Positions 1 through 64,000 of a DNA stretch of 64,000 nucleotides are shown here, in pieces (within the stretch, counting starts at the first letter, position 1; every line of letters begins with the position of its first letter). The notes below the pieces were generated by a model that saw only the letters and a list, made by a program, of their open reading frames with translations, was not told where the DNA came from and ran no database searches. Source of the DNA: an uncultured Bacillales bacterium (GTDB lineage: Bacteria > Bacillota_I > Bacilli_A > RF39 > UBA660); the NCBI GenBank assembly GCA_947564265.1, contig CANOBK010000006.1, forward strand, positions 40,648 to 104,647. The letters run 5' to 3'. The translations under genes and the position numbers were made by a program.

Positions 1-71
1 TTTTTCATTATACCATAATTTTTTTCTTGATTCTATGATACTAGATTTTTTTATGGAAAGAAATAAAAATA

Positions 72-1373
72 TTATTGTGATTTTTTCTTTATTTTTTCTT
101 TTTCGCTATTAGTAGATAGCGTATGTGTTTGGTAAGTACGTTCCAATTGGTATAAATAGTTATCCAATAATGCTAACATATGAATTTCTCTCATACGGAG
201 ATTTGAAATTGGACTTTCCCTTTTCCGTTCTTCTTTCACTTTTCTCTCTTGCCTTGCTAACCATGTTGCTGCAACACTATGATCAGAAAAACAGTAAGGA
301 TCCCGTACTTTTAGCTTTTTTCCTAATCTTTCTGCCGCTTTTTTATATTCTAATATTTTTTCTTCAAAAGAAAGTGGTTTCGAATCATCCCATAGTAATT
401 GGTATTCTCCAAGATATTCTTCACATTCTTTTTGATTACTCTTTAGCCAACTGTTAATACAAATTTCATCTGGAAAATAGTAGTCTTTTTCGTTAAAGCA
501 AATATTATCTTTTGAAAGGGAAGGATCAATTTCTCCTTCTAATAGTTGAATTAAGTAAGAAATTTTCTCTTTCTTTGTCATTCTAGAGAGGCGAATGATA
601 GGAATATCTTTTATTTTTAGCATTTCATTTTCCATTCGCGCAAATAATTCTACCTCTTTTTTCCTCGTCTCTGTCAGTGATTTTTCTTTGCTTCTGTCTG
701 ACCGTAAAAATCTAATTTGATTTCGATACCAATCTTCGATATTAACCCCATCAGAAAAAAGGGTGTGTCGAACGCCAGTCTTTTGCTGTTTCATTTGAAA
801 ATATTCCAAGTACTCTTTTGTTCTTTCTTCAAATGTCAAAGGTTTTACTTTATTGTTTGGATTTTCACAATATCCTTCCTGGTAAAGATGACGTTTCATT
901 TTTAAGAAAGGCGTTAAGTTTTCTACCTCTTCTTCTGATAAATTTTCTAAAAAAATCACAGATTCTTCTTTCTTATACAATCTATTTTGTGAATTATACC
1001 AATCCACCATACTGCGTCCATTATTAAAGTAACATTCATCTGATATTACAGGTCTTCTTCCTAATTCTCTAGTTTTTTCTAAATACTGATCTGTTTTCGA
1101 AAGAAAGGATTTATCTCTTTGTAAATCCAGTTTTCCATCAAGGGCTTCTTCAATTTCCTCACACATCTTTTGGAATTTTCGAAAGTTTTCTGGGATTGGC
1201 TTCCCACTATTTTTTTCTATAAATTCTTTTAGATAACGTCTTTGATTATGTCCCCAAGAGCGCATATCACCACCATCTGAAAATTTTACTTTTAGTTTTT
1301 TAGGTGGTGTTTTTTGATGAGTAAGTACCCATTTTTTATATTCTTCTATCTTTTGTTCATATGTTAAAGACAC
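72..1373 (-). CDS. Hypothetical protein with about five helicase-associated (HA, PF03457-like) repeats
   Basis: 433 aa, GTG start with GGGGGA SD. Recurring unit (T/S)FEEK..EY.....F.DG..M..W...Q.R, e.g. TYEQKIEEY..FSDGGDMRSWGHNQRR, TFEERTKEY..FSDGVNIEDWYRNQIR, SFEEKILEY..FSDHSVAATWLARQER. Confidence 0.6.
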   Translation of the reverse strand: MSLTYEQKIEEYKKWVLTHQKTPPKKLKVKFSDGGDMRSWGHNQRRYLKEFIEKNSGKPIPENFRKFQKMCEEIEEALDGKLDLQRDKSFLSKTDQYLEKTRELGRRPVISDECYFNNGRSMVDWYNSQNRLYKKEESVIFLENLSEEEVENLTPFLKMKRHLYQEGYCENPNNKVKPLTFEERTKEYLEYFQMKQQKTGVRHTLFSDGVNIEDWYRNQIRFLRSDRSKEKSLTETRKKEVELFARMENEMLKIKDIPIIRLSRMTKKEKISYLIQLLEGEIDPSLSKDNICFNEKDYYFPDEICINSWLKSNQKECEEYLGEYQLLWDDSKPLSFEEKILEYKKAAERLGKKLKVRDPYCFSDHSVAATWLARQERKVKEERKRESPISNLRMREIHMLALLDNYLYQLERTYQTHTLSTNSEKEKIKKKSQ

Positions 1374-1435
1374 TGCGAATCCCCCATTTCATTGAGGCAT
1401 ATTATACTAAAAAAGAAGAAAAAAAACAAGGAGAT

Positions 1436-2275
1436 TTATTTCTCTCTTTGTATATTGTAAAGGTCTAATAAATTTAAGAAAAGCGAAATTACCGTCATGG
1501 GACCTACTCCTCCTGGAACTGGGGTCACTGCTTTTACATATCCATTTACACTAGAAAAGCAACAATCTCCTAATAATTTTCCTTCAACCAAACTAGTTCC
1601 AATGTCGATAATTACTGCCTTTTCTGAAACCATTTCTTTCTTTAGCCACTCTGGTTTTCCAATCGCTAGAAAAATAAAATCTGCCATTTGAAGTTGTTTT
1701 AGTGTATCCTCTGTCTTAGAATCGCATAAAACTACTTTTCCTTTGTTCTTTAATAAAGTAGCTAGCGGAGAACCTACCAAACGACTTTTTCCTAAGATTA
1801 CGATTCTTTTTTCTTCTAGTTCTAATTGATAAAATTCTAAAAGTTCAAAAATGCCTCGAACAGTCGCTGGAATCATTTGTGGGTGGTTCGATAGCTTCTG
1901 TTGATGAAAGGAAGTTAACCCATCAACATCTTTCTTTGGGTCGATTGCTTCTACCATTTCAAAAAAAGGAAATGCTTTTGGTACAGGACTTTGAATCATA
2001 ATCCCATGAACCTTTGGATCTTGATTTAATTTTTCTATTTCTGAAAAAATGGAAGAAACTGAAGCAGATTCTGAAAAAAATAAGTTTGTGAAAATCACGC
2101 CCAATTTCTCTGCCATAGTCTTCTTTTGTTTTAAGTATAATTCATTTTCCTTCTGATAACCAATCTGAATCACAACCAATTGTAATGGTTCGTTCAAGTT
2201 TGCTATGTCTTTTTTTAGTTTTGGAAGAAGAAAATCTCTTACGCTTCTTCCTTCTAAAATTTTAGTATTTTCCAT
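1436..2275 (-). CDS. folD: Bifunctional methylenetetrahydrofolate dehydrogenase/cyclohydrolase
   Basis: Motifs IDPKKDVDG, PATVRGI, VILGKSRLVGSPL, IDIG, TPVPGGVGPMT. Start moved from the ORF-track 2323 to ATG at 2275 (GGAGG SD at 2283-2287). Confidence 0.95.
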   Translation of the reverse strand: MENTKILEGRSVRDFLLPKLKKDIANLNEPLQLVVIQIGYQKENELYLKQKKTMAEKLGVIFTNLFFSESASVSSIFSEIEKLNQDPKVHGIMIQSPVPKAFPFFEMVEAIDPKKDVDGLTSFHQQKLSNHPQMIPATVRGIFELLEFYQLELEEKRIVILGKSRLVGSPLATLLKNKGKVVLCDSKTEDTLKQLQMADFIFLAIGKPEWLKKEMVSEKAVIIDIGTSLVEGKLLGDCCFSSVNGYVKAVTPVPGGVGPMTVISLFLNLLDLYNIQREK

Positions 2276-2315
2276 ATTTTTTCCTCCAAAGAAAAAAGAA
2301 GTATTTCTCCTCTTA

Positions 2316-2876
2316 TTATACATACAATCCCTGTTTTTTTCTAGGGATAAATGAAAATGAGGTTTCCTCTTCTTCTCTTTTTAACACTACTGTATGTTGC
2401 TTTAAGCTCTCCTGAACATCAATTAATCTTTGATTGGTGCTTCCTCGAAATAATGCATTATAACTTTTCTTTTCTAAAATAAATCTTCCATCTACTAAGG
2501 TATCAATCTCTTTTAAGAATTCCATAATTTCAGGTTTTTGTTTCGAAAGAGTCATCAATTGTTCAAAGTTATATCCAGTATAACACCAAATATTTAGTCC
2601 TATACTTTTTGCAAAACGAGCAATTTCGGCACATGCTTTCGGTTGAGCAAAGGGATCTCCTCCCGAAAAGGTAAGACCATCCTGACCTCTTAATTCATAG
2701 ATTGCATCCTTTACTTCCTCAACATCTACTAAAACACCACCGTTAAAATCGTGGGTCTGTGGATTGTGACATCCAGGGCAATGATGAGGGCATCCTTGTG
2801 TCCAAAGAACCGTTCGGATTCCCTCTCCATCAACAATACTATCTGTTTGTAAATCAGCAGCTAGACGAATTTCCAT
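2316..2876 (-). CDS. nrdG: Anaerobic ribonucleoside-triphosphate reductase activating protein (radical SAM)
   Basis: DSIVDGEGIR, GCPHHCPGCHNP (CxxxCxxC), TFSGGDPF, DGRF..RGSTNQR; adjacent to nrdD. Confidence 0.96.
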   Translation of the reverse strand: MEIRLAADLQTDSIVDGEGIRTVLWTQGCPHHCPGCHNPQTHDFNGGVLVDVEEVKDAIYELRGQDGLTFSGGDPFAQPKACAEIARFAKSIGLNIWCYTGYNFEQLMTLSKQKPEIMEFLKEIDTLVDGRFILEKKSYNALFRGSTNQRLIDVQESLKQHTVVLKREEEETSFSFIPRKKQGLYV

Positions 2877-2877
2877 A

Positions 2878-3051
2878 CTATGCTACTTCTTTTTTTGCTT
2901 CTTTGCAGATTTCTTTATACCCACTATGTTTTACACGATCTCTTTCTTCTGCTCTTTTCCCATTATTGAATCTAGAAACGTCTCCTGCTAAATATCCGGT
3001 TACCCTTCTAATTCTTTCAAATCCTTTTCCTTCTCCTACTACTTTTTCCAT
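2878..3051 (-). CDS. nrdD: Stand-alone NrdD C-terminal glycyl-radical peptide (57 aa), absent from the ORF track
   Basis: Hand translation: MEKVVGEGKGFERIRRVTGYLAGDVSRFNNGKRAEERDRVKHSGYKEICKEAKKEVA*. It has the NrdD C-terminal signature RxxGY-L...FN.GK..E..DRVKH, its own AGGAGA SD (3061-3066), and a stop 1 nt before the nrdG ATG. Confidence 0.9.
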   Translation of the reverse strand: MEKVVGEGKGFERIRRVTGYLAGDVSRFNNGKRAEERDRVKHSGYKEICKEAKKEVA

Positions 3052-3107
3052 TTTTCAATCTCTCCTTTTCTATTAATTTATCATTTATTATCTTAATTAT
3101 TAGCTTT

Positions 3108-5444
3108 TTATCTACCGCAACTGCAGTCCTCTCCAGTTAATCTCTCAACTGGAACTCCTTCAAATTCGTGTCTTCCACATCCAGGACATACATCATTAAT
3201 GACTCCGACATAACCACAAACTGGGTCTCTATCTACTGGGTGGTTAACAGCGCCATATCCAATTCCAGACTCCTTCATGATACGAATGATTTTTTCGAAT
3301 GCTTCTACGTTTTGAGCAGCATCTCCATCCAGTTCAATATAAGAAATATGCCCACCATTGGTTAATGCATGATAAGGTGCTTCCGTTTCAATTTTACCTG
3401 TAATACTAATGTTGTAATATACTGGTACATGGAACGAATTTGTATAATACTCTCTGTCCGTGACTCCTTTAATCTTCCCATAAATCGCTTTATCAATTCC
3501 TGTAAATCTTCCAGCTAACCCTTCTGCTGGAGTTGCTAGACAAGCAAAGTTTAAATTATACTTTTCTGCATATTCATCACACTTTTTACGCATAAACTGA
3601 ATGATTTCTAATCCTAGTTTTTGGCTTTCATCACTTTCTCCATGATGTTTTCCAGTTAAGGCTTTTAAGCATTCCGCAAGTCCAATAAATCCAATGGATA
3701 ACGAACCATGTTTCCATACTTTTCTTAAGCGATCTGTAGGTTTTAATTTTTCTCCATTTGTCCATACTCCTTGTCCTAACAAAAATGGGAAATTATAACA
3801 TCTTTTATTACATTGTACTTCGAATCGTTCTAACAACTGATCCTTTACCATATCCATTAATTCTTCTAACTCTTGATAGAATCCTTTAATATCCGCCTTA
3901 TCCCGTTCTTTTAGACAAATTCCATATTTAATTCCAAGTCTAGGTAAGTTAATGGTAGTCCAAGACAAGTTTCCACGTCCTGTAACTACTTCATGATTTG
4001 GATCTGTAACATCACCAATTACTCTCGTTCTACATCCCATATAAGAAATTTCGGTATTTGGATCTCCTTCTTTGTAATATCCGATATTATGAGGAGCATC
4101 AATAAATGAGAAGTTAGGGAACAAACGTTTCGCTGATACTTTACAAGCGAGTTTAAATAAATCGTAGTTCTTATCCCCTTTGTTATAATTAACGCCTTCT
4201 TTTACTTTAAAGATAGATACAGGGAAAATTGGAGTTTCACCCTTTCCTAATCCTTCATCCTCTGCCAGTAAGAAATTTTTGATAATCATTCTTCCTTCTG
4301 GAGATGTATCTGTTCCAAAGTTTACAGAAGAAAATGGTACTTGTGCTCCTGCTCTAGAATGCATTGTGTTTAAATTGTGAATAAATGCCTCCATTGCTTG
4401 ATAAGTAGCACGTTCTGTTTTTTCTATTGCTTTTTGATAACTCTTATTTAGAACTTTCTCAATTGTATCAGAATCTTTCGCAAAACTATATAATTCTGAA
4501 ATATCAAATTCAATACTTTCTAGTTTATCGATTTCTCTTGCTAAACGATCCATATTTACAAACGGACAAAATCCCATTAAATCAATGTAATCATAAATTG
4601 ATTGTTTAAATTGCCGTTTAAATGTTTTTAAAACACCAGGTGCTAAGTAATAATCTAAAGCAGGAATTGCCTGTCCACCATGTTGATCATTTTGATTTGC
4701 CTGAATAACGATTGCTGCTAGGGAACCGTATGTTGAAATATCTTGCGGTGGTCTTACAAAACCGTGTCCCGTATCAAATCCATTTTTATATAATCTTGAT
4801 AAATCAATTTGACAACAAGTTGTCGTCCCCATTGCGAAGAAGTCCATATCGTGAATGTGAATCGTTCCGTTGTCATGTGCTTCTGCATATTCTGGTTTCA
4901 TTAAATACGCTTTCGCAAATTCTTTGGAAACTGTCGCACCATATTGAAGCATCGTTCCCATTGGAGAGTTTCCATCAATATTGGCATTTTCTCTTTTTGA
5001 GTCCTCTTCGTTCGCTGATTTTAATCCAAGATTTTCTAATGATTTCAAAAACTTATGAGTCTTCTTATCATCGAAGAAAGACTTTCTTGATTGATTTCTT
5101 CTTTCTCGATAGTTAGAAAATGATTGATATACATCTTGATATCCTTTTTTCTCGAGTTCCTCTTCAATCATATCTTGAATTTCTTCAATCTTGATTTTCC
5201 CAATCGAAACATATTCTTTTTCTATCTTGTTGACTACTGCTTGATATACTTTTTGAATATCCTTTTCAGTATAGGAACCTTCTTTTTCCTCTTCTTCATC
5301 GATATTTCCCAAAACGCTGTCAAATCCTTTTTTAACTGCAAGGGCAATTTTAGTTTTATCAAAGCTAACCTTTTTACCGTTTCTTTTTACTACAATTAGC
5401 TCTTCTACTTTGTCCACTACATCTGTCATATTCTTTTCCTCCAC
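3108..5444 (-). CDS. nrdD: Anaerobic (class III) ribonucleoside-triphosphate reductase, catalytic part with ATP cone, lacking the glycyl-radical tail
   Basis: N-terminal ATP cone (VVKRNGKKVSFDKTKI), KRENANID, HIHDMDF, TTTCCQID, SYMGCRT, GRGNLS, ATPAEGL, YYTNSFHVP, GGHISY, DPVCG..CPGCG. Ends with TAA and no RxxGY motif. Confidence 0.96.
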   Translation of the reverse strand: MEEKNMTDVVDKVEELIVVKRNGKKVSFDKTKIALAVKKGFDSVLGNIDEEEEKEGSYTEKDIQKVYQAVVNKIEKEYVSIGKIKIEEIQDMIEEELEKKGYQDVYQSFSNYRERRNQSRKSFFDDKKTHKFLKSLENLGLKSANEEDSKRENANIDGNSPMGTMLQYGATVSKEFAKAYLMKPEYAEAHDNGTIHIHDMDFFAMGTTTCCQIDLSRLYKNGFDTGHGFVRPPQDISTYGSLAAIVIQANQNDQHGGQAIPALDYYLAPGVLKTFKRQFKQSIYDYIDLMGFCPFVNMDRLAREIDKLESIEFDISELYSFAKDSDTIEKVLNKSYQKAIEKTERATYQAMEAFIHNLNTMHSRAGAQVPFSSVNFGTDTSPEGRMIIKNFLLAEDEGLGKGETPIFPVSIFKVKEGVNYNKGDKNYDLFKLACKVSAKRLFPNFSFIDAPHNIGYYKEGDPNTEISYMGCRTRVIGDVTDPNHEVVTGRGNLSWTTINLPRLGIKYGICLKERDKADIKGFYQELEELMDMVKDQLLERFEVQCNKRCYNFPFLLGQGVWTNGEKLKPTDRLRKVWKHGSLSIGFIGLAECLKALTGKHHGESDESQKLGLEIIQFMRKKCDEYAEKYNLNFACLATPAEGLAGRFTGIDKAIYGKIKGVTDREYYTNSFHVPVYYNISITGKIETEAPYHALTNGGHISYIELDGDAAQNVEAFEKIIRIMKESGIGYGAVNHPVDRDPVCGYVGVINDVCPGCGRHEFEGVPVERLTGEDCSCGR

Positions 5445-5468
5445 TACTCTTACCTTGTTTGTAATTCC

Positions 5469-5498
5469 ATTGTAGTATTTTTCGATTTATCAGGTCAA
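5469..5498 (-). promoter_or_regulatory. Probable sigma-A promoter of the nrd operon
   Basis: Minus strand TTGACC (5498-5493), 18 bp, TACAAT (5474-5469), just upstream of nrdD. Confidence 0.5.
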
Positions 5499-5813
5499 TA
5501 TTTTTTCTTATTTTTTAAAAATTTGACATTTTAATTTTTTGATTTTTTTGTTTTTTTACTTTTTTTAATTTTTCTTTATTTTTTACAAAAAACCATTTTT
5601 ATTCTTATAAAATAAGGAAAATATATTTTTTTATTTTCCTCTTGACTTTTTCTAAAATCTTACTTTTCTCAAAAAAATGGCATTTTTAACTTTTTGATTT
5701 TTTGAATTTTTTCAAAATTTTTCTTGTTCGATTTACATTAAAAAAACGAACCTAGTCAGTAGCTTGACATCACTACTTTTCCATTTTCGTTTTTCTTCTA
5801 CACTTTTTAGAAT

Positions 5814-7964
5814 TTATCGATTTTCTAATAAACTAAGTGATACTTTTTCTTGCTCTTTCTTAATATCAATTACGTAACAGTCGACAATATCCCCTACATG
5901 AAATAATTCTGATGGATGCTTAATATATTGATCGGTCAGTTTTGAAATATGTGCGAGCCCATCATTATGGAGACCAATATCAATGAAAAGACCAAAATCA
6001 ACAACATTTCTTACGGTACCTTGAAGTTTATCACCAATATTCAAGTCTTCTACATGCAAAACGCCACTTTTTAAAATTGGTTTTGGCATTTCATCACGTG
6101 GATCTCGATTTGGCTTCTTTAAAGCATCTACGATATCTTGTAGAGTATAAGAATCGATTTCCAAATTACAGTGTTCTAAATCAAAGTTATTTAACTTTTC
6201 TTGTAGTTTGGAAGTTCCAATATCTTCCTTACTACATCCGATGGAAGATAATAATGCTTCTGCCTGAGGATAGCTTTCTGGGTGAATGGAAGTTTTATCT
6301 AATGGATTCTTTCCATCTAATATCCTCATAAATCCAACGGATTGTTCATAGGCTTTGTCACTGACACCCTTTACTTTTTTTAATTCGGCTCGAGAGGAAA
6401 TCTTCCCATTCTGATTTCGATATTCAACAATCGCATCAATAGCCTTTTTCGTAAGACCTGAAACATATTTCAATAAAGAAGAAGAAGCTGTATTAATATT
6501 AACTCCTACCTGATTTACTGCTTTAGTAACTACAAAATTCAATGAATCATCCAGTTTCTTTCCTTGTACATCGTGTTGATAGAGTCCAACACCGATACTT
6601 TTCGGATCAATTTTGACAAGTTCTGATAAAGCATCTTGTAATCTTCTTCCAATGGAAATCGCACTTCTTTTCTCAACTGTTAAATCTGGAAACTCAGAAA
6701 TCGCAAGAGGACTAGCAGAATAAACAGAAGCACCCGCTTCACTTACGATAATATATTCTACCTTTCTCTTGGCTTTTTTGATTGTATTAGCGATAAAAGC
6801 TTCACTTTCTCTTGAAGCAGTTCCATTTCCAATCGCAATGATATCGACGTGATACTTTTCTATTAAGTCTAAAACCACTTTTTCACTTTCTGCGATTTTA
6901 TTATGAGGTTCTGTTGGATAAATTACTTGAATATCTAAAACTTTTCCTGTTGGATCGAGTACTGCAAGCTTACATCCTGTTCTAAAAGCTGGATCATATC
7001 CTAAAACTACTTTTTCTTTCATTGGAGGAGTCAAAAGTAAACTTTCTACGTTTTTAGAAAAATTATCAATAGCTACTTCTTCTCCTACTTCTTTTAATTC
7101 AGCTCGGATTTCCCTTTCGATACTAGGAAAAATCAAACGTTTATAACTATCTTGAATCGCATCTTTTACAGCATCTACTACAAAAGAATCTTTATTTTTA
7201 ATCATTTTAGATTCTAAATAAGAAAGAAGATCCTTTTCCTCAATATCGATTCCTACTGTTAAAACACCTTCTTTCTCTCCACGATTAATCGCCAAAACAC
7301 GATGCGGTTTTACTCGTTTCACTGGTTCTACATACTCATAATACATTTCATATGTCTTTTTTTCATCCTCTGCATTTTTCTTCTTTTTTGAAGTTAGAAT
7401 TCCGTTTAGATATAATCTTTTTCTTAATTCTTTTCGATAATAGGCATTATCACTAATCCATTCTGCAATAATGTATTTTGCCCCTTGAATGGCATCTTCA
7501 ACACTAGGAACTGCCTCTGTTACATATTTTTTTGCCATTTCTTCTAAACTTCCTGTTGTAGGAAAAGACATAATCATTTTCGCAAGTGGCTCTAATCCAT
7601 TCTTAAGCGCTTCCGTTGCTTTGGTTTTCTTCTTTTCTTTATAAGGGCGATACAAATCTTCTACTTCCACTAATTTCTCACATTTCATGATCGAAGATTT
7701 CAATTCCTCTGTTAAAAGACCCTTTTCATCGATTAGTCGAATGACATCTTCTTTTCTTTTTAAGAGATTCACTTGATATTCATAGACTTCATTAATACTA
7801 CGAATAATCTCCTCATCTAAAGCACCTGTTGCTTCTTTTCGATATCTTGCGATAAAAGGAATTGTATTTCCCTCACTTAATAAGTTTAATACTGTCTCTA
7901 CCTGCTTTGGTTTTATATTTAAATGATTACTAATTTCTATTATAATATCCTGATTCATTTTCAT
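5814..7964 (-). CDS. tex: Tex-family RNA-binding transcriptional accessory protein (S1 domain)
   Basis: EGNTIPFIARYRKEATG, GYDPAFRTGCKLAV, IAIGNGTASRES, EAGASVYSAS, IGVGLYQHDV, C-terminal S1 domain (GTVRNVVDFGLFIDIG). Confidence 0.95.
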   Translation of the reverse strand: MKMNQDIIIEISNHLNIKPKQVETVLNLLSEGNTIPFIARYRKEATGALDEEIIRSINEVYEYQVNLLKRKEDVIRLIDEKGLLTEELKSSIMKCEKLVEVEDLYRPYKEKKKTKATEALKNGLEPLAKMIMSFPTTGSLEEMAKKYVTEAVPSVEDAIQGAKYIIAEWISDNAYYRKELRKRLYLNGILTSKKKKNAEDEKKTYEMYYEYVEPVKRVKPHRVLAINRGEKEGVLTVGIDIEEKDLLSYLESKMIKNKDSFVVDAVKDAIQDSYKRLIFPSIEREIRAELKEVGEEVAIDNFSKNVESLLLTPPMKEKVVLGYDPAFRTGCKLAVLDPTGKVLDIQVIYPTEPHNKIAESEKVVLDLIEKYHVDIIAIGNGTASRESEAFIANTIKKAKRKVEYIIVSEAGASVYSASPLAISEFPDLTVEKRSAISIGRRLQDALSELVKIDPKSIGVGLYQHDVQGKKLDDSLNFVVTKAVNQVGVNINTASSSLLKYVSGLTKKAIDAIVEYRNQNGKISSRAELKKVKGVSDKAYEQSVGFMRILDGKNPLDKTSIHPESYPQAEALLSSIGCSKEDIGTSKLQEKLNNFDLEHCNLEIDSYTLQDIVDALKKPNRDPRDEMPKPILKSGVLHVEDLNIGDKLQGTVRNVVDFGLFIDIGLHNDGLAHISKLTDQYIKHPSELFHVGDIVDCYVIDIKKEQEKVSLSLLENR

Positions 7965-7995
7965 ACTCCTTTCCTACTTATTTTAACAAATCCAT

Positions 7996-8026
7996 AAAAA
8001 AAAGTTTAGTCAATTTACTAAACTTT
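7996..8026 (-). terminator. Rho-independent terminator after the nitroreductase gene
   Basis: Inverted repeat aaagtttagt (8001-8010) / actaaacttt (8017-8026), followed by a U-tract on the minus strand. Confidence 0.65.
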
Positions 8027-8051
8027 ACTCAAACTATTTTTTGTTTTTCAT

Positions 8052-8597
8052 TTATAAAATATACTTTGTAATTTCTGAAACTGTTTTTCTTTTTAATTCC
8101 TTTGGTTCTTGTTCATAATATCCAAGAGCTACTGCACTTACTAATTTTTTTTGTTTAGAATCAATCTTTAGAAATCCATTAATTTCTTTTTCTACTGCAC
8201 AAACATTTCCAATCCACAAGGAACCAATTCCAAGTTCTGTAGCTTGAAGTAACATATTTTCTATCATCGCACCAAGCGAAAGAAGATTATATTCAAATTG
8301 TTCAAAGTTATTACAGTAAATTAAGAGAAGCGTATCAGCTCGATCTATGGTATCTGCCGTTTTTACAATACTAATGTCTTCTTTATTTGAATGATTCCTC
8401 ATGAAACTAGAGATTTTCTTCTTTTGCTCTCTCAATACAAGAACTTCCCAAGGTTCACGGTGATGTGCCGATGGAGCGAGTGTTCCTGCTGCAATAATTT
8501 CTTCAATTTTTTGAGTAGAAACTTCTTTTTGAATGTAATGACGAATACTTCTTCGCTTTCTAAATGCTTCTGATAACTCCATTTTCTCACCTATCAA
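8052..8597 (-). CDS. Nitroreductase family protein
   Basis: RRSIRHY, APSAHHREPWE, GAMIENMLLQATELGIGSLWIG, ALGY. Confidence 0.9.
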   Translation of the reverse strand: MIGEKMELSEAFRKRRSIRHYIQKEVSTQKIEEIIAAGTLAPSAHHREPWEVLVLREQKKKISSFMRNHSNKEDISIVKTADTIDRADTLLLIYCNNFEQFEYNLLSLGAMIENMLLQATELGIGSLWIGNVCAVEKEINGFLKIDSKQKKLVSAVALGYYEQEPKELKRKTVSEITKYIL

Positions 8598-8609
8598 TTC
8601 AAATAATCA

Positions 8610-9629
8610 CTAACGAACTTTTACTTTTGCTTTTTCTTTGTCTACTGAATTTTCATCCATCTCAAAATCATAATCTTCATCTTCAAATGGATCATCCAAT
8701 TTTAGTGAATCAACCACATTATTTAAAAACGATTTTGCATTAACCATGAATGAATTTTTTGCTTTCTTTGGCTTTTTCTCAAAGAATGGAACCGCAGAAG
8801 GACTCGTTCTATCTATTTTATAATTCGTAGTATTCTGCATTGGAATCGTATTTGATTTATCACTTTCATTCTCATCTTCAAAGTCTAATTCATTGGCAGT
8901 CGTAATCTCTTCTTTTTCTTTCGATTTTTCTAACTGTTTTTTAGGTTGAAAGAATTCCATTGATTCTTCTTTCCATTCCTTTTCATCTTCTTCAAAATCT
9001 TCATCATCCTTATTTCTAACAATTGATTGTGCCGTCCAAGAAATCGCACCTATCATCAATGACACTACTGAAATAGCAATATCTTTAAAAGCAGCATCTA
9101 TACCAGAGAAAACTAAATCTGCTAGAGCCCCTCCGAATTGATAAATACCAAATACAACACTTGCTAAAGTAATGGTACCACAAACAAGTAATAAAGCTAA
9201 ATGTGAAGATTTAGAATCTTTCATCCCTTCCGTTATCTTTTCCTTTAATTCCATCCATTTATTTTTAATAGAGAAAGATTTCTTTTTCTTTGGTTTACTG
9301 TGTTTTTTCTTTCTTTTCGATGTTTTTTCTTTAGGGTTAAAATCATTTCCTTTTAATAAAAAGTTTTCGATTTCCGTTAGATCCTTATCTTTTAATTTTG
9401 CTTCTTTCATTTCACAAGCTACTTTTTGATCTAATTCTTTTACATACTGATAGTTATATACATAAAGATAACTATAGTAACGATTTTCTATTTCTTCTAT
9501 CGATTTTCTTTCTAATTGATTTTTTACAATAAACTCTTCTTTTGTCAAAGGTTTTGGTGGATTTTGACGAAAGAAAAACTTTCGAACGATATTTTTATAT
9601 TGTTCATTCAATGATACTGAAGTTTCCAT
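8610..9629 (-). CDS. Hypothetical membrane protein
   Basis: 339 aa; central hydrophobic helices (LALLLVCGTITLASVVFGIY; IAISVVSLMIGAISW), basic N-terminal part and acidic C-terminal part. Confidence 0.6.
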   Translation of the reverse strand: METSVSLNEQYKNIVRKFFFRQNPPKPLTKEEFIVKNQLERKSIEEIENRYYSYLYVYNYQYVKELDQKVACEMKEAKLKDKDLTEIENFLLKGNDFNPKEKTSKRKKKHSKPKKKKSFSIKNKWMELKEKITEGMKDSKSSHLALLLVCGTITLASVVFGIYQFGGALADLVFSGIDAAFKDIAISVVSLMIGAISWTAQSIVRNKDDEDFEEDEKEWKEESMEFFQPKKQLEKSKEKEEITTANELDFEDENESDKSNTIPMQNTTNYKIDRTSPSAVPFFEKKPKKAKNSFMVNAKSFLNNVVDSLKLDDPFEDEDYDFEMDENSVDKEKAKVKVR

Positions 9630-9695
9630 AGACTCCCCCCTCTTTCAATATGGACTGTATTATATCACAAAAAAGGATAAAAATCAATACTGACT

Positions 9696-10745
9696 TTATC
9701 CATTTGATTCATTTTCTTCCTTTTCTAATAAGGCTTTATGTAAAAGAATGACTGGCTGTACTCTACTATTTACTGTTGTTAAGTTGACTCCAGCTTTCAT
9801 ATTGGTAATCTCATACCTACCATTCGTTAGAGAATATAATAAGAATGGTTCTGTTCCTAAGCTTGGGATAGTTGGTAAAAATGTTCGATATTCATTCATA
9901 TCTAATGGTCGGATTTGAAGGATACTAATATCAAAATTTTTTCCTAAATCTGCTACCATTCTTTCACGATATTTCTCCATTATACTAGATAATTCTTTTG
10001 CTGTTTCCAAAGGACAATTCTGTTCTGTCTGACATTCAGCATTTATGTACGAATAGGAAGAATTTAATAAGAGTTTCAAATAAGCATTGGTTGAACTGCT
10101 ATTTTCCATTACTAAAAATGAATCCTCTCCTATTATGATTTCTTGCCCCTGTTGATAAGAAAGATAAGTATCTTCCATTTCTTCTAATACAACCTTTCCA
10201 TGATAATGATCTTTTACCGTAGCTGGCGTATCTTCACTTAACCAGATTCTAAGTTCATGAATTTCACTATTTCCAGGTAAAATCATTTCTGTACTTTCAT
10301 ACAAAACATAACCAGTACTTTCGATTTCTTTTAAACTTTTTGGTTCTAAATTGTCAAATTGGAAACGAATATAGTCGGTATATAGTTGCCGATCAATACA
10401 ACCGTCTTCATTCACCATAGCATCATCTTCCACTAAGCGAATTCGATATTTATAGGCACCACCAGAAACATTGGTAATACTAAACCGATATCCATCTTGT
10501 TCTCTCGCCTTCAAATCTGAAATAGGTTGCACATTAACTAAGGATAAAACATCTCCATTTCCCATTCCACGATCTACATAACTAAGTTCTAAATTACTGG
10601 TACCAAAATAATTAAATTCTGCTGTTTTGGACACTTGATTATTTAGGGCATAACTACTACCAAAAAAACAACACGTCAAAAGTAATGCACCCATAATAAT
10701 GATCCAAAATTCTTGTTTGGTATGTTTTCCAATCATTCGTTTCAC
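9696..10745 (-). CDS. Hypothetical secreted/membrane-anchored protein
   Basis: 349 aa; N-terminal signal-like segment (FWIIIMGALLLTCCFFGSSYA); directly downstream of the repeat surface-protein gene. Confidence 0.6.
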   Translation of the reverse strand: MKRMIGKHTKQEFWIIIMGALLLTCCFFGSSYALNNQVSKTAEFNYFGTSNLELSYVDRGMGNGDVLSLVNVQPISDLKAREQDGYRFSITNVSGGAYKYRIRLVEDDAMVNEDGCIDRQLYTDYIRFQFDNLEPKSLKEIESTGYVLYESTEMILPGNSEIHELRIWLSEDTPATVKDHYHGKVVLEEMEDTYLSYQQGQEIIIGEDSFLVMENSSSTNAYLKLLLNSSYSYINAECQTEQNCPLETAKELSSIMEKYRERMVADLGKNFDISILQIRPLDMNEYRTFLPTIPSLGTEPFLLYSLTNGRYEITNMKAGVNLTTVNSRVQPVILLHKALLEKEENESNG

Positions 10746-10828
10746 CCTCCTATTTTATTATAACACGCATAGAATAAAAATTTATCAAGAATTTACCAAA
10801 AAAAGAAGAACCTATAGTCCTTCTAAAA

Positions 10829-13800
10829 TTATAATTCTACGATTAACTCTCCTTTTACTACATTAGAATTAGAAGATTTTGTAGCAATCAATTCATCGAC
10901 TAAGCTGGAAGATTCCGCCGTATAATTAATGATAATTTTGGCACTCGCATCTGTTGCCGTACGTAAGAACATTTGCGTATAAGTAGTAATCTCACTAGCG
11001 TCCATATTGATTGTAGTTACCAGTTTTTCATTTCTATAGAACATATTTGAAGTATTGGTTACCTTTACAAAACTAAAACTACTTAAATCTACACTTTCTA
11101 ACACGTCACAGTGATAAAACATTTGATTCATATTTGTCACATTAGAAGTATTAAAATTACTTACATTTAAATTTGTAATAGCTACACATCCTTGAAACAT
11201 AGATCGCATTGTTTTTGCTTTTGAAGTAATAAAACTACTTAAATCTAACTCTGTTAAACTACTACAATTACAAAACATAAAACTCATATCTCTTACATTC
11301 TTTGTATCAAAGTTACTAACATTTAAATTTGTTAAGCCACTACAATTATAAAACATAGATATCATTGTTGTTACCTTTGGAGTAGTAAAACTACTTAGAT
11401 TTAACACAGTTAAACTACTACATCCATAGAACATATTACTCATATCGGTAACATTCTGGGTATCAAAGTTGCTCACATCTAAACTTGCTAATTTACTACA
11501 ATTATTGAATAAACCAAACATATCTGTGACATTTGAGGTATCAAAATGACTTACATCTAAAGTACTAATTCCTGAACAACCTTGGAATGTAGATTTTAGA
11601 TTCGTTACTTTTGGAGTATAGAATCCGCTTACGTCTAAGCTCGTCAATTTATTACAGTTATAGAACATGTAACCCATATCTGTTACATTTTGCATATCAA
11701 AACTATTTACGATCAAGCTTGTCAAAGAAGTACATTCCATAAACATTTGCCTCATATCTTCTACTTTTCCAGTACTAAAATTGCTTAAGTCTAAACTATT
11801 AAGATTCATACAATTGTCAAACATGGATCGCATTGTTGTTACATTCGATGTATCAAAATGACTCACATTTAAATTTTCTAAAGAACTACAAAAACCAAAC
11901 ATACCTGCCATATTAGTAACTACTGACGTATCAAAATTACTGATATCTAAACTTGACAAGGAATTACATTCCATAAACATTTGATTCATATCGAGCACTT
12001 TTTCAGTACGAAAGTTACTTAAATCCAAGCTTGTTAAAGAAGAACAATGGTGAAACATATAACTCATATCTGTGACATTTGAAGTATCAAAGTTTTTTAT
12101 ATCCAAATTGGTAAATGAACTACAACTAGTAAACATATTCCGCATATTTGTTACCTTTGCCGTCACAAAATTACTTAAATCTAACTCGGTTAATGAACTA
12201 CATTCCTCAAACATAAATGCCATATCCTCTACATTCGATGTATCAAAACTGCTAACATTTAGGTTTTGAAGTGATGTACAATGATCAAACATTGCATACA
12301 TATTTCTTACTTTTGATGTATCAAAATAACTTAAATCTAAGCTTATTAACGATTTACAACCGTCGAACATACTACGCATATTATTTACATTAGAAGTATC
12401 AAAATATTCTAATCCTTCAATGGTTTCTAGCTTACTAAAATTTTGGAATAAATATCTACTATTAGAATTCGCAACGATTCTTCCATCGCCTTGAATATAA
12501 GCGGTATAAGTATCTGAGGAACCATCATTTAAAACAAGTCTTCCCATAACACTACCATCTTGTGCATCTGATATATCCCAAGACTCTTGGGTGTTTAGCG
12601 GCTCATTCATATAATCCTGAAATACAATTTTTGTAATGGAATCTTTATACTTCCATAATTCTTTATTATAATCAGAGTCTACTGATTGTAAAAGTCGTAG
12701 TGGTCTAACATATATTTCTCCATTCATCGATTTGGCTAGTGTCAGTTTACTCCATTCTGCACGTAATAGAACATCATGCTCTGGCATTTGAAAAGAATTA
12801 TCATTCATTTGATAGGTATCTTTGGTTACAATTTTCCATCCTAGAAATTGATATCCTTTGCAACTTAGTTCTGTATCACTAATTTCTACGGTTTCATATA
12901 CCATTCTTTGTGTAGCCTCTGGAACATTATCTACCGTACAACTACTTGGAACATTTCCCTCATAACTTACCTGGTAATAGCTTTTCAAAATTGGAGTCTC
13001 CGTACTTGTAAATGTCTCTTCTACATCTTTTATTTTATAATTAATATTTTCTTCTTTATTTGTGGGGTAATAACCATCCTGATTTTGATATACTTTCTTT
13101 AAATTCACATCAATTGTTAAACTTGGCTTAGTTCCTGAAATTAGATTTTCTATTTTCCAAAAAACTTTTTTTTCTCCATTTTCCTCGATTAATTCGACAT
13201 CTCCTATCGAGGGGTTGATATTAGATACAGAGTCAATATCAAAATATTCACTATCTATAACATCTGTTAATACAAATTTATCATAAGTTACTGATACAAC
13301 AGAAGCTTCTAACAGTACTTCGTATAACGTTTGTTTATCCGAAAAGAATTGATGATCACTAATTTTCCTAATCGGATCTAAGATTGTTTCTCCCATTTCG
13401 TATTGAATTGCGTGTACTGTTAAATAGGGATATTTTTCCTTTAAGTAGGAATATTCCGTTACTTCATTTGGAACATCACTGGATGGATAACCATCTGTTA
13501 GAAATAAAACAATGCAATCCTTTTCTTCGTCTTTTTGATAGTCATTCAGTAAATTATCAACATTTACTAATGCTTGATAATAGCTCGTCCCATTACTGAT
13601 TGTTAAGGCATTTATCTTATCCGCAAGTTCTTCTTTATTATTTGTGAATTCAGAAACTATTTGAGAAGTAGATGCAAAGGTAATTAAAGCAACTTGGTCA
13701 TTTTGTTCTAATAATAAGTCATCTAATAAACGGATCGCATCTTGTTTTACCTGATCAAATGAGTTACTCCTCATAGAACTAGACGTATCTAAAACTAAAA

Positions 13801-14068
13801 TGACATCTCTATAGAGATTATTAGTCTGTCTGATAGTATCGATATCAAAGGTAATTCTTGCCTTGTTTTTTGCAATCCATTCCGCACTTTTATCTACATG
13901 AATACTTCCTGGTTCTTTAGAATTGTAATTTAATTCTTGTGAGTTAAACGATACTGTTCGAATAGGTTCCATTAATGCATATGAATTTAAAAATACTCCT
14001 AATAGCATCAATATCATTCCAAATACTAGTATTGAAATAGTAACTAATTTAAAGTTAAATTTTTTCAT
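10829..14068 (-). CDS. Large surface protein: N-terminal signal/anchor, VWA domain, Listeria-Bacteroides (Flg_new)-like repeat and BspA/DUF285-type 26-residue leucine-rich repeats
   Basis: VWA MIDAS motif VLDTSSSM and FLTDG; YQVSYEGN..GYQFLGWK; 17 full repeats of consensus MFxxCSSLTxLDxSNFDTSNVTDMxx. ATG at 14068 preferred over GTG at 14077 (AGGAG SD). Confidence 0.88.
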   Translation of the reverse strand: MKKFNFKLVTISILVFGMILMLLGVFLNSYALMEPIRTVSFNSQELNYNSKEPGSIHVDKSAEWIAKNKARITFDIDTIRQTNNLYRDVILVLDTSSSMRSNSFDQVKQDAIRLLDDLLLEQNDQVALITFASTSQIVSEFTNNKEELADKINALTISNGTSYYQALVNVDNLLNDYQKDEEKDCIVLFLTDGYPSSDVPNEVTEYSYLKEKYPYLTVHAIQYEMGETILDPIRKISDHQFFSDKQTLYEVLLEASVVSVTYDKFVLTDVIDSEYFDIDSVSNINPSIGDVELIEENGEKKVFWKIENLISGTKPSLTIDVNLKKVYQNQDGYYPTNKEENINYKIKDVEETFTSTETPILKSYYQVSYEGNVPSSCTVDNVPEATQRMVYETVEISDTELSCKGYQFLGWKIVTKDTYQMNDNSFQMPEHDVLLRAEWSKLTLAKSMNGEIYVRPLRLLQSVDSDYNKELWKYKDSITKIVFQDYMNEPLNTQESWDISDAQDGSVMGRLVLNDGSSDTYTAYIQGDGRIVANSNSRYLFQNFSKLETIEGLEYFDTSNVNNMRSMFDGCKSLISLDLSYFDTSKVRNMYAMFDHCTSLQNLNVSSFDTSNVEDMAFMFEECSSLTELDLSNFVTAKVTNMRNMFTSCSSFTNLDIKNFDTSNVTDMSYMFHHCSSLTSLDLSNFRTEKVLDMNQMFMECNSLSSLDISNFDTSVVTNMAGMFGFCSSLENLNVSHFDTSNVTTMRSMFDNCMNLNSLDLSNFSTGKVEDMRQMFMECTSLTSLIVNSFDMQNVTDMGYMFYNCNKLTSLDVSGFYTPKVTNLKSTFQGCSGISTLDVSHFDTSNVTDMFGLFNNCSKLASLDVSNFDTQNVTDMSNMFYGCSSLTVLNLSSFTTPKVTTMISMFYNCSGLTNLNVSNFDTKNVRDMSFMFCNCSSLTELDLSSFITSKAKTMRSMFQGCVAITNLNVSNFNTSNVTNMNQMFYHCDVLESVDLSSFSFVKVTNTSNMFYRNEKLVTTINMDASEITTYTQMFLRTATDASAKIIINYTAESSSLVDELIATKSSNSNVVKGELIVEL
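10990..12460 (-). repeat. Degenerate 78-bp (26-aa) tandem coding repeats
   Basis: 17 consecutive 26-residue units counted in the translation, from MFDGCKSLIS.. to MFYHCDVLES..; boundaries approximate. Confidence 0.85.
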
Positions 14069-14094
14069 AGGCCACAACTCCTATCTTATTTACA

Positions 14095-14123
14095 ATTATA
14101 CCCCCCCCCCAGGCTTTTTGCAA
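14095..14123 (-). promoter_or_regulatory. Sigma-A promoter with a G10 homopolymer in the -35/-10 spacer
   Basis: Minus strand TTGCAA (14123-14118), then AAAGCCT + GGGGGGGGGG (17 bp, 14117-14101), then TATAAT (14100-14095). Confidence 0.85.
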
Positions 14124-14176
14124 GCATTAAGTAACCAATAGTAAACAAAAAGTAAATTTTTTTAAGCTTATACAAC

Positions 14177-14208
14177 AAAAAATAGTATACTTTTACGTAT
14201 ACTATTTT
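14177..14208 (-). terminator. Rho-independent terminator after the 3D-domain gene
   Basis: Perfect inverted repeat aatagtatac (14181-14190) / gtatactatt (14197-14206) flanked by A/T runs. Confidence 0.7.
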
Positions 14209-14227
14209 GATAGAAGTCAAAATGGGA

Positions 14228-14950
14228 TTAGTATCCCATTCTTAAGACTTCAATTGTCGTATTATATTTTACTCCTGCTTGATTAGCAGCAGCTTCACTT
14301 TCAGTTAATAAATCTAAGAAATATTTTTTTCCTTGTCCAATCGCACCACCACGGTCTAATACAATCGCAATGATTGGTGAACTAGAGGCATTCGATAATC
14401 TTAGAATTGTTCCAAATGGATATTCATTCCCTGCCGCTACAATACGAACGCTTCCATAGGTCGAATCTGTATAATAAATTCTTCCATCACTAATGTCATA
14501 TCCTGTAGCTGTCTTTCCTGATGTACATCCATAACAATCATGACCATAATGACTTACATTTCCATTCGTTGTCGCAAGGACAGGTAAATTGGCTGTATCT
14601 ATTGTTTGCGTATAAGCATAGCTTGGTTGTTTGATTTCTGGAACTGGTGTAACTTCAGGTGTAGCACTTGGTGCAACTTCTTCGGTAGATGGTACTATTA
14701 ATTCTTGTTCTTCCTCCTCTTCTTTTGTATTTACTTCTAACATTCCATCTAACTTTTCATTTTCTACCTGACATACATATTGTTGTTTTTGCGATAATAA
14801 TACGCTATTTAACTCTTTTGTAACATTGGCATTTAAAACATTTCTATCGAACGTTTCAACGCTAAATCCAGTTGTTACATACACAAATGCTATCAACATT
14901 ACAATATAGATACATACTGCTCTGAAAGTATAATTATAAATTTTTTTCAT
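14228..14950 (-). CDS. 3D-domain (MltA/RlpA-like double-psi barrel) cell-wall protein
   Basis: N-terminal TM helix, Glu/Pro linker, C-terminal HYG.DCYGC.SG.TATG..IVAA..YPFGT..VLDRGGAI..LDLL. Confidence 0.8.
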   Translation of the reverse strand: MKKIYNYTFRAVCIYIVMLIAFVYVTTGFSVETFDRNVLNANVTKELNSVLLSQKQQYVCQVENEKLDGMLEVNTKEEEEEQELIVPSTEEVAPSATPEVTPVPEIKQPSYAYTQTIDTANLPVLATTNGNVSHYGHDCYGCTSGKTATGYDISDGRIYYTDSTYGSVRIVAAGNEYPFGTILRLSNASSSPIIAIVLDRGGAIGQGKKYFLDLLTESEAAANQAGVKYNTTIEVLRMGY

Positions 14951-15178
14951 AATTCCTCTCTTTCGAACATATCCAGTATATCAAATCCTAGTCATTTTGT
15001 AAACTCCCCTAGGATTGATAACCTATTATATTCTATGAAAGAAGTTAGCAAAGCTTGCCTTTTTTCCTTATATTTAATGGATTTTAGGATTTAAATAGGC
15101 ATCAATCTATCTAATATCTTTTGGAAATTATTACCAAAAAAAACTAAGTTTTATTAATAATAAACCTAGTTCTTATGA

Positions 15179-15730
15179 TTACATATAATTATCAGCTTTT
15201 ACTTCCATGAAACTTTGTGGATGCTTACATACTGGGCATACATCAAGGGCATCTTTTCCAATATAAACATGACCACAGTTTCTACAAATCCACATTTTTT
15301 CTCCATCTTTATGGAATACTCTATCATCTTTAAGATTCTGTAATAGTCTTAAATATCTTTCTTCATGTTCTTTTTCAATCTTTCCCACTGCTTCAAATAA
15401 GTAAGCAAGCTCATTAAATCCCTCTTTTTTCGCTGTTTCAGCAAACTGCTTATACATATCTGTCCATTCATAGTTCTCACCCTCAGCAGCAGCTTTTAAG
15501 TTTTCTTCTGTTGTAGGAATCTTTCCACCATTTAGATATTTAAACCATAATTTTGCATGCTCTTTTTCGTTATTTGCTGTTTCTTCAAAAATAGCAGCAA
15601 CTTGCTCATATCCATCTTTCTTTGCTTGAGATGCGAAATAAGTATATTTATTTCTAGCTTGGCTTTCTCCTGCAAACGCAGTCATTAAGTTTTGTTCTGT
15701 TTCAGAACCTTTTAATTTTTCATAATCCAT
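15179..15730 (-). CDS. rbr: Rubrerythrin
   Basis: [34 protein letters not shown] and a C-terminal rubredoxin-like WICRNCG..CPVCKHP. Confidence 0.96.
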
Positions 15731-15752
15731 ACTGTTTTACCTTCTTTCTATC

Positions 15753-15813
15753 AATGATTATTTTACTAATCATTATCAATGTTTATTATAGGGGGAATCA
15801 TCCCTTTTTTCAA
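15753..15813 (-). promoter_or_regulatory. rbr promoter followed by a Fur/PerR-like operator
   Basis: TTGAAA (15813-15808), 17 bp, TATAAT (15790-15785). Downstream TGATAATGATTAGTA (15778-15764) resembles the Fur 7-1-7 box TGATAATnATTATCA; a perfect aatgatta-N6-taatcatt inverted repeat lies at 15753-15774. Confidence 0.55.
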
Positions 15814-15857
15814 GATGTTTTTTTATTTTTGAAAAGGATTTACACTTCCCCGTTTAT

Positions 15858-16427
15858 TTATACGTCTTTCCTCTGATAAAACCTTTTTACATAAGGTCTT
15901 CGATCAATATAATGATTTAAATCAGGACCTGTTCCTAACATCGTAATAGGATAATTTAATTCACTTTCTAACCAATTTAGATATTCTCTTAGATATCGAT
16001 TTAATTCTATTCCTTCGTCACCAATGCCTGAATAGAATCCACTTTCTTGAAAAAAATCCCAATCAAGCTGCTCAAAAAAATTCAAATACAACTCTACTGG
16101 TTCATTATCTTCTATACTTTCTTTTAATAGATTGATATCAATAGGAAAAATTCTCCTCAGTTTCTCTGTCACGCTCGTTAATTCGTTTAGTGTAGGAGCA
16201 GACGGCAAATATTCTAAAATCATATCCTCATCAACCGCCTGGGCTGGATATCCTAGATAGGCACCAACATTAATTTGATCCCAATCAAGTTCTATAGAAT
16301 CTCCGTAGTCTCCACTATAAATATAAGATCCATCATAAATTTCATTGCTAATTCGAATTGGGTAAGGGCGAAATACCATGATTGTCTTTTTTAATCTACT
16401 AGGGGAGATTTTACTATCAGATAACAT
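15858..16427 (-). CDS. C-terminal half of a PurZ-like adenylosuccinate-synthetase-family protein
   Basis: FRPYPIRI, SGDY..ELDWDQI, ELTSVTEKLRRIF, EPVELYLNFFEQL, ITMLGTGPD. In frame with 16428..17030 and separated from it only by TAA. Confidence 0.8.
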   Translation of the reverse strand: MLSDSKISPSRLKKTIMVFRPYPIRISNEIYDGSYIYSGDYGDSIELDWDQINVGAYLGYPAQAVDEDMILEYLPSAPTLNELTSVTEKLRRIFPIDINLLKESIEDNEPVELYLNFFEQLDWDFFQESGFYSGIGDEGIELNRYLREYLNWLESELNYPITMLGTGPDLNHYIDRRPYVKRFYQRKDV

Positions 16428-17030
16428 TTAAGCTACCGAAACAATCCTGGAAGTTACATTCGGATGAGTATTGACATTATTTAAAGACAAATTGCATCCT
16501 TGAGAACCCTCAACTAAAACTTTTTCAGAACTGTTTAATACATCATGAAATTTTCGGTGATAGTTGGGATCTGCCTTGATATTTTTATATTCTTTGAAAA
16601 ATTTTAAATTTGGGTCTCTCATAATCTTTTCAGATAGACAGGGAGCACATCCTTTAAAGGTAGTACCTGTTTTAATTCTTCTCTTTTCTTCTTCGATATG
16701 TCTTGACTCAATGAGTGGAACTAGCGGGTGAACAATAATTTCTCTTCCTTCTAAAATATCTTTATTTTCCTCATACTCCTGTTCCAAAACATTCATATCA
16801 ATGATAGAACCAGGTCCAATAAAAAGCTTCGTTCTTGGATTTACTGCCGAAACCGGAATATTACGAAATAATCTTCTTCTTCCATTTTGTTCAAATGTAT
16901 GACCCGCATTTGGCATGCAATTGGAAACGGCTGCATCTACATCTTCATGAATCGCAAATTGTCCAATTACTTTTCCCTTTCCACAACTCCCTGCTTGTCC
17001 ATCAATAATCGCATAAACATTTTCCTTCAA
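16428..17030 (-). CDS. N-terminal half of a PurZ-like adenylosuccinate-synthetase-family protein
   Basis: IDGQAGSCGKGK, MPNAGHT, IGPGSII, GTTFKG, EKIMRD, VLVEGSQGCNLSLN, PNVTSR. TTG start with AGGAGG SD. Confidence 0.85.
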   Translation of the reverse strand: MKENVYAIIDGQAGSCGKGKVIGQFAIHEDVDAAVSNCMPNAGHTFEQNGRRRLFRNIPVSAVNPRTKLFIGPGSIIDMNVLEQEYEENKDILEGREIIVHPLVPLIESRHIEEEKRRIKTGTTFKGCAPCLSEKIMRDPNLKFFKEYKNIKADPNYHRKFHDVLNSSEKVLVEGSQGCNLSLNNVNTHPNVTSRIVSVA

Positions 17031-17049
17031 CCAAAATCCCTCCTATTTC

Positions 17050-17946
17050 TTATTTTAAATCATTAATTACTCCATGAATCAAATTTAAATCAGATGGGAT
17101 AATCCATTTGATATTTCCTTTTTTAAATAAGGTTAGCGGAATAATTGCCCCTGCTCTCGCTCCATCCATCCATTTTGGATTTTGTGGCATTAGTTTGTAT
17201 AATTCTTCTAATGTAACCTCATAAAAAACACGTTCTGTTCCAGAAATATAATCTTCTAAAGATACCATATACTTATGAACACCATCATCAAACAAAGTAT
17301 TTGGAACTAGATTAAAATCTGTTAATAATTCAAAGCGTTCCTCTCCTCCCGTAAATATAGCACAATCATAATCTTGATCGAGTACTAAATCTGAAAGTTT
17401 TTCTTCGACAAAAGAATCCATTTCTTCTACTGTATTTCCACTTTTTGGGAGATTGACCTTCTCAAAGTTATTTAATAAATCGGCAACTCCTACCTTTAAA
17501 TTTTTTGTATCTACTATTTTAGAACCTACAAAAGTAACAAGTTCTGTTGTCTTTCCACCCATATTAATAATTAATACTTTTTTGCCGTTATAATCTTTTT
17601 GCATCGCTTTTCCTAAGTAATAGTTTTCAATTCCATGACTAATAATATTAAAATATAAATCAAATTTATCATTAAATAATTTTACTAGTTCTATTTTTCT
17701 TTCATAGTTTAATTCACGGAAAATTCCAGTTACATAAATATGTGTATTCTCATACAAAAAATGATATTTTTCTTTTAATTCAGAAAAGTAATCACAAAGT
17801 TCTTTTAAATTCTCTTTGCTAATTCCCTTCTCTTTATCAAATCCATTTTTAAAGTAAATAGAATGCTCCTCCAATAATTTTAAATCGTTTTCATATTCAT
17901 AAACTTTAATTGTCGATGAACCTAAATCAATATAATATTCTTTCAT
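17050..17946 (-). CDS. Ppx/GppA-like ASKHA-fold phosphatase (catalytic domain only)
   Basis: YIDLGSSTIK (phosphate-1), VTGIFR, ISHGIENYY (conserved Glu), INMGGKTTE (phosphate-2, D to N). 298 aa, no C-terminal HD domain. 19 bp upstream of the PurZ-like gene. Confidence 0.75.
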   Translation of the reverse strand: MKEYYIDLGSSTIKVYEYENDLKLLEEHSIYFKNGFDKEKGISKENLKELCDYFSELKEKYHFLYENTHIYVTGIFRELNYERKIELVKLFNDKFDLYFNIISHGIENYYLGKAMQKDYNGKKVLIINMGGKTTELVTFVGSKIVDTKNLKVGVADLLNNFEKVNLPKSGNTVEEMDSFVEEKLSDLVLDQDYDCAIFTGGEERFELLTDFNLVPNTLFDDGVHKYMVSLEDYISGTERVFYEVTLEELYKLMPQNPKWMDGARAGAIIPLTLFKKGNIKWIIPSDLNLIHGVINDLK

Positions 17947-17950
17947 AACT

Positions 17951-17973
17951 GCCTCCTTAATTTGATTGTAGCA
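17951..17973 (-). promoter_or_regulatory. Extended -10 promoter and SD of the Ppx-like/PurZ-like operon
   Basis: Minus strand TGcTACAAT (17973-17965) followed by AAGGAGG (17958-17952). Confidence 0.55.
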
Positions 17974-18008
17974 TAAAAAAGAAAAAGATAGTATATAAAT
18001 TAAGAAAT

Positions 18009-18971
18009 CTATTTTCTATCTTCTTTGATCATAAATGTACTATTGTTTAGAAATTCATAATGAGAATCTGTTTTCAATTGCCTAACTAATCGAAATAATG
18101 CTTCATCTTTTCCTTTGCATTCTAACATGACATCAACTTCTCTTTGATAAGGTGCAATCACTTGAAGAAACTTTTCAAATCCTTGGTAAGAAAGATATGT
18201 ACTATGGCTTCTTTTTTCTTTTCTACTCTTTGGACTAGAAAAATGAATTTTAGGAGGAAGATTTTCGTTCTTCCATGTCTTAAAAATTCGAGGAAGTAGT
18301 TTTTCTATTTTTTCGCCTCCATGATTACATAAATAATGATGATAGTCTAAGACCATTGGAATCTGTAATTCTTCACATAATTCTAAAACATCTTTCACTG
18401 TATATATTTTGTCATCATTTTCTAGAAGAATCATATTTTTTATTTCTTTTGATAATTGATTAAAGACTGTTCGAAAACGGTTTAAGGCTTCCTCTTTATT
18501 TGGCATAGAGCTTCCAACATGTAAGATTACTTTTCCAGAAACTCCAAGTGCTTCATAAATCTGATAACAGACAAAAAGTTCATTGATTGTTTGTTCTACT
18601 ACAGATGGATTGATACTATTTAACACGCAGAATTGGTTCGGATGAATATCTACTCTAAGATGATTTTTCTTAATAATAGAACCGATTCTTTTCCATTTAT
18701 TTTGATAGGGAGTAATAAAATCATAAGAATAGCCTGGATAAGTAGCTAGTGGTATCATATTATGACTCAGCCGATAGAAGAAAATTTCATTTTGAATATT
18801 ATACTTTAGAATTCTTTCTAAAAATTCTAGATTGTGATTGATGATCTCTGAAAGTTTTTCTTTCTGTTTTTCTTTTTCTAATGTTTGTAGTCTTGTCCAA
18901 GTGATTGTGTGATAATGATCCATTTCATCTAAAGTTAGAGAAATTGCTACATAACCAAGTCTTATTTTCAT
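18009..18971 (-). CDS. uvsE: UV DNA damage repair endonuclease
   Basis: IRLGYV, FYRLSHNMIP, IHPNQF, VILHVG, LENDD, LDYHH, IHFSSP, HSTY, MLECKGKDEAL. Confidence 0.93.
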   Translation of the reverse strand: MKIRLGYVAISLTLDEMDHYHTITWTRLQTLEKEKQKEKLSEIINHNLEFLERILKYNIQNEIFFYRLSHNMIPLATYPGYSYDFITPYQNKWKRIGSIIKKNHLRVDIHPNQFCVLNSINPSVVEQTINELFVCYQIYEALGVSGKVILHVGSSMPNKEEALNRFRTVFNQLSKEIKNMILLENDDKIYTVKDVLELCEELQIPMVLDYHHYLCNHGGEKIEKLLPRIFKTWKNENLPPKIHFSSPKSRKEKRSHSTYLSYQGFEKFLQVIAPYQREVDVMLECKGKDEALFRLVRQLKTDSHYEFLNNSTFMIKEDRK

Positions 18972-19073
18972 TTATCTCACCCTTCTTAGTATGAAGAAAA
19001 AAGAACTTTCTATGATGAAATATTTTATTGTATTCCAAAAGGAAGTGTTTTATAATAGAAAACTAGTTAGGAA

Positions 19074-19871
19074 GTGCTCAAGATGGAGAATGAACTTTTA
19101 TATGAAGAATTATTATATTTTGAAAAATTAGTAACCGATTTAGAAATTGAATTATTTGCGAAACCTTATGGCCAAGATTTTTTTCCTATCCTTGAATGGA
19201 ATCTACGGAATATTTTTAAACTTAGAAGAAGTATGAAAGATAAGGAGGAAAACGAATTTTATTTCAATTGGTTAAATGATTTATATAAAAGATTTATATC
19301 AATTCGTGATATAGCTTATGCCAACTGTAATATTCCTCTAGGTTACTACTTAAATGAGCAGGCGTCTATTACCCATTTGGTATATACAAATAATAAGTGT
19401 TCTAATATAAAACTATACTCTGATTCTGGTTTTATATTTCTATGCCAATTTCATCAGGAGAAGACTCCATCTTTAGGAGTTAGAGAAAATTTTGGTCATG
19501 GATACTGTTTTGGTTGTGGGAGCAGTTTTCACGCAGTTCAATATCTCATGGAATTTGAAAATCTAACTTATCAAGAAGCAATACAATTACTTTCAAAAAT
19601 CTATTTAATTGATATTTATGGAAATCCCGTACAAGAAAATGATCCTTTGGTTCTAAAATATAGAAAATCCCTATTAAGTGGTGATTTTAAATCTTTACTA
19701 GAACGAGGTTATTCACGTACTATAAAAAGAAAAGATACATACGAGGTGCAGAATAGTATACAAAAGTTTGAACATGACTTCGCTACCATAGAAAGAATTA
19801 AACGACATGGTCATATTCCATTTGATAATAGAAGAAAAAAATATTTTTTAAGGATGCCAGAATTTAACTAG
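19074..19871 (+). CDS. CHC2 zinc-finger domain protein (primase-type Zn-binding domain, no TOPRIM)
   Basis: FLCQFHQEKTPSL..YCFGCG..AVQYLMEFENLTYQEAIQLL in mid-protein. ATG at 19083 is an alternative start. Confidence 0.75.
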   Translation: MLKMENELLYEELLYFEKLVTDLEIELFAKPYGQDFFPILEWNLRNIFKLRRSMKDKEENEFYFNWLNDLYKRFISIRDIAYANCNIPLGYYLNEQASITHLVYTNNKCSNIKLYSDSGFIFLCQFHQEKTPSLGVRENFGHGYCFGCGSSFHAVQYLMEFENLTYQEAIQLLSKIYLIDIYGNPVQENDPLVLKYRKSLLSGDFKSLLERGYSRTIKRKDTYEVQNSIQKFEHDFATIERIKRHGHIPFDNRRKKYFLRMPEFN

Positions 19872-19921
19872 CAGAAGGGAGAATAAACAAATCATTCTTC
19901 CTTCATTCTTAATTTTAAGAA

Positions 19922-19950
19922 TTGACAATTATATAAATATAGTCTAAAAT
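19922..19950 (+). promoter_or_regulatory. Sigma-A promoter of tRNA-Cys
   Basis: TTGACA (19922-19927), 17 bp, TAAAAT (19945-19950). Confidence 0.75.
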
Positions 19951-19989
19951 GGAAATGTACTTGAAAAAAAGACATATAATAAATTAGAT

Positions 19990-20063
19990 GGGTCTATAGC
20001 CAAGTGGTAAGGCGTGGGACTGCAACTCCCTGATCGTTGGTTCAAATCCGACTAGGCCCTCCA
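19990..20063 (+). tRNA. trnC: tRNA-Cys (GCA)
   Basis: Acceptor stem GGGTCTA/TAGGCCC, D arm gccaagtggtaaggc, anticodon loop CTGCAAC, T arm gttggTTCAAATccgac, U discriminator and encoded CCA; 74 nt. Confidence 0.97.
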
Positions 20064-20072
20064 GATTGATAG

Positions 20073-20103
20073 AAAACTCGAACTTTTTAATAGTCCGAGT
20101 TTT
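20073..20103 (+). terminator. Terminator after tRNA-Cys
   Basis: Imperfect inverted repeat aaaactcgaact / agtccgagtttt ending in a T run. Confidence 0.6.
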
Positions 20104-20203
20104 ATAATTCAAAAATTTGTGTTAAAATAACTATTAATTCTAAATTGAATTATATCAATTTAGTAAACTTACTTGAATATTATCATAAACAATATTCGTA
20201 ATT

Positions 20204-20977
20204 GTGAAAGTAGATGATAGTATGGCAATAGATTCTCATATGCATATTAATAATATTGTTTTAGAAAATGAGCAAGAATATATTAAAGATATAAATGAAA
20301 ATCATAGTATTGAAAACGTAATAAATGTTGGTCTTAATATTGAGACATCAGAAGAATCTATTTTAATATCAAGAGAAAATTCTAAGTTCTATTCTAGTAT
20401 TGGGATACACCCCCTATACATAGAATCGCAAGATATAGATAATTTATATAAATTAGCAGATGATGATAACGTGGTGGCTATTGGAGAAATTGGCTTAGAT
20501 AATTCAAAAAATAATTTTGACGAGCAAAAAAAATACTTAATTAAACAAATTATAATTGCTAACGAACTTCATTTACCAGTAATTATTCACTCTAATAATT
20601 CAAATAAATTGATAATAGAAATATTTGAAAAATATGTTAAGCCAAAATATGGATGTGTTTTTCATTGTTTTCCACCTGATATTGAAAGTTTAAGATATTT
20701 AGTAAAAAATGGCTACTATATTTCCTTTGCTGGAAGAATAACTTATAAAAATGCAAGAAAATCTTTTGAGATAGCAAATACAGTTCCAAGTGATCTATTT
20801 TTAGTAGAAACTGATAGTCCCTATATTTCTCCTGAACCACATCGAGATGAGGTAAATAAATCATCTAATATAGGATATATAATTAGTAAAATAGCTGAAG
20901 TTAAAAAAATGAGTTATGAAGATATTGAACAAATAACAACTGAAAATGCAAAAAGACTATTTAAAAAGATAAAGTAA
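20204..20977 (+). CDS. tatD: TatD-family metal-dependent hydrolase/DNase
   Basis: IDSHMH, SIGIHP, AIGEIGLD, VIIHS, VFHCF, LVETDSPY. Probable start ATG at 20222. Confidence 0.9.
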   Translation: MKVDDSMAIDSHMHINNIVLENEQEYIKDINENHSIENVINVGLNIETSEESILISRENSKFYSSIGIHPLYIESQDIDNLYKLADDDNVVAIGEIGLDNSKNNFDEQKKYLIKQIIIANELHLPVIIHSNNSNKLIIEIFEKYVKPKYGCVFHCFPPDIESLRYLVKNGYYISFAGRITYKNARKSFEIANTVPSDLFLVETDSPYISPEPHRDEVNKSSNIGYIISKIAEVKKMSYEDIEQITTENAKRLFKKIK

Positions 20978-21022
20978 AAAGTTATTGAACCTACTCCTTT
21001 AGGGCTCTATAGTGAAAATATT

Positions 21023-21047
21023 CGAACCTTTTATGGTTCGTTTTTTT
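21023..21047 (+). terminator. Terminator after the TatD gene
   Basis: cgaacc-ttttat-ggttcg followed by T7. Confidence 0.7.
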
Positions 21048-21092
21048 CTTTGTAAACAGCAATTTCATTTTTTAAATTATATCGAATAAAAA

Positions 21093-21620
21093 GTGACTGA
21101 AGTCGATGAAGATAAATTTATGAATCTTGCAACTGAGATTTATCATGTTTCTCATACAGAAGATTATCCGAACCATAAAGAATGGTATTTTAAAAAGCAA
21201 TTACCTGGAATCTTTGAGAATAAACGGAATATCTTATTTGTTCGGAACTCCGAAAACGAGATTATTGCTGTTGCATGTTTAAGAAATGACGAAGAAGAAC
21301 AAAAAATATGTGTCCTATGTGTAAGAAAACCCTACCGAGGATTGGGAATTGGAACTAGGATACTGGAAGAATCCATCAAATGGTTAGGAACAACAAAACC
21401 ACTTGCTACCTTTCCTGATTATAAATTAGAAATGTATCGATCTTTAATTGAAACTTATGACTGGGAATTAACAGAAATTGTTCCTAATCTCTATCAGGAA
21501 GGAAAACAGGAACTTTGTTTTAACGGAACTCTTACCAAAAATCAAAAAGTTCCATTAAATAAGCAATTGTATAAACAAATGATTTCTCTATTAGAAACTA
21601 GAAAAGATCAAATTTCCTAG
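21093..21620 (+). CDS. GNAT-family acetyltransferase
   Basis: Acetyl-CoA-binding motif A LCVRKPYRGLGIGTRIL; N-terminal DYPNHKEWY. Confidence 0.75.
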   Translation: MTEVDEDKFMNLATEIYHVSHTEDYPNHKEWYFKKQLPGIFENKRNILFVRNSENEIIAVACLRNDEEEQKICVLCVRKPYRGLGIGTRILEESIKWLGTTKPLATFPDYKLEMYRSLIETYDWELTEIVPNLYQEGKQELCFNGTLTKNQKVPLNKQLYKQMISLLETRKDQIS

Positions 21621-21644
21621 AATGAAAATCAACAGTAATTTTAA

Positions 21645-21800
21645 AAGGTAAAAACATGCTGTGGGGAGAAAAAATTAAATTGTTGTGGAGAATGTGAAAC
21701 GTTTCCTTGTGATTTATTAAAGTCATTTGCTTATGATAAAGAACAAGGAGATAATGGTTTACGGATTGAAAATTGTAAAGAATGGTGTTTCAAAGATTAA
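21645..21800 (+). pseudogene. 5'-truncated DUF3795-like Cys-rich protein remnant
   Basis: Open frame KVKTCCGEKKLNCCGECETFPCDLLKSFAYDKEQGDNGLRIENCKEWCFKD* preceded by an in-frame TAA (21642-21644), with no start codon or SD. Confidence 0.6.
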
Positions 21801-21851
21801 TTTATCTATTATGAGATATTAAAAAAATTACGAGCAAACAGTTCGTAATTT

Positions 21852-23561
21852 TTATTTTGTCTTAGTATATCTTTTAATATCAGAATTCACTAGTTCACAA
21901 TGAGTAATGGAATGTTCCATCTTTTCACGATCAAATGGCACTGTAACAATTTCTGTTTCTAATCCCTGATTTGTTTCTTTCAGAATCATATAGGAAGCTT
22001 GATTTTCTTCTCCTGAACGATATCCCATTCCAGCAGCTCTTAGAGTATGAATAGATGTTTTACCATCAAACTCGTTAGAACCAAAATGTGTGTGTCCTTG
22101 AATTAACATATCATAATCTTTGATGGTCTGTAGTTTTCCATCTTGATAGAATAATGGATCTTTACAATAAGAAAGATATCCAGCTTGTCCACGATTAAAA
22201 GAATCTGGATGAGAATCGATATGTTCTCTTATTCTTCTTAGTATTTCATCTTTTGTTGCCTTCATTGGTAGAGTTGAAACATCCATATTAAGTTGAAAGG
22301 CAATTTCTAGAAGTTGTCTATCACTATTTGTATAATAAAATTGTTCATAAGCAGGCATTTTATAATCAATATATCTTTGATAATCAAAACAATTATGAAG
22401 CATAAAATCACAACGTACATCATTTGCAAAATGGCAAAGAGCAATTTTTTGATTTGCTAATTGTAAATTTATAAAATGTGGTGCTATGGTTAGTTTTTCT
22501 AATTGGTCTTTTCTAAGTTGTTTTTCTGTCCATTCCATTTGATTTATTTTGCTTTGTGTCAAATAAACTAAAAATGGTTCTACACCAAAATCAAGAGTAG
22601 ATTCATAATTACCTTGTAAAGTAACTACCCCGTATTCGTCTAACAAATTAACTACTTCTCTGGGATTCGGTCCTAATCCAATATTATCTCCTAAAGAATA
22701 AATCTCAGTTATTCCTCTCTTCTTCATGTCCTTTAAGATAGCCTCTGTCGGTTCTAATAAAGCGTGAACATCTGTAAAGATGGCAATTTGTCTTTTGGGA
22801 TTTTCTTCCTCTGCCTCTACCTTTACAGAAACAGGTTTCTCTTTTAACTTCATATCCTCGATGGTTCCTTGTACAATTGATAATATTGGATCTAAGTAAC
22901 TGGCCGAATTATTAGAGTAGATTCCTATTTCTATCCGTCCCATATCAGGATGATTAATATCCTCTTTTTCTCCTAAGTCTTCTGGTGTAATATTTAAACC
23001 GATTTCTTTCGTTAAGAGATTAAAAATTTGTTTAAATTTGTCATAGCGAAATGACTGAATAATTTCTTCTTTACTAATATAATCTGGAATCATGTATTCT
23101 TCTTCCATTAAATCAAGAAACAATGTATCTTCTGGTTCACTAAATGTATAGACGTCTAATACTGGAATTTTTAAGACGTAGATACGTTCATAATTAGAAA
23201 AAGAAGCGGCTACATAAATATCTGTAGTAGCAGAAATAAAAGGTGTATTTCCATTCATTCTTTGTGCATTTGCAACTAAATTAGGATCTAATCTAAGACT
23301 CTCTATCGTATTCTTTTTCGCGTATGCTTTTGAATAAAACCCTGCGTCTTGACCTACCTTAGCACCTCTTAATAAATACATATAGCCATCTTTAATAAAC
23401 TTTGGATTTAACTCTTTTACATTGATACCATAAGGTGCATATTGTTCCAAATTTCTACTTCTTGATGGATAATCTTTCAAAATTGCATCTGAATTTCCTG
23501 TAAAAGTATAATTTGGATTAAATAATTTTTCTTTTGGTGTGATTGCCACTTGTTTTTTCAT
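21852..23561 (-). CDS. Fusion of an N-terminal R-S-E ADP-ribosyltransferase-like domain and a C-terminal calcineurin-like metallophosphoesterase
   Basis: N-terminal YLLRG (R65), PFISATTD (S110), EEEY (E153/E155). C-terminal FTDVH (D264/H266), LGDNIG, QGNYE, CHF, QGHTH. Confidence 0.7.
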   Translation of the reverse strand: MKKQVAITPKEKLFNPNYTFTGNSDAILKDYPSRSRNLEQYAPYGINVKELNPKFIKDGYMYLLRGAKVGQDAGFYSKAYAKKNTIESLRLDPNLVANAQRMNGNTPFISATTDIYVAASFSNYERIYVLKIPVLDVYTFSEPEDTLFLDLMEEEYMIPDYISKEEIIQSFRYDKFKQIFNLLTKEIGLNITPEDLGEKEDINHPDMGRIEIGIYSNNSASYLDPILSIVQGTIEDMKLKEKPVSVKVEAEEENPKRQIAIFTDVHALLEPTEAILKDMKKRGITEIYSLGDNIGLGPNPREVVNLLDEYGVVTLQGNYESTLDFGVEPFLVYLTQSKINQMEWTEKQLRKDQLEKLTIAPHFINLQLANQKIALCHFANDVRCDFMLHNCFDYQRYIDYKMPAYEQFYYTNSDRQLLEIAFQLNMDVSTLPMKATKDEILRRIREHIDSHPDSFNRGQAGYLSYCKDPLFYQDGKLQTIKDYDMLIQGHTHFGSNEFDGKTSIHTLRAAGMGYRSGEENQASYMILKETNQGLETEIVTVPFDREKMEHSITHCELVNSDIKRYTKTK

Positions 23562-23586
23562 TGTATCTACCTACCTATCTTATTAT

Positions 23587-24195
23587 CTAAATACATTTTT
23601 GAATTGCTTCTTCAATTTCTCTTTGTTCTACTTCAGGTGTTTGCATAGCCATCGTTTCTACTATTTGATTTAAAATCATCGTAATTTCTAGACTTTCCTT
23701 TGATGGTGTTACTTCTTCTTTTAAAGGATTGGTACTTGTCATAGAAAGATTAGAAAAATCAAATTCCTCGATTCCATTCTTTTTTAAATCCCCTAGTTTT
23801 TTTAATATTTCTCCTTCTTTTTGTTGTTTTTTTATTTCTGATACTTCTTCTAAAAAAGAAGAAAAGTCTTCTGGGTCTTGTTCAAAATCCTCAAAAAGGT
23901 CATATAAGAAATAAACTAAATCTGCTCCAATATTTTTTTCAAAAGCTTCTGTCAATAAGATAGAATATTTTTGAATTAATCTTTGATATGGATTAGATTC
24001 TTTTCTTTGAAACCATCTTTTTCTCTCTTTTTTCTTAGAAAATAATTCTTTTCTTGCATATCCTAGTAAGTCTTGTACTAAAAATTGATCTTCTTTTGCT
24101 TGTTTCAAACAGTCAGAAACAAAAGAATCCACTTGTTCTAATCCGTCCTCATTTAACATTAACAGTCCTTTCACTGTTCCAATTCTTTTTTGCAT
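23587..24195 (-). CDS. Hypothetical protein
   Basis: 202-aa ORF with SD and an upstream TTGCAA..TATAAT promoter-like sequence; no recognisable motif. Confidence 0.6.
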   Translation of the reverse strand: MQKRIGTVKGLLMLNEDGLEQVDSFVSDCLKQAKEDQFLVQDLLGYARKELFSKKKERKRWFQRKESNPYQRLIQKYSILLTEAFEKNIGADLVYFLYDLFEDFEQDPEDFSSFLEEVSEIKKQQKEGEILKKLGDLKKNGIEEFDFSNLSMTSTNPLKEEVTPSKESLEITMILNQIVETMAMQTPEVEQREIEEAIQKCI

Positions 24196-24286
24196 TTCAT
24201 TTTCCCCTCTTTAAATGGCTCATATTATACAATAAATTTAATAAAATTGCAAGATTTTTGCACAAAAAAAGAAGGTTTCTCCTTCT

Positions 24287-24679
24287 TTATCTAACTTGCC
24301 TTCTATCCTGTAGCGTATTTGTATTTTCTAATAGACCATCAAAAAATTGTTTCTTTGCTCGTATCACTTGATAACTAACTTCTTGGCACCATCTTAACGC
24401 TTCTTCTAAATGCTCTATTCCTATTGCATCTGCAAAATGATTCATTGCGATTTCAGAGGGTGTTTTCGGATGCTTTGCAATTACAGAAATATCCTCAATA
24501 TTCCATGCATTCTCTTCAAAAAAATTATACATTACTCTCTTAGTTGCTTCTTCTACTGTGATAGGTTCTAAAACTCCACCTACTTTTCCATGGGTCATGT
24601 TTCCTTCTACATCAATTTTTAAATAATCTGAAAGATGTGGTAAAATATACCCACCTTCGTATTCCATCATACCAATCAC
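24287..24679 (-). CDS. Hypothetical protein
   Basis: 130-aa ORF with AGGTGA SD; no recognisable motif. Confidence 0.55.
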   Translation of the reverse strand: MIGMMEYEGGYILPHLSDYLKIDVEGNMTHGKVGGVLEPITVEEATKRVMYNFFEENAWNIEDISVIAKHPKTPSEIAMNHFADAIGIEHLEEALRWCQEVSYQVIRAKKQFFDGLLENTNTLQDRRQVR

Positions 24680-24740
24680 CTCTTGTCCAATATTTTTCTA
24701 CCAATTTTATTCTATCAAAAATGTTTAGAAAAAGAAAGTG

Positions 24741-25199
24741 TTAATTTCTGGGTTCTTCATACGCAATTAATTGTTCAGGTAACAAATAGATGTTTGGATT
24801 ATAGACGATTAAGTTTTTATCACTTGTTCCAATTTCTTCTGCTACTGTTCGAATGGTATCTCCATCTTTCGTAATATAAACCTTGACTCCTGGTTTTGGT
24901 ACAATCAATCGTTGACCTGGATAAATATACTCATTAATTTCTAATCCATTCACTTCTGCTAATTGTGTTGGTGTTATATTTCCTAAGTTTCTTGAAATTT
25001 CATATAAATTATCTCCCTTTTTTACAATATAAGCAGTAAATCCAAGTGGCATATCAACTGGAATAATCAATTCCGTTCCTGGTTGAAGAATATAAATATC
25101 TTCTAATTTATTTTGAGTAATTAAGTCAATCACTCGAACATGAAAAGCTTCAGCAATTGATAACAGGGTATCTCCCTCTTTAACAATGTATTTTTCCAT
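24741..25199 (-). CDS. LysM-repeat peptidoglycan-binding protein (three LysM units)
   Basis: YIVKEGDTLLSIA..LQPGTELIIP; YIVKKGDNLYEIS..IYPGQRLIVP; YITKDGDTIRTVA. Confidence 0.88.
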   Translation of the reverse strand: MEKYIVKEGDTLLSIAEAFHVRVIDLITQNKLEDIYILQPGTELIIPVDMPLGFTAYIVKKGDNLYEISRNLGNITPTQLAEVNGLEINEYIYPGQRLIVPKPGVKVYITKDGDTIRTVAEEIGTSDKNLIVYNPNIYLLPEQLIAYEEPRN

Positions 25200-25237
25200 A
25201 AATTCCTCCCACTATAATTTATGAAAAGAAAAAGAAT

Positions 25238-26503
25238 CTATGACTTAGACTCTTTATAAACTTGAATTCGGTTCATTGTATTATATAAAAATTCATTATT
25301 TTTTACAATTCTTTTATTTCCCGCTTCTTCGTTGTAATAATATAGGGTATCTCCACTAATATAATATAAAGTATCCCGATTTAAAATGACATTATTTGGG
25401 CTATCTGCATGGAATAAGAACATTGCCTTTTCTGGAAAGGCTTTTAATACCCGATAAAAGTCTCCTGATTGTGTATAGTAATAGTAAACACCATCTGCTG
25501 CAAGTACTTCTACGATATCTTCTCTTTGAAAGTCGATTCCTCCCGCATCATTAACTGTAAATTTTTTCTCTGTATTAATCAAGTCATAAATGTTTACCGT
25601 TTCCCATTCTCCATTATAGTATTGTGCATTTAATTCTTGATTTCCAACGATACGTACTGTTCTTTTCTCTGGATTAAATTCATATTGTACTACATTATCC
25701 TTATCTAAATAATAGACTTTTCCATCGACAACTCCATTGATATACGTATTTTGTGAAACCGTTTGAGGGAATTGTACAGTCCAGAAGTCAGAAGATGTTA
25801 CATCGACCACTGTTATCTGAGAAAAATCAAATACTCGATTCGATTGATAAGCAGGTACTAAATAATTTTTTCCAACCAATACTCCATGTTTATTCTCATA
25901 TTTATCCCAATTTAGTAAAGAAACATTTTTTTGTTCTTTCGAAGAAATAATCTCAATTCCTTGATAATACCAAACAACAATTTTGTCTTCATCCAGTATA
26001 TTTTTTGGGAATGCTGTCGACTGTGTAACAAATACTCCTTCTTCTGATTCTACTTCCCATCCACTAGATGCTAAGGATTCCTTTTTTAAACTTTCTACAA
26101 ACTCTTGTACTGTAGGATCATTTCTCATTGTTTGATAACTATATAGTGTTCCTTGTCTACTACATTCTATATTATGAGAAGAATCTTCTTTTTCTAGGAT
26201 TGGATAAATGCATACTAAATCATCTTTTTGAATCATTTTAATATCGACAAGAATTTTTTTCTTTTTTTGAAAAAGATTCGGGAATGTATAATAAAATTTC
26301 TCATTTCCAAGGGAAATTTCTACGTGATACAAGTCCCCATATTCTTTCCAGTAGTTTTCCTTTACTTGAAACGTAGTCTCTCCCACTACAAAATCATATT
26401 CGATTTCATGACGTTCTTTTAAGTATGTAACTAGCCATTGGTCACAAAAAAACAGAATCATTAATAATAGACTTATGGAAATGATTCTTCGTATCAATCT
26501 CAT
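25238..26503 (-). CDS. Hypothetical membrane-anchored secreted protein (beta-rich)
   Basis: N-terminal TM/signal segment followed by a Tyr-rich extracellular region. Confidence 0.6.
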   Translation of the reverse strand: MRLIRRIISISLLLMILFFCDQWLVTYLKERHEIEYDFVVGETTFQVKENYWKEYGDLYHVEISLGNEKFYYTFPNLFQKKKKILVDIKMIQKDDLVCIYPILEKEDSSHNIECSRQGTLYSYQTMRNDPTVQEFVESLKKESLASSGWEVESEEGVFVTQSTAFPKNILDEDKIVVWYYQGIEIISSKEQKNVSLLNWDKYENKHGVLVGKNYLVPAYQSNRVFDFSQITVVDVTSSDFWTVQFPQTVSQNTYINGVVDGKVYYLDKDNVVQYEFNPEKRTVRIVGNQELNAQYYNGEWETVNIYDLINTEKKFTVNDAGGIDFQREDIVEVLAADGVYYYYTQSGDFYRVLKAFPEKAMFLFHADSPNNVILNRDTLYYISGDTLYYYNEEAGNKRIVKNNEFLYNTMNRIQVYKESKS

Positions 26504-26591
26504 CGCTTCACATCCTATTCTATTATTATTGTACCCATATTTTGGTAAGAAGTAAATATTTTTCTTTGAAACAAAAAGAAAAAAGAATATA

Positions 26592-27026
26592 TTACATATC
26601 CTTTTTCGAATGACTTTTCTTATTTCTCATACAGATTCCAACCATCTCTTCGATTTCCGGTAGTGCTCGTTTATCTAGATTGGATAAGGTAATAAATTCC
26701 TTGGCAGTATCAATATGAATCTTTCCCCAAATCACACCAGATAATACTTTTAAATCATTGAATAAATCTGGTGTAATCGAATCAAAAAAGTATCCAAAGA
26801 CAACCCTTTTTCTTCCAATAATAATTCTTTCATTGGTAAGAGCGATTACTGCTGTTGATATGATATCCAGAGGATTGTTATTTTTCTGTGCGGAAAACAC
26901 GTACAAAACTTTTTCATTATTTCCAAGATATTTTTCAACAATACGTGAATTCTTGTTTAGTCTCCATGATACAGTCATCGGATATTTTTTCTTAAATTCT
27001 TTTGCACGCTCATAAATACTTGCCAT
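26592..27026 (-). CDS. Bacterial PH-domain protein (YokE/bPH_3-like)
   Basis: YLGNNEKVLYVF..AVIALTNERIIIGRK..GKIHIDT. Confidence 0.65.
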   Translation of the reverse strand: MASIYERAKEFKKKYPMTVSWRLNKNSRIVEKYLGNNEKVLYVFSAQKNNNPLDIISTAVIALTNERIIIGRKRVVFGYFFDSITPDLFNDLKVLSGVIWGKIHIDTAKEFITLSNLDKRALPEIEEMVGICMRNKKSHSKKDM

Positions 27027-27038
27027 AGAGATTTCCTC

Positions 27039-27599
27039 CTAATCTATCATTTCAAACTGTCTTAATAGTTCAGTAATTTGACTACTTGTCATTCCTCCAA
27101 CCTCAACATCTGCAACATTCCCTTGATCTACAACGATAAATGTTGGAGTACCAAAGGCTTGTAAGCTTTCATGTAAAGATCTGAGTTCTGCATCTTCTTC
27201 ATTCGTTAATAAGGTAAGATCCATATAACCAATTTCAATATCGTATTGATAAGCAACTGATTTTAAGATTGGTTTTTGTTGAATACACCAATAACATGTT
27301 TCTGTACCAAGCATTACTAATCTCTTTTCTTGATTTTCTAAAAGATTTTTTAAGTCCGTCATACTTGTCGCAACTAATTCTTTCTGTTTTTCTTCATCTA
27401 ATACTTCCCCTTGTTCTAAAAGTGGATTTTTAGTTTCTATAGCTTCCTTATCCTTACTACGATCTCCCGTATTTTCAGAAACAACATAAGTAATTGCAAA
27501 GAATGCTAAAATTCCTAAAATAACAATGGCTCCTGTTTTTAATTTTTCTTTTTGTTCTTTTGTCAAATTCATAATTACCTCCATTTTTAATACTCTCAC
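27039..27599 (-). CDS. Membrane-anchored thioredoxin-fold protein
   Basis: N-terminal TM helix, CYWC redox motif, FGTPTFIVV cis-Pro loop. Confidence 0.8.
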   Translation of the reverse strand: MRVLKMEVIMNLTKEQKEKLKTGAIVILGILAFFAITYVVSENTGDRSKDKEAIETKNPLLEQGEVLDEEKQKELVATSMTDLKNLLENQEKRLVMLGTETCYWCIQQKPILKSVAYQYDIEIGYMDLTLLTNEEDAELRSLHESLQAFGTPTFIVVDQGNVADVEVGGMTSSQITELLRQFEMID

Positions 27600-27607
27600 G
27601 TTTTAAA

Positions 27608-28330
27608 TTATAGCATACTCTCGACAAATTTGGCAATTCTTTCAAGTACTTTATCAATATATTTAAAGATTTCTCCTAAGGCGTAATCAATGATCTCCTG
27701 AAGCCAATTTTTCTTTGATTTATTTTCTTTCTTCTTAGATGAGGTAGTTTTCGTTTTTTCTGTCTGTTTGCTATTTTCTTCTGTTTCCTGACTCATCTCC
27801 TCTTTTTCTGACCAAATCCCTGTCTTACTCTCTTTGGCTTTTTCTTCTACTTCTTGAAGACGTTCGGTATATTCGTAATCACCGTATAGATAAGCAACCT
27901 TCGCATACCCAAGTTCTACTAGTTTCTCTTGAAGAAGAACTCCATCTACGAAAATCCAAGCAAGCCTACGACCATACTTATCTTCCTTGTCAGAGTCGCC
28001 ATCATATTCTAATTTAATTTCTTTGGCATTCGTTAAACTCTCACAAGTATAGTTACTCGCTTCTTTACCAAATGTTTCTACTCCTTTGGTTGGATGTACA
28101 GTCTCTGGTGTGTCAATTGCTAAGAATCTCGTTTTTATTTTCGCACCACTAGCGTCCTTAAAAGTTGCTGTATCTCCATCGACACACTTTTCCAATTCTA
28201 CAATTTCACTTTCACTAATTCCTTTAGATGCATCAACGGAAAATGGAAAAATCATCCATGTACAAATAACAAGCATACCAAGGCCTAAAATTTTTTGTTT
28301 CATACTACTACCTCCTAAAGATACTTCCAT
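27608..28330 (-). CDS. Thermonuclease (staphylococcal nuclease-like), secreted
   Basis: CVDGDT, RFLAIDTPET, DKYGRRLAWI, LVELGYAKV; signal peptide. Confidence 0.92.
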   Translation of the reverse strand: MEVSLGGSSMKQKILGLGMLVICTWMIFPFSVDASKGISESEIVELEKCVDGDTATFKDASGAKIKTRFLAIDTPETVHPTKGVETFGKEASNYTCESLTNAKEIKLEYDGDSDKEDKYGRRLAWIFVDGVLLQEKLVELGYAKVAYLYGDYEYTERLQEVEEKAKESKTGIWSEKEEMSQETEENSKQTEKTKTTSSKKKENKSKKNWLQEIIDYALGEIFKYIDKVLERIAKFVESML

Positions 28331-29064
28331 ATCTCTACTACTCTTTTTTGCTTTCTAGTTGATTTTAATGTCGGTCCAAGGCGAAATTTTCCAACATGTC
28401 GAATGGAAAAAACGTCTCCTTCTTTTATTTGAACCGCACCATTCGTAACTTCTTGATAGTTTAAAACTACTTCTTTCCTTTTTAACATTTCTAAACTTTG
28501 TGCCCTACTCTTTTTAGAAAGTAAACTGACAATATGATCCATTCGATAACTACTAATAATCAGTGGAATCTTTTGATAAGGCTCTTTCTCTAAGAAAATA
28601 GATTCTACTCTCTCTAATGAAATGATTTGATGTTTGATTTTATATAAATGTTCTTCTAAAAAGGAATTCATTCTCTCTAAATTGGTTAAATAAAAACAGT
28701 TTTCTTCGACAAAGATATCACCAATTAATTCTCGATTGAAGCCAATTGAAAATAGTGTTCCTAAAATGTCTGAGTGACAGAGTGACTCTTCAAAAGTTCC
28801 ACGATAGATGGTAACAGGAGAAAAATTGGTACCAAATAAGAAAACTGTCTGTTCACATCGTTCATCTAAGCGAATCATCTGATAATCGATATTTTTCTCT
28901 TCTAAGGCTCTTTTTACAATCATGGATTGATACGGATCTAGAAAATTACTGTACTGAATTACTCCAGTACGCTCAAATATTCTCGCTTTATCTAAGATAT
29001 TCGCTACTAATATTTTTTCCTCTTTTGTATAACCACTCCATAGTTTTGTTTTTTCTTTCTTCAT
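28315..29064 (-). CDS. ylmH: YlmH/Sll1252-family S4-domain RNA-binding protein
   Basis: SNFLDP, HSDILGTLFSIG..IGDI, S4 domain SYRMDHIVS..SIRHVGKF. Confidence 0.8.
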   Translation of the reverse strand: MKKEKTKLWSGYTKEEKILVANILDKARIFERTGVIQYSNFLDPYQSMIVKRALEEKNIDYQMIRLDERCEQTVFLFGTNFSPVTIYRGTFEESLCHSDILGTLFSIGFNRELIGDIFVEENCFYLTNLERMNSFLEEHLYKIKHQIISLERVESIFLEKEPYQKIPLIISSYRMDHIVSLLSKKSRAQSLEMLKRKEVVLNYQEVTNGAVQIKEGDVFSIRHVGKFRLGPTLKSTRKQKRVVEIWKYL

Positions 29065-29199
29065 GAGTATCCCCTTTCATTATAACTTACTTTATAGGAA
29101 ATCTTAAGTTTTTTTGTCAAATTTTACCTAGGTTTGTCAACTATTAACTCTACTAGAATTCACTCCTCTTGAATATATTGAGTTAGAAGGGAGAATGTC

Positions 29200-30132
29200 A
29201 TGGAAAAAGTAAAAATCGGCATACCAAAAGCACTATTATTTTATAAATATGGAGATTTATGGACTCACTTTTTTGAAAATTTGGGTCTTGATATTATCAT
29301 TAGTCCGAATACGAACTTAGAAATTTTAGAAAATGGAAAAAAATTGACGGACGACGAAGCATGCTTATCGTTAAAAATTTATATGGGACATGTCAATTAT
29401 CTCCTAGATAAATGTGACTATATCTTAGTTCCTAGAATTGCCTGCTTAAAACCACATGAAAAACTTTGTACGAATTTTAATGCACTATATGATTTGGTCC
29501 GAAATACCTTCCATAAAAGAATTATTCACTATAATGTGGATGTCGGTAAAAAAGAAGATGAGTTTTATGCATTTACTACGATGGGATTAGAACTTGGATT
29601 CCGTTACCGAGAAGTAGTAAAAGCCTATCATCAAGCGAAAAAAATGGAGACAATTGCCATAGAGCGACGAGTTAGTAAACAGCAAGTAGAATTAGCTAAG
29701 TCAAATAAAATTAAAGTGTTAATGGCAGGTCACCCCTATAATTTACACGATGAATTAGTAGGGAAAACAATTAGTAGGCTTTTAGAAGAAAATCAAGTAG
29801 AAGTCGTTTATAGTGATCGGTATTTAGGAAAATACCTAGATAAAGAAGTAGAAGAAATCAGTAAAAAGAATTATTGGACTTATAATCGAGAAATTTTAGG
29901 AGCGATTATCCATTATCAAGAAAATGTCGATGGGATTATTCTAGTCACCACCTTTCCTTGCGGCCCAGACTCTTTAAGTAATGAGATGGTTTTACGTACC
30001 CTAAGAAAGAAACCAATCATTCAATTGATTGTAGATGAAGCAACAGGAGAAGCAGGACTTGCGACTAGAATTGAAAGTTTTGTTGATATTTTAAAAGAAA
30101 GAGGTGCTACTAGTGGAAAAACAAGTGATTAG
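29200..30132 (+). CDS. Acyl-CoA dehydratase activase-related protein (DUF2229-like)
   Basis: KIGIPKALL, EACLSLKIYMGHV, AGHPYNLHD, FPCGPDS, GEAGLATRIESF. Confidence 0.8.
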   Translation: MEKVKIGIPKALLFYKYGDLWTHFFENLGLDIIISPNTNLEILENGKKLTDDEACLSLKIYMGHVNYLLDKCDYILVPRIACLKPHEKLCTNFNALYDLVRNTFHKRIIHYNVDVGKKEDEFYAFTTMGLELGFRYREVVKAYHQAKKMETIAIERRVSKQQVELAKSNKIKVLMAGHPYNLHDELVGKTISRLLEENQVEVVYSDRYLGKYLDKEVEEISKKNYWTYNREILGAIIHYQENVDGIILVTTFPCGPDSLSNEMVLRTLRKKPIIQLIVDEATGEAGLATRIESFVDILKERGATSGKTSD

Positions 30133-31183
30133 TTTTCCTCATTTAGGAGATTATTATGTACCGATTCGTTTTCTATTAAAAAAATTGACTCCCCATACAG
30201 TCGTAGAAGCTCCCCCTATTACGAAGAAGACAATCGAACTAGGAACTAAGTTTTCTCCTGAATTCGTTTGTATTCCCTTTAAGTACAATCTAGGAAACTT
30301 TATCGAATCATTGGACAATGGAGCGACGATTATTCTACAAGCAGGCGGAGGTTGTAGATACGGTTATTATGCGGAAGTCCAAGAAAGGATTTTAAAAGAT
30401 CTCGGTTATCATTTTGAATTTTTATCTTTAATCGATAAAGATCATTTTACCATCAAAGAAGTTTATCGTACATTTAAACGATTAAATCCAAAAGTTTCCT
30501 TTTTTAAATTTGCTTACTATTCTCTCCTCGCTATCTTTATGATTCGGCTAATGGACTGGCAAGATGAACGAATTCGAAAGAATATTGGATTCGAAGTAGA
30601 AGCAGGAAGTTTTGAAAAGTTAAAAAAGGAAATGTTAGAAGAATTTGAAAAGTGTAAAGGATTCATTTCTCTATTTCGCATTTATAAAAAATATAAAAAG
30701 AAATTCTTAAATCTAAAAATCGAAAAACCGGAGAATTGCATGAGAGTTGGAATTATTGGAGAATTATACACTTCCATGGAACCATACTCTAGTTATTTTA
30801 TTGAAAAAGAACTTGCCAAAATGAAAATTGAAGTCAAACGATTTACGAATGTCAGTTACCTTCTCTATGAAAAAAAGTATGAAACCAAAAAAATGCTAAG
30901 AAAGATACCTGAATACTGTAAATATAAATTAGGAGCGGATGGTATGGATAATGTTTATCGAGCCAAATACTTATGTGAGGAAGGTTATGACGGAATTATT
31001 CATATTAAACCGTTTGGTTGTACACCAGAAATTGGGGCTATCCCAATTATTAGAAAAGTATGTAATGACTATAAGATGCCAGTACTGTTTTTCTCATTCG
31101 ATAGTGAAACTAGTGATACTGGAATTAAAACTAGATTAGAAGCATTTTATGATATGTTACAAGAAAGGAAGAATCGTTTATGA
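30104..31183 (+). CDS. 2-hydroxyacyl-CoA dehydratase (HGD-D)-related subunit
   Basis: FVCIPFKYNLGN, GGGCRYGYY, RVGIIGELY, KPFGCTPE, DTGIKTRLEAF. Confidence 0.75.
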   Translation: MLLVEKQVISFPHLGDYYVPIRFLLKKLTPHTVVEAPPITKKTIELGTKFSPEFVCIPFKYNLGNFIESLDNGATIILQAGGGCRYGYYAEVQERILKDLGYHFEFLSLIDKDHFTIKEVYRTFKRLNPKVSFFKFAYYSLLAIFMIRLMDWQDERIRKNIGFEVEAGSFEKLKKEMLEEFEKCKGFISLFRIYKKYKKKFLNLKIEKPENCMRVGIIGELYTSMEPYSSYFIEKELAKMKIEVKRFTNVSYLLYEKKYETKKMLRKIPEYCKYKLGADGMDNVYRAKYLCEEGYDGIIHIKPFGCTPEIGAIPIIRKVCNDYKMPVLFFSFDSETSDTGIKTRLEAFYDMLQERKNRL

Positions 31184-32127
31184 AAGGATATTTAGGAATT
31201 GATATTGGATCTATTTCTACCAAGGGAGTCATTATTGATGATAATCAAAAGATTTTAGCTAGTGCTTATATTTGGACGAAGGGAAACCCGATAGAAGCAG
31301 TAAAAGAACTTCTCTCTTTATTGGAAAAACAAGTAAAGGAAAAGGAATTAGAAATCGTTGGTGTTGGTACTACAGGATCTGCTAGAAAGTTAATTGGTAG
31401 TATGTTAGGAGCCAATGTTGTGAAAAACGAAATCACAGCTCATGCCGTTGGAACGTTATCGATTCATCCAGATGCTAGAACAATTTTTGAAATTGGTGGA
31501 CAGGATTCTAAAATTATTCTTTTAGAAAATGGAATTGTCGTCGATTATGCGATGAATACTCTTTGTGCAGCAGGAACTGGTTCTTTTCTTTCCAGTCAGG
31601 CAGAACGTTTAGGCGTCAAAGTAGAAGATTTTGGTAGAATCGCACTAACTTCGAAACATCCCGCTAAAATTGCCGCTCGTTGTACCGTATTTGCAGAAAG
31701 TGATTTGGTTCATAAAATGCAAATTGGTTATTCGAAAGAAGATATTATCGCAGGACTTTGTCATAGTGTTGTATCCAATTATTTAAATAATGTTGGAAAA
31801 GGAAAAAAAATTGAAGAACCAATTATCTTCCAAGGAGGAGTCAGTAAAAATATTGGAGTACAAAAAGCATTTGAAGAAGCGACAGGAACAGAGGTTCATA
31901 TTGATGAGAATGGACATTTAATGGGTGCATTGGGTGTTGCTATTTTATCTTCTAGAAAACCAATGATGAAACCGTTTAGTTTCAGAGTTACCGATGAAAA
32001 CTTTGAAACAAAAGGAATCGAATGTAACAGGTGCCCAAATCACTGTGAGATTATCTGTGTTCGCAAAAATAAAGAATTAATCGATTCTTGGGGAAATCGT
32101 TGTGAAAATGGAATGATTCGAAAATAA
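31180..32127 (+). CDS. CoA-substrate-specific enzyme activase (BadF/BadG/BcrA/BcrD ATPase family)
   Basis: GIDIGSISTK, KNEITAH, EIGGQDSK, MNTLCAAGTGSFL, ARCTVFAES, GGVSKN, C-terminal CNRCPNHC. Confidence 0.9.
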   Translation: MKGYLGIDIGSISTKGVIIDDNQKILASAYIWTKGNPIEAVKELLSLLEKQVKEKELEIVGVGTTGSARKLIGSMLGANVVKNEITAHAVGTLSIHPDARTIFEIGGQDSKIILLENGIVVDYAMNTLCAAGTGSFLSSQAERLGVKVEDFGRIALTSKHPAKIAARCTVFAESDLVHKMQIGYSKEDIIAGLCHSVVSNYLNNVGKGKKIEEPIIFQGGVSKNIGVQKAFEEATGTEVHIDENGHLMGALGVAILSSRKPMMKPFSFRVTDENFETKGIECNRCPNHCEIICVRKNKELIDSWGNRCENGMIRK

Positions 32128-32158
32128 AAATATGTGAGGCAATATCACATATTTTTTT
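32126..32158. terminator. Bidirectional terminator between convergent genes
   Basis: aaaaatatgtga-ggcaata-tcacatattttt with A/T runs on both sides. Confidence 0.75.
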
Positions 32159-33872
32159 ATTCTGTAATGATGGAAGATATTTGTTCTTTATATACCTGAA
32201 GTTTTTCTTTCATTTCTTCTAGTTTATCTTCTAATTCTCTAATTTTTTCTTGTAATAAGAAATTCTCTTCTTCTTTTTGATTGATTATTTCTTCATAAAT
32301 AGATTCTTGATTTCTAAAATCTTCTAGAAGAGACTCATAATAATTTCTTTCTTCTGCTAAATCATACTTCCTCATTTCTTCTTCTAATTGTTTTTGATAG
32401 GTATGTAATTTATCAATATTTTCTTGGGAAGTATACACTTTAACATAAATTCTTTCTAATTTCCCATAGTTATAAAATATTTTATCTTTTAAACTACTCA
32501 GAATTAAATTTCTCATTTTTGAATTAAATACATGAGTCTTTGGTTCTGTTAAAATATATAGGTAAGGATAATTCGTATTAGAAAAATGATTCTCATAATC
32601 AAAATGAACTTTATTAAAATTAGAATATAACTCTACTTGAAACTTGATAGTATCTACTAATTCAGAGTCCGGAATATATTCAATTTCATCATATGATCCA
32701 ATAACATCAAAAGTAAAGTTTTCCCTCATTTCAAATTCTTTTTCTACCAATTCTTTTTTATATAGAGTGGTATCAGGAATTTCATCATAATAAGTAAAGG
32801 TAGATACCTCGATTAAAGTAAGTGCGGTTCCAACTCCTAAAATAATCAAAGAGGATAGAAATAGAATTCCAATTTTTTTAGAAGAATTTTTCCGATTTGC
32901 AATGATATTAAATAAGATTTCAATTATTAGATAACAAAGAAGAAATCCTCCTAGTAATAGACCAAAAAATCCAAAATATAAAATTCCTTGAAAGATAAAA
33001 TAAATTCCTAAAACAATTGCAATAATTAGAAAGAAGAAAAAGAACAGAAATGGTAACAGAATTAAGATAAAACAGAATTTTGTAAAAAAAGTAATCATTA
33101 TTTTTAGTACTTTTAAAATCATCGAAGTATTCATTTCTGTTTGAAAACTTGAATGTTTTTCACACATTTCTTTTTCCTTTTTTATGCTTTTCTCATCTTT
33201 TTCGATTTTCTTTTTCTCTTGAGAAATGACTTCTGGTTGGATATCTATTTCCTTCTTGATGGATTCTTTCTTCTCTTTAGTTTTTTCTTCTAATGTCTTG
33301 GTTTCCCATTTTTCTAAGAATAAAACTTTATAAAGATAATAAAAACAGATTACAGAAAATATTAAATAAGAAATCGATAAGATAAAGTTCCAGAGAGAAC
33401 AAAAGAAGCTAGAAAGTCCAGGAGACTCAAAACTTTGGAAAATTCTCTCCCCTAATTGATAGATATAATCAATCGGAATCCGAAGAAGTACTAAAAGAAA
33501 AATTAGGAACAATAATTCTAAAAGATACTTCCCTATCTGTAAAAGAGATAAGTTTTTAAAAATAGAAATACTTCTTGAAATCGTATCTAACACTTCATCA
33601 ATGAGTTTATTCATGGTGACTTTTTCTTTTTCATTTGGTCTAATCTCTTTCACTTCATCATTTGTTAAATCATCTAAACTACATTTAAATAGTTTACAAA
33701 GAGAAATCAATTTATCCATTTCAGGATAGGTCTGTCCCGACTCCCATTTTGAAACTGCCTGTCTAGAGACTTCTAATTGATCCGCAAGTTGCTCTTGGGA
33801 CATCTTGTTTTCTTTTCTTAGTTTTTGGAGTTTTTCACTAAATTTCATTTCTTTCACCTCAACAAAAATCAT
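32157..33872 (-). CDS. XRE-family HTH-domain membrane protein
   Basis: N-terminal LRKENKMSQEQLADQLEVSRQAVSKWESG; several TM helices; C-terminal coiled coil. Likely start MKFSEK. Confidence 0.8.
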   Translation of the reverse strand: MIFVEVKEMKFSEKLQKLRKENKMSQEQLADQLEVSRQAVSKWESGQTYPEMDKLISLCKLFKCSLDDLTNDEVKEIRPNEKEKVTMNKLIDEVLDTISRSISIFKNLSLLQIGKYLLELLFLIFLLVLLRIPIDYIYQLGERIFQSFESPGLSSFFCSLWNFILSISYLIFSVICFYYLYKVLFLEKWETKTLEEKTKEKKESIKKEIDIQPEVISQEKKKIEKDEKSIKKEKEMCEKHSSFQTEMNTSMILKVLKIMITFFTKFCFILILLPFLFFFFFLIIAIVLGIYFIFQGILYFGFFGLLLGGFLLCYLIIEILFNIIANRKNSSKKIGILFLSSLIILGVGTALTLIEVSTFTYYDEIPDTTLYKKELVEKEFEMRENFTFDVIGSYDEIEYIPDSELVDTIKFQVELYSNFNKVHFDYENHFSNTNYPYLYILTEPKTHVFNSKMRNLILSSLKDKIFYNYGKLERIYVKVYTSQENIDKLHTYQKQLEEEMRKYDLAEERNYYESLLEDFRNQESIYEEIINQKEEENFLLQEKIRELEDKLEEMKEKLQVYKEQISSIITE

Positions 33873-33999
33873 ACAATAAACCTGGTTACGTCTCTACCAA
33901 TTTCCGGTTGTTTTTTGTATCTTTTCGGTTGCATTTTTATAAATTCCCTTTATTTTAACACAAAATAAGAAAAGTAGAACCTTCCTTCTCTACTATTCT

Positions 34000-34878
34000 T
34001 TAACGTTTTTTTATAAAATTTTCTCCGAAACAGCATTTTCTCATTTCTTCATCCATCGTATGAAGTGCAATAGTTGCGATAGCATTCTTTACAAAGTTTT
34101 TTTCATCTTTTCCATAAGAATTAATTTCGTGGTCAATATTTCTATAAAATCCTGGATACACCATTCGTAATAAATATTCTAGTTGTTTCCAAATGGAATC
34201 ATAAGGATTTAACTCTCTAAGAAGATAATCTTTTGAAACGAGACTATCGCTATCACTACTTCGGACGAGGCACTGTTTCATCTGACAATTTTCATGGTCA
34301 GAACAAATTTGTATATAACGATCTCCCTTTGAAGTCTCCTGCAGAGAAAAAAAGGAAGTTCCTCGTGTTGGTAAAAGTCCAAAATAAGCCTGTTCCGATT
34401 TTATAAAGTTATGATAAGAGAGATATTTTCCATTCGTAAATACTTGAAGATTTCTTAGAACTTTTTCTTTTTCTAAAGATTCTACCTTTATTCCTTCTAA
34501 TTGGTAAGGGTGAGAAGGATAAGGTAATATTGTATAATCAAGTTCTCCTTTAATTAATTTATGATTTCCACATTCTAGTTGAAAAGGAAAATAAGGATCA
34601 ACATTATTTAGAGAATCAAAGTCACATTCGGAAGTTACGATTCCCTCACTACAGGAAAATTCTGTTTTCATTTTCTTCATGTCAACAATTTTTACTTCCC
34701 CACATTTCTTTTCTGATCCATGGGAATTAACAATGATTCCCTTTTTTTTATTTTGAAAGTGAATTTTTAAATCAAATAAGTCTAAAAAAATATTGAGTTT
34801 CTTAATAGGTCCTAGGGCATAGTTCGTTTCTAAAAACTGAATTTGTTTTTCTTCCATGAATAATCTTTCATGGCTCAT
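34000..34878 (-). CDS. Hypothetical protein
   Basis: 292-aa ORF overlapping the U32 gene stop codon; no recognisable motif. Confidence 0.55.
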   Translation of the reverse strand: MSHERLFMEEKQIQFLETNYALGPIKKLNIFLDLFDLKIHFQNKKKGIIVNSHGSEKKCGEVKIVDMKKMKTEFSCSEGIVTSECDFDSLNNVDPYFPFQLECGNHKLIKGELDYTILPYPSHPYQLEGIKVESLEKEKVLRNLQVFTNGKYLSYHNFIKSEQAYFGLLPTRGTSFFSLQETSKGDRYIQICSDHENCQMKQCLVRSSDSDSLVSKDYLLRELNPYDSIWKQLEYLLRMVYPGFYRNIDHEINSYGKDEKNFVKNAIATIALHTMDEEMRKCCFGENFIKKR

Positions 34879-36073
34879 ATAATTCCTCCTTTACTTTTAT
34901 ACGCATCATAGAGTCCTTCTCTACTTCTTCTGATAATTTTAGTTTTAAGATTTCTTCTGGGTGACAAGCTTTTTCTAATTCTTCCATGTTTTCATTATAA
35001 ATTTTATCAATGGTAAATGCAATCGTTTTTCCACTTGGAGTAAAAATTTCTACTTCCATTCCTGGTTCAAAGTAATTTCTTTCAGAAATTGTTACTATCC
35101 TTTGTTCTTTATCATAGTCTATGACAACTGCTAGGAAGTCTTGATTAGAAAGTTCTTGTCTTCCTGTATAGTACTGATCGGTATGATCCGCCTCATGGGT
35201 AAAATAATGTGTACTTGTTTCCCTGTTTGCCACTCTAGATAAAATCTGCTTTTGTCTTTTTAAAAATTCTTCTGTTAGTGTTTCCTCATAGTAAGCATCA
35301 ATAATTTTACGATAGGATGAAAGAACCGTTGCTAAATAGTAATGCGATCTCATTCTTCCTTCCACTTTCAAACTGCGAACGCCTATTTCTATAAACTGAG
35401 AAATATAGTCTGCCATATTTAAGTCTTTGGTAGCCATCGTAAATTTTTTATCATCTTCACTATCGATATCAAAGGCAAAGCGACAAACTTGACTACATCC
35501 CCCACGATTAGAATCTCTATTTGTCAGATAGTTCGAAAGCGTACATCTTCCACTATAAAAAGTACACATCGCACCATGAATAAAGATTTCAATATCGACT
35601 CCTGTTTCTTTGATCATTTCAGAAATTTCAGGAATTGAAAGTTCTCGCGCTAAAACAACCCGGTCAACGCCTTCCTGTTTCCAGTATCTCACTGCTTCTA
35701 GATTCGTAGTAGAAGCTTGGGTACTCACATGTACCTCTGCTCCTTTAAAATGTTCCTTAATATAACGAATAATAAATGGGTCACTCACAATAAAGGCGTC
35801 AATCCCTGCTTCATAAGCGGACTTCAAATAGTCATAAACACCTTCTAAGTCTTCATTATGAAAGACAATATTCGTCGTAAGATAGACTTTTTTTCCTAGT
35901 TTATGCGCAAAATCACAGGCTTCTTTCATTTCTTCTAAACTAAAATTCGTGGCATTTGCTCTTAAACTATATTCCTGTCCTCCAATATAGACAGCATCTG
36001 CGCCATAAAGAAGGGCAATTTTTAAACGACCCAAATCTCCTGCTGGGGATAATAACTCAATTCTTTTTTCCAT
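34868..36073 (-). CDS. trhP: Peptidase U32 family protein (YrrO/TrhP-like, tRNA hydroxylation)
   Basis: ELLSPAG, YGADAVYIG, HVSTQA, VLAREL, EIFIHGAMCTFYSGRC, RGGCSQVCR, LKVEGRMRS. Confidence 0.9.
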   Translation of the reverse strand: MEKRIELLSPAGDLGRLKIALLYGADAVYIGGQEYSLRANATNFSLEEMKEACDFAHKLGKKVYLTTNIVFHNEDLEGVYDYLKSAYEAGIDAFIVSDPFIIRYIKEHFKGAEVHVSTQASTTNLEAVRYWKQEGVDRVVLARELSIPEISEMIKETGVDIEIFIHGAMCTFYSGRCTLSNYLTNRDSNRGGCSQVCRFAFDIDSEDDKKFTMATKDLNMADYISQFIEIGVRSLKVEGRMRSHYYLATVLSSYRKIIDAYYEETLTEEFLKRQKQILSRVANRETSTHYFTHEADHTDQYYTGRQELSNQDFLAVVIDYDKEQRIVTISERNYFEPGMEVEIFTPSGKTIAFTIDKIYNENMEELEKACHPEEILKLKLSEEVEKDSMMRIKVKEELYEP

Positions 36074-36635
36074 AAGTTTTTACTTCTTTCTTATTTTCTG
36101 CTTCCTCTAATAATACTTTTTCATCATAAGCCTCTAAAATCTCTGATACATCATATTCTTCTTTTAATCCTAAATGCTCTAATAAATAGTTCATAAAATT
36201 TTCTTCTTTTACAATACGAAGGGTTCCATAAGTTCGAATTGGTGTTTTATTTTGTTGTTCTTCTTTTCCAGCATAATCAAAAGAGACCATTTCCCATCCA
36301 TCTTCTAGTCGAATATAAAACGTCTGATATTTAAAAGCATATCGTTTACTTAAAGGATGTAACTCATCTTTTTCATAAACATACATCACTTCTTCAAACT
36401 GAGTTCCATTTTCTTCTAAAGTTACAATTTTTATATTTTGACTTACTTCTTCATAAGATAAAACTCCTTTCATTTCATTTGATTCGTCATCATAAGATAA
36501 TTCGGTAAGAGACTCAATCCTTTTCTCATCCTCATCTATATATTTATTTACAAAAAAGATAGCTGCACCACCAAATAGAATCCCAGCGGCAACAATTTTC
36601 AAATTTTCAATTATTTCTTTTTTCATTAGAATCAC
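36057..36635 (-). CDS. Hypothetical membrane-anchored protein
   Basis: N-terminal TM helix; overlaps both flanking U32 genes. Confidence 0.55.
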   Translation of the reverse strand: MILMKKEIIENLKIVAAGILFGGAAIFFVNKYIDEDEKRIESLTELSYDDESNEMKGVLSYEEVSQNIKIVTLEENGTQFEEVMYVYEKDELHPLSKRYAFKYQTFYIRLEDGWEMVSFDYAGKEEQQNKTPIRTYGTLRIVKEENFMNYLLEHLGLKEEYDVSEILEAYDEKVLLEEAENKKEVKTYGKKN

Positions 36636-37506
36636 CTCTTTTTACTTTATAAATGGTCTTCTTATAAAAGAAGTTTGTATAATCCCCAACTAACTCTACT
36701 GTCTGATTGATTATTTGTTCTTTTTCTTCCCTAGAAGAAGTAGAGAAAGTCTTTCTAATTGTTTGATAAATTTCTAATATTTGGATTCCAATTTCTTCTT
36801 TTAAATTTCTCATATCTAATATGGCATACTCTATTCCTTGTTCTAACAAATCATATAAAACTCTTGTACCATTCATAGGCTTTCCAAAGAGTATGGTGGT
36901 ACCTGCATGACTTTCTTTGATTAATAAGGAATCCGGATTTTTTTCAGTCAACGTATAAAGATCTTTCTCTGATTCTTTTTTAATATCTTTAAAATAATTG
37001 GTAACTAAGTTTCTTCTCGAATGAGATACAACAGGGTATCCAAATACTTGAACCATCAATTTCATTTTGGTATGTTTCTTCATTTCTAAAATCTCTTCTA
37101 GCGTAATTTCATTCGAAACAATCCCATAAGAAACACCTTTATCAAAATAATAATTACAAGTCTGATAATTCGTTACCATATGAGTTTGATGCCAAACTAA
37201 AGAAAGAGATAATTTTTTTCTTTGAACGATACTAAGAACTGATAAATCATAAAATAAGACTCCTTCAATTGGAAAAGAAGATAATTCTTCTAAAATCATT
37301 TCTAAGTTATCCAATTCTTCATTTCGAATGTTCTTGTTGAGTGCTATCCAAAGGGAATGCTTTTTAGATAATTCCTCTATTTCTTTTAAAGAGATTTCTG
37401 GGTAATTTACTGAATAATTTTCAAGTCCAAAAATAAAGGAATCGGCTCCTTTTTCTTGATAACGTTCTAATTCTATCTTTTCTTCTGGAATTACTAGATA
37501 CTTCAT
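36607..37506 (-). CDS. Peptidase U32 family protein (YrrN-like partner subunit)
   Basis: GVLFYDLSV, VTNYQTCNYY, SNEITLEEI, VQVFG..HSRRNLVTNY, ESHAGTTI; position matches Bacillus yrrN. Confidence 0.8.
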   Translation of the reverse strand: MKYLVIPEEKIELERYQEKGADSFIFGLENYSVNYPEISLKEIEELSKKHSLWIALNKNIRNEELDNLEMILEELSSFPIEGVLFYDLSVLSIVQRKKLSLSLVWHQTHMVTNYQTCNYYFDKGVSYGIVSNEITLEEILEMKKHTKMKLMVQVFGYPVVSHSRRNLVTNYFKDIKKESEKDLYTLTEKNPDSLLIKESHAGTTILFGKPMNGTRVLYDLLEQGIEYAILDMRNLKEEIGIQILEIYQTIRKTFSTSSREEKEQIINQTVELVGDYTNFFYKKTIYKVKRGDSNEKRNN

Positions 37507-37582
37507 ATTGATCTCCCCTTATTGAATGGCTCTATTATATCATACTCTCCTTCTCTTTTCAATCAGCCCATGAAAAAGAGGA

Positions 37583-38689
37583 TTAGAATCCTCCGTTAAT
37601 CTTTGCCTTTATCTTCTTTTTCTTAAGGGCTTTTTCATAAATTCTTGCGTGATTTTGGATTGTCTCCCACGAAAGTTGTTCATACTGATTCGATGCGACA
37701 AAGGAAGAATTCACGTAACGATTGATCACTACTTGTTTTGGTTTCAGTTGTTCTAAAACCGCTAGTGTTTGCATGATATCTTCTTCTGTTTCTGTTGGAA
37801 ATCCTGCGATAATATTAAGAATCAATTCTAAAGGATGTTTTTCACGAATTGATTTTGCAAATGTTATTATTTCTTCTGGCATGAAACCTTTATTAGCTAA
37901 TTTTAATAATCTAGGACTCCCAGATTCTAATGAACCCGATAAACAGATTTCTTTAGTACTAGCCCCAATCGGAGAAGCAAAGTCGTTTTTTATGGCATCC
38001 CAAAAAGAAAAACCAACATAGCTTACTTTTTTGATATGATTTTTTGTTTCTAAATATTGCATTACTTCTGGTAATTTATATTCTTGATAAAGATCAAATC
38101 CATACTGACTCACGTTTGTCGCTTTGACATAAAGATGAGAAATTTCATCCCCTAAAGAATCAATGGCGGACTTCACAGTTTCTAAAGGAGCGCTTTTCAG
38201 AGGATATTTTTGAAACGTCAATTTACAAAAGGAACAGTGATTGAAACAACCACTACCAATATAAAGACTTGCCACATGGGGAGAAGACACTGAGAGAGCT
38301 CCAAATTGTTCCGCTTCTAAATTTTGAAATTCTTGTTCAGAAATTAATTTTAATAATTGATTGGGTTCGGTCGCAGGAATGATAAAATCACAATTTTCCT
38401 TTAACCAATTTTGAACTTCTACTAGTTTTGGATCGTCTTTAAACTCTCTCGTAATACAACCTGTTACATATACCTTTGCCTCTTTCCTCTTCTGTTCCAA
38501 AACTGCCTTCATATAAGAAATCGTCATATCAATATGTCGCTCACTTGTGCTACATGTCCCAAGAAATAAAATGGCATCTGCGACAGAAGGGTCACTTACA
38601 ATCTCGAATTTTTTATATAGTTGATGTCCAATATAATCATGTTGATAATTCAAATTGCAACTAATATCATAGCCAATAAATATTTTCAT
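37583..38689 (-). CDS. Divergent methylthiotransferase-like radical SAM protein (UPF0004 plus rSAM domains, no TRAM)
   Basis: From ATG at 38689: C11/C46/C78 (SCN, GTCS, TGCI) with MTTase spacing; GSGCFNHCSFC; ESGSPRLL; IIAGFPTETEED. Confidence 0.75.
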   Translation of the reverse strand: MKIFIGYDISCNLNYQHDYIGHQLYKKFEIVSDPSVADAILFLGTCSTSERHIDMTISYMKAVLEQKRKEAKVYVTGCITREFKDDPKLVEVQNWLKENCDFIIPATEPNQLLKLISEQEFQNLEAEQFGALSVSSPHVASLYIGSGCFNHCSFCKLTFQKYPLKSAPLETVKSAIDSLGDEISHLYVKATNVSQYGFDLYQEYKLPEVMQYLETKNHIKKVSYVGFSFWDAIKNDFASPIGASTKEICLSGSLESGSPRLLKLANKGFMPEEIITFAKSIREKHPLELILNIIAGFPTETEEDIMQTLAVLEQLKPKQVVINRYVNSSFVASNQYEQLSWETIQNHARIYEKALKKKKIKAKINGGF

Positions 38690-38773
38690 GATTGATTTCC
38701 TCTTTTTCTTAAATTTTCTCTCTATTAAACCATAATTTCTAGTTTTACGCAAGAAAAAAAGAGCCAAATAGGC

Positions 38774-39388
38774 TCACTTCCGATGTGCTACCGCAATTCC
38801 ATCTCCGGTTGTTAAAAATTTCACATCGTAATTTTCATTGTTTTCTAAGAATTCTTGATATTCTTTAATTTTTCTAATTAATCCACGAAGGTTTCGACTC
38901 ATAGATTCTTCCTCTTGATTTACTAAGCCGTGAAAATCCATATTATCTGTAATAATCGTTCCATGTTCTGTAAGATTCTTTTCAAACTTTTCAAAAAAAC
39001 GAATATTTTGTCCCTTTGCTGCATCTAGAAAAATCAAATCAAATGTACCATCTACTTCGACATCAAGCGCATCATTGAATATTAAGGTAATTCTGTCCTC
39101 TAAACCCATCTTTTTTATGTTTTTTACCGCTTCCATGTACCGCTCTTGATCCCTTTCAATCGTAGTTATTTTAACATTAGGACTAGAAAGTGCCATCATA
39201 ATAGAAGAATATCCAATAGCAGTTCCTACTTCTAATATATTTTCTACCTGATGATCCACAATAAATCTCGTTAAAAAATCAATTCCTCGATCTACCATAA
39301 TTGGTATTTTATTATCAAGCGCATATTTTTTAATTTCTTTTATTTGATTATATACATTTTCGTTCATGATTTTTTTAGAATCCTCCAT
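38774..39388 (-). CDS. trmR: O-methyltransferase, YrrM/TrmR family (tRNA 5-hydroxyuridine methyltransferase)
   Basis: ILEVGTAIGYS, TTIERD, DLIFLDAAKGQ, ITDN, GDGIAV; synteny with mltG and the U32 genes. Confidence 0.85.
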   Translation of the reverse strand: MEDSKKIMNENVYNQIKEIKKYALDNKIPIMVDRGIDFLTRFIVDHQVENILEVGTAIGYSSIMMALSSPNVKITTIERDQERYMEAVKNIKKMGLEDRITLIFNDALDVEVDGTFDLIFLDAAKGQNIRFFEKFEKNLTEHGTIITDNMDFHGLVNQEEESMSRNLRGLIRKIKEYQEFLENNENYDVKFLTTGDGIAVAHRK

Positions 39389-40454
39389 TTACTTTACTTA
39401 GTTCTGCCTTTTTCACTTCAAAATCTGCACTCTTTTCAAAAAAGAATGTCTCTAGTGTTTGAATATTCGCAATAAAGAATAAATAATTGGTTTCTTCTGG
39501 ATGAATAGAAGCTTCCAAACTTGTCTTAGAAATGGTACAAATAGGTCCAATTGGAAGTTTACCATTCATACTTCCATCCGTTACTCTCGTATTATAAGGA
39601 TTTGATGTATTATATTGAATTGTTGTCAATCTCTGTTTTGGATCATCTACTTTAAAGGCATATCTCGTCGTTACATCACTTCCCAAAGACATATTTGTCT
39701 TTAAACGGTTATAAAAGACACTTGCTACTTTACTACGGTCTGTCACAGTTGCACTTTCTTTTTCTACCATTGAAGCAAGAGATAAAATTTGGTGAACCGT
39801 ATAGGGACTCTTTTCCATGTCTTCCTTGTAAGGTTCCAAGACACGTGCCATTCCCTCTAACATTTTCTCAAAGATGTATTCAACATCTACTTCCTTATTT
39901 GTTAAGCTATAGGTATCTGGAAACAGGTATCCCTCTAATCCATAATAGATTCCTTCTTGTAAAACAGATTCATCAATAAACCAATACTTTTCAATTAGCT
40001 TTTTTAAATAAGTAGGATCACTTGATTTTTCAAGAACAGCCTCATAACTATTTTCTGTTTTATTACTAATAATCGTCGCGATTTGCCTCATCGTAATCCC
40101 TTCTTGGAAGGTAATTTGAATTTCATGCGGATTTTTGGTACTACCTTTTCGTAGTTCTTCCACTAAATCTTCTGTACTCATATTTTTTGACAAATCGTAA
40201 TATCCTGCTTTCATATCGGCAATTTTAAATAATTTCACATAGAGAAGAAAGAAGTTTTCATCACGAATTAATTTTTTTTCTTTTAATATTTTAGCAATAG
40301 TCGCTCTAGAAGAATTGGCAGGAATCTCTACCTCTATCGTTTTTGTTTCTTTTCCAATTGGACTCAACATATATTTATAGATTCCACAAAGTCCAATAAT
40401 AATAACTGCGACTAAAACTACAATCGCTAACGCTATATTTCTAAACACTTTCAT
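39375..40454 (-). CDS. mltG: Endolytic transglycosylase MltG
   Basis: N-terminal TM helix, LEGYLFPDTY, LASMVEKES, ASVFYNRL, SDVT, NPYNT, PIGPI, YLFF. Confidence 0.93.
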   Translation of the reverse strand: MKVFRNIALAIVVLVAVIIIGLCGIYKYMLSPIGKETKTIEVEIPANSSRATIAKILKEKKLIRDENFFLLYVKLFKIADMKAGYYDLSKNMSTEDLVEELRKGSTKNPHEIQITFQEGITMRQIATIISNKTENSYEAVLEKSSDPTYLKKLIEKYWFIDESVLQEGIYYGLEGYLFPDTYSLTNKEVDVEYIFEKMLEGMARVLEPYKEDMEKSPYTVHQILSLASMVEKESATVTDRSKVASVFYNRLKTNMSLGSDVTTRYAFKVDDPKQRLTTIQYNTSNPYNTRVTDGSMNGKLPIGPICTISKTSLEASIHPEETNYLFFIANIQTLETFFFEKSADFEVKKAELSKVNGGF

Positions 40455-40485
40455 ACTACGCCACCCACTAAAAAAAAGAGCAAAA

Positions 40486-40794
40486 TTATTGCTCGCTTCC
40501 TTCCGATGTTTCTGGATTTTCTTGTAATTTACTACGAACTTCCTCTTGAATTGCTTCTAAAATTGTCTCAACCACTTTCCACTCTTTTTCTGTTTCAATT
40601 GGCTCAAATCCAGCATTTAAGTCTTCTGGATGATAAACGGCAGCATAAGCTTTAATGCTTCCATCTTCTTCATAAGTATTATCTGTATATGCGATATAAC
40701 TTTTTCCTGTTTCCTCACTATCAAAAGTAAATAGTACATTACAAGTAATTTCTTTTCCATCCTCCGTTACCATTTTAAATGTGTTTTCTTTCAT
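40486..40794 (-). CDS. DUF1292 (YrzB-like) protein
   Basis: EDGKEITCNVLFTFDS..SYIAY..IETEKEW; synteny after ruvX. Confidence 0.8.
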   Translation of the reverse strand: MKENTFKMVTEDGKEITCNVLFTFDSEETGKSYIAYTDNTYEEDGSIKAYAAVYHPEDLNAGFEPIETEKEWKVVETILEAIQEEVRSKLQENPETSEGSEQ

Positions 40795-41213
40795 GATTCT
40801 CTTTCCCTTCTATCCAAATAGCTTTGCAGGATAATCGTCGCTGCCAAACTATCAATTACTTTTTTTCTTTTTTTTCTACTTGTATCGTTTGAAATTAGTA
40901 AACTTTCTGCTTGCTTTGTCGTTAATCTCTCATCCTGTAAATGAACGGGTAGTCCCGTACTCTCTTCTAGCATTTCTTTGAATCTAAGACAAATCTCTCC
41001 CCGTTCTCCTACAGAATTATTCATATTCTTAGGAAGACCTAGGACAAGTTCCTTGACATTCTTTTCTTCTATTTCATGAATTACTTGTGGGATTAGACTT
41101 TCGTAATCTTCTTCATGTCGTAAAATTTTATAACTAGTCGCAATCATACCAAGTTCATCAGAAAGTGCAAGTCCAAGTGTTTTTGTTCCTAAATCCAAAC
41201 CTAAATAACGCAT
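40791..41213 (-). CDS. ruvX: Holliday junction resolvase-like / pre-16S rRNA nuclease (YqgF/RuvX)
   Basis: LGLDLGTKTLGLA, VLGLPKNM, QDERLTT, IDSLAATIILQSYLD. Confidence 0.95.
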   Translation of the reverse strand: MRYLGLDLGTKTLGLALSDELGMIATSYKILRHEEDYESLIPQVIHEIEEKNVKELVLGLPKNMNNSVGERGEICLRFKEMLEESTGLPVHLQDERLTTKQAESLLISNDTSRKKRKKVIDSLAATIILQSYLDRRERES

Positions 41214-41458
41214 TAATCTAGAACCTTTCCTAGTAAAAACTCAATAATCTTACTACGATCAATACTAGAAATTTTCTTTCTGGCATCTTTATACGAAGAA
41301 ATATATCCTGGGTCTCCACTCATCAAATAACCTGTAATCTGCTTAATCGGATGATATCCCTTTTCTCGTAATGCTTCCGTTACTTCGTTCAAAATACTTT
41401 CTGTAAGTGCTGTGTCTAATTCTCCTAAGTCATATAAATGAGTTGTTTCTGAATCCAT
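41213..41458 (-). CDS. ireB: IreB family regulatory phosphoprotein (UPF0297)
   Basis: ALREKGYHPIKQITGYLMSGDPGYISSYKDAR. Confidence 0.92.
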   Translation of the reverse strand: MDSETTHLYDLGELDTALTESILNEVTEALREKGYHPIKQITGYLMSGDPGYISSYKDARKKISSIDRSKIIEFLLGKVLD

Positions 41459-41550
41459 TTTATCACCTCATTGTCTAAGGTTATTTTATCATTCTTTTTG
41501 AAGAATCGCAAGGAAAGGAAACTAATTTTTCTAGTTTTCGAACGTTTCCT

Positions 41551-42693
41551 TTATCTGGGCATAAAGATTCCCATATAAATCATAAAGCCAGTAAATAGGA
41601 TGGTAACAATCCAGCCATTCACCTTTTCAAAGGTAGTACTTTTATACTTAACTCCTAAGGCAACCGTAATTAATGTTCCTCCAATGAGTCCTCCGATATG
41701 AGCAAAATTATCAATGCCACTACCAAGGAACCCTATTAATAAATTTAATAGAATTAAAGGAATGATTTGACTCTTTAAAACATTTCCTAAATAAACACGA
41801 TAATGGTATCCAAAGTAAAGCATACTTCCAAGTAATCCAAAAATAGCTCCACTCGCTCCTACACTAGCTCCTTGATTAAATGTAATAGAAGTTAGGCTGG
41901 CAATCACTGCAGAAAATAAATAGACAATTAGATATTTCCCTTTTCCAAGAAAACTCTCCATCTGACTTCCGATAATATAAAGGGCATAACAGTTAAATAA
42001 AAGATGAAAGATATCTCCATGAAGAAAAGCACCAGTTAATAATCGATAGTAATCCCCATTTCGAATAAAAGGACCATATACTGCAAAATTTTGAATAGAA
42101 TCATCATATAGTCCAAAAATAACACTACCGAAGAAAATCAACATATTGATTACAATTAAAATTGTTGTCAAAATTGGCTTTTTTCTTTTAAAAACCTCTT
42201 CTGCCTTTTCTGCTTCTGTTTTGTTTTTAGAATTAATGTCATTGGTAATCTTAATAAATAACTGAAGACCCTGTTCACTGAATTCCAGTTTATTATTAAT
42301 ATCAGGAAATACTCGGTCAATAAAACTATAATTTGTTAAATCTTGTTCATCATATAAATAAACACAATCCATATTCTTTGTGTTATCTAAGTGGGCATTG
42401 TCTCCTAAATCTGTATAAATCGTTAAAACATTCATTTTAAAAGAAAATGTTTTCTTTTTTATTTTTCGAACAATTCGATTGGTTTTAAAGAAATCAAAAT
42501 TTAACTGCTCATCATTATGAATATGATTCGAAACGATTCGAATAATTTTATATTGATCATCCATATTCTCTAACCAGATTTCATTATCGATTCCCTGTAA
42601 TAGAATTGGATTATAATTTCTTTCTGTGATGAAATAATGAAGAAGTTTCATTATAATTCTGTCTTTTCTACTTAAAGATTCTTCCACTTTCAT
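41551..42693 (-). CDS. Rhomboid-family intramembrane serine protease
   Basis: YYRLLTGAFLHG..HLLFN, VGASGAIFG, IDNFAHIGG. Confidence 0.93.
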   Translation of the reverse strand: MKVEESLSRKDRIIMKLLHYFITERNYNPILLQGIDNEIWLENMDDQYKIIRIVSNHIHNDEQLNFDFFKTNRIVRKIKKKTFSFKMNVLTIYTDLGDNAHLDNTKNMDCVYLYDEQDLTNYSFIDRVFPDINNKLEFSEQGLQLFIKITNDINSKNKTEAEKAEEVFKRKKPILTTILIVINMLIFFGSVIFGLYDDSIQNFAVYGPFIRNGDYYRLLTGAFLHGDIFHLLFNCYALYIIGSQMESFLGKGKYLIVYLFSAVIASLTSITFNQGASVGASGAIFGLLGSMLYFGYHYRVYLGNVLKSQIIPLILLNLLIGFLGSGIDNFAHIGGLIGGTLITVALGVKYKSTTFEKVNGWIVTILFTGFMIYMGIFMPR

Positions 42694-42713
42694 TCCTCCT
42701 TGATACTAAGTAA

Positions 42714-43634
42714 TTATATCTTATTTTCTACTTCTAGTCTATCTAATTCTTCTAAATATGTTTGGAAATTTTTAGGCAGTTCTACCTCTACTATTATTTC
42801 TTTTCCTGTTTTCGGATGTTGGAATTCTATTTTTTTGGCATGAAGGAATTGACCGAAAGCAGTTGTCTTTTTTCTCTTTCCATACACCGGATCATTATAG
42901 ATTGGATAACCGATATAGTTCATGTGCACTCTGATTTGATGTGTTCTTCCAGTTTCCAATTTACATTCGATTAATGTCTGTTCTCTCTTTTTGTATCGCT
43001 TTAATACTCTAAAATGGGTAATTGCGTCTTTACTATTTTGATCTGTTACTTTCATTTTTTGACGGTTATCAGGATCTCTTCCAATTGGCGCATCAATCGT
43101 TCCTGTTTCATGAGGAATGATTCCATCCACAAGTGCATAATAAGTTCTGCTCACTTTTCTTTCTTTGATCATTTCGCTTAATTGATTATGAATTTCCTCA
43201 TTCTTCGCAACGACTAAGACACCACTAGTATCTTTATCAATTCTATGAACAATCCCAGGTCGAAATACCTCTCCCCCTTCAATTTTCCCTCTCCCAAGGA
43301 GGGCATTTACTAAAGTACCTGAATAATTTCCTGGAGCTGGATGAACGACCATCCCACTTTCTTTATTGACTACTAATAAATCGTCATCCTCATAACGAAT
43401 ATCGAGTGGAATTTCTTCCCCTTCAATATGAATTTCAAATGATAAATCCGTAGGCACTTCAATGATGTCCTCTTCTTTTACTAAATAACTAGCGTTGATG
43501 GAGGACCCATTGACTAAGATTCTTCCTTCTTTAATCAATTTCTGTACTTTACTACGACTAATTTCTAATTTTTCACTCAAGTACTGATCAATTCTAATAC
43601 TACTAGTTTCAACTTCTATCTTCATTTTTCTCAC
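42714..43634 (-). CDS. rluD: RluA/RluD-family pseudouridine synthase
   Basis: N-terminal S4 domain, VVHPAPG, IVHRIDKDTSG, LETGRTHQIRVH. Confidence 0.93.
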   Translation of the reverse strand: MRKMKIEVETSSIRIDQYLSEKLEISRSKVQKLIKEGRILVNGSSINASYLVKEEDIIEVPTDLSFEIHIEGEEIPLDIRYEDDDLLVVNKESGMVVHPAPGNYSGTLVNALLGRGKIEGGEVFRPGIVHRIDKDTSGVLVVAKNEEIHNQLSEMIKERKVSRTYYALVDGIIPHETGTIDAPIGRDPDNRQKMKVTDQNSKDAITHFRVLKRYKKREQTLIECKLETGRTHQIRVHMNYIGYPIYNDPVYGKRKKTTAFGQFLHAKKIEFQHPKTGKEIIVEVELPKNFQTYLEELDRLEVENKI

Positions 43635-44076
43635 CCCTTAAGGTTTCTATCATAATTAGGAACACTCCTACTACAATCGCAATATCTGCAAAATTAAAAA
43701 TTGGATAATGATAACTACCAAATTGAAGTCCAATATAATCAACAACACCTTCTACTAAAAGTCGATCCATTAGATTTCCTAAAACGCCTCCTAAAATGAG
43801 TCCAAGATATACACTTTCCAAAGTAGAAAAATTTTTCTTTCGGTAAATGTAGTAATTAACGCCAACAACAAAGAAAAGATTAATGATAATCAATAAATAA
43901 GGAACCGTATCTAAAATACTCCAAGCCCCTCCTGTGTTTTTTACATAGGTTAAATAAAAAAAATTTGGAATCAAATACAAGGTTTCCGAAAGTACCATTT
44001 TCGAAGTAATGAAATACTTTAGTAACTGATCTATTAATAAAGTAAAAAGAGTTATGTAATAGATTTTTTTCTTCAT
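43609..44076 (-). CDS. lspA: Lipoprotein signal peptidase II
   Basis: DQLLK, NTGGAWS, GNLMDR..GVVDYI, IFNFAD. Confidence 0.95.
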   Translation of the reverse strand: MKKKIYYITLFTLLIDQLLKYFITSKMVLSETLYLIPNFFYLTYVKNTGGAWSILDTVPYLLIIINLFFVVGVNYYIYRKKNFSTLESVYLGLILGGVLGNLMDRLLVEGVVDYIGLQFGSYHYPIFNFADIAIVVGVFLIMIETLRGEKNEDRS

Positions 44077-44176
44077 TTGGTATCACCGCTAATAGTATAG
44101 CACAAGCCACTAAGAAAAAAAAGAAGGAACCATCACTTTCAAAATCTATGATATAATTTAAAAAAAGGAGGTATAA

Positions 44177-44638
44177 ATGGAACGAGCAAAGGTAGCCGCC
44201 TCTACGGCATGCTATTTAATTAAGGATGGAAAAGTATTATTCTTGCACTTTAATAAGAAATGGGGACAAGTATATTCACCTCCTGGTGGAAAAATGCAAG
44301 AACACGAAAGTCCTTTAGAATGTATTTTAAGAGAGTTTGAAGAAGAAACAGGGCTTATCTTAAAAGATCCAAAATTAAAAGGATATTCTTATTGGGACTA
44401 TATTCACCAAGAACAAGGAATTATTTTTTTCTTTACCGCAACCTCTTATACAGGTTCTATTAAAGAAGGAGTGGAAGGAAAATTATCTTGGGTTAAAGTC
44501 GAAGATATCAAGGACTTAAAACAGTTCGATATGAATTCTAAATTTACAGATTTTATTTTTAAAGATGGCATTTTTGAAGGACATTTCGAACTCGATCAAG
44601 ATAATCAAGTAATATCTTATCAACTTATGGAAATCTAA
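44177..44638 (+). CDS. NUDIX hydrolase (MutT-like)
   Basis: Nudix box GGKMQEHESPLECILREFEEETG. Confidence 0.9.
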   Translation: MERAKVAASTACYLIKDGKVLFLHFNKKWGQVYSPPGGKMQEHESPLECILREFEEETGLILKDPKLKGYSYWDYIHQEQGIIFFFTATSYTGSIKEGVEGKLSWVKVEDIKDLKQFDMNSKFTDFIFKDGIFEGHFELDQDNQVISYQLMEI

Positions 44639-44645
44639 AAAGATA

Positions 44646-46292
44646 CTAAGCTTTTGCTTTCGTATCTTTTCTTTTGTAACAATATAATCCATAGCCAAGA
44701 AAATTTATCATTATGGTAGCTACGGATAATTTTCTGGTCATTCTATTTAAAAATGTTCCTGTATATTTTAAGGTATAAACACCATTATTTTTTATTTCTG
44801 CTTGTAATAATCCATATTCACTTATTGTGGTTGAGACTTTTTCTCCCTCTTTTGAAATTAATTGATATCCTGGATAGTAAATTCTTGGAAGTTCTATCAA
44901 AATAGGTTCTTTCATCTCGACTTGAAACTTTAATTCGGGCATTTCATTTTCCAGGATTTGATACACTCCTTCTCCTTCTACAAAAGAAATGGTTTGTTTT
45001 TTCTTTTTTATATAATCTTTATTTTGTTTTGCGACAATCGGAAGATATTCTTTTTGCCATCCCATTCCCCCATTCCACCAAATATCATCTAACTTCATAA
45101 TTTCGGTACTTGGAGAAGCAACTGCTTGATAGGCAGAAAGGACAAAAAGAAAAAGGAATAAGACAGGAACCCATTTCGAGTGATCTTGGATCAGACAAAA
45201 AGGTGCTAAAATACTTACGATAAGTCCTACAAATATTTCAAATCTCCAAGGAAATTGAATCATTCGAAATACATTAGGTACAAATTTCCATGGAAATAAT
45301 TTTGTTGAAAGAAGGAAAGCAACAATTCCAAAAGCTAATAAATTTTTGGTATAGTTTGGAAAGGAAAGTTGTTTTCTTCTTAAGAAAGTAATCAAAATAA
45401 GGAATAAAAGAATGATGGGAAAATAGAATTTTATATTTGATTGAAGGCATGGGATGATATTCAAATATTCAAAAGGATATAGTGCTGTTTTGGCGATCCT
45501 TTTGGTCATTTCTCCCGGTTCAAAAACAACATAGTCGACAAGAAGACGATTTTCAAGCAAAGGAAGCAAAAAGAAAGAAACCATTCCAAACACACTGATA
45601 CTCGCAATCCCAAACGGAATTAGAAACTCCTTTTTGAATACCTTTTTCCTAGAAAACAATAGAAAAATAGAAAGAAGAATGGTGAAATAAACCATTAAAG
45701 TTAAATGAGATAAGATTCCTCCTACATAGCCAATCACAAATAGTGGATAAAATTTCTTGATATTTCCTTCTAAGAGTTCATATACTCCTAGAAAAATCAT
45801 TGGCAAAAAGAGATATAAAAAACATTCAGCTAAAGAATCTCTCACATAAATATCGGAGATATGATATGGAAATGTCATATAAATAACAGCCGAGAAAAAA
45901 GCAATTTTTTGATTTTTAGAAAGATGGTAAGAAAGAAAATACATGGTAACTCCTGATAAGAAAAGGAGTAAAAAATGAACTATTTTAAAACTATCTAGCA
46001 CGGTGAAGCGAAAATAAGAAAGACAAGTAGCAAGATAGGCCGTAGCTGTATGAGAAAGAGGTGGATAAAACAATCGAGTTCCATAACCTAGTCCATAACC
46101 AATTTTATCTAAAATTGGACTCGTTGGTACCTTCCCCTCTAAGATTTGTTCTTCCGTCGCTAAAACATTCGCAACATGATACTTTGTATCATGCCCTGCA
46201 AGATATTCTCTTTGAAAGAAAGGAACCATCACTAAAAAGGCAACAAAAAATAAAAGGATGATTGCTAGAATCTGTTTTTGTCTTGATTTCAT
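44646..46292 (-). CDS. Multi-pass membrane protein, 6-pyruvoyl-tetrahydropterin-synthase-related/YfhO-like (GT-C-type glycosyltransferase fold)
   Basis: GHDTKYH, FYPPLS, YMTFPYHISDIYVRDSLAE, IQFPWRF, EYLP, LPRIYYPGY; about 12 TM segments. Confidence 0.75.
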   Translation of the reverse strand: MKSRQKQILAIILLFFVAFLVMVPFFQREYLAGHDTKYHVANVLATEEQILEGKVPTSPILDKIGYGLGYGTRLFYPPLSHTATAYLATCLSYFRFTVLDSFKIVHFLLLFLSGVTMYFLSYHLSKNQKIAFFSAVIYMTFPYHISDIYVRDSLAECFLYLFLPMIFLGVYELLEGNIKKFYPLFVIGYVGGILSHLTLMVYFTILLSIFLLFSRKKVFKKEFLIPFGIASISVFGMVSFFLLPLLENRLLVDYVVFEPGEMTKRIAKTALYPFEYLNIIPCLQSNIKFYFPIILLFLILITFLRRKQLSFPNYTKNLLAFGIVAFLLSTKLFPWKFVPNVFRMIQFPWRFEIFVGLIVSILAPFCLIQDHSKWVPVLFLFLFVLSAYQAVASPSTEIMKLDDIWWNGGMGWQKEYLPIVAKQNKDYIKKKKQTISFVEGEGVYQILENEMPELKFQVEMKEPILIELPRIYYPGYQLISKEGEKVSTTISEYGLLQAEIKNNGVYTLKYTGTFLNRMTRKLSVATIMINFLGYGLYCYKRKDTKAKA

Positions 46293-46441
46293 ATTTTTTC
46301 TTCTACCTCCGGTTCTAAAAGCATTTTACTACGAAAAAGACAAATTGTATAGAAATTTATAGTTGCTTTTATAGTATTTACAGTTGCCTATTTTTTCATT
46401 CAAAAAAGGTACCTAAATCATACGATCTAGATACCTAAAAT

Positions 46442-48979
46442 TTATTTTTTAAGAAGTTCTAATTTTTCCTTTTCTTCTTGTAATTTTTTACGGTCCAGTT
46501 CAACAATATTTGCTGGTGCTTTGTTTACGTAATTTTCATTTGCTAATAATTTTTCTCTTCGTTCAATGGAAGATTCTAGTTTTTTAATTTCCTCTTCCTT
46601 TTTTGATTCATCTTCTTTTTGACCTTCATAATAGAACGTGATATCAATCAACTTAGATTGATAATTTTTACTTGTAAATTCAGAAACCGGTTTCTCAACA
46701 ATTTTCTCTTCCTTAATTTTTAATTGAGAACGATAGATTGAGCCAATTTCTTCTGTTTCGACTTTTTTCATTTCAATGAAGGCATCTTTCGTGATATTAT
46801 TCGTAGCCCTTAAATTACGGATACTAACAATATCCTCAATTATTTTATCAACCAGTTCCTTTTCCTTTTTAAAGTTTCTTTCTTCTACTACTGGATAATT
46901 ACTAATCATAATAGATTCGGATTCTTTTATCGGAAGCATTTGATAAATCTCTTCTGTCACGTATGGCATAAATGGATGAAGCATCTTTAAAATATCAGTT
47001 AAAACAGTAAGTAGAACACTCTTGGTAGTTACATCCATACTAGCTTTCGATAATTCGATATACCAGTCACAATAATCTTCCCAAATAAAACTATAAAGTT
47101 CATTTCCTACATTATGGAATTCATATTTTTCCATATTATTTCTGACGTTTTTAACTGTCTGATTTAATTTTTCCAAAATCCATTTATCTTGAAGTTTTAA
47201 ATCTTGTAACGTATATTCTTCTTTCTTAAATCCTTCTAAGTTCATTAAAACAAACCTTGAAGCGTTCCATAGTTTATTAATAAAATTCCATGTAGATTTT
47301 ACTTTTTCTTCATCATATCTTAAATCCATTCCTGGTGCAGAATTGGTCGTTAAGAAGAAACGAAGGGTATCTGCTCCATATTCTTCGATGACATCCATAG
47401 GATCAATTCCATTTCCTAAAGACTTCGACATTTTTCTTCCTTGTTTATCACGAATTAATCCATGAATCAAACAGTCTTTAAATGGTCTTTTATCTGTAAA
47501 ATGAAGTCCTTGAAAAGTCATTCGATTGACCCAGAACGGAATGATATCATATCCAGTTACCAAGCAATTATTAGAATAATAACGCTCTAAATCCTCTGTA
47601 TTTTCTGGCCAACCTAAGGTACTGAATGGCCATAAAGCAGAACTGAACCAGGTATCTAGAACATCACTATCTTGAACCCATCCTTCTCCCTCTGGTTCTT
47701 CCATTCCAACATAGACTTCTTCTCCTTTATACCAAGCTGGGATTCTGTGTCCCCACCAAAGTTGACGAGAAATACACCAGTCATAGGTAATCTCCATCCA
47801 GTGATTCATTACTTTTTCAAATCGTTCAGGAACAAAATTTACTTTTTTATTCTTGTCTTTTTGATTTTCTAGTACTCTATCTGCTAAAGGTCTCATTTTT
47901 ACAAACCATTGTTTTGATAGATAAGGTTCTACTAAGCAATCGGTTCTTTCACTATGTCCTACGCTATGTGTCATCGGTTCAATTTTAATTAATAAATCTT
48001 GTTCTTTTAAATCTTTTAATAGAGCTTCTCGACACGCTTCTCTTGTCATTCCATTATAAATCCCTGCATTCTCATTCATTGTCGCATCTGGATTCATGAC
48101 AACGACTCTTTCTAGATTATGACGATTTCCTACTTCAAAGTCGTTAGGGTCATGGGCAGGCGTAATTTTAACAACTCCTGTTCCAAATTCTGGATCTGCA
48201 TGTTCATCTCCTACAATGGGAATTAATTTATTGACAATAGGAAGAATTACCTTTTTCCCAATTAAATCTTTGTACCTGTCATCTTTTGGATTTACCGCAA
48301 CCGCAGTATCTCCAAACAAAGTTTCAGGACGAGTCGTTGCGACTTCTAAATAATCAGTAGTTCCTTCAATAAAATATTTTAAGTGATAGAAGGCTCCCTC
48401 TACATCTTTATAGATAACTTCTTCATTTGATAAGGCTGTCATTGCTTCTGGATCCCAGTTAATAATTCTTTCTCCTCGGTAGATTAATCCTTCATTATAT
48501 AAATCAACGAATACTTTGCGAACTGCTTTAGAAAGACCATCATCAAGCGTAAATCTCTCCCTAGAATAGTCAAGAGAAAGTCCTAGTTTTGCCCATTGAC
48601 TACGAATATTTTCGGAATATTCCTTTTTCCAATCCCATGCAACTTTTAGCCACTCTTCACGGTCCATTTCTCGAGGTTTAATTCCTTGATCTTTTAATTT
48701 TTTATCTACTTTTGCCTGTGTTGCAATTCCTGCGTGATCCATTCCTGGAAGCCAAAGTACATCGTATCCATCCATTCTTTTATAACGAATAATAATATCT
48801 TGTAGTGTAGTATCCCAAGCATGTCCTAAATGTAGTTTTCCCGTAACATTAGGAGGGGGAATGACAATACAAAATGGCTCTTTGCTCTGATTTTTTCCTG
48901 CCTTAAAATACTCTTTTTCTTTCCAAATCTCATATTTATTTTCTTCTACTTGTTTATGATCATATTTTTTTTCTAACAT
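46442..48979 (-). CDS. valS: Valine--tRNA ligase
   Basis: [13 protein letters not shown] (HIGH), [17 protein letters not shown]-terminal coiled coil. Confidence 0.98.
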
Positions 48980-48999
48980 TTTATAATCCTCCTTATTTT

Positions 49000-49437
49000 C
49001 TAATGTTTTTGACTCCTAGATGGAGTTTGATTTTTTACTCTGGATTCCTGTATTATTTCACCAATACCATGGACTTTCTCCCATTCTATACCCTCTTCTC
49101 TTTTTAAAGAATATCCATTTACTTGTCCATATTGTGAAAGTTCCACTTGATGATCGTATAAATAAAGATACTGCCTATCTGTAATTTTCTTTGGTAAGTA
49201 ACAAATGACTAGTGATGCATCATCCTCTGTTTTGATTACCATATGACCTGCTTCTGCGATATCACATGGTGCCTTTTGATAATCCTCTTCTTCAAAATGA
49301 TAACCCAACATATAGATATCTGAAAATTCCTGTAAATATTTTGTATGACTTTCGCCTTGTTTTACTTGTCTTTCAAAAATTTCTTGAAGGATTTGCTCTT
49401 CATCTGGAATTACGATTAACTTTCCTCTATGATTCAT
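49000..49437 (-). CDS. Hypothetical protein
   Basis: 145-aa ORF, GGAGG SD, 4-bp overlap with the HD gene, 20 bp upstream of valS. Confidence 0.6.
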
Positions 49438-50186
49438 TCTTCTTCCTCCTTATGAATTCCTCGGTTAATCTTATCAAAACATATTTCTCTAATTTTTCTC
49501 CATAATTTCTCGCTATTAGTCATCACCTCTACTGTACTTAAATATAAATCAAAGTTATCAGTACTTACTAAGATATCATAACTTTCCTCAAAATTAATAT
49601 CAAACACAAAACTAAGCATTCCTAAGACATCATCACTTTTACTTTTAATATTTTTTCTATCAACTAGTGTAGATTGTTGAAATTGCTTCAAAACGTTTTC
49701 ACTAATCTCACTCGCGTCAAATATCATTTCATAATTTACAGCAAATTGCTTATAAATATCTACTTTATCCATATCACGAATCATTTTTGTGAATAATTGT
49801 TCTTTTTCCTTTAATTTTGGAATGTCTAACTTATTATGATAACGAATTGCCTTTTCAATAACAGAATCATATTTTTCTTCTTCTATGAAATCTCTAATAT
49901 GCCCCTCTTTAAATAAATAATTACAACTTTCATCTGCATGATCTATATTTCTATCAGAGAAAGATTCAAAAATTTTTAGTTGTTCAAATCTTCCAATATC
50001 ATGTAGAAGACCAATCACTTTCGCTAACACAATTTCCTCTTTCGATAAATTTAAACGGAAAGCAAGTTCTGCCATTAAATCTGAAACTGCATAACTATGA
50101 TGATATTTAAGTGAAATTTTCTCATTCTTTAAATCATAATTACTAATATATTGTTCAAAAGCTTCTTTGCATTTTTCAAAATCCAT
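49434..50186 (-). CDS. HD-domain phosphohydrolase
   Basis: KYHHSYAV, GLLHDIGRF, DHA, RYHN, RDMDKVD. Start moved to ATG at 50186 because the ORF-track extension runs through the T-box. Confidence 0.85.
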   Translation of the reverse strand: MDFEKCKEAFEQYISNYDLKNEKISLKYHHSYAVSDLMAELAFRLNLSKEEIVLAKVIGLLHDIGRFEQLKIFESFSDRNIDHADESCNYLFKEGHIRDFIEEEKYDSVIEKAIRYHNKLDIPKLKEKEQLFTKMIRDMDKVDIYKQFAVNYEMIFDASEISENVLKQFQQSTLVDRKNIKSKSDDVLGMLSFVFDINFEESYDILVSTDNFDLYLSTVEVMTNSEKLWRKIREICFDKINRGIHKEEEE

Positions 50187-50415
50187 AAAAAAACTCCTCC
50201 TTACTTTTATAAGGACGAGTAATTCCCGCGGTACCACCTTAGTTCATTCAAAATTGGAATGCGCTTCATTCGGTTTAACGTCTCACCTATACGGAACTTC
50301 CTACTATTATTTCAGAAATTCAACTCCATTGCTACCTATTTATTTTCCATTATCTATTTCCACCAACCATAGACTCTCTTGAAACTTTCAATAAATACCT
50401 CAACTTCAACGTTTT
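50187..50415 (-). promoter_or_regulatory. Valine T-box riboswitch
   Basis: Minus strand: AGAGAG and GGTGGAA stem-I elements, specifier GGTAGC with the GUA Val codon at 50334-50332, antiterminator AAGGTGGTACCGCG...CGTCC, terminator actcgtcctt/aaggaggagt plus U6. The UGGU bulge fits the A73 discriminator of tRNA-Val. Confidence 0.92.
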
Positions 50416-50424
50416 TCTTATTCG

Positions 50425-50453
50425 ATTATATATTAGTTTTTGGAAATTGTAAA
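50425..50453 (-). promoter_or_regulatory. Sigma-A promoter of the T-box leader
   Basis: TTTACA (50453-50448), 17 bp, TATAAT (50430-50425). Confidence 0.7.
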
Positions 50454-51157
50454 CATTTTTTCTTCTGTGAACGAGAAGCTGCAATGTTTTTCAACTCTTT
50501 TAATGGAAGTTCTTCTATTGGATGAAATTCTATTTTTGTAGCCCTTCTTAAAAAATCTTCTTTGAAACCCACTCCCGCTAAAAAATCATTCAACAACATA
50601 TAGCTTTGGTCTTCAAATTGGAGAAAGAAAGTTTCCATCTCTGTGACAACCCTCATCATTTCTGAAAGAAGTTGTTCCATCATATCTTTACTCTTTTTCT
50701 TCTCAAACTCGCAGAATGTAATCTTTCCTTGATATAGTTTTTGAATTCCAAAAACAGAAACATCCCCTAATTGAATTTGATGAGATCGATAAGCTGCTCT
50801 TAAGGACTTCAAATTTATATTTTCAAAATCAAAGTCTTTTTCATAAGGAAATTTACGAAAAGTAGTTAAATCAATAAACTCTTTCTCACTTTCACGAATC
50901 GGAAGTTCTGTTCCTATGAAAACACCTTTTCTCTTGATTTGTTCTAATTCAAAAAAATGGTTTCCTATCTCTAGAACTGCCACATTCTCTCTCTTTGGAT
51001 ATACTGACATTTTTGGACATTCAAAAAGTCCACTTAAGTGAATCATTTTTGTATCTACTAAATAAAATGCATTAGGATTTAAAAATAAATTTCTCATGTG
51101 ATCACTTCCAATGGTTTTATTATAAGAAGAAAGAGTTTCTGTGTCAATCTTTTTCAC
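50426..51157 (-). CDS. Hypothetical protein
   Basis: 243-aa ORF, GTG start; no recognisable motif. Confidence 0.55.
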   Translation of the reverse strand: MKKIDTETLSSYNKTIGSDHMRNLFLNPNAFYLVDTKMIHLSGLFECPKMSVYPKRENVAVLEIGNHFFELEQIKRKGVFIGTELPIRESEKEFIDLTTFRKFPYEKDFDFENINLKSLRAAYRSHQIQLGDVSVFGIQKLYQGKITFCEFEKKKSKDMMEQLLSEMMRVVTEMETFFLQFEDQSYMLLNDFLAGVGFKEDFLRRATKIEFHPIEELPLKELKNIAASRSQKKKCLQFPKTNI

Positions 51158-51177
51158 TTTTTCATATAGTATAACAG

Positions 51178-51414
51178 GTGAAGTCTATGTTTCAAAAGAA
51201 AAAGCCTGGACAACATGGATTCTTCTGTTGTTGTCAAGGATGTAAAACAAAAAGAAAGACAAGTTTGTTTTATATGGGATTTCTTCTAGCTTTCTTAATT
51301 ATTCTAATCTATCAATGTATTTTTACTATCTTTATTGTTACTAGATTTAATGCATTTCTTTGCTTTTTATTTCTAATGGTCGTTTTAATTGGATTTGTTC
51401 GGATTATATTTTAA
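51178..51414 (+). CDS. Putative small Cys-rich membrane protein
   Basis: AGGTGA SD before ATG at 51187; CCCQGC followed by two hydrophobic helices; fills an otherwise empty gap. Confidence 0.4.
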   Translation: MKSMFQKKKPGQHGFFCCCQGCKTKRKTSLFYMGFLLAFLIILIYQCIFTIFIVTRFNAFLCFLFLMVVLIGFVRIIF

Positions 51415-51421
51415 AGGACAC

Positions 51422-52312
51422 CTAGGCAGCAGATGGCTCCTTGCGAGGTGTCCCTAATTTCCACTCTTCTAATTGATTATGATATTCAACTATCGAATGT
51501 ACCAGTTGAACGTTTTGAATCTCACTATCCCCAAATTCTATCTTTTCTGGTAAATGAATCAAGGCAAGAAAAAGAGAAAGTTCTTCTTTTCTTAATAAGT
51601 ATTTCGATTGATAAATTTCTAAAAAATCCCGTAGTGTTGTTTCTTTCCAATTATTTCGATAAAAATTTTCTAAATCATACACGGGCAAATTGATTCTCGC
51701 ACGATCCCAACTAATCAGATATAAGTTTTGATTTTCTAGAAAATGTTCTTGTTTTAGATTTCCATGCGTCATTACATACCGCATTTTTTTATTGTCTTTC
51801 ATATGTTGATACCATTTTTCTATTTGAAGTTTACTTTCCGTTAGATGAAAATAAATTAAAGAAAGATTACGAATCAGTAAATAATGACTAGGAGACATAT
51901 ATTTTTCTGTTTCAATCATATCTTGTAAATTGTGATAGTATTGAATTAAATAATCCTGTCTCGTACGAATTGTTTCAAAAATTTCTTTTATTTTATTTAA
52001 TTCTACTGTTTTATAAAAAGTCGTTTTGGTATGTAAAATACTAAGTAAATAAATGAAATCTTCTACCCGTTGCTCTTTGGGTACTGGATAATCATCCACA
52101 TAACGATAAATTAAATATTCATCTCCACGACTAGTAATAGGAGGAGAGATATTTTGAAAGTTTCTCGTCAGTAAATACTCATAAATTGTATGATTATCTC
52201 CCTTTTTTAAGACGTATCTCTCATTTTCTGTCGTAATAATATCGACTTGATTTTTTTTCTGATAACCCTTTGGAAATATCTGATATTTTTCTAAGAATTC
52301 TTTTTTATTCAT
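51422..52312 (-). CDS. YsxE/CotS-like spore-coat kinase-fold protein
   Basis: YVLKK, LSILHTKT, VMTHGNL, YLISWDRA, YDLENF (degenerate APH/choline-kinase fold); directly after a spoVID-like gene. Confidence 0.7.
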   Translation of the reverse strand: MNKKEFLEKYQIFPKGYQKKNQVDIITTENERYVLKKGDNHTIYEYLLTRNFQNISPPITSRGDEYLIYRYVDDYPVPKEQRVEDFIYLLSILHTKTTFYKTVELNKIKEIFETIRTRQDYLIQYYHNLQDMIETEKYMSPSHYLLIRNLSLIYFHLTESKLQIEKWYQHMKDNKKMRYVMTHGNLKQEHFLENQNLYLISWDRARINLPVYDLENFYRNNWKETTLRDFLEIYQSKYLLRKEELSLFLALIHLPEKIEFGDSEIQNVQLVHSIVEYHNQLEEWKLGTPRKEPSAA

Positions 52313-53120
52313 GAGAACATGGAATGATAATCTTACTTCCTGCTTTGATTCCTGTTAAATCATTATAAGAAGAAAGAGCTTCCCTAGTCGTTTGGTATTT
52401 TTCAATGATTGATTCTACTGTATCTTGTTCACGAACTATATATACGTAGTAAGTAACAAAGGTTTCCTCTTGATTGATAGATGAGAAGATGGAAGAAACG
52501 CTATTCGAAGTTTTTGTATCTACCGTTTCTGTTACTTCTGTTTGAGTGGTTGTCACGGTAGTTTCTGTCAAATTGGGATTACTTCCTTTTGGATTCATCT
52601 CATCTAATAATTCAATTTTTTTAGGAACTTGTTCTAATTCTAAGAATTCACCCTCCTCTTGATGATCTACAGCTTCTGTCTCTTCTTTTTCTTCACGAAC
52701 TTCTTCTTCCCTATTTTCTTCTACTTCTTCTTGGAAGGAGTCAATTTCTTCTACTCTTGCCTCTTCCAAAAAATCTTCTTCCTCTTCTTTTTGTTTTTCT
52801 TCTACTTGGGTAATTTCTAATTCTACATTGACTTTTAAATCTTCTTCGTTAATGATTTCAAAGTAAAAATCATGAATCCCAATATCTGCTGATTGAATAT
52901 CATATTTATCATCGACTTCTATCGTGAATGGCAATGTATAATGAAATTCTTCTTCTAGTTGACTTGCCTCTGTCATTTTATAAGTACCATCGACTAAAAT
53001 ATCCCCTTCAATGGTTTGATCATCGGTTGCCTTTAACGTATGTTTAATTTCAATATCCGTAACTTCTGCTATCATCGTTTTAAAATGTACTGTTTTGCTA
53101 AAAGGTATTACCTTTTTCAT
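52305..53120 (-). CDS. SpoVID-like morphogenetic protein (N-terminal SPOCS-like domain, acidic linker, C-terminal LysM)
   Basis: IEGDILVDGTY..FHYTLPFTIEV..DFYFEI; Glu-rich middle; YYVYIVREQDTVESIIEKY..GSKIIIP. Confidence 0.7.
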   Translation of the reverse strand: MKKVIPFSKTVHFKTMIAEVTDIEIKHTLKATDDQTIEGDILVDGTYKMTEASQLEEEFHYTLPFTIEVDDKYDIQSADIGIHDFYFEIINEEDLKVNVELEITQVEEKQKEEEEDFLEEARVEEIDSFQEEVEENREEEVREEKEETEAVDHQEEGEFLELEQVPKKIELLDEMNPKGSNPNLTETTVTTTQTEVTETVDTKTSNSVSSIFSSINQEETFVTYYVYIVREQDTVESIIEKYQTTREALSSYNDLTGIKAGSKIIIPCSHE

Positions 53121-53175
53121 AAAATCCCTCTTTTCTATTTCAATATATGACGAAAAAAAAGAAAAAGACGTAAAT

Positions 53176-53991
53176 TTATCCTTTTCTTTTTCTTTTTGGA
53201 GAAGAGGTTTCTACTTGTGGATAGACGGTTTCTTCTGAATTTTCTAATTTCTCTAACTTTTTTTGAAGTGCTTTTGCCTTTTTTTGAAGTCTTCTTTCCA
53301 TTCCTGTTTTTGGATTTTCCAAAACTTCTAGAAACCTTTTTGCAACTGCTAAAACATGCTCTCCGCTTTGTACTTTATAAAAGTTATCCTCTATAAAAAT
53401 CTCTTTTGTTTCCTGTTCTTTAAATATTTCTGGATGCTCGTTCATTAACCAAGCAGTAGTTAATAAAATATCGAATGGTTTAAAATGACGGGGATCAACT
53501 TTTACTACATCGAGTAATATAATTACATTGTAATAATCACTCGCATTCAATGCTAGTATCACTTTGCTACTTTGGAACCACTGTGGTAGATCTCTTTTTC
53601 TTATTTGTTCACTCACCCATTCTCTTTGTAATCTATATTTGATAGTTTGAGGAAGTGCGTCATACTCATTAAAATATCCCTGTAAGGAATTACATAAAGA
53701 GAAAATTTCTGGACTATTACTATAATCAAATTTCTTACTTCTAAGAACATTTCTTGCTTTTTCAAAAATTTTTGGATCAGAAGCTAAGAATTTTTCTTTG
53801 CTTACAACGTTTTCCAAACAAGTTAGCCAAGATAAGAATTCATATTTTGTATCTAAGGCATTCAGTATTTCCTCTTCAGAGCATTGAATTAGTTGACGTT
53901 TAATCCAACAACAACCTAATATTTCTTGGATCATTTTTCTTTCCTCTTTTCTTTTTAAATAGAATCTTATGAATATCAAGATAACGATCAA
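53176..53991 (-). CDS. Hypothetical protein
   Basis: 271-aa ORF overlapping the lon 3' end; the likely start is the downstream MIQEIL. Confidence 0.55.
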   Translation of the reverse strand: MIVILIFIRFYLKRKEERKMIQEILGCCWIKRQLIQCSEEEILNALDTKYEFLSWLTCLENVVSKEKFLASDPKIFEKARNVLRSKKFDYSNSPEIFSLCNSLQGYFNEYDALPQTIKYRLQREWVSEQIRKRDLPQWFQSSKVILALNASDYYNVIILLDVVKVDPRHFKPFDILLTTAWLMNEHPEIFKEQETKEIFIEDNFYKVQSGEHVLAVAKRFLEVLENPKTGMERRLQKKAKALQKKLEKLENSEETVYPQVETSSPKRKRKG

Positions 53992-56263
53992 CCAAAACGA
54001 AATGAATCTCTTCTTTGATTTCTTCTGGAATCTCTTCTAAATCTTTTTCGTTCGCTCTTGGGATAAAGATGGTTTGAACGGCATTCCGATGCGCTCCAAT
54101 TACTTTTTCTTTTAATCCTCCAATTGGAAGAATTTTTCCACGTAAGGTCATCTCTCCTGTCATCGCAATATTAGTTGGAATTGGATGATTGGTAAGTAGC
54201 GATAATAATGTTGTCGTAAGAGATACCCCCGCACTTGGCCCATCTTTTGGAATCGCTCCTTCTGGCACATGGATATGAATATCATTTTTTTCAATTTTCT
54301 CATAATCGATATGATATTTCTCAAAGTTAGATTTTAAGTAATCAAACGATAATTGAGCGGACTCTTTCATGACATCCCCTAATTGTCCCGTCATAATAAT
54401 ATTCCCACTTCCTGGAAACATCACTGCTTCAATTGGTAAGATATCTCCTCCAAACGGAGTATAAGCAAGTCCATTAACAATCCCGATTCGTTCGATAATA
54501 TCATTTTCATTGAGTAGATATTTTTTCTTTCCTAGATATTTTTCTATATTATAATCCGTAATTTGATAGTCTTCTTTCTTCTTATCTAGAATTTTTTGTT
54601 TGACAATTTTTCGCAAGATACTTGCTAGATTTCTCCCTAAATCACGAACCCCTGCCTCTTTTGTATAGTGTCGAATGATCGTTAGGATTACTTCATCACT
54701 GAACTCGACATTTTTAGTTTTTAATCCATGTTCTTTAATCTCTCTTGGGATTAAATAATTTTTCGCAATATCTAGTTTTTCATATTCTGTATAAGAAGAT
54801 AATTCGATGATTTCTAATCGATCTCTCAGTTCTGGTGGAATCTGATCAAAATAGTTTGCGGTCGTAATGAACATAACCTTACTAAGATCAAATTCTTCTT
54901 CAATGTAGTGATCTGAGAATGTCTTGTTTTGTTCTGGGTCTAGAATCTCTAATAAAGCACTCGCAGGATCTCCTTTAATGTCTTTGGTCATTTTATCAAT
55001 TTCATCGATAATAAACACAGGATTCGTACTTCCTGCTTTTTTCATTCCTTGAATGACTAATCCAGGTGCTGCCCCTACATAGGTTCTTCTGTGTCCCACA
55101 ATTTCTGCTTCATCGTTAATTCCTCCAACAGAAATCTTGGTACATTTTCGATTTAAACTCTCGGCAATACTCTTTGCCAAAGAAGTTTTTCCAACACCAG
55201 GAGGGCCTACTAAACAGATAATCGGACTTTTTAAATCCTTGGTATTTTGTTTTACGGCGAGGTATTCAATAATTCTCTCTTTTACGACATCTAACCCATA
55301 ATGAGAATCATCTAAAACATCTTTTACTTTTCTTAAGTCTTTGTTATCTACCGTATAATGTTTCCAAGGTAAATCCAGTAACCAATCGATATAGTTTCTG
55401 ATAATTCCTACTTCTGGAGAATTGGGATTACTTGTCTCATAACGATTAATTTCTAATAATAATCTACTTTTAACTTTCTCAGGACAATTTAATTTTTTTG
55501 TTTTTTCCCGTAATTTTTCAATATCACTATCCTTGTCATTAATATCTCCCAGTTCTTCTTTAATAACCCGAATCTTTTCTCTTAAGACATATTCTCTTTG
55601 AGATTCTTCAATATCATGAGATAGCTTTTCATCGATTTTCCGTTCAATTTCTAAAATATGAATATCGTCTCTGATATCTTCCATAATCATCATACTACGC
55701 TCAATGACATCAGTAGTTGAAACATAAGAAAGTTGTCTACTATAAGAAAGCGGAAGAGAGGTAACAATTAAATCGGTCATAGAATCTAAATTATTGACAC
55801 CAACCAAACGTTCTAAAATGTTATTGGTATAATCGGTCGTATCTACATAGGATTCTAAAAGATTCATCATCTTTCTCGTATAAGCAAGTTCTACTTTGGA
55901 ATTCGGTACAATCACATCAATTTCATCAATTTCTGCTCGTAAAATATGATCCTCTTCTAGATACGAAGTAACCTGAACTCTTCGTACTCCATAAACCGAA
56001 ATCCTAGTTTTTCCATTTGGCATATCGATTCTCATACGTACCTGACCAACAACTGCAATAGTAGGAAGTGCTGATAAAGAGATTTCTTCTAAGGGTAAGG
56101 TGGGATTCACTACGAGTATCTGACTGTTAAAACATCCTTCTGAAATAGAAATTAACTGTTTTTCTTCTAGACTATCAAACTCTAGTCGTATCTCACTCGA
56201 TGGAAAAAGAACCATATTATGAAGTAATAAGACCGGTAATTTTTTTAAATCCATGGCTCTCAC
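53900..56263 (-). CDS. lon: ATP-dependent Lon protease
   Basis: LON N-terminal domain, Walker A GPPGVGKTS, IDEIDK, catalytic PKDGPSAG and PIGGLKEK. Start is GTG at 56263 or ATG at 56254. Confidence 0.97.
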   Translation of the reverse strand: MRAMDLKKLPVLLLHNMVLFPSSEIRLEFDSLEEKQLISISEGCFNSQILVVNPTLPLEEISLSALPTIAVVGQVRMRIDMPNGKTRISVYGVRRVQVTSYLEEDHILRAEIDEIDVIVPNSKVELAYTRKMMNLLESYVDTTDYTNNILERLVGVNNLDSMTDLIVTSLPLSYSRQLSYVSTTDVIERSMMIMEDIRDDIHILEIERKIDEKLSHDIEESQREYVLREKIRVIKEELGDINDKDSDIEKLREKTKKLNCPEKVKSRLLLEINRYETSNPNSPEVGIIRNYIDWLLDLPWKHYTVDNKDLRKVKDVLDDSHYGLDVVKERIIEYLAVKQNTKDLKSPIICLVGPPGVGKTSLAKSIAESLNRKCTKISVGGINDEAEIVGHRRTYVGAAPGLVIQGMKKAGSTNPVFIIDEIDKMTKDIKGDPASALLEILDPEQNKTFSDHYIEEEFDLSKVMFITTANYFDQIPPELRDRLEIIELSSYTEYEKLDIAKNYLIPREIKEHGLKTKNVEFSDEVILTIIRHYTKEAGVRDLGRNLASILRKIVKQKILDKKKEDYQITDYNIEKYLGKKKYLLNENDIIERIGIVNGLAYTPFGGDILPIEAVMFPGSGNIIMTGQLGDVMKESAQLSFDYLKSNFEKYHIDYEKIEKNDIHIHVPEGAIPKDGPSAGVSLTTTLLSLLTNHPIPTNIAMTGEMTLRGKILPIGGLKEKVIGAHRNAVQTIFIPRANEKDLEEIPEEIKEEIHFVLVDRYLDIHKILFKKKRGKKNDPRNIRLLLD

Positions 56264-56380
56264 ATCCCTTAAAAAATTCTGATTCTTATTATAACATTTT
56301 CATACAAAAAAACAACTTATTTATACATTTTTTTACAAATAAAATCATGGTAATTTTTGGTTCAAAAAGAAAAGAGGATT

Positions 56381-57655
56381 TTATTTATTTTCCTCTTTTA
56401 AAACGTCCATGGCCTTTCTCATTTCAAGGTCATATTGAATCATTTCCTTACCACCGAATTGTTTGATGAATTCTTCTTCTGTCATACCATATTTCTCTGA
56501 AAGTTCTTTTACTTCTTTCTCTACTTCTTTATCGGTAACTTTAATCTTTTCTAGTTTAATAATTTCTTCTAACATCAAACGATATAAAACATGTTGATAA
56601 GCTTCTTTTTCCATTTGATTTCTTAATGCTTTTTCATCACTATTTGTAAATTGATAGTACATGTCTAAGTTTAATCCTTGCATTTGAATTTGATGTTCAA
56701 ATCGATGAATCATATGATCAATTTCATCTTCTACCATTTCTTCTGGAATATCAACTTCTACATTTTTAGAAACTTCTTCTAGTAACTTATCTAGATGTTC
56801 ATTCTCTGCTTCCATTTCTTTATTTGCTTGAATTGATGTCTTTATTTCTTTTTCTAGTTTTTCTTTGGTATCGACACCTTCCATACCTAAGTCTTCAAAG
56901 AATTCACTATCTAGTTCTCTTGCTTTCTTTTCTTTGATTTCATTAACTTTTACTTTGAAGATTACTTCTTGTCCTTTTAGTTCTTCTGATGCATAGTCTT
57001 CTGGGAAAGTTACATGTAAATCTTTTTCTTCTCCTGTTTTCATTCCAACTACTTGTTCTTCAAAACCAGGAATAAAGGTATTACTTCCAATTTCTAAGGA
57101 ATAATTTTCTCCTTTTCCTCCATCGAAAGCCACACCATCTTTGAATCCTTCAAAGTCAATTACTGCCACATTTCCGACTTCTACTTTTCCTTTTTCTTTC
57201 GTTACTAATTCTGTATATCTTTCAAGAATATGAGACATTTCATGCTCAATTTCTTCTTTTGTTACTTTTACGGCTGGTTTCTTAACACTTAATCCTTTAT
57301 ATTTTTTTACAGTTACTTCTGGAGCAGTAATAATTGTAAATAGGAATTCTACACCCTTTTCATCAATTGATTTAATATCTACTCTTGGTTGAACAACTGG
57401 GATTAATTCTTTGTTTTCTTCCATTACTTTTTTAAATGCAGTTTGAAGTAATGATTCTGCTGCATCAAAATACAAAGATTCTTTTCCAAATTTCTTTTCA
57501 AAAATATTTCTAGGGCATTTTCCTTTTCTAAAACCATCCACTGTTACAGTTTTTACCTTTTTCTGGAATGTTTTCTCTAAGGCATCTTCCCATTCTTTTC
57601 CTTCAATTTTTATAATAATTTCTTTACGGTTTTCACCTTTTTTACTTTTCGCCAT
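56381..57655 (-). CDS. tig: Trigger factor
   Basis: GFRKGK ribosome-binding loop; FKBP domain IDFEGFKDG..LEIGSNTFIPGFEEQ. Confidence 0.97.
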   Translation of the reverse strand: MAKSKKGENRKEIIIKIEGKEWEDALEKTFQKKVKTVTVDGFRKGKCPRNIFEKKFGKESLYFDAAESLLQTAFKKVMEENKELIPVVQPRVDIKSIDEKGVEFLFTIITAPEVTVKKYKGLSVKKPAVKVTKEEIEHEMSHILERYTELVTKEKGKVEVGNVAVIDFEGFKDGVAFDGGKGENYSLEIGSNTFIPGFEEQVVGMKTGEEKDLHVTFPEDYASEELKGQEVIFKVKVNEIKEKKARELDSEFFEDLGMEGVDTKEKLEKEIKTSIQANKEMEAENEHLDKLLEEVSKNVEVDIPEEMVEDEIDHMIHRFEHQIQMQGLNLDMYYQFTNSDEKALRNQMEKEAYQHVLYRLMLEEIIKLEKIKVTDKEVEKEVKELSEKYGMTEEEFIKQFGGKEMIQYDLEMRKAMDVLKEENK

Positions 57656-57750
57656 TTTTTTTCCTCCAATACGCTTTATATTATAACGAAATTCTTCTAT
57701 AGTTGCAAGAATTTCAAGAGATTTCTGTTAAGAACCTGTCTAAAGTTATC

Positions 57751-57780
57751 AAAAAAAGAAAATATCCAATCGATATTTTC
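57751..57780 (-). terminator. Terminator after greA
   Basis: gaaaatatc-caatc-gatattttc with an adjacent A run (U-tract on the minus strand). Confidence 0.65.
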
Positions 57781-58259
57781 TATTTGATTTCTGTAATTTC
57801 AATTTTATAAGATCCATTTGGACTTTCTACTGTAATTACATCTCCAACTTTATGATTCATAATTGCTTTGGCAATTGGTGATTCATTCGAAATTTTTCCT
57901 ACAAATGGGTCTGCTTCTTGAACCCCAACAATTTTGTACTCATCACCATCATCATCGTCGTCTTCATCCACATATTTGATCGCTACAGTACTTCCGATTC
58001 CAACTTTTCCATTAGAAACTTCTTCTATAATCTCGTAATTTTCAAGCATTGCTTCGATTTTTTTGATTCTTCCTTCTAAGATTGCTTGCTCGTTACGAGC
58101 TGCATCATAATCTGCATTTTCACTTAAATCACCTAAAGCACGAGCCTCTTTAATTGCTTGAATATTCGCTGGACGTTTTACATTAATTAATTCATCTAAT
58201 TCCTTCTTTAAGTCTTCTAATCCTTCTTGTGTTAGATAAATGGGTTTCTTCCCGCTCAT
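57780..58259 (-). CDS. greA: Transcription elongation factor GreA
   Basis: ARALGDLSENADYDAAR, KISNESPIAKA. Confidence 0.97.
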   Translation of the reverse strand: MSGKKPIYLTQEGLEDLKKELDELINVKRPANIQAIKEARALGDLSENADYDAARNEQAILEGRIKKIEAMLENYEIIEEVSNGKVGIGSTVAIKYVDEDDDDDGDEYKIVGVQEADPFVGKISNESPIAKAIMNHKVGDVITVESPNGSYKIEITEIK

Positions 58260-58390
58260 AATATCACCTCTTTTAAAATCTTTCTACATTTTATCATATT
58301 TTAGATTGAATGTCAATCATTTTTGGTTAACACATTTATTTTTTTTAGATACCCTATATTAAGATATGATTTTTTCTAAAAAACGTATCC

Positions 58391-59539
58391 CTATTCTACT
58401 ATTTCTTTTGGAATCGATTCTAAAAAGAATTCATCAGTCATTCCTGAAATGTAATCAATCGCAATTCTTTTAGGATCCGTATGTTCTAAATATTCATGGC
58501 TGGCATCTTTTAAATAAAGTTTATAAATATCACTTTCTTGATTATTCGTTTTGATATCTTGTAAGCACTGCTGATAAAGGAGATTCATTTTCTCTTCATA
58601 GAATGCCAACTGCTCTTTGGTATTTGCCTTTTTATAAATATTTTTATAGTTAAATTCTTTTAATTCAAATAATGCCTCAAAGACTTGACTACTCATTTTA
58701 ATGTATGGTTTTCCTAAGCTATTTTCTATAATATCATGGATCAAGGTATTCACAATATTGCGATTCTCAGTTCCCAGAACTTTCCTTATTTTTTCTGGAA
58801 TATCTTCTCGTTGAATTACTCCGATTTCAATAGCGTCTTCAATATCTCTTCCAATATAACCAATGATATCACTAATCCGAACGACACATCCCTCCAGTGT
58901 CATAGGGCGAACTTGTTTCAATGTTTTTTCATTCTGATAACAGTTCTTATACTCTTCTAAAAAGGATTCTTTCGTTTTTGATTCAGGATGATAAACATTC
59001 GATAATAATTCTCCATTATGACAAAGGATTCCATCTAAAACTTGAATGGTAAGATTACAACCTAATTGATTGTTTTCTATATCCTTATAGACACGTACTC
59101 CTTGAACATTGTGTGCAAAAATTTCTCCTAATTCTCTTCTAGAGATTCTATCAAGAATCGCTTCTCCTACATGTCCAATCGGTGTATGTCCAATATCATG
59201 TCCTAACGCAATTGCTTCAATTAAGTCCTCGTTTAAGTTCAAAGATCTTCCAATCGTTCGCGCAATTTTACTTACTAGTTGTACATGGACAATTCGTTTA
59301 CTTAAGTGATCATTTTTGGAAAAGGAAAAGACTTGTGTTTTATTTAGATATCTCGTATAAGAACGCGCATGAATAATTCGGTCTGTATCATGATAAAATG
59401 GAGGTCTTATCTCTTCACTATCGTCTTCTTCTTTCATACGAATTGCTTGTTCTGAAAGACAGGCATATTCACTGAGTAACGATTCTTTTTTTAAGAAATT
59501 CTTTTTTACTTCATTTAACATTAATGTGTTCATTTCCAC
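58391..59539 (-). CDS. dgt: Deoxyguanosinetriphosphate triphosphohydrolase-like HD protein
   Basis: RIIHARSYTRYLNKTQVF, RIVHVQLV, ALGHDIGHTPIGHVGE, HNVQG, DGILCHNG, DIIGYIGRDIEDA, DYISGMTD. Confidence 0.88.
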   Translation of the reverse strand: MEMNTLMLNEVKKNFLKKESLLSEYACLSEQAIRMKEEDDSEEIRPPFYHDTDRIIHARSYTRYLNKTQVFSFSKNDHLSKRIVHVQLVSKIARTIGRSLNLNEDLIEAIALGHDIGHTPIGHVGEAILDRISRRELGEIFAHNVQGVRVYKDIENNQLGCNLTIQVLDGILCHNGELLSNVYHPESKTKESFLEEYKNCYQNEKTLKQVRPMTLEGCVVRISDIIGYIGRDIEDAIEIGVIQREDIPEKIRKVLGTENRNIVNTLIHDIIENSLGKPYIKMSSQVFEALFELKEFNYKNIYKKANTKEQLAFYEEKMNLLYQQCLQDIKTNNQESDIYKLYLKDASHEYLEHTDPKRIAIDYISGMTDEFFLESIPKEIVE

Positions 59540-59555
59540 TCCTTCATATTTACAA

Positions 59556-61169
59556 TTATGAATTTTGATTTCTAATCTCGATTACCTCTTTGTTTTCTAA
59601 ATATTCATCATAAGGAATCCTACGATCAATCACGCCATTTTTTGGTAGAATTTCAATGATACGATTGGCAATCGTTTCTATAAACTGATGGTCGTGAGAG
59701 GCAAATAATACTTCAGAATTATATTTGATTAATCCATTGTTTAGAGAAGTAATAGTTTCTAGATCTAAATGGTTAGTTGGTTCATCTAAAATTAACATAT
59801 TACTTGCTTCTAACATACATTTTGAAAGCATACAACGAGCTTTTTCACCTCCTGATAAGACAGGAACTTTTTTAAATACATCCTCTCCAGAAAACAACAT
59901 TCTACCTAAGAAACCACGAAGAACCGTTTCATCATCAATTCGATAATATTGTCCAATCCATTCCATAATAGTTTGATCTTTTTTGAAATATTCACTGTTA
60001 TCTTGTGGAAAGTAACTCTTCGTAATGGTTTTTCCCCAAACCACTTCTCCTTGATCGGGTTCCATTTCTCCCATTAGGATTTTAAAAAGAGTCGTTTTCG
60101 CAATATCATCACTTCCAACAAAGGCTACTTTATCCCCTTTTAAAATAGAGAACGAAACGTTGTCTAATACTTTTCTTCCCTCAATGGTCTTCGTAACATT
60201 AGAAACGGTTAAGATTTCTTTTCCACTCACTTTTTCAGGAGTAAAATCAATATAAGGATATTTTCTAGAAGAAGGAACGATTTCATCTAATTCGATTTTT
60301 TCTAACATTTTCTTTCGACTAGTTGCTTGTTTACTTTTGGAAGCATTAGCTGAAAATCTCGCAATGAAATCTTGTAATTCTTTGATTTTTTCTTCTTTCT
60401 TTTTATTAGACTCTTTCATTTGTTTTAACGCTAATTGACTAGATTCATACCAAAAATCATAATTTCCAACATAAAGTTTAATTTTACTATAATCAATGTC
60501 TGCGATATGTGTACATACTTTATTTAAAAAGTGACGATCGTGACTGACTACTATCACAGTATTCTGATAATTAATTAGAAATTCTTCTAACCAACGAATC
60601 GCATCAATATCTAAGTTATTGGTAGGCTCATCTAATAAAAGAATATCTGGATTTCCAAAAAGTGCTTGCGCAAGTAATACTTTTACTTTTATCTTAGCAG
60701 GAACATCCTTCATTAAATTATAATGAAGATCTACTGGAATTCCTAAATTCGATAATAATTCTCCCGCTTCACTTTCTGCTTCCCAACCATTGAGTTCCAT
60801 GAAATCTGCTTCTAGTTCTGCAAGACGCATCCCATCTTCTTCGGTAAATTCTGTATGGGAATAGAGTTCTTCTTTTTCTTTACTGATTTGATATAGTTTT
60901 TCATTTCCCATGATAACTGTTTCCATAATGGTATTCTCATCATAGGCATAATGATCCTGTTTCAAAACAGATAAACGTTCCCCTTTAGAAATCATTACTT
61001 CCCCACTACTAGTTTCAATTTCACCACTTAACAATTTCAAAAAGGTACTTTTTCCTGCTCCATTGGCACCAATTAGTCCATAACAGTTACCTGCTGTGAA
61101 TTTAAGGTTCACATCTTCAAATAAAGTACGTTTTCCAAAACGTAAGGTTACATTCTTTGTTTGTATCAT
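59556..61169 (-). CDS. ABC-F family ATP-binding protein (YbiT/YkpA-like)
   Basis: Two ABC domains (GANGAGKST, LLDEPTNNLD, LSGGEKAR, ILDEPTNHLD) and no TM segments. Confidence 0.93.
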   Translation of the reverse strand: MIQTKNVTLRFGKRTLFEDVNLKFTAGNCYGLIGANGAGKSTFLKLLSGEIETSSGEVMISKGERLSVLKQDHYAYDENTIMETVIMGNEKLYQISKEKEELYSHTEFTEEDGMRLAELEADFMELNGWEAESEAGELLSNLGIPVDLHYNLMKDVPAKIKVKVLLAQALFGNPDILLLDEPTNNLDIDAIRWLEEFLINYQNTVIVVSHDRHFLNKVCTHIADIDYSKIKLYVGNYDFWYESSQLALKQMKESNKKKEEKIKELQDFIARFSANASKSKQATSRKKMLEKIELDEIVPSSRKYPYIDFTPEKVSGKEILTVSNVTKTIEGRKVLDNVSFSILKGDKVAFVGSDDIAKTTLFKILMGEMEPDQGEVVWGKTITKSYFPQDNSEYFKKDQTIMEWIGQYYRIDDETVLRGFLGRMLFSGEDVFKKVPVLSGGEKARCMLSKCMLEASNMLILDEPTNHLDLETITSLNNGLIKYNSEVLFASHDHQFIETIANRIIEILPKNGVIDRRIPYDEYLENKEVIEIRNQNS

Positions 61170-61280
61170 TCACTTACCTCCAAAACTATTCACAATTTTA
61201 CTATATTTCTAAAATTAATACAAGTAATCTCGACTATAATTTTTTAGAAGGAAAAAGCCAAATATAAATTTGACTACCCT

Positions 61281-62051
61281 TTATTCTTTTATTTTATAGT
61301 GATTCTTTAAAAATTGTTCTTGATAAAAATTGGTTTGTTCCATTAAATGAAGATAGGCAATTCTTTGATCCCCTTGTACTGTAACAAATTCTTTATGAAG
61401 TTTCGTCATCGTATTAGTAAAAACAAGGGTGACAAATGTTTGATCTAATCCCGTTTTCAATAAGTCTATATAAATCCCCTGATTCCGATTATAGTTTTGT
61501 GTATAATGCTCTAACATTAACTGTCCAAGATCTTGTTTAGATAATGATTTTAAAAAATTTAGGGCATTCTGATAGGCTAAATGAAAAATTTGAACTGGAA
61601 GAAGGTTTTCTTTGATAGAATCAATAATTACAGTCGTTAATTTTTTATACATGGAAGTTTCATAGTCACCGTCATACTCTACCTTTGTCAATTTTGCCAT
61701 TACTTCTTGTAACTGGTATAACTCTAAGTTTCCAGTAAAGGTATTCATGGCTTCCTCTAAGGAATCTCCTAAGCTAATCGATGATTCCAAACTTCTTACT
61801 ACAAACTCTTTTAAATTGTTAAGGGATTCCATCGTTACTTCTTTTCTTCGAATGATTTCGTTATAAAACCAACTAAGATCATCTGCCCTAGTGTACTGAA
61901 TAATCGTCGTTAATGGATTTAAATCTTTTTCGTTACACATACCTTGAATATCATTTCGGTAATTGTCCTGTTGATCTGTTAATCTCAACAATTCGTCTGT
62001 CATTCCTAGAAGATTAACTATTAGCTCCGCTCTTGACCCATATTTATGCAT
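61281..62051 (-). CDS. Hypothetical protein, paralog of 62044..62892
   Basis: Shares C-terminal motifs with the neighbouring gene (see findings). Confidence 0.65.
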   Translation of the reverse strand: MHKYGSRAELIVNLLGMTDELLRLTDQQDNYRNDIQGMCNEKDLNPLTTIIQYTRADDLSWFYNEIIRRKEVTMESLNNLKEFVVRSLESSISLGDSLEEAMNTFTGNLELYQLQEVMAKLTKVEYDGDYETSMYKKLTTVIIDSIKENLLPVQIFHLAYQNALNFLKSLSKQDLGQLMLEHYTQNYNRNQGIYIDLLKTGLDQTFVTLVFTNTMTKLHKEFVTVQGDQRIAYLHLMEQTNFYQEQFLKNHYKIKE

Positions 62052-62892
62052 CTTTCATGTCCTCACTTTTTTTCTTATTTTTTTGACTAGAGAAATGGTT
62101 TTCCTGATAAAAATCTGTTTGATAAATTCTACTCAATGCTTCTACTTTTTCTTCTGGCTTCTTAGTAAGAAATTCTTCTTCTAAAGTTTCTAGGACTTTT
62201 ACGAATGCGAGCGATTGCATTGAGTTTAATTTTACATTACTAGTAGAAGAAAATCCTCGTAAATAAAGCATTGAGTTTCGGTCATAATCAATTGTGAAAT
62301 GTTCTACGATTAAATCTCCTAATTGCTCACTAGATAACTTACTTAAATACTGTTTTACCTCAACCATAATAGCTGAAATATAATCTTTACTTTCTCTATG
62401 ATGTTCCATAGCGTAAAAAATACATTCTACAAAATCGTGATAGGTTGTTGCCTCATATTCTATATCATATTCTAAAGTAGTTAACTCTAATAATGTATTT
62501 AACACCTGATATAATTTTGTATCTTTTTCAATTAAAATCAGTGTTTTTTCTAATTGATTCAGTACCGATTGATATTCAGAACTTGGAGTAATTTTTAGTA
62601 GATGCTCAATACTATGAATGATTTTAGTAGTCTCTGAAGCACTCACTTTGTGCGCATTTAAATCTCCTATTATATTTGCTATGGTACAATTTATCGCAGC
62701 AGAATAAGGGTTTGGATTTGGTTCTTTCAATCTTTTGGCTACTTGAATTAAAGCATTACAGTTTTGTTTTGTAAAAATAGTTTGCTGTTCCACAAAATCG
62801 GTTAAAGTTTGCACTAATCTTTGTTCTAACTTTGTTATCTCTTGTTCCATGAAATTCGTTGTTTTAACCAACTTCCCCCTTTCCTTTTTCAA
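62044..62892 (-). CDS. Hypothetical protein, paralog of 61281..62051
   Basis: Shares C-terminal motifs with the neighbouring gene; 8-bp overlap. Confidence 0.65.
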   Translation of the reverse strand: MKKERGKLVKTTNFMEQEITKLEQRLVQTLTDFVEQQTIFTKQNCNALIQVAKRLKEPNPNPYSAAINCTIANIIGDLNAHKVSASETTKIIHSIEHLLKITPSSEYQSVLNQLEKTLILIEKDTKLYQVLNTLLELTTLEYDIEYEATTYHDFVECIFYAMEHHRESKDYISAIMVEVKQYLSKLSSEQLGDLIVEHFTIDYDRNSMLYLRGFSSTSNVKLNSMQSLAFVKVLETLEEEFLTKKPEEKVEALSRIYQTDFYQENHFSSQKNKKKSEDMKDA

Positions 62893-62940
62893 GTTCTCAT
62901 ATTATATCAAGAAATGAGAAAAATCGCAACCAATTTCATA

Positions 62941-62970
62941 AAAAAAGATGGATGATTTCTCATCCATCTT
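62941..62970 (-). terminator. Terminator after 62977..63321
   Basis: Perfect inverted repeat aagatggatga-tttc-tcatccatctt next to an A run. Confidence 0.75.
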
Positions 62971-62976
62971 CCCTCG

Positions 62977-63321
62977 TTAGGCTTCTTCTTCCTCTTTCTT
63001 TTCTTTTTCTTCCTTGATTTTCTTCTTTTTTCTACTTTCTTTTACGGTGTTCTTACTAAGTAAAAGTACAACAATCGCAAAAGAAGTAGGAAGAATTAAA
63101 AACATAATAATAGGAAATATCTGATTCATTCCTGCATATACAAAACAAGGAATCATACAAAATTCTACAATCACTAGAATCATGAGTATGAATAGAATTC
63201 TATCAATTAAATCTTTTCCTTTTTTCTTTTCTTTTTTGTTAGATTCCTCTTTTTCTCTTCTCGCTTCTCTTCTTCCTAACGTTTTTTCTTCTTTTTCCAT
63301 TTCTACTTCTTCGTTCTTCAT
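62977..63321 (-). CDS. Hypothetical two-TM membrane protein
   Basis: Charged N- and C-termini around two hydrophobic helices; AAGGGG SD. Confidence 0.6.
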   Translation of the reverse strand: MKNEEVEMEKEEKTLGRREARREKEESNKKEKKKGKDLIDRILFILMILVIVEFCMIPCFVYAGMNQIFPIIMFLILPTSFAIVVLLLSKNTVKESRKKKKIKEEKEKKEEEEA

Positions 63322-63332
63322 AATAGTCCCCT

Positions 63333-63968
63333 TTATATTAATTTTTCTAATTTTTTTACAAAATACTGATCCTTTTTTAGTTTTATATAACAGTATCCGC
63401 TAAATAAGATGCTTCCTACAAAGGCAATCAACATATCTTCCATTGTATCATCTACTCCTGTTAGTTTTACATATTGAGTATCTCCATTTAACAGTTTATC
63501 AGAAAAGAATTCAAAAAATTCCCAACAACTTGAAACACCTAAACCAAATAGGAGAATAAAGAAACAAGCGAATCCTCTTTTTTCTTTTCGAAGGAGTCCC
63601 TGTTTTTCTAAAAAAATACAAGCGACTACTCCACTGATCACTCCCGTTAAAAAGTGTGCTAGTAAATCAAACCAGGCAATTTTATGATACAATCCTAAAA
63701 TACTACCGAGTGCTAAGGAAACTAGGATAAATAGATAAAAGACAAATTGTAGTCCCTCTTTCATTTGATAATGAAATATCCTATCCAATAAATATGGTAC
63801 CATAATTATCGGAAGAATGCTAGCAGTAGTTAAAATTTTTGATAATGGCAATGATAAAAAATGGAAAATCAATTGGTAAAACATGACAACTAATAGACAG
63901 AAAACAAGGACATAATTAGCGATTGTAATCTTTTTCTTCAAGTTCTCTTCCCTCCATTTGACTGACAT
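63333..63968 (-). CDS. DUF2238/YjdF-like membrane protein
   Basis: WFDLLAHFLTG, SCWEFFEFF, DDTMEDML; multiple TM helices. Confidence 0.75.
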   Translation of the reverse strand: MSVKWREENLKKKITIANYVLVFCLLVVMFYQLIFHFLSLPLSKILTTASILPIIMVPYLLDRIFHYQMKEGLQFVFYLFILVSLALGSILGLYHKIAWFDLLAHFLTGVISGVVACIFLEKQGLLRKEKRGFACFFILLFGLGVSSCWEFFEFFSDKLLNGDTQYVKLTGVDDTMEDMLIAFVGSILFSGYCYIKLKKDQYFVKKLEKLI

Positions 63969-64000
63969 CTACTTGATTAATAATATCAAATTTCTTTTGA

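Follow-up and report, generated by a model that had tools for sequence, protein, structure and literature searches.

A poly-G tract in the promoter spacer of a VWA/PARCEL surface-protein gene, a candidate expression switch in an uncultured gut Bacilli bacterium

The window analysed here, a 64-kb stretch of DNA, lies on contig 6 (126 kb) of the 1.675-Mb, 25-contig genome, about 90% complete, of an uncultured gut bacterium of the Bacilli. It contains genes for a rubrerythrin, a 240-aa protein, a large VWA/PARCEL repeat protein and a protein of about 345 aa, in an order that is kept in related species (JGI, NCBI and Logan assemblies). Between the 240-aa gene and the VWA/PARCEL gene, a run of G residues separates two promoter hexamers. 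The features of this region, in window coordinates, are as follows:

14173..14208, minus strand: terminator, intrinsic, with a 12-bp stem and a U run, at the end of the upstream 240-aa gene (-12.4 kcal/mol, z = -3.7)
14118..14123, minus strand: -35 hexamer TTGCAA, a 4/6 match to TTGACA with the TTG kept; orthologues have TTGACA at the equivalent position
14111..14117, minus strand: AAAGCCT, the non-repeat part of the spacer, by direct reading
14101..14110, minus strand: G10 homopolymer (C10 on the plus strand), putative hypermutable tract; the spacer with the tract is 17 bp
14095..14100, minus strand: -10 hexamer TATAAT, flush with the G run and kept in orthologues
14078..14083, minus strand: ribosome-binding site TAGGAG, 9 nt 5' of the ATG
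14066..14068, minus strand: ATG of the surface-protein gene, with 26 nt between the -10 hexamer and the ATG
10829..14068, minus strand: surface-protein gene, 1079 aa, by ORF translation and profile matches
10797..10824, minus strand: terminator-like hairpin (9-bp stem) and T7 directly 3' of the surface-protein stop codon, weak (z = -1.1)
10757..10765, minus strand: extended -10 promoter TGTTATAAT (TGnTATAAT) belonging to the downstream gene of about 345-346 aa, by sequence reading

The gene behind the G run had been described, in a sequence-only reading of the window, as encoding a surface protein of about 1080 aa with a VWA domain and 26-residue repeats, and profile searches bore this description out. 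The 1079-aa product consists of an N-terminal hydrophobic anchor or signal, a VWA domain with a MIDAS, an InlB-B/List_Bact-like repeat and about 17-20 PARCEL repeats. The VWA domain covers residues 88-205 (PF13519, 8e-18; PF00092, 9e-16) and carries the MIDAS motif DxSxS as D94-T-S96-S-S98. The 26-residue PARCEL/DUF285 repeats matched PF03382 at 3e-122 (401.6 bits, cut-off 25) and TIGR02167 at 492 bits (cut-off 30), the latter in 17 stretches. A hydrophobic segment at residues 8-29 is followed by NSYA; a lipobox cysteine is absent from the N-terminus, and the SipW-type signal profile TIGR04088 gave no score on the protein. Classification of the product as a surface-type VWA/PARCEL protein is supported by these features, its export or membrane anchoring being putative.

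The N-terminal part of the protein recurs elsewhere in the genome. A module of about 470 aa, comprising the anchor, an SF-S-LNY-EPGS-KSAEW motif, the VWA domain and the InlB-B-like repeat, is kept on contigs 1, 6, 16 and 21, and its C-terminal partners vary from PARCEL arrays of different length to List_Bact repeats and a GH5 cellulase. Public data contain more than 590 relatives, and the module seems to represent a modular family for surface display, as yet undescribed as such.

Direct reading of the minus strand gave the order ...CTTAATGC-TTGCAA-AAAGCCT-GGGGGGGGGG-TATAAT-TGTAAATAAGA-TAGGAG-TTGTGGCCT-ATG. This confirmed in every element the arrangement claimed previously, namely TTGCAA and TATAAT held 17 bp apart by AAAGCCT and G10, with 26 nt from the -10 hexamer to the ATG, although the length of ten G's is that of one short-read MAG consensus and may be off by one. 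A scan for consensus promoters in this AT-rich DNA (31% GC) returned 36 sites against 40.5 expected, which is not significant, and the weight of the case therefore falls on tract statistics and conservation. Two other roles for the G run were dropped on sequence grounds: a G-quadruplex needs four G runs, and reiterative transcription needs a transcribed tract, but G10 lies upstream of the -10 box.

Several observations suggest that these hexamers are probably the working promoter. The terminator at 14173..14208, which none of 200 shuffled sequences matched in folding, closes the upstream 240-aa gene, so that the surface-protein gene needs a promoter of its own, and the promoter scan found no other promoter-like site between this terminator and the ATG. 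Furthermore, the syntenic orthologues (56-61% identical) have TTGACA and TATAAT separated by 17 or 18 bp at the same distance to the ribosome site and ATG, and their spacers contain no G run and are of ordinary sequence. Conservation of the hexamers alongside a free spacer implies that the hexamers are under selection and that the G run is a lineage-specific gain. Thus, TTGCAA/TATAAT is very probably the only promoter of the surface-protein gene, and by the orthologue comparison the G tract is a later gain on a promoter that already existed. As to spacing, TTGACA-n-TATAAT occurs in the present genome 4 times with n=16, 17 times with n=17, 7 times with n=18 and twice with n=19, and the looser TTGNNN-n-TATAAT also peaks at n=17, with 184 sites against a background of about 65. 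A genome optimum of 17 bp points to G10 as the ON length and places the genome's two G11 promoters (19 and 20 bp, see below) off the optimum. It is therefore plausible that the assembly caught the ON state, the G10 spacer having the modal 17 bp and tract-less orthologues and paralogues having 17-18 bp.

It had also been proposed that the downstream gene, listed as 9696..10745, switches together with the surface-protein gene, and this we could not support. The hairpin and T7 follow directly on the surface-protein stop codon, and the downstream gene has its own extended -10 promoter, TGTTATAAT, followed by a ribosome site, GGAGGG, and by an ATG in frame at 10736, which is most likely its start rather than the GTG at 10745 of the ORF list. 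The intervening hairpin and the separate promoter and ribosome site make co-transcription unlikely and probably leave the downstream gene outside the switch. Its conserved product of about 345-346 aa matched no Pfam or NCBIfam profile, yet the gene keeps its synteny with the VWA/PARCEL gene at every orthologous locus.

The G10 tract is not a chance run. It is the sole G/C run of at least 8 in the 64-kb window, as had been remarked from the letters alone, where shuffled sequences would give 0.11. Across the whole genome, G/C runs number 284 at length 5, 22 at length 6 and 4 at length 7; there are none of 8-9, one of 10 and two of 11. All three runs of 10-11 stand flush with TATAAT and 7-9 nt 3' of a TTGnnA:

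contig 6, present locus: TTGCAA-N7-G10-TATAAT, spacer 17 bp
contig 1, 243664-243674: TTGACA-AAAACTGT-G11-TATAAT, spacer 19 bp
contig 14, 41676-41686: TTGACA-AAAAAGTCT-G11-TATAAT, spacer 20 bp

The tract on contig 1 lies 5' of a 1157-aa VWA+DUF285 paralogue that is 45% identical to the present protein, and contig 14 ends 20 nt beyond its tract. Two more paralogue contig ends, on contigs 1 and 21, stop at ...AATTGGATTATAGATAGG, within the same kind of -10 region. The breaks of contigs 1 and 21 inside this -10 region make five the probable number of promoters of the G-tract type in the genome. Three other paralogues, one of them fused to a GH5 cellulase, have TTGACA-18 bp-TATAAT promoters without a tract.

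The paralogues at the broken ends of contigs 1 and 21 provided a separate observation. Each of the two breaks off within the -10 region of what is probably a poly-G promoter, and the gene starts that follow (contig 1, about 250739-250796, L251 17739-17796; contig 21, about 16826-16931, L253) are near-identical and differ by one A in a poly-A run. The contig 21 version, ATGAGAGAAAAATTAAAAAAAATAGGG, has A8 and an open frame of 1025 aa; the contig 1 version has A7, which leads to a TAG stop at codon 8 and puts the remainder out of frame. The difference may reflect a second slippage switch, acting on translation, or else a pseudogene or an error in the consensus.

Good indirect evidence for length variation comes from homologous loci. 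In the strongest case, a congener (G003) carries a homologue of the surface-protein gene that is 50% identical over its full length and has the same architecture, and its tract reads G11, G9 and G10 in three independent assemblies, a comparison in which consensus noise may play some part since homopolymer length is error-prone in short-read consensus. The three assemblies show no other difference over the 2958-nt gene and 352 nt upstream. Cassettes with identical flanks also differ within single genomes: G9, G9 and G10 in G003, G10 and G11 in G028, G11 and G10 in G011, and anything from G8 to G11 among the six copies of one G017 cassette. Overall, the number of G's across identical cassettes within genomes ranges from G8 to G12, with copies one to three G's apart. 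Moreover, in human-gut metagenomes, unrelated loci of the same design vary from G8 to G12 between samples in which the flanks of a locus are identical. One related locus had G10 in all five assemblies that span it.

Searches for a second copy of the present locus itself returned none. An exact-pattern scan of metagenome contigs and exact-protein look-ups with the upstream gene and the surface protein yielded no second copy, and ERZ13410454, a foreign contig of near-identical sequence, breaks off 50 nt away from the tract. Comparison of the first 200 residues with fragmentary gene calls gave nothing above 55% identity, back-translated peptides found no close relatives in the genome collection, and a metagenome scan for the genome's other two tracts retrieved other organisms only. 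Lost mismatch repair was considered as a cause of tract instability and rejected: mutS is present and intact in the present genome and scored over the curated cut-off in 27 of the 29 genomes of the genus that were searched. With mutS intact, the instability would lie in the tract itself and not in a loss of repair.

We also analysed how widely this design occurs. The pattern G8+TATAAT was found in 8 of 61 genomes searched, comprising the present one, six other species of the same genus and one member of another family (Coprobacillus in the record); the reversed control pattern gave 0 matches in the same 61 genomes. In all matches TTGnnA is followed by 7-10 nt with an A-rich start, then by G8-12 and TATAAT, so that the spacer totals 17-20 bp, and an A-rich start with a (C/T)T end 5' of the G run, as at the present locus, is common to nearly all related cassettes. 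Five related genomes in which every G>=8 tract was listed, four congeners and one of another family, contain 17, 20, 5, 3 and 24 of them. Among 49 distinct G>=8 contexts that were read, nearly all lie in promoter spacers (TATAAT, TATACT or similar) and about 6 seem to be intragenic. The genes behind these promoters mostly belong to the same N-terminal VWA module family (four species); others encode prepilin-type, SipW-type secreted and List_Bact-repeat proteins and a KdsB-like cytidylyltransferase, the last with a G8 promoter tract in G017 (L026). In the same genome, a G10 at L198 (contig 7, about 26579) falls within what seems to be the N-terminal part of an ORF of sugar epimerase type (...VDWGGGYKVVTIDNLSTGRLENIPEQ), which may be a glycan gene of this congener with translational phase variation.

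Beyond these genomes, a scan of the genome collection with the pattern CAAAA-N3-8-G8+-TATAAT identified at least 120 loci (L036-L155). Among the matches listed, a correctly placed TTG was present in 116 of 126 sites, mostly as a perfect TTGACA, and the taxa included gut Clostridia, Bacilli, Erysipelotrichaceae, Selenomonadaceae, Treponema, Fusobacterium, Streptobacillus and Saccharibacteria. The assembled poly-G spacers among the matches listed, here and in the metagenome collection (L255-L339), peak at 18-19 bp across phyla, compared with a sharp peak at 17 bp for the ordinary promoters of the present genome; either the assemblies captured most of these loci while low or OFF, or the optimum is a different one for G-tract spacers. 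It is very common for MAG contigs to break off at, or a few bases from, poly-G promoters. Such ends were recorded for G000 (contigs 1, 14 and 21), G045 (14, 32, 44, 51, 59 and 64), G011 (23, 42 and 186), G028 (contig 67), G003 (contigs 54, 63 and 79) and L249/L250, and one G011 contig ends in a G33 run that resembles a sequencing artefact. In these lineages, poly-G tracts systematically cause assemblies to break.

The arrangement has precedents in well-studied bacteria. In Neisseria meningitidis, porA (poly-G) and opc (poly-C) have a homopolymer between the -35 and -10 hexamers, one-base changes of which alter transcription, and there are several such loci per genome. As in loci of the porA and tp0126 type, the present tract is a homopolymer of at least about 8 nt between the two hexamers of a surface-protein gene, stands far above the run lengths of the genome's background and, at homologous loci, varies in length within otherwise identical sequence. 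However, the host here is an uncultured small-genome gut member of the Bacilli and not a Gram-negative pathogen, the product is a VWA/PARCEL repeat protein where PorA is a porin, and the G's are always on the sense strand and directly adjoin the -10 box. In Neisseria, switching was shown experimentally; at the present locus it is predicted by sequence comparison. In Mycoplasma hyorhinis, a poly-A tract occupies the spacer of the vlp lipoprotein genes; the principle is the same, but membership of the present locus in the vlp system was rejected, as its homopolymer consists of G's and it does not encode a lipoprotein of the Vlp type. The Bordetella fim2/fim3 promoters carry a C-stretch between an activator site and the -10 box.

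In Treponema pallidum, tp0126, which encodes an OmpW homologue, has a poly-G tract between -35 and -10 with a transcription optimum at 17 nt (PMC7864442, citing Giacani 2015). The length of the tract varies between strains, and poly-G tracts also occur at tprE/G/J and tprL. The present locus has its poly-G in the same position as tp0126, and its spacer is likewise of 17 nt. Unlike the latter, tp0126, tprE/G/J and tprL are few loci of a spirochaete pathogen and encode beta-barrel outer-membrane proteins, and tp0126 is backed by reporters and fragment-length analysis where our case is comparative. Mycoplasma capricolum has simple-repeat contingency loci 5' of PARCEL (DUF285) lipoprotein genes (PMC2996958). 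The PARCEL genes of M. capricolum and M. agalactiae belong to the same repeat family (PARCEL/DUF285/TIGR02167) and likewise to low-GC, small-genome, host-associated organisms. However, the Mycoplasma tracts are poly-A, TA dinucleotides or, in M. agalactiae, coding-region poly-G, and not poly-G in a spacer; their products are lipoproteins, in contrast to a protein with an N-terminal anchor or signal and a VWA domain but no lipobox; and TGA is a stop codon in the present organism, unlike in Mycoplasma. In Helicobacter pylori, a T-tract upstream of the -35 of sabA gives graded and not binary output (PMC4081817). Here, as with fim2/fim3 and sabA, a homopolymer in or beside a promoter would tune an adhesin or fimbrial gene, although only the present tract is flush with the -10 box, and by analogy a sabA-like graded output would be an alternative mode for it. 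The working principle is thus already known and our result is incremental; what differs is the uncultured gut Bacilli host, the VWA-PARCEL architecture and a tract that strictly adjoins the -10 box.

On this basis we propose, with a probability of roughly three in four, that G10 is a contingency tract in the sigma-A-type promoter of the VWA/PARCEL gene and would act as a slippage-prone expression switch. Slipped-strand mispairing during replication would add or remove single G's, and each G gained or lost would shift the -35/-10 spacing by 1 bp and so change the binding of RNA polymerase. At G10, the spacing of 17 bp, the genome optimum, would put the promoter in an ON or high state; a spacing of 18-19 bp, with G11 to G12, or of at most 16 bp, with G9 or a shorter run, would leave it weakened or silent. 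The outcome would be a heritable and reversible population mixture of cells with and without the surface protein (ON, low or OFF). The same device would operate at one or more other paralogues in the genome, probably three or more, and independent switching at each locus would create combinatorial surface variation of the sort usually linked to host immunity, phage and heterogeneity of the gut niche. The sequences themselves show the anatomy, the outlier status of the tract, the conserved hexamers, the recurring cassette and the hypervariable length at a homologous locus of a congener; switching at the present locus, the length that corresponds to ON and a biological benefit are inferred. Since most related tract promoters were assembled at 18-19 bp and not at 17, the rule that relates length to expression may differ from the textbook one, and the effect may be that of a dimmer rather than a switch.

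We weighed this proposal against three other explanations. The tract could be a fixed spacer element, a relic of cassette duplication that now acts as an ordinary spacer and in which length changes are too rare to matter, so that the promoter would be constitutive with its 17-bp spacing; position -14 would perhaps be occupied by a G of the run, like that of extended -10 promoters. Such constancy is consistent with the one length seen here in a single MAG consensus, with the tract sitting at the optimal 17 bp, with the presence of MutS and with the related locus that has G10 in all five spanning assemblies. It sits poorly with runs of 10-11 being extreme outliers in a genome with none of 8-9, and with identical cassettes that differ in G number both within genomes and between otherwise identical assemblies; moreover, orthologues work without any tract, which implies that the G's are not required for promoter function. 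We consider a fixed element improbable. A role of the TTGnnA-Gn-TATAAT cassette as a recombination junction, a patch of homology that re-pairs upstream regions with genes and changes length only secondarily, we hold to be less probable still. It draws on the same 2958-nt G003 gene standing behind two upstream regions that converge about 21 nt before the tract (L243 versus L240-L242), on a human-gut Bacilli relative in which a gene of identical DNA has two upstream alleles that split exactly at the tract (L244/245/247 versus L246/248) and on cassettes duplicated many times per genome. However, these joins could be assembly chimeras over a repeated cassette of 35-40 nt, no recombinase or inverted repeat was seen, and recombination leaves both the homopolymer nature and the exact placement in the spacer unexplained.

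A sequencing or assembly artefact, either two-colour Illumina poly-G or a mis-join, was rejected. Some related contigs do end in long G runs, such as the G33 of G011, and several break at tracts, but the present G10 lies well within a 126-kb contig and is flanked by unique sequence, scores of assemblies made independently in different projects have the same exact placement, and the reversed control pattern had no match in the 61 genomes. Thus, the contingency tract remains our preferred reading. The analysis adds to it that all long G runs of the genome share one use, in promoter spacers, that comparison with orthologues shows a tract gained on an existing promoter, and that a locus of the same family in a congener supplies evidence of variability.

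To our knowledge, phase variation by simple repeats has been documented almost only in cultured pathogens. More tentatively, and at somewhat worse than even odds, the locus may belong to a multi-locus poly-G 'phasome' of a genus of uncultured gut Bacilli, built on a cassette that is shared across phyla. By 'phasome' we mean at least 3-5 promoters in the present genome and up to 17-20 in congeners, with a portable TTGnnA-AAA..-Gn-TATAAT cassette repeatedly placed 5' of VWA/PARCEL adhesin-like, pilin-type and CMP-sugar genes and spread over gut Clostridia, Bacilli, Treponema, Fusobacteria and Saccharibacteria; this cassette might also be a recombination patch that re-pairs promoters and genes. 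If so, commensal anaerobes in general would use combinatorial surface variation driven by simple sequence repeats, which would then be no speciality of pathogens. The finding bears on strain-level heterogeneity, on escape from phage and immunity and on the reading of metagenome assemblies. In the MAGs concerned, contigs are often interrupted at such tracts, and a gene that is present need not be expressed. Altogether, the locus and those related to it suggest that a lineage of uncultured gut commensals has its own set of poly-G promoter switches on a large adhesin-like family.

Follow-up and report, generated by a model that had tools for sequence, protein, structure and literature searches.

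A chromosomal gene pair of an uncultured gut bacterium encodes a phosphohydrolase with the Ppx/GppA (ASKHA) fold and a synthetase of the PurZ type. PurZ is the phage enzyme that starts the synthesis of the DNA base 2-aminoadenine (Z), and the synthetase described here is a cellular offshoot of the PurZ clade whose active site carries Ser. We put the probability at roughly one half that the two genes form an accessory chromosomal operon, found in uncultured gut Bacilli, whose products make a succinylated nucleotide from guanine (deoxy)nucleotides.

Organization of the locus and the interrupted synthetase gene

The ORF list of the window, by which we mean the whole 64,000-nt stretch of DNA analysed, places both genes on the minus strand, the Ppx/GppA-fold gene first and the PurZ-like gene after it (Table 1). 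According to the ORFs and the Pfam matches, the arrangement of the reading frames, the 19-bp gap and the rubrerythrin and UvdE flanks are as the original prediction described them; the UvdE flank is also present in the closest species. The genes around the pair encode NrdD, Tex, a nitroreductase, a surface protein, TatD, GNAT, LysM and SNase proteins. The locus is chromosomal and non-phage, as had been claimed: no phage or mobility genes lie within ~10 kb of the pair, the synthetase family is absent from IMG/VR, which holds only three distant relatives (28–32% identity), and no relatives of the ASKHA protein were found in INPHARED and IMG/VR.

Table 1. Positions of the gene pair, its parts and its flanks in the window
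Feature	Position	Strand	Remarks
UV-damage endonuclease UvdE, flank	18009..18971	(-)	PF03851, 262 bits
Region 5' of ASKHA gene, 62 bp	17947..18008	(-)	Shine-Dalgarno GGAGG and -10-like TGCTACAAT; read from sequence
Ppx/GppA-fold (ASKHA) phosphohydrolase gene	17946..17050	(-)	298 aa; gene 1 of pair
Intergenic gap, 19 bp	17031..17049	(-)	Shine-Dalgarno AGGAGGG for synthetase; read from sequence
PurZ-like synthetase, whole reading frame	17030..15858	(-)	Adenylosuccinate-synthetase homologue, split by one in-frame TAA
Synthetase N-terminal part, 200 codons, TTG start	16428..17030	(-)	Ends at premature TAA
In-frame TAA, codon 201	16428..16430	(-)	Homologues have CAA (Gln) or AGA (Arg)
Synthetase C-terminal part, 189 codons	15858..16427	(-)	Starts at conserved Met202 codon adjoining TAA
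Rubrerythrin, flank	15179..15730	(-)	PF02915 and PF21349

The string TGCTACAAT (reverse complement of 17971..17963) is present where a promoter had been proposed, but the call is weak: the hexamer stops only ~6 nt short of the Shine-Dalgarno sequence and was not called in the promoter scan, so the promoter is unproven. The promoter and terminator scans gave nothing above the shuffled background. No terminator was found after uvdE, with which the pair may be co-transcribed. Neither a riboswitch nor any other RNA was detected upstream of the pair, the sole RNA found being a tRNA at 19990–20060.

In the assembled sequence the synthetase is interrupted by one TAA (16430..16428) with an ATG directly after it. 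Since the ASKHA gene and other neighbouring genes also end in TAA, this codon is a true stop in this genome and its recoding is ruled out. Long-term decay past the stop was likewise rejected, because the ratio of divergence between the C-terminal and N-terminal halves and the count of changes unique to this sequence match those of intact homologues. Lineage-specific changes in the C-terminal part are not in excess relative to intact homologues; an apparent excess in a comparison of four sequences was gone with eight. In the assembled sequence, a single recent change of the C-to-T type would account for TAA at codon 201, and the synthetase is therefore probably either freshly inactivated or produced as two pieces.

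Active site, phylogeny and fold of the synthetase

The N-terminal part of the synthetase contains the motifs GQAGSCGKGK, MPNAGHT and EGSQG (PF00709, 67.7 bits; dN/dS ~0.06), and the C-terminal part contains PIRISN, ELTSVTEKLRR, YLNFFEQL and LGTGPD. The collinearity with phiVC8 PurZ given in the original prediction holds in a formal alignment with 6tnh and 6fko, which covers MPNAGHT, EG.QG..LSLN, PIR, EL.W.Q, T.VT...RR and LNF. Ser stands at the position of Asp13 of PurA in the query and in 154 of the 163 nearest representatives; it is invariant in the family and in every phage PurZ and PurZ0 reference.

The roles of the residues of S-2L PurZ, including the substrate-contacting T273 and Q308, have been described (PMC8342488). 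In S-2L numbering, the family keeps S23, H52, R146, Q190, T273 (throughout), N305-F306 and the insertion after V241. Glu occupies the Q308 position in the query and its nearest relatives, and most of the family has Gln there; this bears out the acidic residue that had been noted at the Asp333-equivalent position. In PurZ, the V241-loop insertion presses on C2' and is the basis of the preference for deoxyribose (PMC8342488). An insertion of similar length is present in the synthetase (RISNEIYDGSYIYSGDYG), with V241 itself replaced by Ile; Y21, the aromatic residue before Gly-Ser, is Ala. Because of these two replacements, the enzyme may not share the base and sugar preference of PurZ.

In a quick maximum-likelihood tree with SH-aLRT support only, the synthetase family (97) is nested in a Ser-type clade of 95 rows (98) together with phage PurZ and PurZ0, and apart from canonical and archaeal PurA. 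PurZ0 branches early (the node without it has 96/98), and the family lies on the sister side to PurZ of phiVC8, S-2L and Acinetobacter, the split from classical PurZ having 87/94. The model of the synthetase (pLDDT 93.6) superimposes on phiVC8 DgsS, the N6-succino-2-amino-2'-deoxyadenylate synthase also called phage PurZ, with TM 0.84–0.85 and rmsd 2.7–2.9, and on canonical PurA with TM 0.61–0.69. Profile scores are 176.8 bits with the PurZ NCBIfam NF038379, under its cut-off of 300, and 106.7 and 79.9 bits with the PurA models TIGR00184 and NF002223, with cut-offs of 395.55 and 402. Overall, the tree, the Ser in place of Asp13, the S-2L signature residues and the fold agree with each other and with the original assignment; the synthetase is of the PurZ type, and canonical PurA is excluded. 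With dN/dS of 0.06–0.25, the gene is under purifying selection.

The synthetase shares with phage PurZ/DgsS (phiVC8 6FM1/6TNH, S-2L 7ODX) the short PurA-type fold (TM 0.83–0.85), Ser for Asp13, T273, the N-F motif, an insertion after the V241 loop and the T-[ST]-V-T-x-x-x-R-R aspartate loop, besides its sister position in the tree. It differs in being only 28–31% identical (no phage protein exceeds 31%) and under the PurZ cut-off, in the residues at Y21, V241 and, in the query, Q308, and in an extra helical insertion at aa 250–282, which reaches ~90 aa in the long form; it is chromosomal, is not found in phage collections, has no DatZ, MazZ or DpoZ neighbours and occurs in hosts without PurB.

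PurZ0 of actinophages (Gordonia phage Archimedes, 7VF6) has the Ser-type active site and belongs to the common clade, but branches earlier, is ~25–27% identical, carries Asp at the position of S-2L Q308 and has no N-F motif. It is accompanied by DutZ, a hydrolase of dGTP/dATP to dNMP (PMC12884076). Two papers differ on the phosphate donor of PurZ0, which was therefore not taken as a guide to the donor in the present case. The short archaeal PurA of Pyrococcus horikoshii (5K7X/2D7U) is the best fold match (TM 0.87), and the score with NF003295 (170.8 bits) nearly equals the PurZ score, but the archaeal enzyme retains Asp13 and a G-T-V-T-G-R-R-R-R loop and falls outside the Ser-type clade.

Neither this genome nor 4 of the 5 other carriers checked has a PF00709 gene besides that of the synthetase, and the enzyme keeps the catalytic His, the P-loop and the IMP-phosphate and Asp-loop residues, which is consistent with a divergent housekeeping adenylosuccinate synthetase making adenylosuccinate from IMP for AMP synthesis. 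Such a role is very improbable in view of the Ser for Asp13, the separate branch and the low TIGR00184 score. Moreover, the genome has no PurB, and IMP dehydrogenase/GuaC and GuaA were not found in it; PF00709 genes are entirely absent from 103 of the 121 genomes of the order, and one carrier (G123) also encodes a canonical PurA.

The partner phosphohydrolase and its association with the synthetase

The first gene of the pair encodes a putative phosphohydrolase with the Ppx/GppA fold, as predicted, on the evidence of Pfam (PF02541, 33.2 bits, cut-off 27), of the family profile against the Aquifex Ppx/GppA (2j4r/1t6c, E 8e-16) and of fold matches. The AlphaFold model (pLDDT 92.2) best matches 1t6c, 7epq, 6pc0 and 6pbz (TM ~0.7, E 1e-20 to 1e-17), and the top 38 matches are all Ppx/GppA. 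With the enzymes of Aquifex aeolicus (1T6C), H. pylori (6PC0) and E. coli (GppA, 6PBZ) the protein shares the two-domain ASKHA fold and the conserved catalytic and Mg-binding Glu residues: E107 and E135 are invariant, and the alignment pairs them with Glu in PEQEGRY and GGGSTE, respectively, of the Aquifex enzyme. It differs from them in its low identity (15–19%), in having no C-terminal domains III/IV, in Asn128 at the Asp of the DxGG motif (VVDQGGG) and in a TIGR03706 score of 43 bits against a cut-off of 307. Its dN/dS is 0.06–0.10.

The synthetase family is cellular and was found in 118 species genomes, mostly of uncultured gut Bacilli. An ASKHA gene lies directly upstream on the same strand in 38–39 of 80 species loci, with a gap of 7–33 nt in 37 of the 38 paired loci, while the flanks differ, with 30 or more different genes seen on each side. 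Intact orthologous pairs occur, for example, in DLAC01000037.1 and on the complete chromosome OZ006970.1. The predicted co-occurrence thus stands as a tight same-strand pair, but it is not obligatory: roughly half the loci are without an ASKHA gene, as are 5 of the 9 carriers among the 121 genomes of the order sample. ASKHA is the only recurrent neighbour of the synthetase; of the other genes, an ABC-transporter cluster was seen in 11 loci and the rest in no more than 5.

In one locus a MutT-like Nudix gene holds the upstream place of ASKHA, 22 nt from the synthetase. Pfam counts in the loci without ASKHA include four Nudix, three UDG and two DHFR among 132 proteins, a weak nucleotide or repair flavour.

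A lack of any functional link between the two genes is improbable; in that case the ASKHA protein would be the cell's GppA or polyphosphatase and would merely share a transcript with the synthetase. Rel/RSH was found in the genome, two genomes (G108 and G043) have ASKHA without the synthetase, and ASKHA is better conserved (75–91%) than the synthetase (40–80%), as this explanation would have it. Against it, order, strand and the ~20-nt gap are constant in 37 loci despite changing flanks, and the pairing holds across synthetases that are only 40% identical. Close ASKHA orthologues occur in only 6 of the 121 genomes, in 4 of them adjoining the synthetase. Neither PPK1 nor PPK2 was found in the genome search, so polyphosphate is an unlikely substrate; the presence of Rel makes pppGpp a possible alternative one.

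Missing lyase and proposed function of the pair

A search with PF00206/TIGR00928 found no PurB, nor any other Lyase_1 protein, in this genome. None of the 9 carriers in the order sample matched PF00206/TIGR00928, nor did 5 more, including the complete chromosome OZ006970.1, so that all 14 carriers searched were negative; relatives with canonical PurA, which served as the positive control, were positive. These carriers therefore lack the known route by which the succinylated intermediate becomes Z. No DatZ-like, DpoZ-like or MazZ neighbours of the synthetase were found. There is thus no support for completion of 2-aminoadenine synthesis along the known route, nor for the label of a 2-aminoadenine pathway in the original prediction.

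From these data we infer the substrates, the product and the biological role of the pair. The ASKHA phosphohydrolase would act on a guanine (deoxy)nucleoside polyphosphate (dGTP/GTP, possibly pppGpp), cleaving off its terminal phosphates, and, as we propose, would thereby supply (d)GMP. The PurZ-like enzyme would phosphorylate O6 of (d)GMP with ATP, although GTP may serve in the Glu-bearing subclade, and the addition of aspartate would then give N6-succino-2-amino-(deoxy)adenylate. Because the carriers have no adenylosuccinate lyase, the likely end point is a succinylated nucleotide or a drain on the guanine pool, not 2-aminoadenine. Phage PurZ and PurZ0 travel with dGTP-to-dGMP hydrolases (PMC8342488; PMC12884076). 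The pair resembles the phage MazZ, DUF550 and DutZ cases in that a nucleotide phosphohydrolase stands beside the synthetase, with monophosphate supply as its inferred role (PMC8342488; PMC12884076), but the phage folds are MazG, DUF550 and dUTPase-like, whereas the putative supplier here is an ASKHA protein of the Ppx/GppA type.

Several observations speak against this explanation. If dGTP were drained constitutively, the cell would pay a high price, and there is no evident regulator; partnerless loci, the two genomes with the partner alone and the Asn of the DxGG motif do not favour it, nor do the sub-threshold PurZ score, the changed Y21 and V241, the pppGpp alternative and the stop codon.

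Alternatively, the pair could be an induced anti-phage or stress module that traps dGTP/GTP as a dead-end succinylated nucleotide or makes a toxic analogue, which we regard as unlikely. The patchy distribution is in line with such a module: the synthetase is present in only 9 of the 121 genomes, absent from two genomes of the same genus and broken in G000 and G019. There is also no lyase for recycling the product, and the nearest outgroup (P0249) lies on a phage-like contig, which fits and suggests capture of the synthetase family from phages. The anti-phage setting originally envisaged found no echo in PADLOC or in the neighbourhood search: PADLOC matched neither protein, no defence islands surround the pair (its neighbours yield only generic methyltransferase and UvrD domain matches), the flanks are housekeeping or repair genes, and no sensor or regulator is evident.

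Even less probable is a full cellular Z pathway, in which an unrecognised enzyme outside Lyase_1 would cleave the succinylated intermediate to give dZMP/dZTP or Z ribonucleotides, and maybe 2-aminoadenine in nucleic acid. The position of the synthetase in the PurZ clade and its signature residues, a partner of the guanine-nucleotide hydrolase type, a feature also of phage Z clusters, and strong purifying selection would all suit it. The 14 carriers searched are without PurB/Lyase_1, though, no DatZ-like, DpoZ-like or other recurrent neighbour accompanies the synthetase, and natural dZ-DNA has been reported from phages only (PMC13128860).

So far, descriptions of PurZ chemistry and 2-aminoadenine DNA are confined to phages, apart from four archaeal Ser/Gly sequences that appear in one tree (PMC12884076; PMC13128860), and our literature search found no paper describing a bacterial chromosomal PurZ-like gene or a pair of PurA-family and Ppx/GppA genes. 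Taken together, our results reveal a distinct PurZ-clade family, under purifying selection, that more than 100 species of uncultured gut bacteria carry in their chromosomes; it frequently comes with a partner whose fold has not been met in phage Z clusters, and its hosts cannot finish the known pathway. The pair adds one more independent example in which a PurZ-type enzyme is coupled to a nucleotide phosphohydrolase, and it raises the question of what use a putative deoxyguanylate-aspartate ligase has in a cell without the lyase.

It is a long shot that gut Bacilli run PurZ chemistry from guanine deoxynucleotides through N6-succino-2-amino-deoxyadenylate to 2-aminoadenine or a succinylated purine in the pool or in DNA, with the Ppx/GppA-fold enzyme supplying dGMP. 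If this were true, the step to 2-aminoadenine would proceed via an undiscovered lyase or be replaced by direct use, PurZ chemistry would extend beyond phages to some cellular organisms, and dGMP would have a fourth supplier, recruited independently, in the Ppx/GppA-fold enzyme.

Layout of the gene pair and its interrupted reading frame

The window is G000:C6:40648-104647 of a 1.68 Mb genome (25 contigs, 89.6% complete). The parts of the pair, a Ppx/GppA-fold phosphohydrolase gene (ASKHA, the partner) and a PurZ-like adenylosuccinate-synthetase homologue, are listed in the table; joined, the two synthetase frames give a 390-aa protein (P0001/P0242). The pair is flanked by UvdE and rubrerythrin (Pfam), and no phage or mobility genes were found within about 10 kb, where all neighbours are ordinary chromosomal genes, so that the original placement of the pair outside any phage holds.

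Features of the gene pair (window coordinates)
Feature	Position	Strand	Pfam
ASKHA gene, 298 codons	17946..17050	-	Ppx-GppA
Intergenic gap, 19 bp, with AGGAGGG	between ASKHA and synthetase	-	
Synthetase N-terminal frame, TTG start, TAA end	17030..16428	-	Adenylsucc_synt
Synthetase C-terminal frame, ATG start, directly after TAA, no frameshift	16427..15858	-	Adenylsucc_synt

This genome uses TAA as an ordinary stop codon; codon 201 is CAA or AGA in homologues, and the next Met is conserved. The dN/dS ratio against three species was 0.06 in the N-terminal half and 0.14-0.25 in the C-terminal half, with dS near saturation, and the latter half showed an excess neither of divergence nor of singleton changes compared with intact homologues. 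The TAA is thus very recent, an artefact of assembly, or a lesion that the cell tolerates by making the enzyme in two pieces, through termination-reinitiation at TAAATG.

Also in the window, a 265-aa protein (19074-19871) adjoining a tRNA gene (19990-20060) matches DnaG primase in its zinc-finger region only (57.6 bits, cut-off 283.6) and may be a mobile-element remnant.

Relationship of the synthetase to PurZ and PurA

The synthetase scored similarly against the NCBIfam models for PurZ (176.8 bits, cut-off 300) and archaeal short PurA (170.8 bits, cut-off 368), and far lower against the bacterial PurA models. It matched PHROG 1211 (phage "2-aminooxy adenylosuccinate synthetase") at 1.8e-50, identity to INPHARED phage proteins was at most 31%, and a search of 1.84 billion representatives yielded 86 proteins at E ≤ 1e-30. 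Every synthetase motif quoted in the original prediction was found in the sequence, and the collinearity with phiVC8 PurZ proposed there was borne out by HMMER alignment. Ser occupies the position of the catalytic Asp13 of PurA in 154 of 163 aligned sequences (query, representatives and references), the Asp-bearing exceptions including canonical and archaeal PurA references.

In a maximum-likelihood tree (102 rows, LG+G4, SH-aLRT support only, rooted on canonical PurA), the synthetase fell within a Ser-type clade of 95 rows (98*), with P. horikoshii PurA just outside, as expected for a PurZ-type rather than a canonical PurA protein. PurZ0 branches early inside this clade, which then forms two sides, one with the phiVC8, S-2L and Acinetobacter PurZ and the other with the query's family (97*) and the PurA-like gene of Bacillus phage vB_BpsS-140. 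The split between these two sides has support of only 87/94. That the gene is a divergent housekeeping PurA is very improbable: canonical PurA lies outside the clade, and one carrier (G123) has a canonical PurA as well, so neither simply replaces the other.

Mapped onto the S-2L PurZ residues described in PMC8342488, the synthetase keeps G22, S23, N49-T53 (including the catalytic His), G130-T132, R146, Q190, T205, R240, T273, R280, N305-F306 and G335, and has a PurZ-type insertion of similar length after V241. It differs in Y21 (Ala), V241 (Ile) and Q308; at this last position most of the family has Gln, and the query and the sequences nearest to it have Glu. The AlphaFold model (pLDDT 93.6) predicts a fold closer to P. 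horikoshii PurA (TM 0.87), phiVC8 DgsS (0.84-0.85) and S-2L PurZ (0.83) than to canonical PurAs (only 0.61-0.69). A helical insertion at about aa 250-282 is the family's own, and a 455-aa form carries about 90 inserted residues at the same site.

The representatives also included a PurZ-like protein with an N-terminal P-loop kinase domain (P0368; AAA_18, weak dNK-like match) and three split by inteins with LAGLIDADG endonucleases (P0280, P0283, P0300). A third PF00709 type (L104, G082:C5:16700-18350; L105, G109:C7:12650-14300; about 480 aa, 242-262 bits) keeps GDEGKG but differs strongly in its aspartate loop (YKGNIDKEFER / YTGEIDDDFKK) and, on a long branch, falls between canonical and short PurA.

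Distribution and conservation of the pair

Relatives of the synthetase are encoded in 118 stretches of GTDB species genomes; of the best 80, nearly all belong to MAGs of uncultured gut "Bacilli", "Tenericutes" or "Mycoplasmatota". By tblastn, 39 of these 80 loci have an ASKHA orthologue, at 70-91% identity. The two-gene neighbourhood sought in other genomes was recovered as 38 clustered pairs, all on the same strand, with ASKHA directly upstream at 7-33 nt in 37 and at 1084 nt in the remaining locus. Each flank is filled by at least 30 different gene clusters, and ASKHA is the only recurrent neighbour, which indicates that the pair moves as a unit. It is quite unlikely that the partner is an unrelated GppA that merely shares a transcript. 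In a sample of 121 genomes of the order, nine carry the synthetase; ASKHA adjoins it in four of them, and two further order genomes have ASKHA without synthetase, one copy broken.

Seven of these nine synthetase copies are intact, one is that of the window with its TAA, and one (G019) has TGA and TAA; two congeneric genomes have neither gene. Loss of the PurZ-like family is repeated. The G019 gene (G019:C4:24478-25501), the second broken one of the order sample, lies in fragments.

The 54-kb contig that carries P0249, the closest placeable outgroup of the family, also has a replication module of phage-like type (PD-(D/E)XK, helicase, ThyX, homing endonuclease). A search of 2.9 million viral contigs returned no member of the family. 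The simplest history would be phage capture followed by spread in bacteria. In PMC12884076, the PurZ group comprises phage sequences and four archaeal ones only, and natural dZ-DNA is known from phages only (PMC13128860). The searchable papers contained no mention of a bacterial chromosomal PurZ-like family or of a Ppx/GppA partner.

Other neighbours were seen at single loci. In L037, which lacks ASKHA, a MutT-like Nudix gene lies 22 nt upstream of the synthetase in the same orientation. A lone PurZ-like gene in L003 (4462-6860) is preceded by an NT5C-like deoxyribonucleotidase and a 608-aa protein with HD (weakly dGTP-triphosphohydrolase-like) and CYTH domains; just upstream of another, in one MAG (L004, 5475-6919), VTC (polyphosphate polymerase-type) and DUF4956 genes lie on the opposite strand. 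In L013 (G043:C6:15515-19309), MGMT-like methyltransferase and Tag-like 3-methyladenine glycosylase genes come after a lone ASKHA orthologue with a TGA interruption; with UvdE ahead of the window's pair, a DNA-repair flavour recurs among neighbours.

The partner enzyme and the missing lyase

The partner consists of two ASKHA domains and nothing more. Its family profile matched Aquifex Ppx/GppA at E 8e-16, and the top 38 fold matches of its model (pLDDT 92.2) were all Ppx/GppA structures (TM about 0.7), with NTPDases next. The invariant residues E107 and E135 line up with the catalytic and the metal-binding Glu in Aquifex Ppx/GppA, whose DxGG Asp is Asn in the partner. INPHARED and IMG/VR contained no relatives. 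Since Rel is present in the genome and neither PPK1 nor PPK2 was found there, guanine nucleotides are more plausible substrates than polyphosphate.

A second Ppx/GppA-like family of about 300 aa (L107-L117; 16 of 121 order genomes), 23-30% identical to the partner, has the same invariant Glu residues and no linkage to the synthetase.

Phage PurZ relies on host PurB for conversion of dSMP to dZMP (PMC8342488; PMC12884076). The genome of the window yielded no PurB (TIGR00928), Lyase_1 protein, IMP dehydrogenase/GuaC or GuaA. Lyase_1 occurs in four of 121 order genomes, three of them canonical-PurA carriers, in none of the nine PurZ-like carriers, and in none of five further carriers, including the complete circular chromosome OZ006970.1. 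PurB was detected in G010 and G081, so the search works in this lineage. The dSMP to dZMP step has no known catalyst in the carriers searched; the PurZ-type assignment originally proposed for the synthetase is supported by the Ser-type clade, and its assignment to a 2-aminoadenine pathway is unsupported. A complete Z pathway, running through a lyase yet to be recognised, is correspondingly improbable. Three of six related genomes of the order sample with a canonical PurA (G071, G077, G094; 520-560 bits; 93-96% completeness) also lack PurB and any Lyase_1 protein, itself an odd combination.

An inducible anti-phage or stress role, whose chemistry would overlap with that proposed below, seems rather unlikely; against the anti-phage role suggested earlier, PADLOC matched neither protein and the pairs do not lie in defence islands.

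Taken together, we favour, with a probability of about 0.5, a model in which the partner would strip a guanine (deoxy)nucleoside polyphosphate down to its monophosphate and the PurZ-like enzyme would ligate aspartate to it. With no lyase found, the end point would be the nucleotide in its succinylated form, or a drain on guanine nucleotide.
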